Shown one piece after another: positions 1 through 64,000 of a stretch of 64,000 nt of DNA (within the stretch, counting starts at the first letter, position 1; each line of letters opens with the position of its first letter). Location: the NCBI GenBank assembly GCA_025201805.1, contig MU619299.1:5604-69603 (forward strand). Direction: 5' to 3'. Source of the stretch: Parasitella parasitica NRRL 2501. Taxonomy: Eukaryota > Fungi > Mucoromycota. The position numbers were made by a program, and so were the translations under genes. Under the pieces are notes generated by a model, which did not search any database, was not told the DNA's origin, and was given only the letters and a program-made list of their open reading frames with translations.

Positions 1-3000
1 TGCCCCGCTCTGTTGGCGGCGGCATCACCACTACAACCGCCGCTGGCGATTCAGTCCACAATGACAGTACCGTGTCTGACCATCGCTCACAGTGGCTGCG
101 TCTACTGAATAGAGTGTCGTTCATGAATTCGGTAGACTCAACGCCGATGAAAGATGATCAGCAGCTTTCTGACGAAGAATCTGTCAACGTGGATCGAGAT
201 ACGTTTGAGCTGATGAGAAGTGCGGCAAGAGAGAACCGTCAACGGTCTCGTCACCATAGTCTCAATGTATCCACATCAGCCACAGGTGCTGTTAGAGGCC
301 GCGACGATGAACCCACCGTCCTGGAAGAGCAAGAAGATGACCAGGAAGAGCTGCTACCTTCCGCTTACGACTTGGAAAACGATCATGTCTATCCGCTGAG
401 CGATGACTCTGAGGACGAAGAAAGCAACTACTTTACCCATCCGTTCCAAGCTGAGCAAGACGAACAACAGGATGCGACAACAGCAGCAGCAGCGCCACCA
501 CAGCGACCTCCGCCTGTGCTAAAGTACGCACGCACTGCAATACCTAGCAGAAGGCCTGAGGCTGAAAGCAGCGCAAGTGGTGTGCCTGTGGATGGATACA
601 CTGATGACACCCGTATTCGCAAAGACAAATGGGACAGAACCTTGGACAAGATCAAATTGATTGCGAATTTCCAACCAGGGACACCACCCCCACCGTCTCC
701 TCATCAGACACATGTAATGCTGGGCCCCTCGCACACATTAGCGACGTACTATCCGCCTGCTTTTGATCCTATTTTTGCAGCCTTTGCCAAGGACGAGTAT
801 GGCAAGAATCTGGTAAGTAGCACAATCCGTACGACGCTGTTGTGCTAATTTTGAGCCCTTGTGTTTCATCTGGTTATATAGCCACCCATTTTGCTGCAGT
901 GTATCTACGTGAGTGTGCAAACTGTTTTTTTTTTTTTTTTTTTTTTTTTTTTTGTAGCGTGTCAAGCAGGGACGTACTGACACAGAACATGATATGATAG
1001 TTAAATGTGACAGACTCGGAATATCTGTATGGCACCGGCCAGTGGGTGTTCCGCATAGAATTGCAGTATGGAGATGTCAAGTGGGTCATTCGTCGTGGCA
1101 TTGCAGACTTTGTAGCTCTCCACATCAAGCTCAAAGTCAAGTCTAATCTTTACGATTATGTCCCTGACCCGCCCGTTTTTCCGAACCAACTCGCCAACTT
1201 ACTGGACACAGCTAAATCTACAATGGGCCTCCATTACCGAGGCGATGAGCCCGAGCCTTCTCTTGCGCTGCCAGCATATCAACATCAGCACGACGACGGC
1301 TCCAGTATCAAGAGCAAAGTCGCTTTCAATCGCAGAACGGCATTGACCCAGTATCTACGAGCTCTGTTACTGCGTGCACATGTCACTGTCAGCTACGATA
1401 TCTGCGAATTTTTAGAGCTATCTGCTATAAGCATTGTACAAGACATGGGGTGGAAAGGCAAGGAAGGCTACATGCGTAATCGTATCAACTATGTTTCGCC
1501 GCGCTGTTGTCAAATTTGGAAAACACATCGATGGAGTACAGAATGGATCATTCTTAGAGATTCGTAAGAAGCTTCTATTGAACCGTGATGTGATGATTTG
1601 AACTCAAATTTTAAATGCTATAGATACATGGCGTTTTGTACGGATACAGCATCACCCACGCCAACAGATGTGCTGCTGTTTGACAACGGGCTTTGCATTG
1701 ATATTCAGGAACCCCGCGTCTATTTAGGCAGCTATCATATATCCATCAGCAACGAGTCTCGCAAGATAGAAATCAAAGGCACAAAACGAGAAGTCGATCA
1801 GTGGCTTGAAAGCATGGAAAAGGTTCGAAATGATAGCCCCTGGGTGCAAAATCACCGCTTTGGCTCGTTTGCGCCAGTTCGCACACATGCCAAAGTGAAA
1901 TGGTTTGTTGATGCAGAAAGTAAGTCTTTTTTTTTTTTTTTTAACGAGACAAGGGCGCTGAGCCATCTTTTTTTTTTTTCGTCGCACTATTCGCATAGAT
2001 CACTTTAATGCGGTTGCAGAAGCGATTCTTTCTGCAAAGGTGGAAATCTACATAGCTGACTGGTGGCTCACTCCAGAGTTGGTAAGCTCAGCAGCGATTA
2101 TTTTATGCTATTGCATGGACTAATCCATGTGGACGTAGTATCTAAGAAGACCCCCTGAGGAAAATGAAGATTTCAGGCTAGACAGGCTGCTTCACCGTAA
2201 AGCCGCCGAAGGAGTCAAAATTTACATAGTTGTGTATAAAGAAATGTCGCTTGCGCTTACCATCGATTCTGTACATACAAAGCAATGGCTGCAAAACCTG
2301 CACCCCAACATCATTGTTCAGCGACACCCAGACCACACATTTGGAAACGACAACACAGTTTTGTTTTGGTCGCATCATGAGGTATGTTTTGTGTATGAAT
2401 AAGCCCACAGACACTGCATACGATATACACACGAATTCTCATTCCATGCAGAAAATTGTTGTTGTAGATAATCGTTTGGCATTTATCGGCGGCCTCGATC
2501 TGTGCTTTGGAAGATACGATACGCACAGCCACTCTCTTTCCGACTATCCTGCTGATGGGCATGACCGTGAAGTATTTCCTGGTCAAGATTACTCCAATCC
2601 TCGAGTCAAGGATTTTGTAAATGGTAACTACAGGACTTGTCGAATCAAGTATAGCATTTGCATGTGCTGATAACTTTTTTGTTTTGCTTTTTGTGTGTGC
2701 AATTTAGTTGCCCAGTTTGATAAAACACTCGTAGACAAAAAAGTAACTCCTAGAATGCCATGGCACGATGTTACTCTGGGTGTAGTTGGCCCCATCGCCA
2801 GAGACATAGCACGCCATTTCATCCAAAGGTGGAATTTCTTGAAATCAACAAAGAGCATGCATCGCCGTAATTTGCCATTTTTGATGCCAAAGGGTGAGTA
2901 TGTCGCTGCTCGGGACGAAAGCAACTTTTCAGGCACATGCAAGGTTCAGCTGCTGAGAAGTTCTTCTCGCTGGAGCTCGGATGTTGAACGTGAGCACTCA

Positions 3001-4633
3001 ATCTACAATGCTTACATGGAATGCATAGCACATTCAAAGCACTTTATCTACATTGAGAATCAGTTCTTTATCAGCACTACGCAAGACGACAAATTGCTCC
3101 GTAACAAGATTGCTCAAGCTTTGGTGGAAAGAATTAGACGAGCCCACGATAAGGGCGAGAAGTTTAGAGTCTATGTTGTTATTCCGCTTGTGCCTGCATT
3201 CGAAGGGGATTTAGCATCAAGCGAGGCGTCGTCGGCTAGGTATGTGGCATTCTACGCAGACAATACTTACTCACCACAATTGCTTTTGTAGAACTGTGAT
3301 GCATTTCCAGTACGTGACCATCTCGCGAGGTGGAAACTCCATCATTCAAAAACTCAATGAATACGGCATCGACGCTGACCAATATATTTCATGGTTCAGC
3401 CTACGAAACTATGGCAAAATTAAAACCCCCAAACCTCCTCCACAACAGACAGACGCTGATGATTTACAGCCACCGCACAACGACAGCGGATCTGTATTTG
3501 GTGACGAAGCAGTTGCAAAGGATCCTTTTGCAGACAATGCTACTCACCATCTCCACCCCCACTTGCATCTGCACAAAGTAAACACAAACGAATCTGTCTC
3601 CTCAACCACAACGGCTGCCAACAGCTTTTTAGGCGGGCAATCCTCCTTGCATCCAGAAACATTTAACGGTAGCAGGCGCGGATCTTCCACTAGCAACACT
3701 GGTGATTTGGTAGACGATGACAGATACGACTATGTTAGTGAATTGCTGTACATCCACGACAAGTTGATGATTGTTGACGACCGAATTGTGCTGATGGGAT
3801 CTGCCAATATCAATGACCGTTCACAGCTAGGAAATCGTGATTCAGAGATTGCCATGCTAGTGGAGGATACAGATATGATTCCTTCCTTTATGAACGGCAA
3901 AGAGGTATGTAGAAGCAGCCACGTGTGTGTGTGTGTGTATATATTTATATATTTATATATCTTTTACTCACTGGACTGCACTATTCAGTACAAGGCGGCC
4001 AAATTTGCACATACTTTACGCATGCAACTTTGGAAAGAGCATTTGGGATTACTCAATTTTGAAAAATGGTCCCAACTATTACAAGACCAGGACGAAAAGC
4101 AAGTAGAAACGCTTGATATACCACCGTCTACCAATACCAATATGAACGCATACCCAAGTCTGACAAGATCTCTCAACAATGCCCATGATATTAAAACCAT
4201 TGAGGCAGACGAGCCTGTCAAGATGCTGGACAGAGCCAGCCGGACGTTTAGCTTCTACGACACGTTCAAAACACATCATCCCCATGGCAAACGACATGAT
4301 GCGGCTGCTCTTGATCCTCTATCAGATCACACCTACAACAACATTTGGAACAAACGGGCAACCGGCAACACACACATATACAGACAGTTGTTCAGATGCA
4401 TCCCCGATGACACAGTGCACACTTATGAACAGCACCGCAAGTTTATCCCGAATCCAGCCAAAGTCAAGACGGGCCATATAGCAGACCCCAATTTGACAGA
4501 GGAAGAGATTTGCGAGCAGTTGGGCCAAATACGAGGTCATCTCGTGCTGTTTCCCAAGGACTATCTCAAGGAAGAAAACTTACTGCAGGGCACAATTATC
4601 GATACAATGACTCCATTGATTATTTTTACTTGA
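1..4633 (+). CDS. SPO14: Phospholipase D1 (Spo14-like), multi-exon, 5' end probably upstream of the window
   Basis: PX-like and PH-like segments, then two HKD motifs (WSHHE|KIVVVD..GGLDLCFGRYD and YIHDKLMIVDD..GSANINDRS), plus PRMPWHD and HFIYIENQFF. Frame is open from the window start; stop TGA at 4631-4633. Confidence 0.93.
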
Positions 4634-5239
4634 CATTGTTGTATAAATCAGTTGCTGTTAGTCCCTTTAAGCTAAACCCATGAATGTCGTTTTTGCCCTC
4701 CATTTGTTGTATCGCAGTTGCGTTTTTCTTGATTATATCTCTTGCTTCACCAGTCTTTTCATCTAGCACTTTTTGATCTATCGTGTAGTAAGGGGAAATT
4801 AATTATCTGTGCCAAAAGAGTGGTGTGCAGGGTATACCACATGCCTTTTTCTATCAATGCTTTGGTTTTCTCTGTTGGCAGTTTGATAAACATGTCTCCA
4901 AAAAATGTCCATGTTTTCGTGTCTGGCATTATGCGTAAATGACGAGATTCTTTTTGCACAATGTTTGGATACATACCATGTGTCTTTTTCAAGCTGGATA
5001 ACGCTTCCCTGTTTGAATTTCTTTTCCTGTCATAGTCAACCACCTTTTGTCCGCGATTGTTAGCTATAATCAAACACAGACTCCTGTATACGACTTTACT
5101 GCCTGCTTGTTGACAAGTATTTCCTCTGCTAAATGCTCTTTTGCAGCCAGTGCTATCACCGTACGTTAGCAAGCTATGCTATCGAGGGCTTTACATCATA
5201 CGCACTTTTTTCAATCTGATTTGCTACGACGTTGGCCAT
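4626..5239 (-). CDS. PDRG1: PDRG1-like prefoldin-family protein (5 exons)
   Basis: Manual splicing gives MANVVANQIEK-TLAAKEHLAEEILVNKQA-VVDYDRKRNSNREALSSL..TWTFFGDMFIKLPTEKTKALIEKDQKVLDEK..GFSLKGLTATDLYNNVK*, matching PDRG1 hallmarks (D..RN.NRE.L, FG.MFIK.P, IEKDQ). Confidence 0.8.
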
Positions 5240-5485
5240 GGTTTTTTTTTGGGTTTTTTTTTGCGAGTGTAAATTCAGAAAAGAAACAGCAAGCCACACC
5301 ACTGCCTTATTTCAAATAAAAAAGCTGTGTTGTAGGGCTGTGCCGGCAGTACCTTCTTTCTCCCTGTTTACTTTTTTTTTTTTTNNNNNNNNNNNNNNNN
5401 NNNNNNNNNNNNNNNNNNNNNNNNNNNNNNNNNNNNNNNNNNNNNNNNNTTTTTTCACCACGCGATTTTTGTTGTGTGTCTAGAA

Positions 5486-7203
5486 ATGAGTGTATTCCCA
5501 AAGGAAACTATCAAAGTAAGTAAAAAGAGCTCAATTGCCAATTGTCTATAGTATGCAGCAGTGGTTGAATAAACGACTAGAATGTTGGTGAATCGCTAGG
5601 CATTGCCAACCTCAAAGATGAAGTTGCCACAGCATTGGCCCAAGACGTTGAATACAGAGTCCACGAGTTGATTCAAGTATGTCGATTGTCTGTCTCTATT
5701 CCTCATATACCGTTTGCTCACAAAAAAAAAACACGAAAACATAGGAAGCAGCAAAATTCATGCGACACTCTAAAAGAACAAAGTTGTCCGTAGACGACAT
5801 CAATGCAGCGCTTCGCGTTAAAAACGTCGAGCCGCTCTACGGATACACATGTAGAGAAATGCCCAAGTTTAGAAAGACAACTGTCAACTCCACCGACATC
5901 TATTTTGACGACGATGAAGAGGTCGATTTTGATTCAGTGCTGAACAAACCGCTCCCAAAAATCCCCTTGGACATTACATTCACAGCGCACTGGCTCGCTA
6001 TCGAAGGCGTGCAGCCAGCCATCCCACAGAACCCAACGCCCAGCGGTAATCTATCAATCAAATGCGTGGAGAGTTGGCCTCCTAACATTTGTGTATGTAT
6101 ATAGACGCTAAAGCAGAACTGTTGTCAAAGCGTGCAAAGAACCATGCTTCCTCCAACGGCATTACCACAGACCAAGTCAATGTCAAACCGCTTGTCAAAC
6201 ATGTGCTGTCCAAAGAACTACAAATGTACTTTGAGAGGATTACAGAGGCTGTCTTGAGCGAAGACGAAAGATTACAATCACAAGCATTCGAGAGTTTGCG
6301 CTCAGATCCCGGCCTACATCAATTGCTGCCTTACTTTGTTCAGCACATTCACAAGAAGGTGACCCAAAACCACAAGAATTTGGATGTCCTAGAAGCCATG
6401 TTATCGATGGCCTACTCGCTGCTGAACAATAAGCATCTATTCGTGGAGCCATATGTATGTCGATTCTGTGCTATACAAATAGCCAAAACTCTAAACACAC
6501 ACACACACACACACACACTTACTCACTCACTCACTCACTCACTCATATCATAGCTTCATCAACTAGTCCCTCCTATTCTCTCATGTCTAGTAGGTCATAA
6601 CATCTGCGAGAACCCACAAACACAAGATCATTGGTCTACTCGTCAGCGTGCTGCCACATTGATTGCCGACATTTGTCATCAGTACGGCAAAGCTTATCAT
6701 ACGTTACAGCCTCGTATTACAAAGACTTTGCTGCGTGCATTTCTAGATCCTGCGAGACCTCTTACGACACAGTATGGATCCATCATTGGATTAGACAAAA
6801 TTGGCACAGAGGTGACTCGTGTGCTAATTGCTCCCAACATCAAATTCTACACTGAGAATTGCCTGGAACATGGCCTCAATAGCCCAAACCCTATGCGAGT
6901 AGAGGAAGCTTTGAAATGCAAAGAAGCATTGGTGGTAAGTTTTTAAATGTGAACGGAATCGTGGATAGGAATGCTGATTAGCGTACCGACGCATAGACTG
7001 TGTTGGATCATATTGCAGAGCAAGATGAGAGTGCATCAAAGAAACCAAGATCAGAGCATGATATGGAGCAAGATGAACCAGCTCCTACAGAAGAGGAAAA
7101 GAAGCAGCTAGTAGACTTTGTGGGTCTAGTTATCGGGCAAGCTTACTTGGACAAAGAGCACAGAAAGTCAAGGGTCAAGAGTTTGATTGAACTGGCTGCT
7201 TGA
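5486..7203 (+). CDS. TAF6: TFIID/SAGA subunit TAF6
   Basis: MSVFPKETIK start, histone fold (KFMRHSKRTKLSVDDINAAL), HWLAIEGVQPAIPQNP, KHVLSKELQMYF, DPGLHQLLPYF, TLQPRITKTL. Confidence 0.95.
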
Positions 7204-7664
7204 TTTGATGGTTATGTATACATACAATAAAACTATATTATTATCAAAACAAGTTTACCAAGCCCTGTAAAATGCCGACTGCGTACAGTCAACATTAGAA
7301 ATGTTCTTGGTAGTGAATGGATTCTAATATACAGGCATGCATGCATACAAGCCTTAGCACCATGACATACGAAATGGAACCAATATACATGCACACATAA
7401 TTGACCACTTTTGAAAACCAAACAGAATTGGCCATGATATGCTGCACACTGTTAGACGAGGCAAGTAGATCATGTCATAATGGCCAATGCAGATTACTTA
7501 CGAACAGATGACTGTCATAAGTTGAATCTAACACAAACAATCAACAAGTACACAGTTGCAGGGCACAAAACTGAAGGATCTGTATTCCCGTTCCCATCAA
7601 ACACATGTACAATACAAGCACATAGTGTGATACATGATAAATGAATGCATTCTTTTTATTTTAC

Positions 7665-7699
<35 letters not shown>

Positions 7700-8075
7700 N
7701 NNNNNNNNNNNNNNNNNNNNNNNNNNNNNNNNNNNNNNNNNNNNNNNNNNNNNNNNNNNNNNNNNNNNNNNNNNNNNNNNNNNNNNNNNNNNNNNNNNNN
7801 NNNNNNNNNNNNNNNNNNNNNNNNNNNNNNNNNNNNNNNNNNNNNNNNNNNNNNNNNNNNNNNNNNNNNNNNNNNNNNNNNNNNNNNNNNNNNNNNNNNN
7901 NNNNNNNNNNNNNNNNNNNNNNNNNNNNNNNNNNNNNNNNNNNNNNNNNNNNNNNNNNNNNNNNNNNNNNNNNNNNNNNNNNNNNNNNNNNNNNNNNNNN
8001 NNNNNNNNNNNNNNNNNNNNNNNNNNNNNNNNNNNNNNNNNNNNNNNNNNNNNNNNNNNNNNNNAATTAACTTAC

Positions 8076-8457
8076 ATAGGTTTCATCGAATTGCAATACT
8101 AACTTGAAAGTACCGTCCTCGAAAGGGGTATCAGCTGAAAATCTGTTGTAAATAAACAATCGTACAAACCAGAGGCATTCGACTTACCAGGACCAAAGAT
8201 TACTGCATTCCACATCATGATATTTTCGGGGCTGGGAGCGCCTGTAAAACAACATACCGTCAGTATTGATGCCTTCTTGGAAAAACCAAGCAGACTAGTT
8301 ACCTGATACGCCGGCTAAGCATCCACAAATAGGGTGGTATTCAACCTGTTAATAGACTGCGACTAATGTATTTTTTACTTGAGCAACATTTACCAGGAGG
8401 ATCACTTTGTAATCTCTTAAAATCACGCATAAGTCTTCTTCTAGTAGGTGTGGACAT
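8076..8457 (-). CDS. RAD6: Ubiquitin-conjugating enzyme E2 Rad6/Ubc2, 3' part lost in the N gap
   Basis: Not in the ORF track. Splicing gives [63 protein letters not shown], then an intron running into the gap at 7700-8064. Confidence 0.9.
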
Positions 8458-9141
8458 GTTTTATTCTGTATATTACTTGATTCTATTCCTAGGTCGGGTG
8501 TGGGTGCTGTGCTTTTTACGGGTTATACAAAGAGCGAGGGAAAGAAAAAGAAACAAATCACTACATGTTAGAACGGGCGTAGTCTATATAAAAGCAAACG
8601 AGAAAAAAAAAAAAACGACTGCTTTTGACGATGCTTCTACAGTGCATTTGAACTTTATCTGTGAGCCATTAGTAATGCTATGCAGCGCCAGAGACTTAGT
8701 AGATGATGACTAAAAAAAAAACGGCTTGCATGGAAGCTCATTGACGACTGCTGGAGAGTATTCCATGGTCGTCAAAAAAAAAAAAAAAAAAAAGTTGGCC
8801 CCACACCCACTTTCTGATTTAAGGATAAATTAAATTTTACCTTGATCGGTTCAGTGGATGTAAATGGCAAATGTACCAGTGGATGTAGATACAGTACTAG
8901 TTGCTGCTGAAGCCTCGCTCGATTGGCTCGGAAATGTACGAGTCTCTCTCCAAAGAATAGCTTGGTTGCATGACTGGATTTCACATGCTTGCCTGATGGT
9001 TTATTTCACACACGTTTAAATACTGTAATTCGTTTTTTAAATAGCCGATTTGCATACCCACTTCTCTCACTACATTTCGTGAAAGGACCATCTCTTCTTT
9101 TTGCTCCACATTTTCACTTTTTCTTTCTCGTTATTTCAAAG

Positions 9142-10499
9142 ATGGCTCTACGTCAAGCTTTCATTGTTTCTGCCAAAAGGTATAGTAGCCAATTGTGTTG
9201 GCTGTAAGTGCACCATGCTAAACTGCAATCACATTAAACAGAACTCCCTTTGGTGCCTTTGGGGGTAAATTCAAGAACCTCACAGGTAAGTGCACAAAAG
9301 AGCTTACTGCTGACAAATCACTGAACCTTGAACAGCCTCCGAGCTGGGCGGTTTAGCTGCCAAGGCTGCCATCGCTGATCTCCCTCAAAACGTCCCTATT
9401 GACTCTGTGATTTTTGGTAATGTCCTCCAAACAGATGTTGCGGGTGCCTACGTTGCACGTCATATCGGCCATCGCGCCGGTTTGCCTGTTACTGTCCCTG
9501 CCTTAACCGTGAATCGTCTCTGTGGTTCTGGTCTTCAAAGCGTAGTTAATGCAGCTCAAGAAATCGTGTTGGGCGAGAGTGAAATTGTATTGGCTGGTGG
9601 CACTGAGAATATGTCATTAGCCCCTTTCACTTTATCAGGCTCTTCTCGCTGGGGTCTCAAGCTTGGCCAAGATCCTGCGCTCCAAGATACGCTTTGGACA
9701 GCCTTGACTGATCAATACCCTACTCCAACTCCTATGGGCATCACTGCCGAAAATTTAGCCGACAAATATAAAATTACAAAGCAAGAATGCGATGAGTATG
9801 CTTTGTCAAGTCAAAATCGCTACGAAAAAGGTATGTAAGGATTTCCCGAGAAGCTGAATGGGGGTCATTGACGACAAGATGGTAGCTGCCAAGGCTGGTA
9901 TTTATAAAGACGAAATTGCGCCTGTCGAGATCAAGGGCCGCAAAGGTCCTGAGATGGTCAGTGAAGATGAGCACCCTCGCGCCGGCTTACAAATAGAAAA
10001 CTTGACCAAATTGAAGCCTGTCTTCAAGAAGGATGGTGTGGTGTCTGCTGCCAATGCCTCTGGAATCAACGACGGCGCTGCTGCTTTAATCGTTGCTAGT
10101 GAGGATGCGGTGAAAAAGTACGGCCTGACACCTTTGGCTCGTATTCTTAGCTGGCAAGCATCCGCTGTCGAGCCCACTTTGATGGGCTTGGGTCCTGTTC
10201 CTTCTATTCAGGGCGCATTGAAAAGAGCTAACCTCGAGCTCAAGCAAATGGGTTTGGTTGAAGTCAATGAAGCCTTTGCTGCTCAATACTTGGCCTGCGA
10301 AAAGGAGCTCGGATTAGAGAGGGAGATCACCAATGTCAATGGCGGCGCTATTGCTGTTGGTCACCCCTTGGGTGCTTCTGGCGCTCGTATTTTGACTCAT
10401 TTATCGCATGCTCTTCAACGTACCAATGAAAAATATGCTGTTGGTTCTGCCTGTATTGGTGGCGGTCAAGGTGTTGCTGTCATTTTGGAAAGAGTATAG
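9142..10499 (+). CDS. 3-ketoacyl-CoA thiolase (ACAA2-like)
   Basis: MALRQAFIVSAKRTPFGAFGG start; NRLCGSG, NEAFA, GHPLGASG and CIGGGQG thiolase motifs. Confidence 0.93.
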
Positions 10500-10737
10500 A
10501 TTTGGATGAAATAGGAAATGACGAAAAATAAAATAAAAGTGTGCTGCTTGTATTTGCAGAATGGGAATGATGCGTTTATGTTTCTACCGTTTCGTTCCGA
10601 GAATTATCAAATCTGGGTCCGTCGATACATGCACTACAATAATTGCCTCACATTCAGATCAAAAAAAAAAAAAAAAATTCAAATGCTACCCCCCTGAGTT
10701 GCATTAAAATGCCGCTCTATGCATCGTTCAACTTTAT

Positions 10738-11637
10738 TCATACCAAAACAAATTCAATGGTCCAGGTTCTACGACACCATAGCTTACACGTCTGAATATT
10801 CTCTTTGTCTTTTCCACTAACCGGAAAAGTAGCTCTACTCCACCAGCATCTGGCCTGTGTTTTCAAAATCATAAGCAGGCTTTACATAGTTTGTAAATAG
10901 CATTAAATACATACAAATGGGTTACTACGGAACATCATCAGTTTTTGCCCAACTTGCAATCTATCATCGTATTCAATGCTTGCAAAAGCTATGCTATGAA
11001 TAGAAGACACGTTTGGCTCTTGTGAACGAACCTGCCATTTGTCTTCCAAGCTAAAGCCAGCTAAACGTAGGATGTCTACAAAATCAGCTGGCTGGCTAAC
11101 ATTAAAGATCGAATCCTGATCTAACAGTAATTTTAGGCTTGTTTGTTTTACTGACGATGAGTTTTCACAAATTACAAAATAAACCAGCTCTTCGAGCAGG
11201 ACCATGATGCCTTGCCTTGTTAATAGCGGGCTTAACGGAGTGCCTGTTACGACGGCATGAGCCAAGTAAGCGTCTTCATTGAATTGACTGTGTCTCGCAA
11301 GGAACTTGGACTTGTGGGATTTATAGTAGTCCAAAATATGAGCAAGCATTTTGGGATCGAAATCTGAGCAATATTCCTTGACATCTTCCAGAAGACCTTG
11401 GGGAAACAGAATCCGCAACACTGTTTCTGGCACAGTGCGCTTTTGTAATAGAGTAGATGTTCATGTCAAGCTTACTTTTATGCGCATGTACAGTATACGT
11501 ACTAGAGTGTTTTTATCCAGATCAATACGAGTTCCTCGTAGATTCAAGCGCAATACTTCTGGCAAATGCACTGCACGATCCTGCTGCTTGACTAGCTTTG
11601 TGTTCTTCTTCTTAACTTGGGTTATGATGGTTGACAT
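10738..11637 (-). CDS. Whi2-like BTB/POZ stress-response protein
   Basis: LRLNLRGTRIDL..VPETVLRILFPQG N-terminus, VLLEELVYFVI, and C-terminal KLWCRRTWTIEFVLV* resembling the Whi2 RRVWTLE tail. Confidence 0.7.
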
Positions 11638-11640
11638 TAC

Positions 11641-11673
<33 letters not shown>

Positions 11674-11726
11674 AAAAGATATGATTAAAGACACAGCAGC
11701 GGTTTTTGTTTGTTTATTTATTTGGA

Positions 11727-13063
11727 TCAAGCAGAAGCAGATTTTTGCATGGAAGAAGTGCGACGACGTTCAATCTTTTGTTGCTTGGATTCCTTGACAC
11801 GCTTGGCAAGCAATTGTTTGTATTCGGCTTCAGCTTCTTTAGAAGCCTCAGCTCTTCTGCGCTTAAGAGCTTGTCTATGTCTCTTACGTTGAAGAGTGAG
11901 GGGAGTAACGAGACGTTGGATCTTGGGTGCCTTGGTGTAAGCCTTCTTGCCTTCGGCCTTGGGTTGAACCTCACGACGAATAACATACTTACGGACATCG
12001 TCTTCCTTGGTCAAGTTCTACTTGCAAATGGAATGTTAATGTCTAAACCAATCTAACATACACACACACACACACACANNNNNNNNNNNNNNNNNNNNNN
12101 NNNNNNNNNNNNNNNNNNNNNNNNNNNNNNNNNNNNNNNNNNNNNNNNNNNNNNNNNNNNNNNNNNNNNNNNNNNNNNNNNNNNNNNNNNNNNNNNNNNN
12201 NNNAAAAAAAAAAAAAAAAAACCTACAAAAAACTTTCTGATCTTGGAAGCACGCTTGGGGCCAAGACGCTTGGGAACAGTGGTATCGGTCAAACCAGGAA
12301 TTTCTTGCTCGCCTTGCTTGACAACAACAAGAGACAAAACAGAGAGATCAGAGCCGACAATACAACCACGAACCGACTTTCTTTTACGCTCACCAGTACG
12401 GCGAGGACGGTAACAAGAGTGGCCCTTGGACATCAAGAGGCGAACACGGTGAGGCAAAAGAACACCTTGCTTCATAGGGAAACCTTGCTTATCGTTACCA
12501 CCAGAGATGCGGAAAACGTAGCCCTTGAATTCATCGCCGAGAGAATCGCCAGAGACTTCTTGGGCCATGCGCTTGTCGTAAAAGCCACGGCTATGCGAAT
12601 GTTAGTTTTGCTAGTTCAACATCTTGGTTCCTATCAAGCACTTACACACGACGCTCATCTTCGATTTCAATTAATTTTTGACAGCCGGTGGCTGGGTTCG
12701 CAATATTGAGCTATTATGTAGAATTTTGTGTGTATTAGAATCATATTTTCGAGTACTGTCGATAGAATGTTATTTAGAGAGAACTACGCTTGCTAATTCA
12801 GTTGTAGCGAGCTGCAATTGTAGACTGAGAAATGGCGCTTTTAGTGATCAAGAGAATGTTGAGTATACGGAGAACTGTGGTCTACATGATAGTTTTTTTT
12901 TTTTTTTTTTTCCTCTTTTGTAATGCTCCCGTTTAGATATCCATCCATCTATCCATCCATCCATTATCCTCCATTATATCTATCTGATCCATTTATGGTC
13001 GTCCGTCATATTTCTCTCTAAATAACGCATCTATCTTGATTTTCATGCGATTCTTACCTTCAT
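11727..13063 (-). CDS. RPS6: 40S ribosomal protein S6 (eS6), 4 exons
   Basis: Exon 1 ATG AAG (13063-13058), exon 2 12710-12646 ([12 protein letters not shown]), exon 3 12590-12227 ([14 protein letters not shown]), exon 4 12017-11727 ([17 protein letters not shown]). Confidence 0.97.
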
Positions 13064-13561
13064 GGTAGTAGCTGTAGGATCGAACCTAAGTATGAAAGAG
13101 GAAGATTTTATTGTTTTGGCTGCCGGTGCATCTCTATAGTGGCGGCAATTTCTGGACCTGTGATTTGAATTCCAGTCCACACTGCCATTTTGTACAAGTT
13201 CTGCCAAACAGCATTCGAAGCAAACATTGACTCGCAAGGGCAGTTGATCGTTGCTATGGAAACAGATATAGTTTAATTACAATTTTATTTGCTAATAATT
13301 TTAGTATACAGCCTTAAAAAATAAGCACATCCTGTTTTAAAATCTCTCAATCTTTACATCATTGCTGAATTGCCTATAAAATAAAATTCTAATCTATAGC
13401 TCACATGTCATTAATTAAGCTAAACAATTTTTATAGCTCTTATATAGCTCCAAGGAGGCGTGAAAATCCTTCAAAGTAGAAAATGAATTTTATTTTTTAT
13501 TTATATCACAACCATATAGACCACAGAATTACATCATCCTACCTGCCTTAAAGTACGCTGT

Positions 13562-13596
<35 letters not shown>

Positions 13597-13635
13597 TGCC
13601 AATTTTGCACTTTGCTATTGCAACTAGTTTACAAA

Positions 13636-14304
13636 ATGAGCTCACAACATTTCATACCCCCAGTGGTAAATAGACAAAAAAAAAATACCTTGAATAACAT
13701 CTTTTTGACTTTTTGTGAGAAATAAAGAATTTTGGTATGATAGAAGAAGACTTGTATCGTTCAGGACAACCAAACGAGCTCAATTTCCCATTCCTGGAAA
13801 AGTTAGGGTTGAAAACAATTGCTTGGTTAGCGCCAGAAGAACCCAATCAAAGATTGTATGTAAAGATCTATTAGTACAAACAGAAAGACTAAATCATGTC
13901 ACCAGCTTGGACTTTATAGATGACCAAGAGATACAACTGCATCATTTAGGCGTTGTTTCCTCTGTTAATGCGTGGGATCCTATCACAGAAGAAGCAGTTC
14001 TACAAGCACTGGAATTAATATTAAATCCTTCAAACTATCCGATGATGATCATGTGTAATTTAGGGCGACATAGAACAGGTATTATCGAACTGTGCATTTG
14101 GAAGGACTTTGTTTTTGATGGAAAAAATTAGGCACAATCGTTGGATGCATGCGGAAGCTACAGCGCTGGAATCTGACATCTATATTCGAAGAATACAGAA
14201 GATACGCTGGGCCAAAAGTCAGGCTACTAAATGAACAATTTATTGAATTATTTGATACAGATCTTGTAGCGATCCCTGCTAATAAACCAAAATGGGGGGT
14301 TTAA
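13636..14304 (+). CDS. OCA1: Oca1/Siw14-family tyrosine phosphatase-like protein
   Basis: Spliced [63 protein letters not shown], with a CX5R loop. Confidence 0.85.
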
Positions 14305-14318
14305 CACATGTGTTTATT

Positions 14319-15988
14319 TCATAAATAATGGCTGTCTGGATTTTTGCGAGTAAAAACAAGAGGGTCTTCACAATTAGTAGCAAAAGCACCTGCAATTGCT
14401 GCAACAGGGTAAGGCTTGTTTCCACTGACCGTATCGATGTCAAAATGCTTCAAAAGATAAATAAGGGACATTTCAATCTCTTGAACAGCAAAGAAACGAC
14501 CGGGGCACATGTGCTTGCCCATACCAAAACTAGCAAAGTCTTTGGCTGGAGAAGTGCTGGCCTTGTTTAATGATTTAGCAGGGTCCATCTCGGCAACAGT
14601 AGACCGAGTGACATTATCGCCAAAGTTCAATTGACGAAGAGTCGTGTTGACAGAACGCCCCTTTGGCACTTGGTAGCCGTTTTTAAACGTGTAGTCATTG
14701 AGAGCCTTTTTACCATTTGCCAGTTTATCAACGCCTTGACGAAGCACCTCACGCATGAAATTATTCAAAAACTGCATCTTGTGCAAAGCCTCGTGAGTTA
14801 CATGTGTGTTTCCAGGAGCAAAATGCTCAATTTCTTCCAGCAGTGTTGCTTTCAGATCAGGGCGTGCAATCAGCCAGTAGATGGCAAAGCTCAAATTCAT
14901 GGATGTGGTATGCACAGAGGCGAAAGCGACAAGCAATACAGCGTGAGCAATCTCTTTTTCTGTGTACGGTTTGCTTGGATCATCCGTGTTTTCGAATTCC
15001 ATTAAGCCTTGTAAGAAATTATACTCCAAGCCGTGCTCTACACCGGCTTCCTGAGCTTGCTTCATCTTTTCTCTTCTTGCTTGAATAACAGGCGCAACAT
15101 ATTTCTCCATTACTTGATGATGTTTACTGGCAGATTGCAAGTACTTGGCGAGGTAAGGATGCAGAAACTTGGGTAGCATCATAAAGATACCAACATTCTT
15201 GGTGATGTCTCCGGTAAATTCAGCAAAAGACCTGATCACCTCCACATTGGTGGCCATTTCCTCGCCTAGCAACGTAGGAACACTCATGTAAGCAACAAAG
15301 TTCTGGAAAAATGGGCTAGGTGTTTCTACAACAGTGGCCCCGTCCTCATTGAATAAAGCTTCTACGCCTCTTTCAAGGCCCACTTGGATGCCATGAATAT
15401 ACATGGGCATCTTGCTGCTAGCAACGGTTGCCTTGGCCACAATCGGATTGGCTTTGATACCTATGGCCATGGTATGATGATCGAATACATAATCAAGATG
15501 CAGTAAATCTAACAGAAAAATGTCAGGATACTCGCTATGGACGAGCTTTCCCCAACGTAAAACATACCTTTAACTATGCCTTCTTCTAGCGACAAATCAG
15601 ATTGATCGGCCTTCAATGCCTCTTCCGCACATTTACCGCTAGCTACAGTAACTTGCTTACCAAGGAAATTAAGGTTATACAGTTCCCCGTAATTTTTGTT
15701 ACACCAGTCAATGAATTTGTTGGACATTGTCATCATGTACAAGGTGTGGCCCACTAAGGGCAGGCTGAGCGGCACTGTGGGAGGAAGATTCAATCTTTGA
15801 CGCCTTGTTTTAATATAAGATACAAGGTTGTATGCAGTTAATAATGTAGCAGCACCCAGAAATGCAAGCTCATTTCTTGTGGAACGCTTATAGAAATCAA
15901 CCCATTGATGAGAGACGGGTGCTTGTAGAATCAATTGAATAGCATGCTGAATGGGTGCTGCTCTCGTCAATGTGTTCAAGTAATCCAT
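14319..15988 (-). CDS. Cytochrome P450 (2 exons)
   Basis: N-terminal TM and PP segment, I-helix ASVHTT, K-helix EVLR, heme motif FGMGKHMCPG. Confidence 0.93.
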
Positions 15989-16198
15989 GTTTCTGGGCGG
16001 GAGTGAGGTAAGGGGCCAAGGTTCACAATAAGGGAATCAAATGGAACTGTGAGGTAAACTTTGAGCTTCTTATATATATTTATCTCGACAAGGACAAGTT
16101 GACAGAATTACCATCTGCAAAAGACTCCGGATATTATAGCTTGGATTTTTTTTGACGGAATGATATGGCCGAGCCTATGACATTTACATTTCACTTTA

Positions 16199-17693
16199 TT
16201 GTATTTTCAAATCAAAACTTATTGGGGGGGGGGGTACCTACAAAATCTGAAAATGAATCTCACAACAAAAATGACCTTCAACAAACTTACTTGAAATGAT
16301 GTAAAGGATTAAAATAAAAAAGCATCATGCTATACATATTTCCGGGCTATTGCATATATCTTAATATACTTTGTTCTTCGCTTAGCATATATATATATAC
16401 CATTTAGTTTTTAGGAATTATAAAATCATCTCTTTATATATAATCTACCATGCCCAAAAACCTTCAACGCACTATCACACATACAACTGTGGAAACTCGA
16501 GAGAAAATCTGCTTTGACCATTTTATGGGTTTCATGCCAGTAAAAAAAAGTCTGACAAAAATATCGAATAGCTGACAAAATAGCCAGAGATATCCATGAT
16601 CAATTTCGTAAAACTGACTCTGTTGAATACCGTCCTCGAGGAGACCCACGAAATGTAAAGATTCAGCAAATCCGCTCTGAATTTTTAAGAAATATAATTG
16701 ACGAAGAAGGTGAGGGAAATATTTTGACATTAGAGCGACTGCAGCAAAGACTTATTGTCGAGTTCCCAGAAGAATTTCCTTTAAAAAATGCAATTGGGAT
16801 TGCTACAATCCAAAAGCATATAACTCTCAGAAGCTGTGCCTGACTCTCAAAAGAACATCCCCAGTGGAATAAATACAAATAACTGAAAGAATAGCAAGAG
16901 AGCGAAAAGATTACTGCATTGGTCTTTCGCTCAAGGGTATTAATTACATGACAAATTGTATTTTTGTTGATGAAAGTGGATTTAATGCTTGTATGGTACC
17001 TGGACATGCAAGATCAGCCAAAGGAAAGAAGGCCCATGTAATCAAAAAAGACGAAGAGAGGCAAGAATATTTCAATCATTGGTGCTATTTCAGCAAAACG
17101 GGTTGAATCTTTTTACAAGCTGCTATGACAGATGGTTATACAAACGGGTTTATTTTTGCTGAATTTACCAAGCAGCTGTTGGAATGGGTTGATATGGAAT
17201 ACCCACATCAAGAATTCTATTTTATTATGGATAATTTAAAATTTCACAAGAGTCCTATTAGACAGAATCTTTTTAAACACTCAAAACATAGCCGCCATTT
17301 CTTGCCGCCATATTCTCCTATGCTAAATCCTATGGAAACTAGCTTCAACGAATTGAAAAACTTTGTTAGAAGGGATCCAAAGAAAAACAAAGAGACTCTC
17401 TTGGAGCTCATTAAGGAAGTAGAGAAGAAAATAACTCCTCAAGACTGTGAAGGATGGGCCCATCATTGTGTCAATAATGTCAATAGATGTATTGCTGGAG
17501 AAGATCTCACGTTTGAAAATTAGTGTTATATTTTATTGAATAAAATGACTTTCTTTACCAAAGTTGTGATTCATAAGTACTGTCGGTTCGATAAGTAATT
17601 TTTGTGAGATTGACTAGGTCAATTTTGTGAGTTTGATTAGATCATTTTTGTAGGTACCCCCAAATATTTTGTGAGTTTGATTTGAAAATACGA
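16199..17693 (+). mobile_element. Tc1/mariner (IS630-like, DD34E) DNA transposon, degenerate
   Basis: Terminal inverted repeats T(T/C)GTATTTTCAAATCAAA..GGGGGTACCTACAAAA flanked by TA at 16197-16198 and 17694-17695. Transposase motifs FVDESGFN, FIMDNLKFHK and LPPYSPMLNPME, with 34 residues between D and E. Confidence 0.9.
16450..17523 (+). pseudogene. Frameshifted DD34E transposase
   Basis: ATG at 16450 (MPKNLQRT..), but stops and frameshifts break the N-terminal part; only 17125-17523 is open. Confidence 0.8.
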
Positions 17694-19664
17694 TACTATC
17701 TATTTTACATGTTTAGCGTTAGAGTCACAAAAAGGGACTTTTGAACTGACATTAAGCATTTTTATAAGCGATAATGGTAAAGGGCTTTTCTGTCACTCGC
17801 AATTAGTAACCTATGAATTATTTACAAATAACAAGGGGTTATTACAGCAAAGCATTGTATCCATTAATTATCCTCTTCTGCTTCCAACTCGATGAGCCAC
17901 ACCTGTTTTATCATTTTATTATGAAGAAAGGTATAATTTAAAAATATTTACTTTATAAAGCTGTAGAATTGATATTGACGTGATATCACCTCCAGAAAAA
18001 TATTTTTACAGCTTAAAAGCAAGAACTTTAGCTTCGTGAGCCATTTTTCGATTAATTTTCATAATCAAAAGTGCTCTGAAAACACGAAAAATAGTATCCA
18101 TTGGTAAAAATATATATTATATATGATTTTGGTGCGATTTGAGCATGATTTTTTTTTCGATGCAAAATGACAGATTTTTTCAATTTTTTCCTTGTATCCA
18201 CACATCTAAAATCATCAATTATGCATTATCCTCGATTTTGACCTCAAAAATGCAACTTTTTACTATATCATATATTGGAGGAAAATGATCATAAAAGGTC
18301 ATTGCTTGATCTGAAAAGACTAGAAATGCGCTTTGATTAAGCAAAATGTTGATTTTTTCCTCTTAATCTGTTTTTGAGGTTTTTCGGCAGAATTCCTTTC
18401 ATAAGCATACGGGAATTATGAAATGACACCAGCGTATAGAGCGTCCAAAAATACAGCTATTATCATAAAATGACAGCCGTGGTATGCATAGTATCGGAGG
18501 ATGATATCTTGCCTCAAAGGAGTAATTTTGGTTTCGAATTGTCCAAATGGAGTTTCTGAAAGAATCTTTTCTTCCTGATTTTGGACGCATTTAATCTCCG
18601 CTGCCAGAGAAAAATGGTGCTTTTTTGAAGAAAGCATTAGCTTTGAGAAGACATAGCTTACCCAATTAAAAAGAAAAACAATCGAAGCCTATTTTATATA
18701 AATTTTGAGCTTCTTGGCTTTCTTATGGTAGTACTTGCATGTCTGTACCTGATTTGACGATATCACGCTCCGATTTTGAAAAATACTTTTCCGAAAAAAG
18801 TCAGAGATGTGGATACCTTCATCTGATTTCAACTTAAAAAGAATAAAATCTTGCTTTAAGCTATGCAAATATGTAATCGAAAAGGTGCCTTATAGTCGAA
18901 TACATTACTTTGTATTACTTTTTTTGTGTTTGAGATTGCTAAACATTGTTTTCTTACAGTTTTTGTCTTTTTTCTGACAATAACACAGTGAAGCCCGCGT
19001 AGACCAAAAAAAAAAAAAAAAAAAATCAGACGCCTAAAATCTACGCTGGCTTTACAAAGACACACTTTTGAACCATTCTAATATTATGGAAAAGATAGCA
19101 CAGGTTTGACTAGCTGTTCTACTGTGCAACTGGATATGCTGATCCCAGCTTGGTACTTGTCTGACAAGACCTTCTACACTAGAGGACTCCAGGTAAACTG
19201 AAGGTATAAAGAAATGCCAGAGAAAAGGAAAGAGTTTGCCACCAGGATAATATACCCATTCATAAAAAATCATCTGTATAAAAATTTATAAAATTCCAAG
19301 CCCATTTAAATGAATCTTGCTGTTCGTTCCTGAATCCCTTTAAAGGTTGTAGATCCAAAGTCAACAGACATACTTACACCCAGAATCACAGTGATGTTTG
19401 TCAATAGGCAACCGTAACCTTTTTTTAAAGACTATTTTGAACTTTAAGGTAAGATGCAAATAGCTTATTTCACAACACATTCTCTTAATATTTTCAGTAC
19501 GAATGAAACAAATTAAAGCAATTACTTTTTTTCTTTAAATATGGAATCCCTACTTAAATTCATTTTAGGGAGACATTTTTCTTCTCTCAGAAACTTCGTA
19601 GCATTTATCAGAGATAAAAGTTTTTTTTTTTTTAACCAGAAACCCTAATATATATTATCACAAT
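17694..19664 (+). repeat. Diverged, left-truncated copy A of the unclassified ~2.8 kb TIR element
   Basis: Colinear similarity to 58724-60615, with many substitutions and indels but a 128 bp identical block (18240-18367 = 59239-59366). Confidence 0.9.
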
Positions 19665-20764
19665 TGATGTTGATACTAATAAACTCTCGAGGATATAAAC
19701 CGCTACTTACGCCACTATATTCTCTTTTTTTTAAAATCCACATTGAGGAGTTTTGGTCTAAAATTGAGAAGAACATTGGCTTAATTTTATGTCTCTTTTT
19801 AAATTATCTTTGTCTAAATAATTTTATGCAAGTCCAAATCGTCTCAAATTCAATCGAAACATCGCCCATCTGATATCATTAGCAAATTGTATTTTGAAAG
19901 AATACAGTTGCGTCTGCTGACGTTCTCTGTCTGGAGGTAGCAACGAGCTATTTCCAATTGTCCTTGTCTTTGAAGACTTTCAATACCTGCTCCGCTAAAG
20001 AGGGACAAAGATGAATTTATATGGGGGAAGCTACAAGCTACTGCATTAGCCAAAAACAAGCTTGATTCTCATCAGCAGCTTATTCGCATGCGGTTTTATT
20101 TCGATAATTGCAGGTAAATTGGAAGCTCTGCGATACGTCTAAACAGATTGGCTTCATTATACCGTGAAATGGTAATGGCAAGACTCCAGTGAGAGATTGG
20201 GATTTCACGTCGCTCAAAAAAAACAGATTCATCCACACCTTCGACAGAGCAGGCAAGTGATACGTCGATCAGTGGTGGCAATCATAAGCGAAAGGGGCAA
20301 CTCTATCTCTATGGTAGCCTTTGCCGATCATGGCACCACTGGCTATCGTTATTTTTTTTGTGATCAATAGAGAAATATACTGTCCTACCTGCCCCTTCTA
20401 TAAAATTGATTCGAATGCTTTGCAAGCAAGACGGGTTTCTTCCACTTTGCTATTTCTTATTTTGATAGCAGATTTCGTCTCGTTGTTTTCCTGTCCACTC
20501 TGGAAGATAAATCTATCTGCAGCGCACGGTTGATAAGCGCTTGTTTCTAATAACCAATCTCATGCCAACTTATGCTCCAGCTTCCTCCGTGATGTATACG
20601 GTAGCCCTGTTGGCCACTGCGATGGCTCTGCTCATGGCGATAGCCGTCTGAAACCAAGCGAAATGACTGTTATATAATGCTTTCCATTTTTTTTTTTTTT
20701 TCTCCTTTCAAAATTGCTTTTTTCTATTCCAACATACAGTAGATATTGCACGTAAATAAATTAC

Positions 20765-23265
20765 ATGAATACGAATAACCCACTGCTACCTATCTCTTCA
20801 ACACCGGGGAAGAAGGCCAAAGACGCATCGCAAATCAAAAGAAGAATCACACAAGCATGCATTCTATGTAGAAAGAAAAAGGTAAATTTAGCCTTTGTGT
20901 CGTGAGTTATCTCGGTAAGTAACCTGTAAAAAAGATCAAATGCGATGGAGCCAAGCCAGAATGCGTTCACTGCCAGGATGCGAATATACAGTGTCACTAT
21001 ACAGAATATAAAAAGAGAGGCCCTCATAAAGGCTACGTCAGATTATTAGAGGAAAGGCTAGCACAATTAGAGAGAAGATTAACGAATGCTGGAGCCGAGA
21101 TTCCTCCACCAATATCCGCTACCTCACCAACACAGCAGTACAATAGTCCTTTAGTAAAAGCTGGGTCATCCTCTCCTTTGTCAAATTGCAAACGAGATGG
21201 AGATGATGACTTTCCTCCGCAGGACATTGTTACTCACCTCATTGATTTATTCTTCCAGTATATCAACTCAGTATTCCCTTTTGTTCATCGTGCGAGATTG
21301 AAACAGTCTATCCACGAAGGGAATGTATCAAAGCCATTGCTATGGGGCGTCATGGCTATTGCAGCAAGGTAAATATCAATTGCATGTGCGTGTCGAAAAC
21401 ATTTCTCAATTCCACGATTAGATTTTCAGACCATCCCAGTATAAAAACAGATCCCCCATATTGGGCAGGCGAAAAGTTTGCCATGAAAGCAACTTCACTT
21501 ATCAATGCAACGTTGTTGGAGCCTACCATTCCAAATCTACAATTCTGGGGTATCATGTCCTGTTTAGAATATGGTAGAGCGTCAGGTTCAAAGTAGGTTT
21601 TTCGCTCGTATTCTGTGGTAGTAGTAGTAGAGAAAGTGATTATTGACTCTATTAACTGGATAGAGCTTGGATTTACGGTGGTATTGCTGTCCGGATATGT
21701 CAAGAATTGGGGTTGAACAAGGAAGAGATTCTCAAATCCCCGATATTAGCAGTTGATGGTTCTATTGATTATGTGGCTATGGCTTTACGCCGGCGCATCT
21801 TTTGGAGCACGCTTTGTATCGACAAGTAAGTCTCTTTTCCAGCGTTTTTGGTTACACACGTTGCTTATTTCGAAATTATAGATTTGCTAGCACAAGCACG
21901 AATCGCCCGCAAGGTTTCGACATTGGCGAATACGATGCTGAGCCCCCAACCCTCAGCGAAAGCCGTCTTTTGAGAGACCCCTTGCAGGGGTTTACTCTAG
22001 ACCATCTAGTCATTGCCAATGATCCTTTGATGGATGTCATTCCCCGCTATCTCCGTGTTTTGGAGAGATTTGGAGAGATTGCAAAGTACATGAGTAGAGC
22101 TAAAACTGCGGCAGCTATAGTTTCCTGGCCACCCATCGACGAATTCAGCATATTGGATGCTAAAATGCGTAAATGGCGAGACGATTTACCAGAAGCTTTT
22201 CAATTTGGGCCTGGCAATGTTAAAAAGTATCGAAATTCTGCCAGTCAGAATTATCTCAATTTTTGGATTTGTTCACATGCGATGTATTGCACCGGTATGC
22301 TGGCATTGCACCGTGGCAGTTTAGCATACAGCGATTTATCTGCAGCAGAATTATCACAAGACACCTATGACCGTATACAAGCAAGCATCAGCGCGTGTAA
22401 AGCAAATGTCGAAATCGCAATGGACGTTTTCAAAGCTCTGCATGATATTTGTGGCTGGAATGTTTTACCCTACATGGGCTACTGTGCCTACATCTTTTCT
22501 ACTGTACTTATGACATCGGCGTTTTCGTCTGATCCTATATCCTATCAAAAGAGCAGTGCTGGTTTGGTCATTTTGTTTAATACAATCAAGGTAAACGAGA
22601 AATTAGAATGATCGTAAGCATACTGACCGATATTCTTTCAGTTGCTCGGTGCATACTGGCCAATGAGTGAAAGGCTTTCTCTTACTACTCGCGATATGCT
22701 TTCAGCTCACAGTCGATTGTATGACGGTCAGGAACAAGAATTTAACTACGAAACCACCCGGTTGGTACCTCCGCCGCTGCAGCAACAGCAACAGCAACAG
22801 ACTATGCACCTTCAGCAACAAAGAACTCTTTTGCAGCCTCCTGCTCAACTACAACAGCAGCAACCTCAACCTCAACATAAATTGAATAATCCAAATATTA
22901 ACACATTAGTACCTGTATCAGCTGTAGAGACCCCAAGTATCCCCGCAGCTTCATCATCCTTGTCATATACAACTTTCGTTCCAAATAATAGCATGATGCC
23001 CATTCAGCAGCAGCAAGCTCAAACACAAGATCAGCAAATCAGTGTTTATCCAGTGCAACAAGGAAGCATGAATAACAATGATATTGACTTTAATAGTTGT
23101 GAGTTTCTGTACGATTCTGCGCTATTCGGTCAAATCATTTTCGATACATCCAAAGCTGAAATGAGCGTGGCACCCCAATATTCTATACCAACCTCAAATG
23201 CGCCAGTGTATCCTCTTTATCAACAGCAGCAACACAAACAAGCAACTACCCCGTGGGGCGTATAA
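20765..23265 (+). CDS. Zn(II)2Cys6 fungal transcription factor with Fungal_trans domain
   Basis: ACILCRKKK|IKCDGAKPECVHCQDANIQC..KKRGP, LIDLFFQYINSVFPFVH, RRRIFW; Q-rich C-terminus. Confidence 0.92.
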
Positions 23266-24187
23266 TTGACTTTTTATAATGTATAGTGTCAGAGCAAAAC
23301 AAGTAAACTGGATATTTTTATTTGAGGAAAAAGACAGAGTTAACTGTAGTTTTCTCAACAAGTCAAGTCCAGTTAACTAGTGGCTATAATAAATACATAC
23401 ATTGCTTCGCGGTGCCTAGCACATACTGCCGCTGACCTGCTTGGCTTCACGAAATTCTTCAAGGTGTCTACTCTCATAATCGCGCCACGTCTGATAGTGA
23501 CATGATGGCTTTATTACTATGTAGTAGCATTTTTCAAAATTTTGCCACGACGATGTTAAGAGATAATAGTTTTTATCCACAACTTGTACTACTATTATGC
23601 ATTTTCATGTTTTCTAAAAGAGTTATTGTTCCGTCTTCATAAGAGATGCTCATTTTTGTGGATAATCCGTTGTTACTAAAGAATTTAAAAAGTTGGGCAA
23701 ATTAGCCTCAAACATCTGGGCAAATTAGTCTCGCACAAGTACGCAATTTCGCTCAAAAAAGAGGGNNNNNNNNNNNNNNNNNNNNNNNNNNNNNNNNNNN
23801 NNNNNNNNNNNNNNNNNNNNNNNNNNNNNNNNNNNNNNNNNNNNNNNNNNNNNNNNNNNNNNNNNNNNNNNNNNNNNNNNNNNNNNNNNNNNNNNNNNNN
23901 NNNNNAATCAAAAAAAAAAAAAAAAAAAAAATCCACTCATAAAAACGTATTTACTTGCAGTGATTTGGTGCCTTTTGAGAAAAGAAAAAAAACGATCAGT
24001 AAAAGGCTATATACGAGTAACAAAATACAAGAGGTAGTTTGATTATTTTTATGCCAAGTTCACATTGTGAATAAATGCACCTTCCCCCTTCACAGTAACC
24101 CCGCAACCGCCAACTTGTCCACAGCCCTATACAATTGATATACTTTGCTTTGTTTTATTTTATTTCTTGCTTGTATGCACACATAAT

Positions 24188-25351
24188 CTAATCAATTTGC
24201 ATATCATCGCTCTTTTCGTTGGAAGTCTTTTCGCCGTCTTTTCCGTCCACATCCAGATCCTTCACATCCTTCTCTATTTGAGCAGTTGCTGATGATTCCG
24301 TGCCTTCCAAAGCATTTTCACTCTTGAAGTTATCAATCTTATTATCAATCAAATTATGAAGAGCGATAACCGCACGAATCATGCTAGACAAATAAATCAA
24401 CAATAATTGATCGTTTGTCTTTGTGCTGAATGAATTGACCATATCGTTGTTTTCGAGATTGGGCAAAAGGTTGAAAATATCTTGCAGGTTGTAAATAATT
24501 TGGTGGTTGACAGGTAATTTACCACTGACGACTTTTTGCAAGTAGTCGCGGATTTCTTCAAGACGGCCTTGAAGACCTCCCAAGGATCCTAGTTGAGACG
24601 TGATGCGAGTACTTAATGTGCCAACTGCGTTATCTTTAATATCTCTTAGCAGATGTTCAACGCCAATTTCTTCAGCCTCTTCTGCCACGATTTCTGATGG
24701 AACATGCATAAATGTTTTTGTTGTAGTGGTACCGTCCTAATAGTCTGGATTCAGTAAAATGGCATAATCTCTGTGCGATATCAAAATACTCACATCCTTG
24801 ATTTCTTCGATAGCAAAATAAGCATCGGTAGGAATTTCTGCATCATTAGGCTTTACATCGACAATGACGAGCACAGGATTGGGTGTGTACCGTTTGAAGA
24901 GCTCATTGATTTCTAAATCTGAAGAACGAAGCTTGGGTCCACTATGATACCAACCAATCAGCTTTTCCTTTGCTACAGAAATATCTAAGTACCCATACTG
25001 CCTCTATGTTTGTGGTAGAGTCTCTTTACCATTCACTTTTTTAAACATATCGTTCATGGCTTCCACGTAGTTGTGATCCAAAAACCAAACTGAAGGATCC
25101 TTGGGATCTTCCTCGAAAGGGACTATTTACAACAGTCAGAATACACAAACAACACAATCGCATTGCAAAATCTTACCAGCAAAACTGTTGGAAACATTGA
25201 CGGTTTTTCCCTTGTTCTGTCCAAGCAGTACACCAACGACGCGCTTCTTGGTATCCTTGGCAACACGGTTGTAATGATCCGTTGCAGAAAGCAGCACAAG
25301 AGGATGAACATGAGCTGTGACGGAGGGTTGGACAGTTATAGTAGCAGGCAT
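24188..25351 (-). CDS. RPN8: 26S proteasome lid subunit Rpn8 (MPN domain)
   Basis: [58 protein letters not shown]. Confidence 0.96.
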
Positions 25352-25632
25352 TTTTACTTTAGATATATCAAGAAGAAAAAGGATATCAAATACAAAGCTC
25401 AGGCCCTAATGCTCATGCTCTTTATACACACTTACGCGTACAATAAGATGCCGGAATCCTATTAAGCCAGCGGATCGTGACATCATCTCGTATGCTACAG
25501 AGTTCCTGCTTCCTGATTGCCTTTGGGCCACTGGTTTGAGCTCGATGCTGAATTAAAAGGGAGCTGAATACTATTTCTTTCTTTTTCCGTCCTTTTACTG
25601 CCTGCTTAAAAGAGACATCCGAGAAAGACCTC

Positions 25633-26742
25633 ATGTCTAATTACAACTACAATTACATCATAAAGGTTTTTGACCTCTGATCTTTGATGAAACAGCATAT
25701 TAACATGTAAAATTTGTTGAACAGTATATCATTATTGGTGATACAGGTAAAAAGAAAAAAAAAAAAAAAAAAAAAAAAAAATAGCGAAATTACATACTAA
25801 GCGTGTACATTAGGCGTAGGAAAAGTAAAGTATCCAAGAAAATCATCCGAATGTCTATGCTTTTCGGAACTAATGTATATTCTGTAGTCATGTATTTTGT
25901 TGCAGTTTACAGATAAAAGATTCATGCCAGCTCATGATTTAACCATTGGGTAAAGTATATGGCTTGAAACGTTTCAAAAAAGGGGAAGGGTTTCTTTATT
26001 AACATTGTTTCTAGAGTTGGATTCGGCACTCGTTTTATCACAGTGAATGACCAACCAATAAAACTGCAAATTTGGGATACAGTGAGTTATGTACAAGTAC
26101 AAGCTAAAGTGTATCTGTACTCATTACATGTAGGCTGGACAAGAATCATTTAGATCAATTACACGAAGTTATTATAGAGGCGCTGCCGGTGCTTTGTTGG
26201 GTAAGGCTTTGTTATGATTTCAGGCACCAACTAATTTATTTACATGTATGCTAGTTTATGACATAACAAGAAGAGATACCTTTGAGCATCTACCAGTTTG
26301 GCTGGAAGGTAGTATTGTGGCTATTTACATGTAAGGTACAAAAGCTGATTGCACATTGCAGATGTCCGCCAACATGCCAACCCAAACACTGTCATCATGC
26401 TGGTCGGCAATAAGAGCGATTTGGAAAAGAATCGACAGGTTTCAAGAGAGGAAGCCCAGAAATTTGCCCAAGAAAATGATTTGTTCTTTCTGGAGACATC
26501 TGCTAAATCCTCTGATAATGTAGAACGAGCTTTTGAACAGACGGCAGCAGAAATTCAAAGGAAGATTCAGAGCGGTATCATCGATATGAACAGCGAGGTA
26601 AGTAGTGCTTTTGCTGCCTAGTTTTTTTTTTATCATTCCAACAACAATTGGCTAGACAAATGGTGTCAAACTGGCCCCTCCCCAAGGCGGATCTTCTTTG
26701 CCCTCTGCAAACAGTTCCTCGAGCAGCGGCGGATGTTGTTAA
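25633..26742 (+). CDS. RAB2: Rab2-family small GTPase, many short exons
   Basis: Spliced [44 protein letters not shown], ETSAK, and C-terminal GGCC*. Confidence 0.88.
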
Positions 26743-27442
26743 AGTAAATGTCAAAAAACATTACCCCTCTTTTATTTCATACTCTATCTCGTCCTTACAT
26801 CTAATATCACATCAAATAAACTTTTTTTCATTGTTACACCTTGAGATGAAGTGAGGATTATTTTCATTTGAGCAAACGTCAATACAGTTTTAAACATTGT
26901 TGTGTTAATATGGTGCGCGACGATAAAAAATGACTTTAAGGAAGCTGCTGTTTCGTCCTTGCTGATATTGGTGCAACATGTTCTTTTCGTTATCGATGTC
27001 TGAACTGGGTTATATTATCATACAAAAACTTTTTGTGTCCTGAATCTACATATATCTACGCAATGGTTCAGTCTCTTCTATGGGCACCATTGCAGCATTG
27101 ATACTTGTTTAAGGAGGCTGTGTTTCACAAACTGTCGCATAACAATCCAAAAATGTCTTGCAATTAATGAAGACTGACGTTATTATGGAAATATTCGTCT
27201 TTTACACTAACCCATAAAGACGCAAAATAGCATTAAAGCTATAGTTTGGGGCAACTAGGAATAAATCTCTGGTGTACATGTATTGATGAATATGCTGTTG
27301 TGATATAGCAGCTGACTGTGGACTGAATAAACGTTACTTGGTGAAAGGCAATTACATACAAAAAAATAATGATCAATTGACGCAATAGTGGCTTTCTCTC
27401 TGTCTCTCTCTCCCTCTCTCTCTCTTATTTTCATCGATTCAA

Positions 27443-29232
27443 ATGCCAACATTCAACGAAATCACAGATAATAAAGTTGATGCCACTTCATTCAACGTCA
27501 GTGTCCCTGATATTCTTGATCATGAAGCATCGAGTAGCACCTTCCCGTCATCGCCATTTTCTACCTATCAAACTGATTCTAATGTGCCAAATGATGCCAC
27601 AAGGACGGCACCATTATTATCTTCCACTGTAGAAAAGTCAAGAGAATCATTAATGTCTGAAATTGAAGATACAATTGAGCAGATCTTTGCTTCTATAGCC
27701 ATTGGAGAATCATTCAAAGTACCCACGACATGCAGACCTCCATCGACTCTGCAAAACCAAAAGTAAGGCCATGTGCCTTATGTAGTGATGAGGGATAAAC
27801 TAATACATTGCACGCTTGCTTATATACCTGCAGAAGAAAAAGACCTCCAGCTGCTGCAACCGCAGCATGTAGCGATGTTGCCAACGCTAGTAGTGGCAAT
27901 ACTCGCAATCTAACACTCTCAAGTAGCAGCAAGTCAACTCAGGCTTTGGCTCGCTATCTCTCTGTTTTACAGATGATTTATGAAGCGATTGCGCATAGAA
28001 TTATGCTGACAAAAAGAGACATATATTATCGAAACGTCGAACTGTTTAGCAAGCAGTCTGTTGTGGATACAGTAATATATTGCTATCGTATTAGGAGGGG
28101 TGTTATTACTCGTACTGATGATTACAAAGATTGTAGATGATATGTCTCGTCATTATAATGTGCCGCGATGTTCACTAAATGTTGTTAGTATAATCGCCGA
28201 CATCTATATGGTTGACCAAACGGGACTGATACATTCCTAGAGTGCAGCATCCAAGGGCCTTGTATTTGGGCCAATTATTATAAAGTTAAAGAACAACAAG
28301 ACGTTGGATTGTAGTTTTAGCAGTGCGACAACAACAACAACAACAACAACAACAGTAACAACAGCTGATGATGGGCAAGTAAGTTTGCCGTTGAATACAA
28401 CACGTACATCTGTTTACAAATTATTGTTTCGACTTTATATGTGCAGGGGATATTGATACCTCCTGTTCATCAAATAGTTCAAGTACAGTGCAAAGCAAAA
28501 TGTATGATTGTAGTCGAAAAAGAGGCTACATTCCGCTATCTAGTCTCAATTGGATTCTGTCAGTCCTTACCCGAGAGCTGTGTATTAGTTACGGTAAGTA
28601 TATCTTGTACAATGATAAAAAAAAAAAAAAAAAGGCTCAATGGCAGAGTCCCATTGTAGGGCAAAGGATACCCTGATTTATCTACTAGACAATTTGTTAA
28701 ATACTTTTCGACCCACTTTACCATGAAGCGTATACTTGCACTTATGGACGGAGACCCACACGGGCTCGATATTTATGCTACCTACAAGTGGGGGACGAGG
28801 ACCATGTCGTTTGATGTGTTCAACTTGGCGGTAAACAGTATAGAGCTGATTGGGCTAACATGTCGAGACCGTCAAGAGTGAGTTTGGTGGGGGTGGGGTG
28901 GACAGATGCAGATTTTCGAGAGCTAAAACAACGTGTACAGATTTCACATATCTCCGCAATGCCTGATCCCTTTGACAGAAAGAGATAGAGCAAAGTGCTT
29001 GACCATGGTTAAAACGTACAATCAAAACGAAACGCCAGGACAGAGCCAATTGATCGAGCGAGGATGGCAAGACGTGGACACTCAACTAGCGTCGCAAGGA
29101 CATCGGTCATACATACGGGAGATCAACTATCTGCTGCAGTCAGGCCATAAATGTGAAATACAAGCACTTAATGATAGCGGCCCTTTCAGCTTGACAAACT
29201 ACTTGATCAAGAAACTGGGCAAATATCAATAA
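27443..29232 (+). CDS. SPO11: Meiotic double-strand break transesterase Spo11
   Basis: TKRDIYY (catalytic Tyr), VVEKEATF, GKGYPDLSTR, DGDPHGLDI (Toprim) and KCEIQAL; exons splice in frame. Confidence 0.92.
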
Positions 29233-29357
29233 CAGCAAATATCTACACCAGCAGCAGCAGGGCCAATCAAGCTCCGTTGATATATAATAATAGCCATTTG
29301 CTTTGAAAAATAAATTGCTCCCTTGTTTCTTTACTTTTTTGATACAAGACAAACAAC

Positions 29358-30485
29358 ATGGCAGATTCGTAAGTAACATCACAGGCTGCTACATTTAGAC
29401 ATGGCTTTTTTCTGACAGCAGCTTACATTGCAAAATCAACAGACAACGGATGATTCTGGATCCTGGTATGTTTCTGCATTACAAGCTTCTTTTCACACGC
29501 GATACTAACTCGCCCAACAAAGCTATCCGTGATTGGGTTCTCATACCCATTCTGTTCGTGATGGTCCTCGTAGGCATTCTTCGCCACCACATTACAATTC
29601 TCATTACAGGCGCACCAAAGACGCCGCAATTGAAAGCTATTCGTGAGTCGTAAGTTTGTCTGTCTGCCTTTTGTTCGTTTCTTGAGAATTCAAGCTGCTC
29701 TCCACATTCCATGTAGAAAGGCATTGTTACGAGGATTGCGGCTACGAACGGTGGGCAATAGCATCCCACAGCATGCTTTTGCTGTTCGCAAAGCGTATCT
29801 AGCGGATGCATTTGAAAAGGGCAAGTATCTTAAAAACCCTGATGCCAACAAGGAAGGAGCAGCGCCAGCAAATCCCATGGCAGACCCTGATATGATGGAA
29901 GGAATGATGGAGGGCATGAAGAAGCAGATAACCAACATGGTGCCTCAAATGGTGATTATGGGATGGATCAACTTTTTTTTCCAGGGATTCGTAGTCATCA
30001 AGCTCCCCTTTCCTCTGACACCTCGCTTCAAGCAGATGCTGCAGAGTGGTGTCGATACTCGCGATATGGACGTCACCTGGGTCTCCTCTCTTTCCTGGTA
30101 CTTTCTCAATCTGTTTGGACTCGGTAGTGTATTTTCTTTAATTCTGGGTGACAACAATGCAGCAGGTGTAGACATGACAGCCATGAGCTCAATGCCTGGT
30201 ATGATGCCTGGAATGGGTGCCATGGGTGGTGCCCAACCAGGTCAGCCGCAGGATTTCAACAAGATGTTTCTGGCCGAGAAGGAGAATGTCATTATTACGC
30301 CTCATGTGTGGGATTTAGAGGACGTTGAAGAAAGGCTGTTGAAAAAGTATGGCAAGACCATTGCCTCAAAGACAACAACAGCAAAGTGCGCCACTGAGCC
30401 CGCCAGTGCTGAATCAATAAAGAAAAAGGAGCCTTCTGTGCGTGAAAAGATTCAAAAGGTTCAAAAGAGCAATAAGCGTCGATAA
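29358..30485 (+). CDS. EMC3: ER membrane protein complex subunit 3
   Basis: MADSQRMILDPAIRDWVLIPI, WINFFFQGFVVIKLPFPLTPRFKQMLQSG, WVSSLSWYFLNLFGL. Confidence 0.95.
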
Positions 30486-30520
30486 AAGAAAAAGTTTAAT
30501 AAAAAAAAAAAGAAAAGAAA

Positions 30521-31844
30521 TCAAGGCCGTGTCCTGGCCAAGCCTACACGAGTATTTCCAAAGTCATAGACTGAATAGTAGCTTCTTAAAAATGTATCGC
30601 CCAGGATGACAAGCGGTGTATTGGCTTCGGCAACACCAGAATAACAGAGCCCGCTCTTGTCGCCTGACGCCTGGGACATTTTGGCTCTTACTAAATCCTT
30701 GAGAAAAAGGGGAAAGTCTTGATCTCCAAGCTTGATACTAATGGATTCTGTAGAATCGCTGTCTGCAAAACTGCATGGCATTCTCCAGCCGTACATGGGG
30801 TCGTATTTTGCATCTGGGATGGCCTTATGAATGGCGTTGGACACTGCACTAGGTACGATAATAAGCGTGGTTCCAGTGTCAACTATAGCAGGCATTGCAG
30901 AATGAAGAACATTGACCCCTCCAATTTCTACACCTGTCATGTCTACTTGCCAGTACTTTTTGAGTGTCACTGGGACGTATTTCAGTTCACCCTCGAAATG
31001 GTTTTGATTAATGTCACCAAACAACTATAAATAAACGTAAGCTTGTCGGTTCTGCTTGCCGCTGCTGGTGTACTTACAATTTCGCCTTTGCCGCCATCAC
31101 GATTATGTCCCAGATGAAAGCTGACGATTGGAGAAGGAATGGAACCAGCCATATGTAAATCTTCAACAATTGAGGCCTTGATGCCCGTATAAGCCAAGGG
31201 AGGGAAAGCCAAGCCAAAGATGCCGTCCAAAAACTTGTCTGAGGCAAATTCTGGTGTCTCATCACTCACCAAGCCAATTAGTTGCTGAGGCCGAGTGACG
31301 TTTCCCAAATGTACAGCATCCATGGCCGTATATCCTCGCACACTGGAACCGTCGCCGTAGGAGAGCTGCCATGTTTTGCTGTTTATCTCTTTGTAAGTGG
31401 ATGACTTTGAGCCGTCAAAGCGATTATGTGTGCTGCAGCTAGACCCACATCTGGAAGAAGGCACCCAGATATCCGAGCTGCCCGTGTCAAAATCTACATT
31501 GAACTTTTGTGGCGGTGTGCCAATGGCAATTTCTCCAACGTATTCAATATCGACATAGGCACTAAACAGCTCGATTGCTGCGTTGCTGGCAGAATTCAAT
31601 CTGGAATTTAGCTTTTCGTCCACAATCCCATATTTGGCTAAAGATCGCTTGACTCTTGCGGGTGTATTCATGCGACTGCCTTCAATGAAATCGAGGCCGA
31701 CGCTATAGTACAAGGAGCTCAAGTTAGTTGCTATCAGTGGGTGATACGCATAGAATACTACTTTAAATGACTAAGCTGAGCTTCAACTACCATCAATAGC
31801 ACCAGTGCAGTGGCGGACGCTACTAGGCTTAGTTGCTTGACCAT
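30521..31844 (-). CDS. Secreted pepsin-like aspartic protease (A1 family)
   Basis: Signal peptide [22 protein letters not shown], catalytic DTGSS and DTGTT, flap [13 protein letters not shown]. Confidence 0.93.
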
Positions 31845-32277
31845 CTTGTAGGCGATATTTGTTGGGATGCAGATGTAAATAAAAGCTGTAAACAAACTTT
31901 TGTCTCCCTTTATATATTGTACATGTACCTCTATGGCGATATAGCCCGAGGATTTTGGATCAAAGACTTTCATCAAGTCACCGAAGAAGCAAGGCTGAAT
32001 CAATTTGACACAATTGGCATGTGTAGCATAACCTCTATATCGATGACGACTTGGTAAAATACGATAGATGCATGAATCTTGTAATTAATCACATGCCATG
32101 CGTTTTTGCCAGTGCTTTGATATTCAAGATATACAATACGCTTGGATTTATCAGAAGCCATATTTTCTAAGCTGGAAATTACCCTCGGGTAGATTCTTGT
32201 CTTTCCTCCTCCTTCCCCCCTCTCCCTTTGTTTCTCCATCATTCTTGTAAAATTCTCCTCTTTCATAAACTGTTATC

Positions 32278-33246
32278 ATGGTACACCATCCTGGCCGTGT
32301 ATCCATCATCGGAGCAGGCACACTAGGCGGTACCATCGCTTATAGCCTCATGCTCACAAATGCCGCTAAAGAAATACTGTTGGTGGACATGTCGCAAAAC
32401 ATTATCCAAGGGCAAGTGTTGGATTTAGCAGAAGTACCAAGCACAACAACAGTTCGTGCTGGTACCTTTAAAGAAGCAGGACAGTCTACATTGGTCATAC
32501 TGACGGCAGACACGCCACCTAGCGACACAAATCGCCAGCAATGGCTTAAAAGAAGCCGACACTTGTTGCAGAGCATTGCATCCAGCATGTCTCCTGTGCA
32601 CTCGGAAATCATGGTTTTAGTCACCAGTGATCCTGTTGATTTATATGTACAATCTTTACAATCGTATTTCCCCCACGTGTCTCCGAACCGTATTTTTGGG
32701 CTAGGCAATGCCATGGCAACAGTTCGATTCGCAGAGTGGCTCAAAGAGATGATGACTTTGTCGTTGTCGTCTTCGTTGTCTTCGTCGTCTTCGTCGCCTT
32801 CATTAGCCAAAATTACAGACGCCTACTGTATTGGAACACAGCATTTGCCAGTTGTAGTTTGGAGTAATGCCAAGGTCAATGGCTCGCCAGCGTCCGCATT
32901 ATCCAATTTAACTGCACAAAGAGCCACTTGCGACAAAGTGGTTTCCAACCATCGACGATATTTGATCTGCGAGCGCAAAGGGGGGGCTTGGTTTGGCGAA
33001 GCTGCTGCTGTTACCCGACTCGTCGTGGCGATCCTCAGGCAGCAGCCTTCCTCTCGCACTGCCGATACCATTTGGGTTTTATCTGTAACTGTACCTCGTT
33101 ACCAGTGTTGTCTTTCCTGGCCTGTGGTTATTTGCAACACGGGGGTCAAATGCCTGGTTGACATACTACTCTCAGCAGACGAACAAGAACAAATCCTGCA
33201 AGTGGTAGAGTCAAACGTAGCAGACTTTCAAGCAAGCTTTACTTAA
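32278..33246 (+). CDS. Lactate/malate dehydrogenase-fold protein, probably catalytically degenerate
   Basis: VSIIGAGTLG Rossmann motif, GQVLDLAE, DPVD, RIFGLG; canonical catalytic D and H positions altered. Confidence 0.75.
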   Translation: MVHHPGRVSIIGAGTLGGTIAYSLMLTNAAKEILLVDMSQNIIQGQVLDLAEVPSTTTVRAGTFKEAGQSTLVILTADTPPSDTNRQQWLKRSRHLLQSIASSMSPVHSEIMVLVTSDPVDLYVQSLQSYFPHVSPNRIFGLGNAMATVRFAEWLKEMMTLSLSSSLSSSSSSPSLAKITDAYCIGTQHLPVVVWSNAKVNGSPASALSNLTAQRATCDKVVSNHRRYLICERKGGAWFGEAAAVTRLVVAILRQQPSSRTADTIWVLSVTVPRYQCCLSWPVVICNTGVKCLVDILLSADEQEQILQVVESNVADFQASFT

Positions 33247-33265
33247 TTAATAAAATACCATGCAT

Positions 33266-34438
33266 TTATTTCTTGAATAATTTATTTAATCGAACTTTGA
33301 ATTGGTCGTTCAAGCGAGCTGATGCAGAGGGCCTTGGCGAGCTCGGATTAGGGAAAAACGGTTGGATGTGCAATGAGCTCGCTTTCGAGGCTAAATTAGA
33401 AGAAATATAACTATCTTGGCTTTGGGTGCTTGATCTCCTACTCGCTATGCTACCTTGGCCGCCATTGGGGTTGGATTTCTTAATCCTATTTACAGCTCTT
33501 TGGAATTTGCTTTTAAATAACTGGCCTGGGCTAGACAAAGATGGTCTTGGGAGTGGTGGTAGCAGTAAAATGTCGTCCATCAACGCTATGGTATCGATCG
33601 AGGTGATGGCTGTATGTGGTAGAATTAGGCAGTCTGGTTGGTCTGACTGGTCTGACTGGTTTGGCTGGTCTGCCTGGTCTGGCTGATCTACTAATAAAAT
33701 TGCTGCAGTAGAATTGTTGTCATGGGGTAAAGGAGTCATGACAGAACCGGTTGTCTGCTTGATAGCAGTAGAAGGTTTCGAGGCTGTTTCTAGTAACAAC
33801 AGCGAGGATACCTCTTCATCTTCTTCAGAGGTTGATGAAGACGAGGAAAATGTCAACATGTCGTTTTGTGATGGGGATGTAATTAAAGGGTGCTGCTCTT
33901 TTTTGGCAGTGGTGTTGGTTTTAAAATTCCTTTGCTCGTCGTACTCGAGTTCTTGATGTATGGCAGACCAGTCGATGGAGCTATTTTCTTGTAAATGGTG
34001 ATGATTCTCATCATCGCTGACAAAATTAAAATGTGTGTCTAGCCTTGGTAATGTAGTTGGACAGGATGGAAATTTCATGAGGTTCTCGAAATCTATAGAA
34101 GAAGCATTGGAAATGTCATCCTGCTCGTGTTGATCGTCTAGTGTGCAGTGGTTAATGGATGCATAGTGCGGTTCGTTATCGTATTCTAGAGAGTTCTGCA
34201 GAGCGCAAGGAAGATTTGATGGTGGAGCTTCTATTAATTTGGTTTCCCTGGGTCTTTCGTCCTGCTGCTGCTTGAACAGCATGAAATATCCCAATACAAA
34301 TGCTGCCAGCAGATAAGTAGGTAACTTTGCAACGATAAGCACACAAATCAATGGGATGAATTGACGAGGTATTTTTGATTTTTTCATGATTGCCTGTAAG
34401 ATTTGTTGTTGTTGTTGTTGTTGTATAGTTGTTGTCAT
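33266..34438 (-). CDS. Hypothetical protein with N-terminal TM segment and Ser/acidic low-complexity body
   Basis: Single ~390 aa ORF with a hydrophobic stretch (FIPLICVLIVAKLPTYLLAAFVLGYFMLF) and a short DQ(P/S/A) repeat. Confidence 0.65.
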   Translation of the reverse strand: MTTTIQQQQQQQILQAIMKKSKIPRQFIPLICVLIVAKLPTYLLAAFVLGYFMLFKQQQDERPRETKLIEAPPSNLPCALQNSLEYDNEPHYASINHCTLDDQHEQDDISNASSIDFENLMKFPSCPTTLPRLDTHFNFVSDDENHHHLQENSSIDWSAIHQELEYDEQRNFKTNTTAKKEQHPLITSPSQNDMLTFSSSSSTSEEDEEVSSLLLLETASKPSTAIKQTTGSVMTPLPHDNNSTAAILLVDQPDQADQPNQSDQSDQPDCLILPHTAITSIDTIALMDDILLLPPLPRPSLSSPGQLFKSKFQRAVNRIKKSNPNGGQGSIASRRSSTQSQDSYISSNLASKASSLHIQPFFPNPSSPRPSASARLNDQFKVRLNKLFKK

Positions 34439-34947
34439 TGTATCATCATGTAGGAGGAAAAAGAAGAAAAAAGAATGAGAAATCACATTTTCAATACATA
34501 CAAAAAAATTTCAAGGGGATCAAGTGTATGGAATGCTGTGCTTATTTTACACCACCCACCACCCATGAATGGACCTCCTATTTCGCTCCCTTTCTCTTTC
34601 AACACTTTTTTTTTTTTTTTTTTTTGACCAGGACATACGACTATTCTTGGTATATAAAAACAAAAAAAAACAAAAAAAAGGTCATTAGTGATATTTTAAA
34701 TGCAAGTATGGCATACACCTTTTTAATTCATAATTTGCTGTTTTTATTGTTATGTTTATTTAATCTCCATCACAGCGTATTCAAATGTCAATTTCAACCT
34801 TATATTATGAAAATAGATGTTTGGAACACATACGTCTCCTTTTGCTTATGTTGGCCCCTGGCGTTGTTACATAATGTATGGCCACACAACATTCGTAAAG
34901 TACATTAAAGCACAACAATCAATTCAAGAAAGCATGTCGATGATTGG

Positions 34948-35040
<93 letters not shown>

Positions 35041-35670
35041 CATGACTAACCCAACCATTAAGAATAAAACCCATTAGTTGTTACACTCTCCTTTTATTCT
35101 ATTCTCCTGGAGATACATGTTATGCGTACATGGCCCTCTCTTTTCATATGTCTCATGCAGAATCCAAAATTGATCTGCGTTTTAAGCTATATAAAGCACT
35201 TTTTACCCTGAGTAAAAAATAAAACTGATGACTTTAATTCAAATACACTGATAATATGTCCCCTCCGCCTTTTGCTCAATATCAATATCTTAAAGTTATT
35301 AATGAACACAATTATGGTAAATTAATTTCACTCGTTCTTGGATATAAAGATACAAAACTACTTTTACTGATTCAAAGCTTGAATCAGATTTTTAAAAGGG
35401 CATCCAGGCTATTTTTCTCGTAAGACCGACATCAGACCACAGATTTTGAGTGTTGCTTGAAAGTGAAAAACTGAGTTCACAGCCATGTTTGATGACATTT
35501 GTGAATTCAGTTTCTCAAAAAAAAATCTTGCAACTTGTATAATAGAAAATTACACCAAAATTCTAAATCTAAAGTTTATACATGTCTTATATACAACACT
35601 ACAATACTATTTACACTGAAAGAGCAAAATCTGTCTCCAAAAAAAAAAAAAAAAAACCGGAAAGAGCGAG

Positions 35671-37156
35671 CTATTCAAAGAAGGATACAATTTTAGGTTG
35701 ATTAAGCATATACGTGCTCAACTCTTCGCTCTTCCTTCGATTTTTAGTGATTGATGAGGACCGAGTATGATGTATTTGCCGTAACATGCCAACGCTGCCA
35801 ACTTCTTCACTCTTTCGCCGCATTGCTGGCATTAACGGAGTAGCTAAAAACTGCTGTACATTGTTGGAGCTAGCACTTCTCTTGAGCGCAAGCAGCAACC
35901 TGTTTCTTTCTTGTACAACAGAATCAGGAATTTGCACGGTTCCGGCAGCAATTGTCATGGGGAATGTTCCCAGCGTAGTCTCAACAGAAGGAATGCCATG
36001 CACATCACTAATTGTCTCCGTCGATAGATCGAGCCATTCTTGACGGTTTCTCGTACAAGCATGCACAAGTTCTATACATTTGGGGAATAGCTCGGATAAT
36101 GCTTCAAAATATGGATTCACAATGAAGTCGATAAAACCCACATTGATTTTGGAAGGATTGGCAATCGTTTGGTCCATGTTGGGTGAAACAGGAAGACCTA
36201 GACTGAGCTCCCTTTCACCTTGGCGAAAGAATTCAACACATACTAGACGAGATTGTTGGTAAAAGACAGGCCATGGGCGACACGGGTTGCTGACATCTGC
36301 AGCATGTAGCAGTATATTGCACATCATGAGTCGCTCCTTTTTATTTAGCACTGACGTATCTGTCACGGTCGTGGTCGCTGTGGGCATGGCCTGGCTGAAA
36401 TGCCTTTGTTTGAAATATTCGAATGGATTGTCATGTTTGGAGAATATTGGTTTTAGAGCTGATTTCAAATGTTGCATCTGAGACGCACGTTTGATCTTGT
36501 CATGGAGAACTGCGATATTATCTTTTAGTGTGAAATGACAGACCATGTCCGTCGCTAGTATCATTTGAACAATGGATGACTTGAAGTCTTGCAGAGTGAT
36601 AGGACATCCAAATTCTTGGCTCTTGCTCTCCACATGACGTAGGTAGTTGTGCTTTTCAAAAAGCTGCAGTGCGATTGTGGACGAATGGCTCTCCAAAACA
36701 GACAAGTTGTTGTATCGCAAAGCTCTTTCTGTTTTGCAAGATACTTCAAAGCCATTGTTGTTACCGGGCTGTGTACGTAGAGGATTAAAGACTGAGTGGG
36801 ACGGTCCTCTTTGTAGCAACACTTACATGTCCTATGTCATGGAATAGCGCAGCTAGCATCAGCATAGCCAAATCAAATCTATTCAAATATTCAGACATGC
36901 CATATCCGCTCAACATGTGATGTAAAACCATCGCTACGTCGACAGCATGATAGAACGAGTGGTACGGATTGTCGTTGTATTCCCTTTCTATATCGATGAG
37001 TAGGTCCAAGAAATCCGAGGTAGTTGTTCCGAGCGTTTGGCATATGCCGATGCGCTGGAAGATGCCAGCGATAAAGCCATAGACCTCGCTGCGGGATTTG
37101 CCATGCAGAGAGTAGTCCAATGCATGGTGATTTGGATGGTCTGATATCTTTAACAT
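35671..37156 (-). CDS. Class I 3',5'-cyclic nucleotide phosphodiesterase
   Basis: NPYHSFYHAVDV, ALFHDIGH, VLESHS, ILATDM, HAADVSNPCRP, EFFRQGERE. Confidence 0.92.
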
Positions 37157-37458
37157 TATCTATTTGTATTAAACTTTAACCTTAAATTTCACAATTCAGG
37201 CCACTGTGTGATGCATGATACCCACTGTTTCGATTGCGAACAGATCGCTGCTTGATAGGCTATTGTGTCTTAGGATGATCATTTTGTCTAAAAAATCGAA
37301 TTGCACAAAAAGAAGAGAGAAAGAGAGTAATAGAACAAAAAAGTTTTTTTTTTTTTTTCCGTATATATTAAAAAATAACCAAGTTCAATCTGACATCATT
37401 GCCGAAAGTATCCGTGTTTTTGTGTCAGAAAATGGCAGTGGAATTAAAGTGAAACATT

Positions 37459-39375
37459 TTATATAGACGATAAGGATCCATAGCCTTCTTGCGTGGGCGT
37501 CCACATTTCACTTGCAACATATTCCAGCAACTCCTTGTGGCTCAAGCGTTTCAAATCCTGCTCCCTTTGACAGAGCCCTTCCTTGATGGACTGTTCAATC
37601 ACAGCAGCAGCAACAATAGCAGAGACTTGGCGGATGCGCACCAGAGACGGATACAGCCAGCCTTGACTTGACTCCTCGGCTGTTAACGAATCTGCCAGTG
37701 CCTTTGAAGCACTGTATATCATGCCATCGGAAATCATGGTAGGTTTAGCCAACACACCAGCAAACCCTAACCCAGGGAAAATGTACATGTTGTTGCCTTG
37801 GCCGGGAATGCGGACTTCGCCAGTAGCTTGGATCGTGTAGCTAGGGAATGCTGTGCCTGACGCAAAGATGACTCGATTTTCTGTAGCCTCCATGGCTTCT
37901 GCAAATGTGCACTCGGCCTGTGTAGCAGGGTTGGACAACGGAAACACAATAGGCTGCTTGTTGATAGATGCTAGGCGCTGGAGAACCTGTGTGTTAAATG
38001 CGCCAGTGGTAGAGGATAAACCGATTAACCTATGGTGATTTGCGTGTGTCAGTTAGTATTGGACTGAACCCGCCCCCCACCACCACCTATGTTTTACAGA
38101 TACACAACTTACGCAGTAGGTTTGACATAGTTGACAATGTCAATCAACTCTTTATATTGCTCATTTTGATTGTCATTACGGGCAAAGTAGATTTTATGCT
38201 GAGCCAATCTATCGCCACGATCCATAGTAACAAGGCCCTGCAGTTTGTGTTGTTAGATACTGCCATGTATACATATATGCAAANNNNNNNNNNNNNNNAA
38301 AAAAAAAAAAAAAAAACCCTCCCCGTGCTGTACCTTGGAATCAACAATCCAGAATACACGTCTGGCCTCATCTTCCGCCATGCCAAACTCGGTCTGGAAA
38401 TAGTCTTGAATCTGTCGAGCAACACCAATAGCCGCAGAGCCAGCGCCATAAAACACAATGCGATGATCTCTAGGTAAGACACCGTTTTCATTTTGGACTT
38501 TGCGAATAGCATTGATGACTCCTGACAAAATAACTGCACCGGTGCCTTGGATATCGTCATTGAAGCAAACGAGTTTTTTTTGATATTTTTCCAAGAGGCC
38601 AAATGCATGCTCGCTGGACCAGTCTTCAAACTGGATGAGCAAGTCGGGATAGACGTCGTAGATTGTGCTTAAAACCGTGTCTACAATGGAATAGAACTCT
38701 TCATCGCTAGGACGCGGCTGGCGAAGGCCAATATAAAAGTCATCGCTGCGCAACTTTTCGTTGCTGGTACCCAAATCCAGGACAATAGGCAAAGTGCGAC
38801 GAGGATCAATACCAGCACCGGCCACATACAGTTGCAATTTGCCAATGCTAATGCCAATACCATTGCTGCCCAAATCACCCAAACCCAGAATACGGGAGCC
38901 ATCTGTAATGACAGCAATCTCAGGAGAAAAGTTGGGTACAGGTCTATAATTAGCAATCGTATCTTTGAGGTTTTTCAAATCTGTAGAGTCAATGTATAAC
39001 CCATCAGGTACACCGGGACCAGCTAAAAAGGGGTAGATGTTGGAATACTCAACACAGGCCGTACCGACAGTAGGGGTATAAATCACAGGAGCAAATTCTT
39101 GTAAATCGTCCATGATAATCTTGTAAAAGAGACGAGTGTTGGAGGATCTCAATTGTGCCAAAAAAATGTACTTTTCAAGCATGGTAGATTTTGATCTGAC
39201 ATGCTGTAATGCGCGGCGTCTTTGAATGTCCATAGTCTCAATAGCAGAAGGCAATAAACCTGTTAATCCCAATGCTTTGCGCTTTTGCTGCTCAATTGCT
39301 GTGCCTGTGCTTTGAGTGTTGAGACACTGTGCATATATCAAGCGCTCGGATTATTATGTTTACCTTCATTGTCAT
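37459..39375 (-). CDS. Malic enzyme (NAD(P)-dependent, decarboxylating)
   Basis: PVIYTPTVG, TDGSRILGLGDLG, IQFED, FNDDIQGTG, GAGSA, FPLSNP, GQGNNMYIFPG; N gap inside an intron. Confidence 0.95.
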
Positions 39376-40342
39376 ACCCAGAGATATATCGAAGAGTCTT
39401 TTGTTGCTTTTGAGATTGCGTGTCTGTATTAGGCGCAGTAGTATAAAATGAAGGTGCCATTTTGACGATACAAAATGTATATTATACAAAGAAGCTCTCT
39501 TTTTATATCAAACAGAGAATCGCGCTATAGTTCCAAAATATCTACGAATCAGATAACCAAGCTGCTTTGTATTTTCGGCTTATTCATGATTTCAAAGGTA
39601 ATTTGTGGGGAAAGAGATATCCCATTATTAATACGTACGACCCTGTTTTGCAGAGTTGACAGAAATAAGGGTATAATTTTTGAAAATCTCCTGGCTTGGT
39701 ATACCATACCTGAATATTGTGCAATATATCAATACAAACCTTGAAACTCAGTGGATCTCTTTAAATGTATAACAAGAATGGTTTTTGCGGGGAATTCTTG
39801 TATGTAATATGGAAAACGTTTGGGGGAAAATCTCACCAGAAGGTGGGAAATATACCCTTTTATGTATATTTGTGTTGATCAAGTCAGCTAATTTCAACGG
39901 TTAGAGGTAGGCATCTATAGTCTATTAGGTGCTCTAATTTATACGCCTTTCTTTTTTCATTTACTTGTTTGCTTCTTAATGGCTGGTTTATAACCCTGTT
40001 CATAGAGCATCTCGTATTTTGTCAGATGGCTCTCCCGCATTGGCTTTTTCGTTTGAGCAGTCTGTTCTGGATTTTTGCTGGAAAGAGTTTCCTCAATATC
40101 CATAAAGTTTATTAATGGAACATGTTTGTTGTATTAAGCCAGTCTTATTGCAGTTTCCAAAAACCCTCCTTTTCCCCTTATGGTAAAAAGTGCATTTAGA
40201 TAAAAAGAAGGGTATAATTTATGCTAAAGATCCACGTTATATGCCTCAGATCATGAATAGATGGGATTTTTCAAGCAAGAGCATAGACGAATACCTTCGT
40301 TTTCTTTTAAATTTTTTTATTTTATTTCAATTGGTTCTTTTA

Positions 40343-42147
40343 TCAATTCACCGCGTCTTCTTCTGCTTTGGATGACTCACGTAAAGCTGTCAAAAGAAGA
40401 TAGCACTCCTCTAAGATATCTACACATAAAGCTTGACCTGCAAGTATCGAAATATGATAATTACCACAAAAGTTGCTTTTTTTTTCCTCGCTTCATTTTA
40501 TAAATACCTTCAGGAATATGCCCTCTATCATCATAGAATTTACCATCCTTGCGCAGATTTTCGATACTTGTGAGTTTCATTTCATAGCTAATGCTCATAA
40601 TGTAAATAAACGGGAACAAAATAAGCAGCACAACTTACGGGTAGAGTTCTTCTGCAGAACAAGGAGCTCCAGTCTTCTTAACAGCCAGTAGACATTGGCG
40701 CACAGTTGTTAGTTGATTGTAGACTGGTGTTAGGGCTTCTGAAACAGGAACACTTTCACTCAAGAGGACAAAAATCATCCGATAACATTTGTTGAGCAAG
40801 AATTCAAGGATTGTTTGGCCTTCGGGCGCAGTTTTACCATCCTCATTCAAGAACTTGCCCAATAACGTAGGATCACCGACTTCTTCCTCGTTGTCATCAC
40901 TGTATTTCAACTTTACAATGTCATGAAGTTGGTGCTGGTAGGTGAATAAGTCTGTTTGACGTAGTGTCCATTTATGCGTTAATTCCAAGCGTTCCAACTG
41001 ATTCTTGATTTCAAGCAGACGCTCACGAATACTCTGAAGATTGGGAGAAAATCCTTCACTACAAGCAATAATGAGATCGTGAGACCAAAAGTAAAGCTGC
41101 TCCAAAAGGTTGACCAGGACAGCTTGACCAGCAGGAACATTTACCCCATCTTCTCCTAAAAATTTGCCATTCACTCGCATATTGTCAATAGCGCGGATCT
41201 TTTCTTGCAGAGGTTTGATATCATTGGGTGAGTAGTTGCTACGACAGCATACAGAAGCAAGATGGCGTCTAATACGTAGCATTTTGTCTCGGATGGGGAT
41301 ACTATTTAGAAGTTGTGAGTTTCAGTAATCATGTTTTTGCTATGTTACTGACAGTTCAGGCGCAACTTCGTGGATCGTGGCGATTAAGGCGTCGTAAATA
41401 TGGCCTTCAGTGAATTTGATATCATTAATAGCACATTTCTTCAATAAAATAGATTATTCAACTTACTGCATTGCATGTATTTGTACTTTAAAACTTGCAT
41501 GACAGAATCCGGCAAAGCATGGCTTTTGTCATCAACATATAGAATCTTGTTGATTTCATCTAACTTGACTTTGTAGGGCTTCAAATACTCTTCTTCATAT
41601 ACACCAAATTCTTCTAAACGATCAAAGATGTGCTACGTATAACAAGTCGCTCAACAAAATGAACCTTTATGCGTTACGCAATATATATATATATATATAT
41701 ATATATACGCACCTTGATTGCCACTACTTGAGAATACACAGCAGGACCTGAAGCAATAAGAGGATTATCAGTATGTATCATTATTGCTTTTCTATAAGAT
41801 CATCTTACTTTCTCGCTTTTTACCCAATGAAAGAAAGCACAAACTAAGCATTTGCAGTACTTCGTCTAATACATCATCCGCTCTGTTCAATACACGATTT
41901 TTGTCCAAAAGTCTGCCACCTCGAATGTCGCTTAGAATCTTCATTTCAGCTTCGGTCTCGAGACGTAAAGGCATGATATCTTCCATTTTAAGGTAGCTTG
42001 AACGATTACGTTTGGCAGCTGATAGTTTTGCTCGGATAGCTATTAATCTGTCAAGTGAGGCTAATTCTGAATACATGGTTAATGCTGGTAATTGCATACA
42101 TTGACAGACGTCTACTCTATACCTTCTGCAGGAACTTTGTGAGGCAT
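40343..42147 (-). CDS. DUF2408 / yeast YPL260W (Cub1)-like protein
   Basis: Repeated 'R.NGKF....P.GQ' units, WTLRQTDLFTYQ, SESVPVSEALTPVYNQLTTVRQCL, ELYP-YEMKL. Confidence 0.7.
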
Positions 42148-42887
42148 TTCTCGGTTGAATTTTAGATTGTGTGGAGAATGAATGAAAGAATAGTGTCTGA
42201 TGATAATTTCAAAGAAGCAGTTGGTGTGATATATATCTTCCGTGTCCTACCGAAAAAGACTGCTAGGCTGTGTGACATTGTGTCTCATGTTTTTGGGAGC
42301 AAAAGGCCAATTAAAGCTATTGGGTTCATTGTTCATTGTTAGCACAGGGCGCGCTGATGAAGAATAGATATAGCTTTAAACATAAGTGTTTCTTTATGTT
42401 TAAAAAAAAACTCTTTATACAAGTGCTTAAAGATAGCTGATTGATTCAACATCGCAGCAGATCAATCTAAATCGCTTTTTTTAAGAAACAATGCGAACTC
42501 TACTACTATGTTATACGGTATATAGTGATCCAATACACATGTCATGGCTCAAGCATGTCTTTTTCATTAAAATCTTTCATACCTTTATTATATTTTAAAA
42601 TTAATTACTTGGCGTATTATCTACGTGCAAAAGGATTTCTCAAACAGAAGATACTTACTTTCACAATTAATATATTCTAGAAAACACATCTGTTGTATTC
42701 ACATTTTGTCAACTGGATTCCTAAAATTTTTATTTTTTCCGAGACGTAAATTACTCAATGAACCAATAATTTATTTCAAGTGTACAAAATTTCAAAATAT
42801 ATTAAAGTGGGATTTTTTGATTCTAATAATTATAAATCTGATGAAAAAAAAAAACTCTCGATCTAAAGCGAGTAAGTTTTGTTACAA

Positions 42888-44201
42888 TTATACAATTATA
42901 AAAAGACCAAAAAGGGCAGCTATAAAGAGAGGGCCATTGAAAGTATTAGAACTACCAGAACTGGTGGCAGCAACAGATGAGGTACCAGTAGTACCAGAAG
43001 CAATAGCGCCTGGTGAGACAGAACTGCTGTTGGAAGAAGAGGAGGTACCAACAAATTGCTCAAACGTGGGGAAAGTAACCGAAGTCTCAGCATAGGGTGT
43101 AGTAATGTTCATGCACGTGGCAACATCCAAGACATGGGAGTAAGCTTTCTTGATAGCAGGGTAGTGTTTCATGAAGAAATCCATAGTTTGGTTGTTAATT
43201 TCGTGGGATAAGACAATGTTACCGCTGTTGGCAAAAGTTCCATTGGAGCCCATGTTGATGTAATCTTGGTAGAGGTTATCGACGGTCTCAGTAGTTATAC
43301 CAGCTTGAACATTGGCAGCCCAATCGAAAGTATCCAAGTTCCAGATGATAGCGGTCAAGTCCAATTGAGTTGCGATCCAACGGACACGATCATCCAAATC
43401 ACCCAAAGCCTAAACGTTAAATATTAGTTAAAATGACACTGAAAAATGAAAAGGGGGGAAACTTACAGGACGCCAGTGCTTGGGGGTGATACCAGTGACA
43501 TGCTTGATAGCCTTTTGAGTATAGTAAAGTTCAGCAAGGACTTCTTGGTTAGTTAAGGTTGTCATCATCTTGTGAGACCAAGTGTGGCCAGCAAGATGAT
43601 GTCCATCCTTAACACCACGGAGGGCACCATAAGGCCAGTTAACGACATTGGAACCAATATAGAACATGGTTGCCTTTTGCTTTTCTTGTTCCAAGAAATC
43701 ATAAAAGGCATTATGAGAACAATTGGGTCCATCATCGAAGGTCAATCCCCAGACATCGGGCTCGGGACAAGCGTAAAGATCAGCATTGATACCTTCAACT
43801 TTGGGAGTCTTACAGGTAGAGCTGGACCACCAGCAGGCAGGGTCATTTGCGCTGTCATAGCCGGTCATATCAAGACCACCAGCAGCAGTGAGAGTTCTGG
43901 GAGGAAAATTAGGGACCTTGGTCCAATCAATTGAATTATATAAAGCTGTGAATTCAGCAGATGTATTCATGCCATTTGAGGTAGCAATGTCCCAAACAGT
44001 AGGCCATTCACTAGGATTGATTGAGTAAGGTGAGTTGTAGTAAACGCATTGTTGAGCAGGATCAGTAGATGTCACTTGAGGGATATCAGGAAGAGTGATT
44101 TGAGTAGGATCAGTAGAACTGGTGTAATTAGTGGTAACTGCGTTGACAGAAGCTAAAGTGGCAGCGGCGGCAGCTGAAATGAAGGCAACTTTCCAAACCA
44201 T
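42888..44201 (-). CDS. Chitin deacetylase (CE4), secreted and probably GPI-anchored
   Basis: Signal peptide, CWW, LTFDDGP, GHTWSH, HWRP, IVLSHE, Ser/Thr-rich tail with hydrophobic C-terminus. Confidence 0.93.
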
Positions 44202-44996
44202 TTTATTTCAAATGCTTATGTTGTAGGTATTAATCAAAAAGAAATGAAGAGATGTGAATAAATACTAAAAAAAAAAAAAAAAAAAAAATAGAATAGAATC
44301 TGTAGAAAAACTGCGGATAAAGAAATATTAGTTATTTTTATTAATAAAGAAACCCAATAATGGCATATACAAAAGCGCACAAAGAACATGGAGTTTCAAT
44401 GATAAGAAATGATACAAGCGACATTTCGAAGCAGTAATGTTACACTTTTGATTTGATCTGGGCCTGCCAATATATTACAAAAGTAACATTATTATCCAAA
44501 TTTAGGGCACAGTTTTACTTTACGAAGTGCATCCCCCCCCCCCTAAACAAATAAAATGTATAAATTTGTCGTTGGGTGATTCAACGAGATAAATTTGTTA
44601 AAAATAGCTGTTTCATTTTTCAATTCAATCAACGAGCTTGATGGACAAAATAACAAAATAAAATGTTTACAGAATATGAATGTCTGTGTCAAATCGAGCC
44701 AACACGAAAAGCATACCTTTTTACTGAGAATGCAACACAGGTAGATCCCATTTTATCATTTTGTTCAGGACAATGTATTCCATGAAAGCATATTATAGAA
44801 GCAAAATTTGTTCAAATGTAAGGAATACAAGATAGTTCCAGACCAATTAGGAAATCTCGACGGAGGAAAATATCTATTTGCAGCAGAAGATCCTGCAGCA
44901 CACCGTTTTTAAACTGCAGTTCGTACAATAATGATATGTGTGTGAGTAGAGCAAGTAAAAAAGCAAATTTTGCTGATCGTCCGGGAAAAAATATTT

Positions 44997-45567
44997 ACCG
45001 TCAATTGGTCGTTATAAATTTCAATTGGTCAATTATTTGAAGCTCAATCGGTCACTTTACAATGCGTTTGTTTTTTTTGAGACGTAGGAAATTGATTTTT
45101 TTACATTCATTATCTTTTAAATAAGATGTAGGCTGAAGACGTCTCTACACAGTAACTTTAAAACCAGATAAAGATACGGCTCACTGTCAGACATGAACAC
45201 TCGGATCTTTAGAAGAGGGAGCTTCTGTGGACAACTAGTAGAGGGTAAAGAAACAAGACCGACAAAGGGGTCTTCAGTCTTTTGTTGTTTGTTCCCAACA
45301 GAAGAAGAAAAAATCCTTCACAGAATGAGGAAGAGCCCAGTTAAAAAAAAATATAGTAACATTCTCTTCTGAAATTTGTAATTATTCTAAATACTACGCG
45401 CACGCCAATCAATCTTTTAATTTGACGTCACTAAAATTTTTTGGCGTGTAATTTTGGCGCGCGCCTATTCTCATCCTTTTAAGTTGATCAATTGGGATTC
45501 AGAAAAGCGATCAATTGAGCTTCAAAAAATTGACCAATTGAAATTTAAAAAGCGACCAATTGACGGT
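44997..45567. mobile_element. MITE-like element with ~60 bp imperfect TIRs
   Basis: ACCGTCAATTGGTCG..AAATTTCAATTGGTCAATT.TTTGAAGCTCAAT from 44997 is the reverse complement of about 45513-45567; interior is non-coding; TA at 45569-45570. Confidence 0.78.
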
Positions 45568-45980
45568 GTAAAATTTCTGTTCCGTTTGGTGTGTTTTATT
45601 ATTGAGCGAGAATGGTTTTAGAAATGTAACATTCGCCTTGTGCTTTATATCATGAAGCAAGAATCTTGTGCCCCCTAACACCAAATTGATGAAGAATAAT
45701 AAAAAGTGATACCAAAAATTAGAGTTTATAATGACGATGAAGCCGTGGATTGTATAAAAAAAAAAAAAAAAATGGAGAAATCGTTTAAAATAGTAAAGCA
45801 TGAGATAGTCAAAATGCATGTACATAATAAGATTAGACAAACGACAATATCAATACCTCCTGAAAATAGAAAAAGACCGAAAAGCAGAAAAACAGAGAGT
45901 CAAGACATGACTCGCCGTAGTCTCTCATGAAATGTATTAGTATAGCTTTCCCATTATGATTATAAGCTTATTGATTAGTT

Positions 45981-46565
45981 TTATTTAACAATTTCGTTAA
46001 TATTGAGCATATGAGGTTGGTATTCAGATATTATTAGTGGATTTGCACCGCAACATGAACAATACTTTTTCTTTTTTTGGACACAGGCATTGCAATTGGC
46101 ACACCAACCTTTGTCTAAAAATGCTAGTGGATCAGGTTGTGGTGTCCAACCAGTTCTAAATATCCATTGATTACTACTAGTTGCACTCGACACTATATAA
46201 CCATGTCGAAGACGTTAATGCCGGTTTTTGATCCGAAGCAGCATTGAAGACATACCTGATATACTCTTATGATACTCAGACGGCACGATCCACGGTTGCT
46301 GTGGGCCATCCGCTATTGTCATTGAGTCTCTGGTGGAAGGGGAAGAGTTACTGTCATAACAGCAAGGCTTTTCCTTATCATGCATTGAAACTGCTACGGT
46401 AGTTGATGAGGAATTACTATTGCTTTTGAAGGTAGTTTTCTTGCGATCATTTTGATAATAACATGGCATTAGAATAGATTTTATAATACGATTCATCTTT
46501 TTTATAAGTGATTTCTTGTTTTTTCCTGTTGACAAGTATGTCGTTTGGCTTGTCGAATTAGACAT
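45981..46565 (-). CDS. Small hypothetical protein with C-terminal Cys cluster (2 exons)
   Basis: ORFs 46215-46643 and 45981-46193 join through a GTATGT..TAG intron; ends WCANCNAC..YCSCCG (possible zinc ribbon). Confidence 0.5.
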
Positions 46566-47879
46566 TGCTGGCTTTCTGCATCGCGAGCAACACTCATTGT
46601 TATAGTATCGAGCGTCTGTTTGATATTGTGTTAGTACTAGCACCTCACAATGAACACAATTTTCTTTTTATAGCACATGCACTACATACAAACCTTTATC
46701 TTCGAAAACCATGATATTTTATATGTACCTTTGAGCAAACAAAAAGGATGAAAGAATATGGATGACAACTTGGCGTTGAAACTTTTATATGTGTATAATA
46801 TTTGGGGGGTTCCCCGGTTGAACCACGTTTTTAACTTTTTTTTTGTCAATAAAGAGAAAAAATCTTTAATGGACAGCAATTGAAGCAAATTATAAGAAAA
46901 GGGGAAGAGAAATGAAAGAAGGAGTTTCGTAAGGGTGATGATAACCAAAAGAACTTTCGCCTCCTTGAAACTGTTTGGCTTTTTGGTTTGTAATCCTTTG
47001 CTCTCATTATCTCTAACTTCTATATACATCTCAGGGCTGTGAATCCGTTGATGCGGTCTAGGTGTGTCCCACTGTTGGAAAAAATATGTATCACAAGAGA
47101 AATAGTAGCACAAGCTATATATATATAGTTGCCTTATATAGCGAATCGCTAATATAAACAATGGAATAAGAATTCTGTATTATAGACACAATGAGCCGAG
47201 ATGATATACTCTTGGGGTATCAAATGCGAATTCAAAAGATGACTATTCGAAACGTGGCATACAAACATGGCTATAAATGACACATGAGAATTGCGGTTCT
47301 TGTGCGAGAAAATATCTTGCTCATTCACCAGATTAATGTACGCTTGTATTCTTCTCCTTGAACCTCTTTTACATTAAAGGGTTTCAGGGCTATATCCTGT
47401 TGAAATTGGTACAATTTGTGAATGATGTCAAGTCTGAGGCATCTAGCGTTACTTTTTGGCTAATAAAGCGTTTATTAGAAGGTTTGCTAACATTTTTATC
47501 GCAATGATTAAGGCTGTATAATAATAATTCAAGATTTAGTATCTAGGATTTGGATATTGATCCTGACTTTATTTTTTTTAATTACATAATATCTAAGGTA
47601 CACAGCTAACTGGAGAAAATTTCTCTTTAACTACACGTTTTCCGACGTCATATGATGCTTTGCAAATCTTACACCTCGGACGCATTTTTTTTTTAAGATG
47701 GGTAGGGGAGAATTGTTGACGAGGAAGGGAGCGATGTAATAAAATGGGAAGAAGAAGTTCACCCACTTCACCTAGAAACGTTAAGCCGCCTAAGACTTTA
47801 TTGTGGAAAGCAGGGCCCAGAGCAAAACTCGGTTGATAAAGCTTTAGGTGCTGAATACGAAGAAGCTGCAAGAGTAGTA

Positions 47880-48182
47880 AAAACGCAGAAAAAGCATCAC
47901 AATGGCTACTCCAGCGAACAAAAACTTCCTTTTGTCTATTATAATAGGGTAAACCTATTCGATGCTGCTAAATCTGGTAGATTAGCTGAAAGAATTGCTG
48001 AATGAACAGCACAGAAATGGGCCAAGAGACTCAAAAAAGACAAAAATTGGAACATCTTGGAAAATCAAACTAACAAAGTCAATAGGCCAAAGGCGCAGCT
48101 TGATGAAAGACATAAGATTCATCTACTCAACTTTTATGATGATAACCCTCAAGCCAAGATTGTTGATGTAGTTGCTTCGCTC
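47880..48182 (+). pseudogene. Fragment of a Tc1-like transposase N-terminal HTH region
   Basis: Translates as YSSEQKL.FVYYNRVNLFDAAKSGRLA.RIAE*TAQKWAKRLK.DKNWNI..RPKAQLDERHKIHLLNFYDDNPQA with an internal stop and no DDE domain; resembles Mucorales transposase N-termini (recognition from memory). Confidence 0.6.
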
Positions 48183-48457
48183 ATTTCTGTTTCATGCATT
48201 TTGACACTGGTACTGTAACCATTAGTTATATATAGGCAGGTCCGGTAGATGATTTTTAGTTGAGCCTAAAACATCGACACCATTCAATGCTTACAAGATA
48301 GCTTGTTCACCTGTCAAACCACCTGTGACAATTGCAATCTTTCGATCAATTTTATTTGGTAATCTAGCATAGGCAGCAACTTGATGTTACCCCAACAAAG
48401 CTCTCTTTATAGTTTCTTGGCCAGGGAGCTGCTAGATCCAAAAATCAAAACTTTCAT
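48183..48457 (-). pseudogene. Decayed NAD(P)-binding Rossmann (flavin reductase/NmrA-like) gene
   Basis: MKVLIFGSSSSLAKKL*..HQVAAYARLPNKI..IVTGGLTGEQAIL*ALNGVD..ITNGY, with stops and frameshifts. Confidence 0.55.
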
Positions 48458-49096
48458 TTTGTAACGTTAAAGTATAATTATATATTGGGTAAAGAGAAGT
48501 AGTTGGATGGTGGGCATAGCTTTTATGTGTAAAGCAAAAATGAGACTAGACTACAAATAATCCCCATTACTGGCTCATATTGTAAGATTCTGTGCGCAAT
48601 GGAGAGTCTGTTGTGCTTATCATTATCTATTGATATTATACCGCATAAATTTACATGAGTCAAATGCGCAAAAATTAATACAGTGGAATAAACGGGTTGA
48701 AGGTGAAAACCATATTTCATTATACCTATTGGTATTACGCACTGTCTAGAGGATCTCCTATTCTAGTTTATAACGCTGCTGGAAGGAGAATTTGTATAGA
48801 ATTCTCTTTCATTGACAACATTTTGCAATGGCCAGCACTACTTTTCATACAAGTCAATGTTATCTTTGAAGGATCTTGCGTTGAAAAGTTATATCCCAGG
48901 CGATACCATTAAGCCCTCGTGAATGTCTCTTTGTCATTAACAACCTACATAGCAACAGCGACTTTTCCTTCGAACAAGAACTGTATTATGGACTACATTA
49001 CATGTGTAAAATTTGCAACCATGTTTACTTGATTGAATGAAATAAAAGAATATGTATCATATGAACCTATGCTGTTGTAGAACCAAAGTACTTCAG

Positions 49097-49590
49097 TTCT
49101 GATCAAGAGGTACTAGCAAGAATACATTTCGAATTCAAAATCGACTTGGACAAGGCGAAAAAGATAGGCATTTCTTTAACTTCGATAAGTTTAAGAAGAA
49201 CATGTCGCTTCTACTACATGTCATGCGCTTCCAGCAGAAGGTTGTAACCCAGCGACGCTGCATACTATCTATTGCCTCACTTAGGCATTCTATAACCCCA
49301 GCAACGCTGCATATAGAACCCTTTGACTTGAAGTAGAATCAAGGTAATTCATTTCTGATCAAGAGGTACCAGCAAGAGCACATTTTGAATTCAAAATCGA
49401 GTTAGACAAGGCGACCAAAGACAGATATTTCTTTACCTTTGATAAGTTCAAGAAGAGCATGTCGCTTCTACTACATGTCATGCGCTTCCAGCAGAAGATT
49501 GTAACCCAGCGACGCTGCATACTATCTACTGCCTCACTTAGGCATCCTATAACCCCAGTAACGCTGCATATAGAACCCTTTGACTTGAAG
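49097..49590. repeat. Two-copy direct tandem repeat, ~257 bp period
   Basis: 49097-49333 and 49353-49590 align end to end with scattered substitutions and one indel. Confidence 0.92.
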
Positions 49591-49721
49591 AAAGCTTGTT
49601 TCTGAGGGAAGAGAATAATGTATTAAAAATTACAAAAACAAGCAATAATTGACTGATGATGTCAGCATAGATTTATCAAAATGTGAACGCGGACGAATAG
49701 GCAAACCAACTTTTCAAACCA

Positions 49722-52012
49722 ATGTCAGAGTATCGAGGAAAACAAGGTGAATCAATAGAGATACTTACATGTAGATCATAATATACTAATCAAAAGTTCA
49801 ATTTTTTTACAGCATTACATAGTTATATAAATAATAACAGAGTTCCTTATTTCAATGATTTCATCACAGAGAACAAAATGAATTTCATGCAATGGCTGGA
49901 GTACAAGCAGCAGATAGAGCCAATGACCCTTTTTGCATTGTGGCGAAGCCGATTTGCAATGGCCCTACGAGATTATAAAAAGTTGGAGATGAAAGTAGAA
50001 GGGTAAGTAGCTTAATTACTTTGATTGATGTAATAATCTGATAATGAAATGTACGATTTACCAAAAGAAAAGGCACGTATAACAAGGCATTTTGGGAGGA
50101 TATTTTAAAAGGGGCAAAGGCACTCGTAAGTTGCAAATTATTCACAACCATCAATATCTTGATATTAACCACAAAACAAAACAAACTACATTTAGTATGA
50201 TGCAAGAGTTACCTGCACGGTCAACGCAATTGGGGCCGCTGTGATGGCTACTGCTGCCGCCACTACTATGCTAGCCGAGTCCTTTACTACCACTGATAAT
50301 GAACTTGTTGCTGATTCCTCTACTTCCACTGTCGATTATACTACTACTACCGCAGGTAAAGAGAGTACAATAAGAACTGCTGCTGAAACTACCTCTCGAA
50401 GTTATGAAGCGACCAGCACTAGTACTATGACTCCCACCACTGGCGATGACACTATTGCTTCTGCACATCTTACCTGGGATAAGATACCAGCGGACGATCA
50501 TGAATCGCGCTTTCATTATTTGGCCCATAAAAAGGTAAGCGCCATATACTATTTCCATCAGAACTATGCTAGATGTTCTAATTTTTTTAAACAGTGTTCT
50601 CCAAGTGCGCTTTTAAATGAAGAAGAGAAGATGTATTTGAGTGATTACAAAAGCAATGGCTCTCCCAAGGCGGATCTATTATTTATTTGCGCATCTCTAC
50701 TTTTGAAAGAAGAACTCACGTGTGAAGAGGATGCATTGCTCGAGTAAGTAATATAAATAAAAATACGTCTTGCCCATTTTAACGATAAATGTATGCAGAT
50801 TGAGTCTTTCCGGAATTTACAACTATCTAAATCCATATATGAAGAAAGTGTACCAAGAGAAGTTGAATAGAGCACCGCCCTCCACAATAATAACTACAAC
50901 CACTGCCACCAATTCCGTTGCTGAAGTCATGACAAGCGTTCGTAATTTGCTCGACAGTGAGAAAGATATGGATGATATGCTGTATGAAGTACAGTTGGAA
51001 AAAGCCAGACTTGTCAAAGAGAAGCTGAGACACAGTGACATGTACAAGGCACTGGCAATTCTGGAGAAAGTGTAAGTAGAGCAATATACGGAAATCTTGA
51101 ATATACTATTGACAACTGCCAACTACCATTAACAGAATTGAAGACACGCAGCTTTGGAACGAAGCGGGCGACGAGCAGGAGATGACCTTCTACCGACGCT
51201 TCGCTAGCTATCTGGACACACTGCTAATTAAAACTGATCTGAATATGATCGAGTATGTGTATAGAACCAAATTTGATATTTCTCTAATCATATCCCTCTT
51301 ATTTTTCTCAGTGGAGAAACTGGCTGCTCAAGCAGCAAAATTGCAATTGAAACTAACAAACAACTGTTCCACGTCGAAGATTCGTCAGCAACGTACGCAC
51401 GCAAGAACATAGACTTATGTAGTAATGAGTGGAAGAGATCGAAGGTGACTTCAGAGTTGAAATTAAAGCAGCAGTCAAAAAATTTGCGCATAAATGCTTC
51501 CATCATGAACAGCTTGCATGCATTTGGTACCTCTCCCTCATCTCTTTTAGCAATTGATATGATAGGTGATGATATTGTGATTAACCGTAGCGGCAAATTA
51601 TTGACAAAATTATATTCTATAGGTTTACACGGCTATATCTACCTGTTGACAAAAGTGGATGACTACTTCGTTGCAACCCCCCACTCAATCCTTGTAATAC
51701 CAAGACGTTTTGCAGACATTGCATGTATTGAAAATACTCTCCTAGCTCTTTTTAAATTCAAAGTAAGTGTCTTTTTCTTTTACAAGTGCACGGCCGCGTT
51801 GAATTGACATCAAAATTTGATAGCATTTTTACACATCATTGGTTCCTGCATTAAGAAAGAGAATTGCTGCAACTGAGATTTACAGTGATATTGGAAGTGT
51901 TTGCGAGATGGATGCCGCTATCTCTGATAGTACTCATGTCAATCAAAATTTTATATTTTTTAAGTCTAAAAAAAGAAAGCATAGTGCCTCCGAGTCTGAA
52001 GAGGACAACTAG
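49722..52012 (+). CDS. Multi-exon hypothetical protein with a putative restriction-endonuclease-like C-terminus
   Basis: Exons with GT-AG boundaries link MSEYRGKQALHSY.. to ..MTFYRRFASYLD..DGE..TYARKNIDLCSNEWK..QQSKNLRIN..DMIG-LHGYIYLL..ESEEDN*. Internal junctions only partly checked. Confidence 0.6.
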
Positions 52013-52233
52013 AAACTCCCTCACATGAATATTTTCTTGTATTTTATTATTCTTTTTTTATTTTTTTCATCAATAAATTAGTACCATAGTATACCCTTTG
52101 CAGTTAATAATTATCATATAAATTTCATTCATGAATAGCTGGAATATAGTGCATTGACGTGAAATCCTGAGTTAAAGGTTGATTTGATCTATCATAGTCC
52201 AATATATCTTGTATAGTGCACATCTTATTTGAT

Positions 52234-54453
52234 GTCTTTATAAAGCCAGCGTAGACCTTGAGCGCCTGATCTTTTTTTTTTTTTTTTTTTTTTCGGTCAA
52301 GCGAACTTCAGTGTGTTATTGTTGGAAAAAAGACGAAAACTGTAAGAAAACAATTCTTTAGCGATCTCAAACAAAAACAAAAAAAATTAATTTAAAGTAC
52401 TGTATTAGACTATGTGGCACTTTTTAACTACATATTTGCATAGCTTAGACCAAGTTTTTGTACTTTTTAAGTTGATATCAGTTAAACGTAACGACTTTCT
52501 TGACTTTTTTCAGAAAAGTATTTTTCAAAATCTGAGCGTGAGATTGTCAGGCTAGGTACAGACATGCAAGTACTACCATTAAATAGCCAAGAAGCACACA
52601 ATTTAATAATCGAGGTTTCAATTGTTTTTCTTTTGAATTAGTTAAGTTATGGCTTCTCAAAGCTAATGCTTTCTTCAAAAAAAGCACCATTTTTCTTTGA
52701 TGGCGGAGATTAAACGCATCTAAAATTAGGAAGAACAAATTCTTTCAAAAACTCCATTTGGACAATTCGAAACCAAAATTACTCTTTCGAGGCAAGATAT
52801 CATCTCCCGATACTATGCATACCACGGCTGTCAGTTTATGATAATAGATGTATTTTTCGGCGCTCTACAAGATGGTATCATTTCATAATCCTCGTATGCT
52901 TAGAGAAGGAATTCTACCGAGAAAACCTCAAAAGCAAATTAAGAGGAAAAAATCAACATTTTGCTTAATCAAAGCGCATTTCTAGTCTTTTCAGATCAAG
53001 CAATGACCTTTTATGATCATTTTCCTCCAATATATGATATAGTAAAAAGTTGCATTTTTGAGGTCTAAAGTGAGGATAATGCATAATTGATGATTTTGGA
53101 TGTGTGGATACAAGGAAAAAATTGAAAAATCTGTCATTTTGCATCGAAAAATAAATCATGCTCAAATTGCACCAAAATCACATATAATATAGTTGTTTCC
53201 CAATGGATACTATTTCTGGTGTTTTCAGGGCACTTTTGATTATGAAAATCAATCAAAAAATGGCACACGAAGCTAAGGTTTTTGATTTTAAGCTGTAAAA
53301 AATATCTATCTGGAGATGATATCAAGTCAATATCAATTCTATTACATGGCAAAGTCCTATAAAGTAAGTATAGTTGATACCACAAGAATACAATTTTTTA
53401 AGATACCATAATCAAACAGATGTGGCCGATTGAGTTGTAAGCAGAAGATAATAATTAATGAATACAATGTTTTGCTGTGATGACCTCTTTTGATTTGTGA
53501 ATAATTCATAATTACCATTTTTAATTATGAGAATGCCTAATGTCAGTGATTTCAATGCTAATCATGTACAATAGAAAGTAGAGTAGAGGTTAGGATTGAG
53601 GTTGAGGGTAATTGTATTAACAAAAAGTAAAGCTTCATAATAAGCTTCTGATAAATTCCAGGTTCCAGGCACTGCACTTTCAAGTATCAAACTCTGACAA
53701 GGGGTAATTTGCTATACCAAACACATTTTTGCACACCAACCCGTCCTTGATATTGGATATGCTGACTTTACTCAACAGATGTAACATAAAATGATAATGC
53801 GAAGTTACAAAAATAGAGATTGTCATTTGCTGAATCTTCTATGATTTTTCATTGTGTAAATTCATATTTTGACAGATACGTACAAATGAATGCTTTATTA
53901 GTATATACAGTTTAATTTGATATTTTGATGGTTTTGATGGTTTTGTGGTTTTGTGGTTTTGTGGTTTTGTGGTTTTGTGGTTTTGTGGTTTTGTGGTTTT
54001 GTGGTTTTGTGGTTTTGTGGTTTTGTGGTCTAACCATTTTTTTTAGTTTAAATACCTATGCAGTTCTATAGACTTGTCTAAATATTTGGGTTTATATAGA
54101 TGTCTAATATCTAACGGAAATATCTGAAATAGTTAAATTATAGGTCGTTGGTGATTGTTCAGTTTTAGGTATCTAAAGTACATCCTGCAAAATGATTGCT
54201 TGATCAATAATTAGGGCATCGCAATTTCGCATATCATGTTGAGATTTTCCCTCTTCTTTGGTATTTTTAATCTAAAATAGAAATCCTACTTGAAATATTC
54301 TTAAAGAGACATTTCTCTCTCAGAAACTTCTCAGCTTTTATCAAAAATAAAAGGCTTGTTATCAGAAACCCTAATGTATATCATCTCAATCACCATGCCC
54401 TTTGTCATTTACTGGAATTTTTTTCCAGAAACCATAAAAAGACTGTAAATGCA
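52234..54453 (-). repeat. Copy B of the TIR element (left arm of the inverted repeat, 52234-54341, plus outer TIR segment to ~54453)
   Basis: Reverse complement of 57963-60026. Paired ORF coordinates sum to a constant 112304 (53134+59170, 52547+59757), showing colinearity without net indels. Confidence 0.95.
53941..54028 (+). repeat. (TTTTGTGG)11 telomere-like microsatellite
   Basis: 11 perfect 8-mers preceded by two TTTTGATGG variants. Confidence 0.95.
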
Positions 54454-54551
54454 TATTGCTTTGTAAGAACGTGACTAGGAAACCAGCTCTACAGTAATCC
54501 ATCAACTGCGGTTTGGTCAACATTTTCTTCTTGGTTTTTACTCAATCCAAC

Positions 54552-57518
54552 ATGAGCAATAAGAGAAGAATTGATGGTATATACGTGCACATTGAGTCAG
54601 TTGGTATAACACACACTATAGCTGTTTACATATAAATGTAGAGCTCAGTGATGACGAAGATGATGATGATGTTCAATTAGATGATACTTTACAATCAAAG
54701 CTCTTTGGTAAATAAAGAAGATGTGTCCAACATTGTTGTAGCTTTGTATAACTTGTGTAATAGTTCCAAAAAATGCCAATCTCGAAATCAATTCTTTAAA
54801 ATCAGGCAATGAAACCATTGTCGAGTCCAATAAGTCTGATTTCATTTCTCACATCTTTGGTCGTGAAGATTACACCAATCTCCCCTTAAAGCAAGACCAC
54901 GCCTCTAGACCTCTGTGGATCAGTCCTGAGGATGGGCATATTATTTTGGAAGGTTTTTCACCTATTGCGGAGCAGGCTCAAGATTTCTTGGTTGCAATTA
55001 GTGAACCTGTCAGTCGGTAATATTGCTGTTGATTAAAATTTGGGTTTAACAGCGAAGAAACTCATAGTATATTCATAGGCCTGCTCACATTCACGAGTAC
55101 AAACTGACACCCTATTCATTATATGCTGCTGTTTCCGTAGGTTTAGAGACGGAGGATATTATTGAAGTTTTGAATCGTCTTTGCAAGGTGCCTGTTCCTG
55201 ATTCCATCACCCAATTTATTCGTCAATGCACATTGTCATATGGTAAAGTTAAGTTGGTCTTGAAGCATAATCGTTATTATGTCGAATCTTCTCATCCCGA
55301 GACATTGCAAATGCTACTCAAAGATGCTGTTATCAATACGGGTCGTATTGTACGGGACGAAAATGACCAAATTATCAGTGCACCTGCTGGGTCTGCCGCG
55401 CTCTTGGTCAACTCAAAACCCACAGGAAAAGATCTGGCTATTCCTGGTGTCAAAAACCCCACGAAAACAGACGATGGCAGCGTTGAGAAGATTAAGGAAA
55501 TGACAGCCGAAGAAGATGAGCGAAAAAAAGAGGAAGAAAAGTTTTTTGGTGCAGTTGTAGGAATTGATAAAGAAGACGAAGAAGATGATTTTGGCGGGGA
55601 GCAGGTTCATTCGTTTGAAATTGCTGCAGAGCACGTAGAGGTAAATGTGTTTATTATATTTGTGATTTAGATGTAAATACTGATTTGGATGGTATCACAG
55701 AACATCAAAAAAAGATGTAATGACATTGACTATCCCATGTTGGAGGAATACGATTTCCGTAATGACACAGTCAATGCAAATCTCGAAATCGACCTCAAGC
55801 CGACAACCACGATTCGTCCATATCAAGAAAAGAGTCTCTCTAAAATGTTTGGTAATGGGTAATGTATAGCGATCGATTTGATGTATAACTGAGAATGCTC
55901 AGACATTTTGCCAATAATAGCCGTGCTCGTTCTGGAATTATCGTTCTTCCGTGCGGTGCTGGCAAAACTCTTGTTGGCATCACTGCTGCCTGTACTATTA
56001 AAAAGAGCTGTCTTGTGCTGTGTACATCTTCGTAAGCATCTCCCTACAATATAATGTCGCTTCTTGTTGCTAACCTTTCTTTGTAGTGTATCAGTCATGC
56101 AGTGGAAACAGCAATTTTTACAGTGGAGTAGTATCAAGGAAAATCAGGTTGCTGTATTTACATCTGATTGCAAAGAGAAATTTTCTGGTGCATCAGGTAT
56201 CGTAATCTCAACCTATTCGATGGTGGCAAACAAGCGTAAACGTTCGTATGATGCTCAAAAGATGATGGAGTTTTTGGAGTCTCGTGAATGGGGATTTTTA
56301 TTGTTGGATGAAGTGCACGTTGTGCCTGCAAATATGTTTCGAACTGTTGTTACAACCATTGCTGCACACGCCAAGTTGGGGCTGACAGCTACCTTGGTTC
56401 GTGAAGATGAAAAGATTGATGACCTCAACTTTTTGATCGGCCCCAAATTATATGAGGCCAATTGGATGGATTTGGCCAGTCGTGGTCATATTGCAAATGT
56501 ACAGTGTGCCGAAGTATGGTGCCCGATGACGCCCGAATTTTACAAAGAGTATTTGTATGAAAACTCTCGAAAACGTACATTATTATACGTGATGAATCCA
56601 AAGAAGTTTCAAGCCTGCCAATACCTTATTGGATACCACGAGAGACGAGGCGACAAGATTATTGTCTTTTCCGATAACGTATATGCTCTTATCGTAAGTT
56701 GTTGGACCTAATCCACAAAAGTATTAATTGACATAACCTTGTTGGTAGGAATATGCCAAAAAATTAGGAAAACCTTACATTTATGGTGGTACTGGTCAAC
56801 AGGAGCGTATGCGTATTTTGCAAAATTTTCAATACAATCCTGCCGTCAGCACAATCTTTTTGTCGAAGGTTGGCGACACAAGCATCGATTTGCCTGAAGC
56901 TACTTGCTTGATCCAAATCTCTTCTCATTATGGCTCTAGACGGCAGGAAGCCCAGCGTTTGGGCCGTATTTTGAGAGCAAAGAGACGTAACGATGAAGGG
57001 TTCAATGCTTTCTTTTATTCGCTCGTTTCACGCGATACGCAAGAAATGTATTATTCTACAAAGCGCCAGCAGTTTCTAATTGATCAAGGTTATGCTTTCA
57101 AAGTTATCACAAATCTCGAAGGCATGGACAGTGATCCCGACATTGTGTTTAGAACTCATCAAGAGCAAATGGACCTTTTGAAGGCTGTATTATTAACAAA
57201 CGATGTAAGTTGTCGGCTTAAATCAGGTTGTTCCACTTACTAAGAGAAATATAGACTGATCTAAGAGACGAAGAGTTAATTAATGTGGATGATGTTGGTA
57301 AAATTACTGACCGCAAGGTCGCTGCCAAGAACCGAGCATCAGGCCTGGTTAAAAGACAAGTTACGACAACAAAAACTCTTGCTGGTGGTGATAACATGGC
57401 CTACCTTGAATACAACCGCAATTCTGGCGGCCAATTTTCTGGTCGTGGCCGTGGCAATGGCGGCGCTCCTCCGAAGGAACATCACACGCTTTTCAAAAAA
57501 TTCATGGGAAGAAAGTAG
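54552..57518 (+). CDS. SSL2: TFIIH 3'-5' helicase XPB (Ssl2/Rad25)
   Basis: [75 protein letters not shown]. Confidence 0.97.
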
Positions 57519-57962
57519 TTTTGACCAAATTATTAAAAGCCCTTTGTAAATAACCACATGTTTTTGTTACATAAGAATGGCACATTCTAAAGCAGCAGAT
57601 TTATCATTATATTATCCTCTATTACAATCTTGGAAAAAAGAAAATATAGGCACTGTTTTATTTCACATGTCGCAGCAATTCACAACAGGAATCAGCTTTA
57701 AAAACAATGCATTGGCATCTACAAAAGTCGAATGGGTCGAAGCAGGCTGTTGGCATGAATCCTGCTTTTTCTTGACAAAAAGAAGTTCTTTTTAGTTTTT
57801 TCATATGACCAAAACGTAGAATTTAAACTATTTAGACCAGCAATATGGCCCTGATACGAAAAATAAATCCTTTGATAGTACTATAAGATCAAAAGTCCCT
57901 TTTGTGTGTGTGTGTGTTCCTTGAGGAAGGAGGGAACAACATTATAATCTATAGTCTTTTTA

Positions 57963-60677
57963 ATAAAAGCTAAGAAGTTTCTGAGAGAGAAATGTCTCTT
58001 TAAGAATATTTCAAGTAGGATTTCTATTTTAGATTAAAAATACCAAAGAAGAGGGAAAATCTCAACATGATATGCGAAATTGCGATGCCCTAATTATTGA
58101 TCAAGCAATCATTTTGCAGGATGTACTTTAGATACCTAAAACTGAACAATCACCAACGACCTATAATTTAACTATTTCAGATATTTCCGTTAGATATTAG
58201 ACATCTATATAAACCCAAATATTTAGACAAGTCTATAGAACTGCATAGGTATTTAAACTAAAAAAAATGGTTAGACCACAAAACCACAAAACCACAAAAC
58301 CACAAAACCACAAAACCACAAAACCACAAAACCACAAAACCACAAAACCACAAAACCACAAAACCATCAAAACCATCAAAATATCAAATTAAACTGTATA
58401 TACTAATAAAGCATTCATTTGTACGTATCTGTCAAAATATGAATTTACACAATGAAAAATCATAGAAGATTCAGCAAATGACAATCTCTATTTTTGTAAC
58501 TTCGCATTATCATTTTATGTTACATCTGTTGAGTAAAGTCAGCATATCCAATATCAAGGACGGGTTGGTGTGCAAAAATGTGTTTGGTATAGCAAATTAC
58601 CCCTTGTCAGAGTTTGATACTTGAAAGTGCAGTGCCTGGAACCTGGAATTTATCAGAAGCTTATTATGAAGCTTTACTTTTTGTTAATACAATTACCCTC
58701 AACCTCAATCCTAACCTCTACTCTACTTTCTATTGTACATGATTAGCATTGAAATCACTGACATTAGGCATTCTCATAATTAAAAATGGTAATTATGAAT
58801 TATTCACAAATCAAAAGAGGTCATCACAGCAAAACATTGTATTCATTAATTATTATCTTCTGCTTACAACTCAATCGGCCACATCTGTTTGATTATGGTA
58901 TCTTAAAAAATTGTATTCTTGTGGTATCAACTATACTTACTTTATAGGACTTTGCCATGTAATAGAATTGATATTGACTTGATATCATCTCCAGATAGAT
59001 ATTTTTTACAGCTTAAAATCAAAAACCTTAGCTTCGTGTGCCATTTTTTGATTGATTTTCATAATCAAAAGTGCCCTGAAAACACCAGAAATAGTATCCA
59101 TTGGGAAACAACTATATTATATGTGATTTTGGTGCAATTTGAGCATGATTTATTTTTCGATGCAAAATGACAGATTTTTCAATTTTTTCCTTGTATCCAC
59201 ACATCCAAAATCATCAATTATGCATTATCCTCACTTTAGACCTCAAAAATGCAACTTTTTACTATATCATATATTGGAGGAAAATGATCATAAAAGGTCA
59301 TTGCTTGATCTGAAAAGACTAGAAATGCGCTTTGATTAAGCAAAATGTTGATTTTTTCCTCTTAATTTGCTTTTGAGGTTTTCTCGGTAGAATTCCTTCT
59401 CTAAGCATACGAGGATTATGAAATGATACCATCTTGTAGAGCGCCGAAAAATACATCTATTATCATAAACTGACAGCCGTGGTATGCATAGTATCGGGAG
59501 ATGATATCTTGCCTCGAAAGAGTAATTTTGGTTTCGAATTGTCCAAATGGAGTTTTTGAAAGAATTTGTTCTTCCTAATTTTAGATGCGTTTAATCTCCG
59601 CCATCAAAGAAAAATGGTGCTTTTTTTGAAGAAAGCATTAGCTTTGAGAAGCCATAACTTAACTAATTCAAAAGAAAAACAATTGAAACCTCGATTATTA
59701 AATTGTGTGCTTCTTGGCTATTTAATGGTAGTACTTGCATGTCTGTACCTAGCCTGACAATCTCACGCTCAGATTTTGAAAAATACTTTTCTGAAAAAAG
59801 TCAAGAAAGTCGTTACGTTTAACTGATATCAACTTAAAAAGTACAAAAACTTGGTCTAAGCTATGCAAATATGTAGTTAAAAAGTGCCACATAGTCTAAT
59901 ACANNNNNNNNNNNNNNNNNNNNNNNNNNNNNNNNNNNNNNNNNNNNNNNNNNNNNNNNNNNNNNNNNNNNNNAAAAAAAAAAAAAAAGATCAGGCGCTC
60001 AAGGTCTACGCTGGCTTTATAAAGACGCACATTTTTGAACCATTCCAATATTATGGAAAATATGGCACAGGTTTAACTAGTTGTTCTACTGTGCAACTGG
60101 ATATAGAGAATCCGGCTTGGTACTTGTCGGATAAGATCTTCTACACTAGAAGACGCTAGATCAACTGAAAGTATAAGAAAGTGACAGAGAAAAAGAAACA
60201 ATCTGCCACACCCATTCATAAAAAATTATCTGTATAGAAATTTATGAAATTTCAAGCACATAAATGAACCTTGCTGTTCGTTCCTGAATCCTTTTAAAGG
60301 TTTTAGATCCAAAGTCAACAGATATACCGTATTTACACCCAGAGTCACAGATGTTTGTCAATAGGCAACCGTAATCTTTTTCAAAAACTACTTTGAACTT
60401 GAAGATATGATGCAGATAGCTTATTTTACAATACATTCTCTTAATATTTTCACTACGAATGAAACAAATTAAAGCAATTACTCTTTTTCTCTAAATATGG
60501 AAATCCCCACTTAAAAATCTTTTTAGGGAGACATTTTTCCTCTTTCAGAAACTTCTTAGCTTTAATCAGAAGTAAAAGGTTTGTTATCAGAAACCCTAAT
60601 GTATATCATCACAATCACCATGACCTTTATCATTTACTTGACCTTTTTTTTTAGAAACTGCAAAATGACAGTAGCAT
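57963..60677 (+). mobile_element. Copy C of the unclassified TIR-bearing non-autonomous element (right arm 57963-60026 plus unique right end)
   Basis: Right end (~60485-60677) is an imperfect inverted match to its left end and a direct match to 54265-54453. No intact transposase and no TSD found. Confidence 0.75.
58276..58363 (+). repeat. (CCACAAAA)11 microsatellite, mirror of 53941-54028
   Basis: Same unit number and same two variant units as in copy B. Confidence 0.95.
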
Positions 60678-60924
60678 TAGTATAAATCTGAGCTGTATCA
60701 TTAGCCACGTGCTTTCTCATCAAATCAAACATCAGTAACAAGCTTCGATGCAAAAAAAAACTATAACGATGATACATGCACCTACAAAGGCTGGTTTCCG
60801 ATAGATATACTTGCAAAAAACGCTACGATCAATCATAGACTTTATTTCGTTTCACAAGCAAATTCAACGCTTCGAAACAAATGGAAGAAATCGACCAAGA
60901 ACAAAATAGATGCGGCCTGATATT

Positions 60925-61437
60925 TCAGCTCGGATGCACTCGTAAGTGCCTCTTCATGTTGCTCTGGACGCTAAATTTTCGCCTGCAGCCTAAATAAGTG
61001 CAATGGAAAGGCTTTTCTCCGGTATGCGAATATACATGGATTTTTAAAGAGGAAGGCCTCGTAAACTTCTTGGTGCAAAATCTGCAGCCGTACTGTTTCC
61101 TTTTAGTAGTCTTGCTGTCTTTTTTTATAAGACTAGAACTTGGTCCTTTGTCTGTTTCATCATCTGTGGTGGAAAGCGATGAGGATACTAGCGATGATTC
61201 AGATGTTGACGAATAAAGCATCGATGACATGCCAAAGGACCTCGAAAATGGTGGAGGGAGTATGTGTGAAGAAGAAGAAGCCGAGAAATGTAGTGTGTTT
61301 GTCGCTGATTTCAGCTGCACAGGTAAGACAGCTTCCATGTAGAAAATGGACGGCTGAATTGGATCTGGCAATTTAGAAGCTGTGGTTGGAGAAATAAGAA
61401 TGGAAGCACCATGTATGTCTTTAATGCAGCAATGCAT
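60925..61437 (-). CDS. C2H2 zinc finger transcription factor (two fingers)
   Basis: YGCRFCTKKFTRPSSLKIHVYSH-TGEKP-FHCTYLGCRRKFSVQSNMKRHLRVH. Confidence 0.88.
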   Translation of the reverse strand: MHCCIKDIHGASILISPTTASKLPDPIQPSIFYMEAVLPVQLKSATNTLHFSASSSSHILPPPFSRSFGMSSMLYSSTSESSLVSSSLSTTDDETDKGPSSSLIKKDSKTTKRKQYGCRFCTKKFTRPSSLKIHVYSHTGEKPFHCTYLGCRRKFSVQSNMKRHLRVHPS

Positions 61438-61682
61438 TAGATACTATTAAATATTGTTCTGCTCATTCAAGGATATTTCACCTTTTCTTTTCTGTTCTAT
61501 GTGAATCATTGGCAAGTTTAGATTTTCACTCTGCTGATCTTGATGCATTTTTAAGAGATGAAAAAAATGCACATCATAATACTTGGATATACATATATAT
61601 ACAGAAAGAAAAAAAAAAAGTTCCGTTTATTAGCATTTGACAACTATTACATCTCGAAAAGGTTGCAACAAACACAGGTATT

Positions 61683-63338
<1,656 letters not shown>

Positions 63339-64000
63339 TCATAAACAAAAAGAAAGAGGCTTTTGAAAAACTAGAAAAAAAAAAAAAAAAGAGTTAAATA
63401 TAAAGCGCTTAATTAAATTCTTCCAAATCTCAAGGGCTACGCAAAACATTGAAGTTGAAGAGTAAAAATTAGGGATGGTCAGTATAATATTGTTTTCACC
63501 AACACAAATTTTATAAATCGATATAAAAAAAATTGCACTCTTTGATATTTGATATTTAATAACTCAATAAATGTATTGTGTCAAATCCTGTACCAGTATT
63601 ATTATTTGGTATGAATACTCAAACAAGTATCGAATGAATATAGAACTCATCCCAAATATCACAATTAATGTGATGGCTCCAAGGTCCGCGCTCTTTAGAT
63701 CCATCACAAATACCAAGGACACTGCTACCGTGGGTAAAGATAAGTCACCGTCCTTTTTTACTTTTTGGTGTCAGAAATTAAATTCAAGTTTTGAAATGTT
63801 TTTTGATTGAAAAAACTTATTAGTGAAATATCAATATAATCGTATAAGATTTGAAGTATACAAAGCTTAACATGTTTATTTTAGTAATATAGCAAAAAAA
63901 AATTAAAATTAATATCTGGTATTGCCACCATTAGCCTCAATAACAGCCTTGCATCGAGAGCTCATACTGTCGACTAAAGTCTCTAAAAATGATGGAGGTA

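What the first reader, a model, noticed from the sequence alone, without database searches (positions are those of the whole stretch)
52234..60026. TFIIH helicase gene SSL2/XPB enclosed by ~2.1 kb near-perfect inverted repeats: candidate invertible cassette
Seen: 52234-54341 is the reverse complement of 57963-60026. It is colinear up to the N gap, has the same 11-unit microsatellite, and I saw mismatches only at the inner edge. The 3.6 kb spacer holds one complete gene, XPB, with its flanks. Established: kb-scale inverted repeats mediate flip-flop inversion, for example the MAT locus of Ogataea and Komagataella, and XPB is an essential, normally single-copy gene. Inference: this is an invertible segment, a very recent inversion, or a composite/foldback element that has enclosed a core transcription and repair gene.
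Basis: partly seen in the sequence, partly recalled or inferred. Interest (0 to 1): 0.85.

Follow-up and report, generated by a model that had tools for sequence, protein, structure and literature searches.

The report
Twin transposon relics flanking XPB
In a pin mould, two dead copies of a common jumping-gene family landed on either side of an essential DNA-repair gene and recombination has kept them identical, as it does for neighbouring copies across this genome; nothing points to a purpose-built genetic switch.

Summary
The inverted repeat is real. Contigs from four independent studies enter both arms and give about twice single-copy depth, so it is no assembly artefact. The gap hides about 114 bp of colinear repeat.

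The arms are not unique DNA. They are two copies of a non-coding family (about 200 copies) with ~190-bp terminal inverted repeats ending at TA, Tc1/mariner-like, in a Parasitella genome. Each arm has its own 5' terminus, so they are two insertions.

Copies on different scaffolds are 87% identical and never above 94% (1,628 pairs). Eight of 25 same-scaffold pairs exceed 95%, identity falls with distance, and close pairs share near-identical cores with diverged ends: distance-dependent gene conversion. A second inverted pair 12 kb apart is 99.8% identical.

XPB has the same position and orientation in another Parasitella assembly that lacks the arms. It was not captured and no inversion is recorded. 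No MAT gene or silencing asymmetry is present, and a flip would leave XPB's flanks unchanged for 2 kb. Rare passive inversion remains possible and untested. The scan noted similar inverted pairs elsewhere in this genome.

The parts
52234..54445 (-). Left copy of a non-autonomous TIR family (element positions 1-2212); 3'-truncated, lacks the last ~650 bp including the right TIR
   Evidence: no remnant of the 3' part upstream by profile search
54265..54447 (-). 5' terminal inverted repeat of the left copy (~185 bp) with flanking TA at 54446-54447, about 105 bp upstream of the XPB start codon
54552..57518 (+). XPB/SSL2/RAD25 gene, 9 exons, 833 aa by exon lengths, intact; only close copy in the genome
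   Evidence: outgroup gene 833 aa
57950..57962 (+). Right copy's own 5' terminus (TA plus 11 bases, one change from the family terminus), followed by a ~93-bp deletion between two T5 runs
   Evidence: the 13-mer occurs with at most 1 mismatch only twice in the window, here and at 54447; chance of the match outside the T run about 5e-4
57952..60671 (+). Right copy of the same family, near full length, TA on both sides
57963..60026 (+). Homogenised overlap: inverted near-identical match to 52234-54341
58275..58381 (+). 8-bp microsatellite expansion shared by the two arms (also 53923-54029); at most 2 units in 56 other copies
59904..59973 (.). Assembly gap beside a poly-A run; counterpart in the left arm is 114 bp (52287-52400)
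60484..60673 (+). 3' terminal inverted repeat of the right copy (82% to the 5' TIR) with flanking TA at 60672-60673
17812..19664 (+). Third, diverged copy of the family in the window (85-89% to the arms, 34-41 kb away): internal control
60925..63323 (-). C2H2 zinc-finger gene and ESA1 (MYST acetyltransferase): right-hand synteny anchors

Best explanation
Two copies of a high-copy, non-coding TIR element of Tc1/mariner type inserted at TA sites on either side of XPB, in opposite orientation, after this lineage split from the other sequenced Parasitella. The left copy later lost its 3' end and the right copy lost ~93 bp of its 5' TIR. Only 3.6 kb apart, they recombine ectopically, and repeated gene conversion has erased all differences in the 2.1 kb they share, except one site next to the deletion junction. 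Shown: family membership, two termini, ancestral XPB position and orientation, distance-dependent and patchy identity among other copies. Inferred: conversion as the mechanism in this pair; the order of truncations; that a crossover would now and then invert the XPB segment, without an obvious effect because the flanks are the same for 2 kb.
For: Family of about 180-260 candidate places, best other copy 89%. TA-flanked TIR ends shared by many copies. The right arm has its own terminus. Core identity: different scaffolds median 87.0%, maximum 93.9%, 0 of 1,628 pairs above 95%; same scaffold 8 of 25 pairs above 95% (on 6 scaffolds), Spearman rho with distance -0.63, p 8e-4; 6.6 kb 100%, 12 kb 99.8%, 22 kb 95%, 42-62 kb up to 98.6%, beyond 70 kb at most 92%. 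Close pairs are mosaics: core 98.4% against 3' end 86% (C79), 96.6% against 90% (C7), 95.7% against 79% (C64), p 4e-6 to 2e-18, while background core and 3' end do not differ. The single true arm difference is a family polymorphism 10 bp from the deletion junction. Outgroup colinear and without arms. Known rule: conversion between TE copies rises with proximity and identity (PMC6598467).
Against: In this pair the whole overlap is identical, so no mosaic is visible in it. A local hop followed by two truncations gives a similar picture, and shared private indels and the microsatellite fit both. Same-scaffold pairs are not independent (C79 gives three). Some pairs at 27-45 kb are not homogenised (86-92%), including the third window copy. 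No transposase for the family was found. Only 58 of about 200 copies were analysed.
Confidence: 0.78

Rival explanations
1. Recent local duplication: one copy hopped or was copied by template switching to the other side of XPB, and there has been no time to diverge.
For: Zero differences in about 1,980 bp (95% upper bound 0.15%); private microsatellite and indels shared; no mosaic inside this pair.
Against: No other near-identical full copy exists, so the family is not recently active. Both copies would have had to lose different ends, with changes clustered in the first 25 bp and none elsewhere. Other close pairs show conversion mosaics.
Confidence: 0.11
2. A staggered-break inversion cut one element and duplicated its inner 2.1 kb at both breakpoints; the element is whole only in the flipped state (also proposed in scan note s1-715799).
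For: The intact 5' TIR lies inside the spacer and the 3' TIR outside the right arm. Mucor species have XPB in the opposite orientation to the upstream genes.
Against: The right copy has its own TA terminus. The Parasitella outgroup has XPB in the window's orientation with no arms, and it split before the family spread (27% four-fold divergence against 13-15%).
Confidence: 0.04
3. Programmed, MAT-like flip-flop cassette that regulates XPB or its neighbours.
For: Arm length, identity and spacing resemble the 2-kb repeats of yeast flip-flop loci (PMC6692504).
Against: One housekeeping gene inside, no alternative genes; ordinary genes on both sides; XPB flanks identical for 2 kb in both states; arms are a ~200-copy relic family and absent in the outgroup; an equally identical inverted pair occurs on another scaffold.
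Confidence: 0.02
4. Composite or foldback transposon that has enclosed and can move XPB.
For: Inverted transposon copies around a gene; similar layouts were noted elsewhere in this genome (scan note s1-694314, not re-tested).
Against: The left outer end has no TIR; XPB is at its ancestral locus and has one close copy; arms carry no transposase.
Confidence: 0.02
5. Assembly artefact: one arm duplicated or two diverged arms collapsed.
For: Short-read assembly; a gap in the right arm; microsatellite length cannot be trusted in short reads.
Against: Contigs of four studies enter both arms from the spacer and the left arm from upstream, and arm contigs have about twice single-copy depth.
Confidence: 0.03

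Closest known systems
Saccharomyces chromosome XIV FF (flip/flop) region (Salzberg et al. 2022, PMC9731477)
   Same: Kilobase inverted repeats kept identical by concerted evolution around ordinary genes; inversion, where it occurs, is a passive by-product. There the orientation was stable over about 53,800 mitoses and 950 meioses.
   Different: There the arms are 4-kb sporulation genes conserved for 17 Myr and both orientations are shown. Here the arms are young, lineage-specific transposon relics, the spacer is 3.6 kb with one gene, and no second orientation is shown.
Non-allelic gene conversion between neighbouring TE copies (Alu; Aleshin and Zhi 2010, as reviewed in PMC6598467)
   Same: Homogenisation rises with proximity and identity; gene trees depart from insertion history.
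   Different: For Alu the elevation is reported within 10 kb. Here pairs 40-60 kb apart reach 96-98.6% and pairs within 12 kb about 100%, in a mucoralean fungus; searches of the held papers found no such report.
Non-autonomous Tc1/mariner derivatives; Mucoraceae Tc1-MP1 (PMC9977792)
   Same: Long TIRs (141-169 bp in those fungal Tc1 elements, ~190 bp here) flanked by TA.
   Different: No transposase; 2.9-3.1 kb non-coding body; TIRs only 82% alike; partner element not identified.
MAT flip-flop loci of Ogataea, Komagataella, Pachysolen, Ascoidea (PMC6692504)
   Same: About 2-kb near-identical inverted arms around an invertible segment.
   Different: No MAT genes, no expression-versus-repression asymmetry, no induction shown.
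Candida albicans long inverted repeats and CEN4 inversion (PMC6591007)
   Same: Long repeats around a ~3-kb spacer can invert it.
   Different: There the spacer is a centromere core; here it is a protein-coding gene.

Membership tests
MAT-type programmed flip-flop cassette | Near-identical kb-scale inverted repeat | tested here: met
MAT-type programmed flip-flop cassette | Alternative genes (MAT idiomorphs) at the ends of the invertible segment | tested here: not met
   only XPB in the spacer
MAT-type programmed flip-flop cassette | Repressing element (centromere, telomere) beside one arm | tested here: not met
   ordinary genes and open frames on both sides, site lies mid-scaffold; chromatin itself not testable
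MAT-type programmed flip-flop cassette | Both orientations in a clone, inducible | not testable with these tools
   only short-read contigs served; both orientations give the same junctions
Homogenised-repeat inversion polymorphism (Saccharomyces FF type) | Arms evolve in concert | tested here: inconclusive
   shown for the family within one genome; no diverged isolates to show it for this pair
Homogenised-repeat inversion polymorphism (Saccharomyces FF type) | Both orientations among strains | not testable with these tools
   window orientation equals outgroup orientation; no long reads
Non-autonomous Tc1/mariner element | Terminal inverted repeats | tested here: met
   ~190 bp, 82% alike, in many copies
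Non-autonomous Tc1/mariner element | TA at both ends | tested here: met
   TA at the three surviving ends in the window and in most clearly aligned ends of other copies; no empty site available to prove duplication
Non-autonomous Tc1/mariner element | Dispersed multi-copy, no coding capacity | tested here: met
Non-autonomous Tc1/mariner element | Autonomous partner with the same TIRs and a DD34E transposase | not tested
Composite / foldback transposon carrying XPB | Functional ends at both outer borders | tested here: not met
   left outer end has no TIR or remnant
Composite / foldback transposon carrying XPB | Cargo moved or amplified | tested here: not met
   syntenic with ESA1 in five relatives; one close copy
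Mucor mosaic centromere or inverted-repeat centromere | Gene-free AT-rich core in a 15-75 kb ORF-free region (10.1101/706580) | tested here: not met
   spacer is a gene, neighbours are genes, arms have ~200 copies; the 41-bp motif itself was not available to test

The most novel reading that the evidence does not exclude
This mould has unusually strong, long-range (up to about 60 kb) ectopic conversion between transposon relics, so any close inverted pair becomes a self-homogenising repeat and the enclosed gene, here the essential XPB, a recurrent inversion polymorphism of the Saccharomyces FF type. Conversion seems centred on a core that holds a short motif shared with repeats of Mucor species, which might be a recombination hotspot.
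Probability: 0.25. Interest if true: 0.5.

Novelty: new member of a known kind. Interest (0 to 1): 0.3.

Why it matters
The XPB arrangement itself is an ordinary product of transposon insertion and gene conversion, and probably neutral. The side result is more useful. One repeat family gives a distance curve for ectopic gene conversion in a mucoralean genome, a group for which the searched literature held no such report. It warns that near-identical inverted pairs in this genome are not evidence of recent transposition, composite elements or switches, and that dating transposon copies by identity will mislead here. The 3.6-kb spacer is small enough for a cheap PCR or long-read test of passive inversion.

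Tried and rejected
Staggered-break inversion was my first reading; I dropped it after finding the right copy's own terminus and the colinear outgroup. A strain-specific A>G at 53440 looked like a difference between arms, but the contig over that site has double depth with A, so the variant probably comes from another family copy. The 1-nt indel at 52356 is ambiguous for the same reason. Rfam gave only a sub-threshold U7 hit. No Pfam hit for arm ORFs and no long ORF shared among 58 copies. A profile search found no remnant of the left copy's 3' end and no family copy at the outgroup locus. The bacterial promoter scan was at chance level and is not suited to a fungus. The exact ESA1 protein was not on record elsewhere. 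Mycotypha and Gilbertella have no XPB within 10 kb of ESA1, so they do not polarise the older rearrangement. Paper searches for Parasitella inversions and Mucorales transposon conversion gave no hits.
Full report
Observation. A self-comparison of the window gives 52401-54347 against 59903-57957 at 99.9% over 1,947 bp without gaps, and 52234-52286 against 60026-59974 at 100%. The only mismatches are 54332/57972 and 54342/57962. Both arms have 11 perfect microsatellite units. The spacer holds XPB: nine exons from 54552 to 57518, all introns GT-AG, each exon open in its phase, 2,502 nt in all, 833 codons plus stop, with Pfam ERCC3_RAD25_C and Helicase_C_3 hits. A genome search with the largest exon finds this gene and one distant paralogue at 40%.

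The gap. The 70 N at 59904-59973 face 114 bp of the left arm. The third window copy and many other family copies have both sides of the gap in order about 100 bp apart. The sides are therefore continuous and the gap is drawn too short. It lies beside a poly-A run and no gene crosses it.

Not an artefact. Six runs of five studies hold 88-91% of the stretch's words; one may be the source, and they may be one clone. I laid four runs of four studies on 52060-58050. In each, one contig spans the spacer and enters both arms (54302 or 54325 to 58002). An upstream contig enters the left arm and stops about 30 bp inside it. Arm contigs have mostly 1.5-2.5 times single-copy depth. These are short-read contigs, so they cannot give the orientation of the spacer.

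Organism. ESA1 (61683-63323) is 92% identical to a Parasitella parasitica protein and 81-87% to Mucor proteins. DNA identity to assembly GCA_000938895.1 is about 85% in genes and four-fold sites differ by 27%. It is a Parasitella of a lineage distinct from that assembly.

What the arms are. They belong to a dispersed family: searches give 180-260 candidate places, and the best other copy is 89% identical. Full copies are about 2.9-3.1 kb, with ~190-bp terminal inverted repeats about 82% alike, mostly flanked by TA. No long ORF is shared and no Pfam family hits the arm ORFs. Long TA-flanked TIRs are known from Mucoraceae Tc1 elements (PMC9977792). I class it as a non-autonomous Tc1/mariner-type relic; the partner transposase was not identified.

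Two insertions, not one split element. The left copy runs from an intact 5' TIR (TA at 54446-54447, about 105 bp upstream of the XPB ATG) to an abrupt end at 52234, with no remnant of its 3' part. The right copy ends in a 3' TIR (TA at 60672-60673). At first this looked like one element cut by a staggered inversion. But the right arm begins with its own terminus at 57950-57962, one change from the family 13-mer, followed by a ~93-bp deletion between two T5 runs. That 13-mer occurs only twice in 64 kb, at the two 5' ends, and the chance of the match outside the T run is about 5e-4. This also accounts for the mismatch at 57962. The one remaining difference, 10 bp from the junction, is a site where both letters occur in the family.

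Synteny. In GCA_000938895.1 the order XPB(+), C2H2(-), ESA1(-) and an upstream anchor are colinear with the window, without arms or any family remnant. Family copies differ by 13-15%, less than the 27% between the two lineages at four-fold sites, so the insertions probably postdate the split (inference; conversion lowers family divergence somewhat). XPB is at its ancestral place and in the older orientation. Four Mucor species have XPB head-to-head with ESA1, an older rearrangement unrelated to these arms.

Why they are identical. Among 58 copies, the 940-bp core is 87.0% identical at the median between scaffolds, at most 93.9%, and none of 1,628 pairs exceeds 95%. On the same scaffold 8 of 25 pairs do, on six scaffolds, and identity falls with distance (rho -0.63, p 8e-4): 100% at 6.6 kb (this pair), 99.8% at 12 kb (an inverted pair on C79), 95% at 22 kb, up to 98.6% at 42-62 kb, at most 92% beyond 70 kb; direct and inverted pairs both take part. 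Local hopping alone would make whole copies alike. Instead close pairs are mosaics: core 98.4% and 3' end 86% (C79), 96.6% and 90% (C7), 95.7% and 79% (C64), while background core and 3' end do not differ. Copies of different structural forms also share homogenised cores, as on C3 and C47. This is the signature of non-allelic gene conversion, known to rise with proximity and identity (PMC6598467). Caveats: the pairs are not independent, the sample is about a quarter of the family, and several pairs at 27-45 kb are not homogenised.

How it most likely works. Shown: two TA-flanked termini, family membership, ancestral XPB context, distance-dependent and patchy identity in the family. Inferred: repeated intrachromosomal conversion erased the differences between these two arms. 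From general knowledge of recombination, a fraction of such events between inverted repeats resolves as a crossover and inverts the spacer. That would be passive and probably silent, since XPB keeps the same 2 kb of sequence on both sides. The Saccharomyces FF region is the model: homogenised arms, recurrent inversion over evolutionary time, stable in the laboratory (PMC9731477). I put the chance that both orientations exist among isolates at about one in four to one in three (judgement, untested).

Comparison. It works like the FF region and like neighbouring Alu conversion. It is not a member of the MAT flip-flop class, which needs alternative genes and a repressing site beside one arm (PMC6692504); neither is present. 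It is not a composite element, since the left outer end lacks a TIR and XPB has not moved. It is not a centromere of the Mucor type, which lies in long gene-free regions (10.1101/706580).

Earlier scan notes. One reader proposed the staggered inversion for this stretch; I tested it and it is disfavoured. Others noted near-identical inverted transposon pairs around genes elsewhere in this genome. I did not re-test those, but the conversion curve offers a plainer explanation for their identity.

Verdict. A real structure with an ordinary cause: a new instance of conversion-homogenised transposon repeats. Interest 0.3, mostly for the genome-wide distance effect in a group where I found no report.

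Noticed in passing
window 59232-59432 (and 52872-53072); L036 4410-4652 and 20233-20390; L037 3549-3673, 8456-8519, 19493-19558; L034 4407-4458: A 45-200 bp stretch of the family core is similar (60-75%; profile E down to 5e-10) to dispersed repeats in Mucor lusitanicus, M. velutinosus and, weakly, M. ambiguus. It lies in or near the part where conversion is strongest. Function unknown.
   Followed up: partly
G000:C79:63384-64541 and 75599-76756 (L038, L039): Second inverted pair of the same family, 99.7% over 1,158 bp, arms 11 kb apart: a full copy and an internal fragment. The fragment ends at nearly the same element position (2231) as the window's left arm (2212).
   Followed up: partly
window 54454-63358 against L034-L037: In Mucor, XPB and ESA1 are head-to-head, about 200 bp apart in two species. 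In both Parasitella genomes that arrangement is broken by what look like two separate local inversions.
   Followed up: partly
G000:C15:219774-220397: A second, distant XPB-like gene (40% identity to the largest exon) in a 628-codon open frame.
   Followed up: no
window 16600-17523: Frameshifted Tc1/IS630-type transposase remnant (Pfam DDE_3, E 8e-15) directly left of the third family copy.
   Followed up: partly
window 49058-49590: Two-copy tandem repeat of about 257 bp, 89-91% identical.
   Followed up: no
window 44997-45058 and 45504-45567: Short inverted repeat, 64 bp, 89%, about 450 bp apart; possibly a small TIR element.
   Followed up: no
window 50241-51807: Intron-broken open frames without Pfam hit and without a match in the outgroup locus, directly left of the left arm; possibly transposon-associated cargo.
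   Followed up: partly
L035 19491-21014 (Mucor fragilis): Nested near-perfect inverted repeats (215 bp at 99%, 206 bp at 97%).
   Followed up: no
window 34951-35037: Pure run of 87 A.
   Followed up: no
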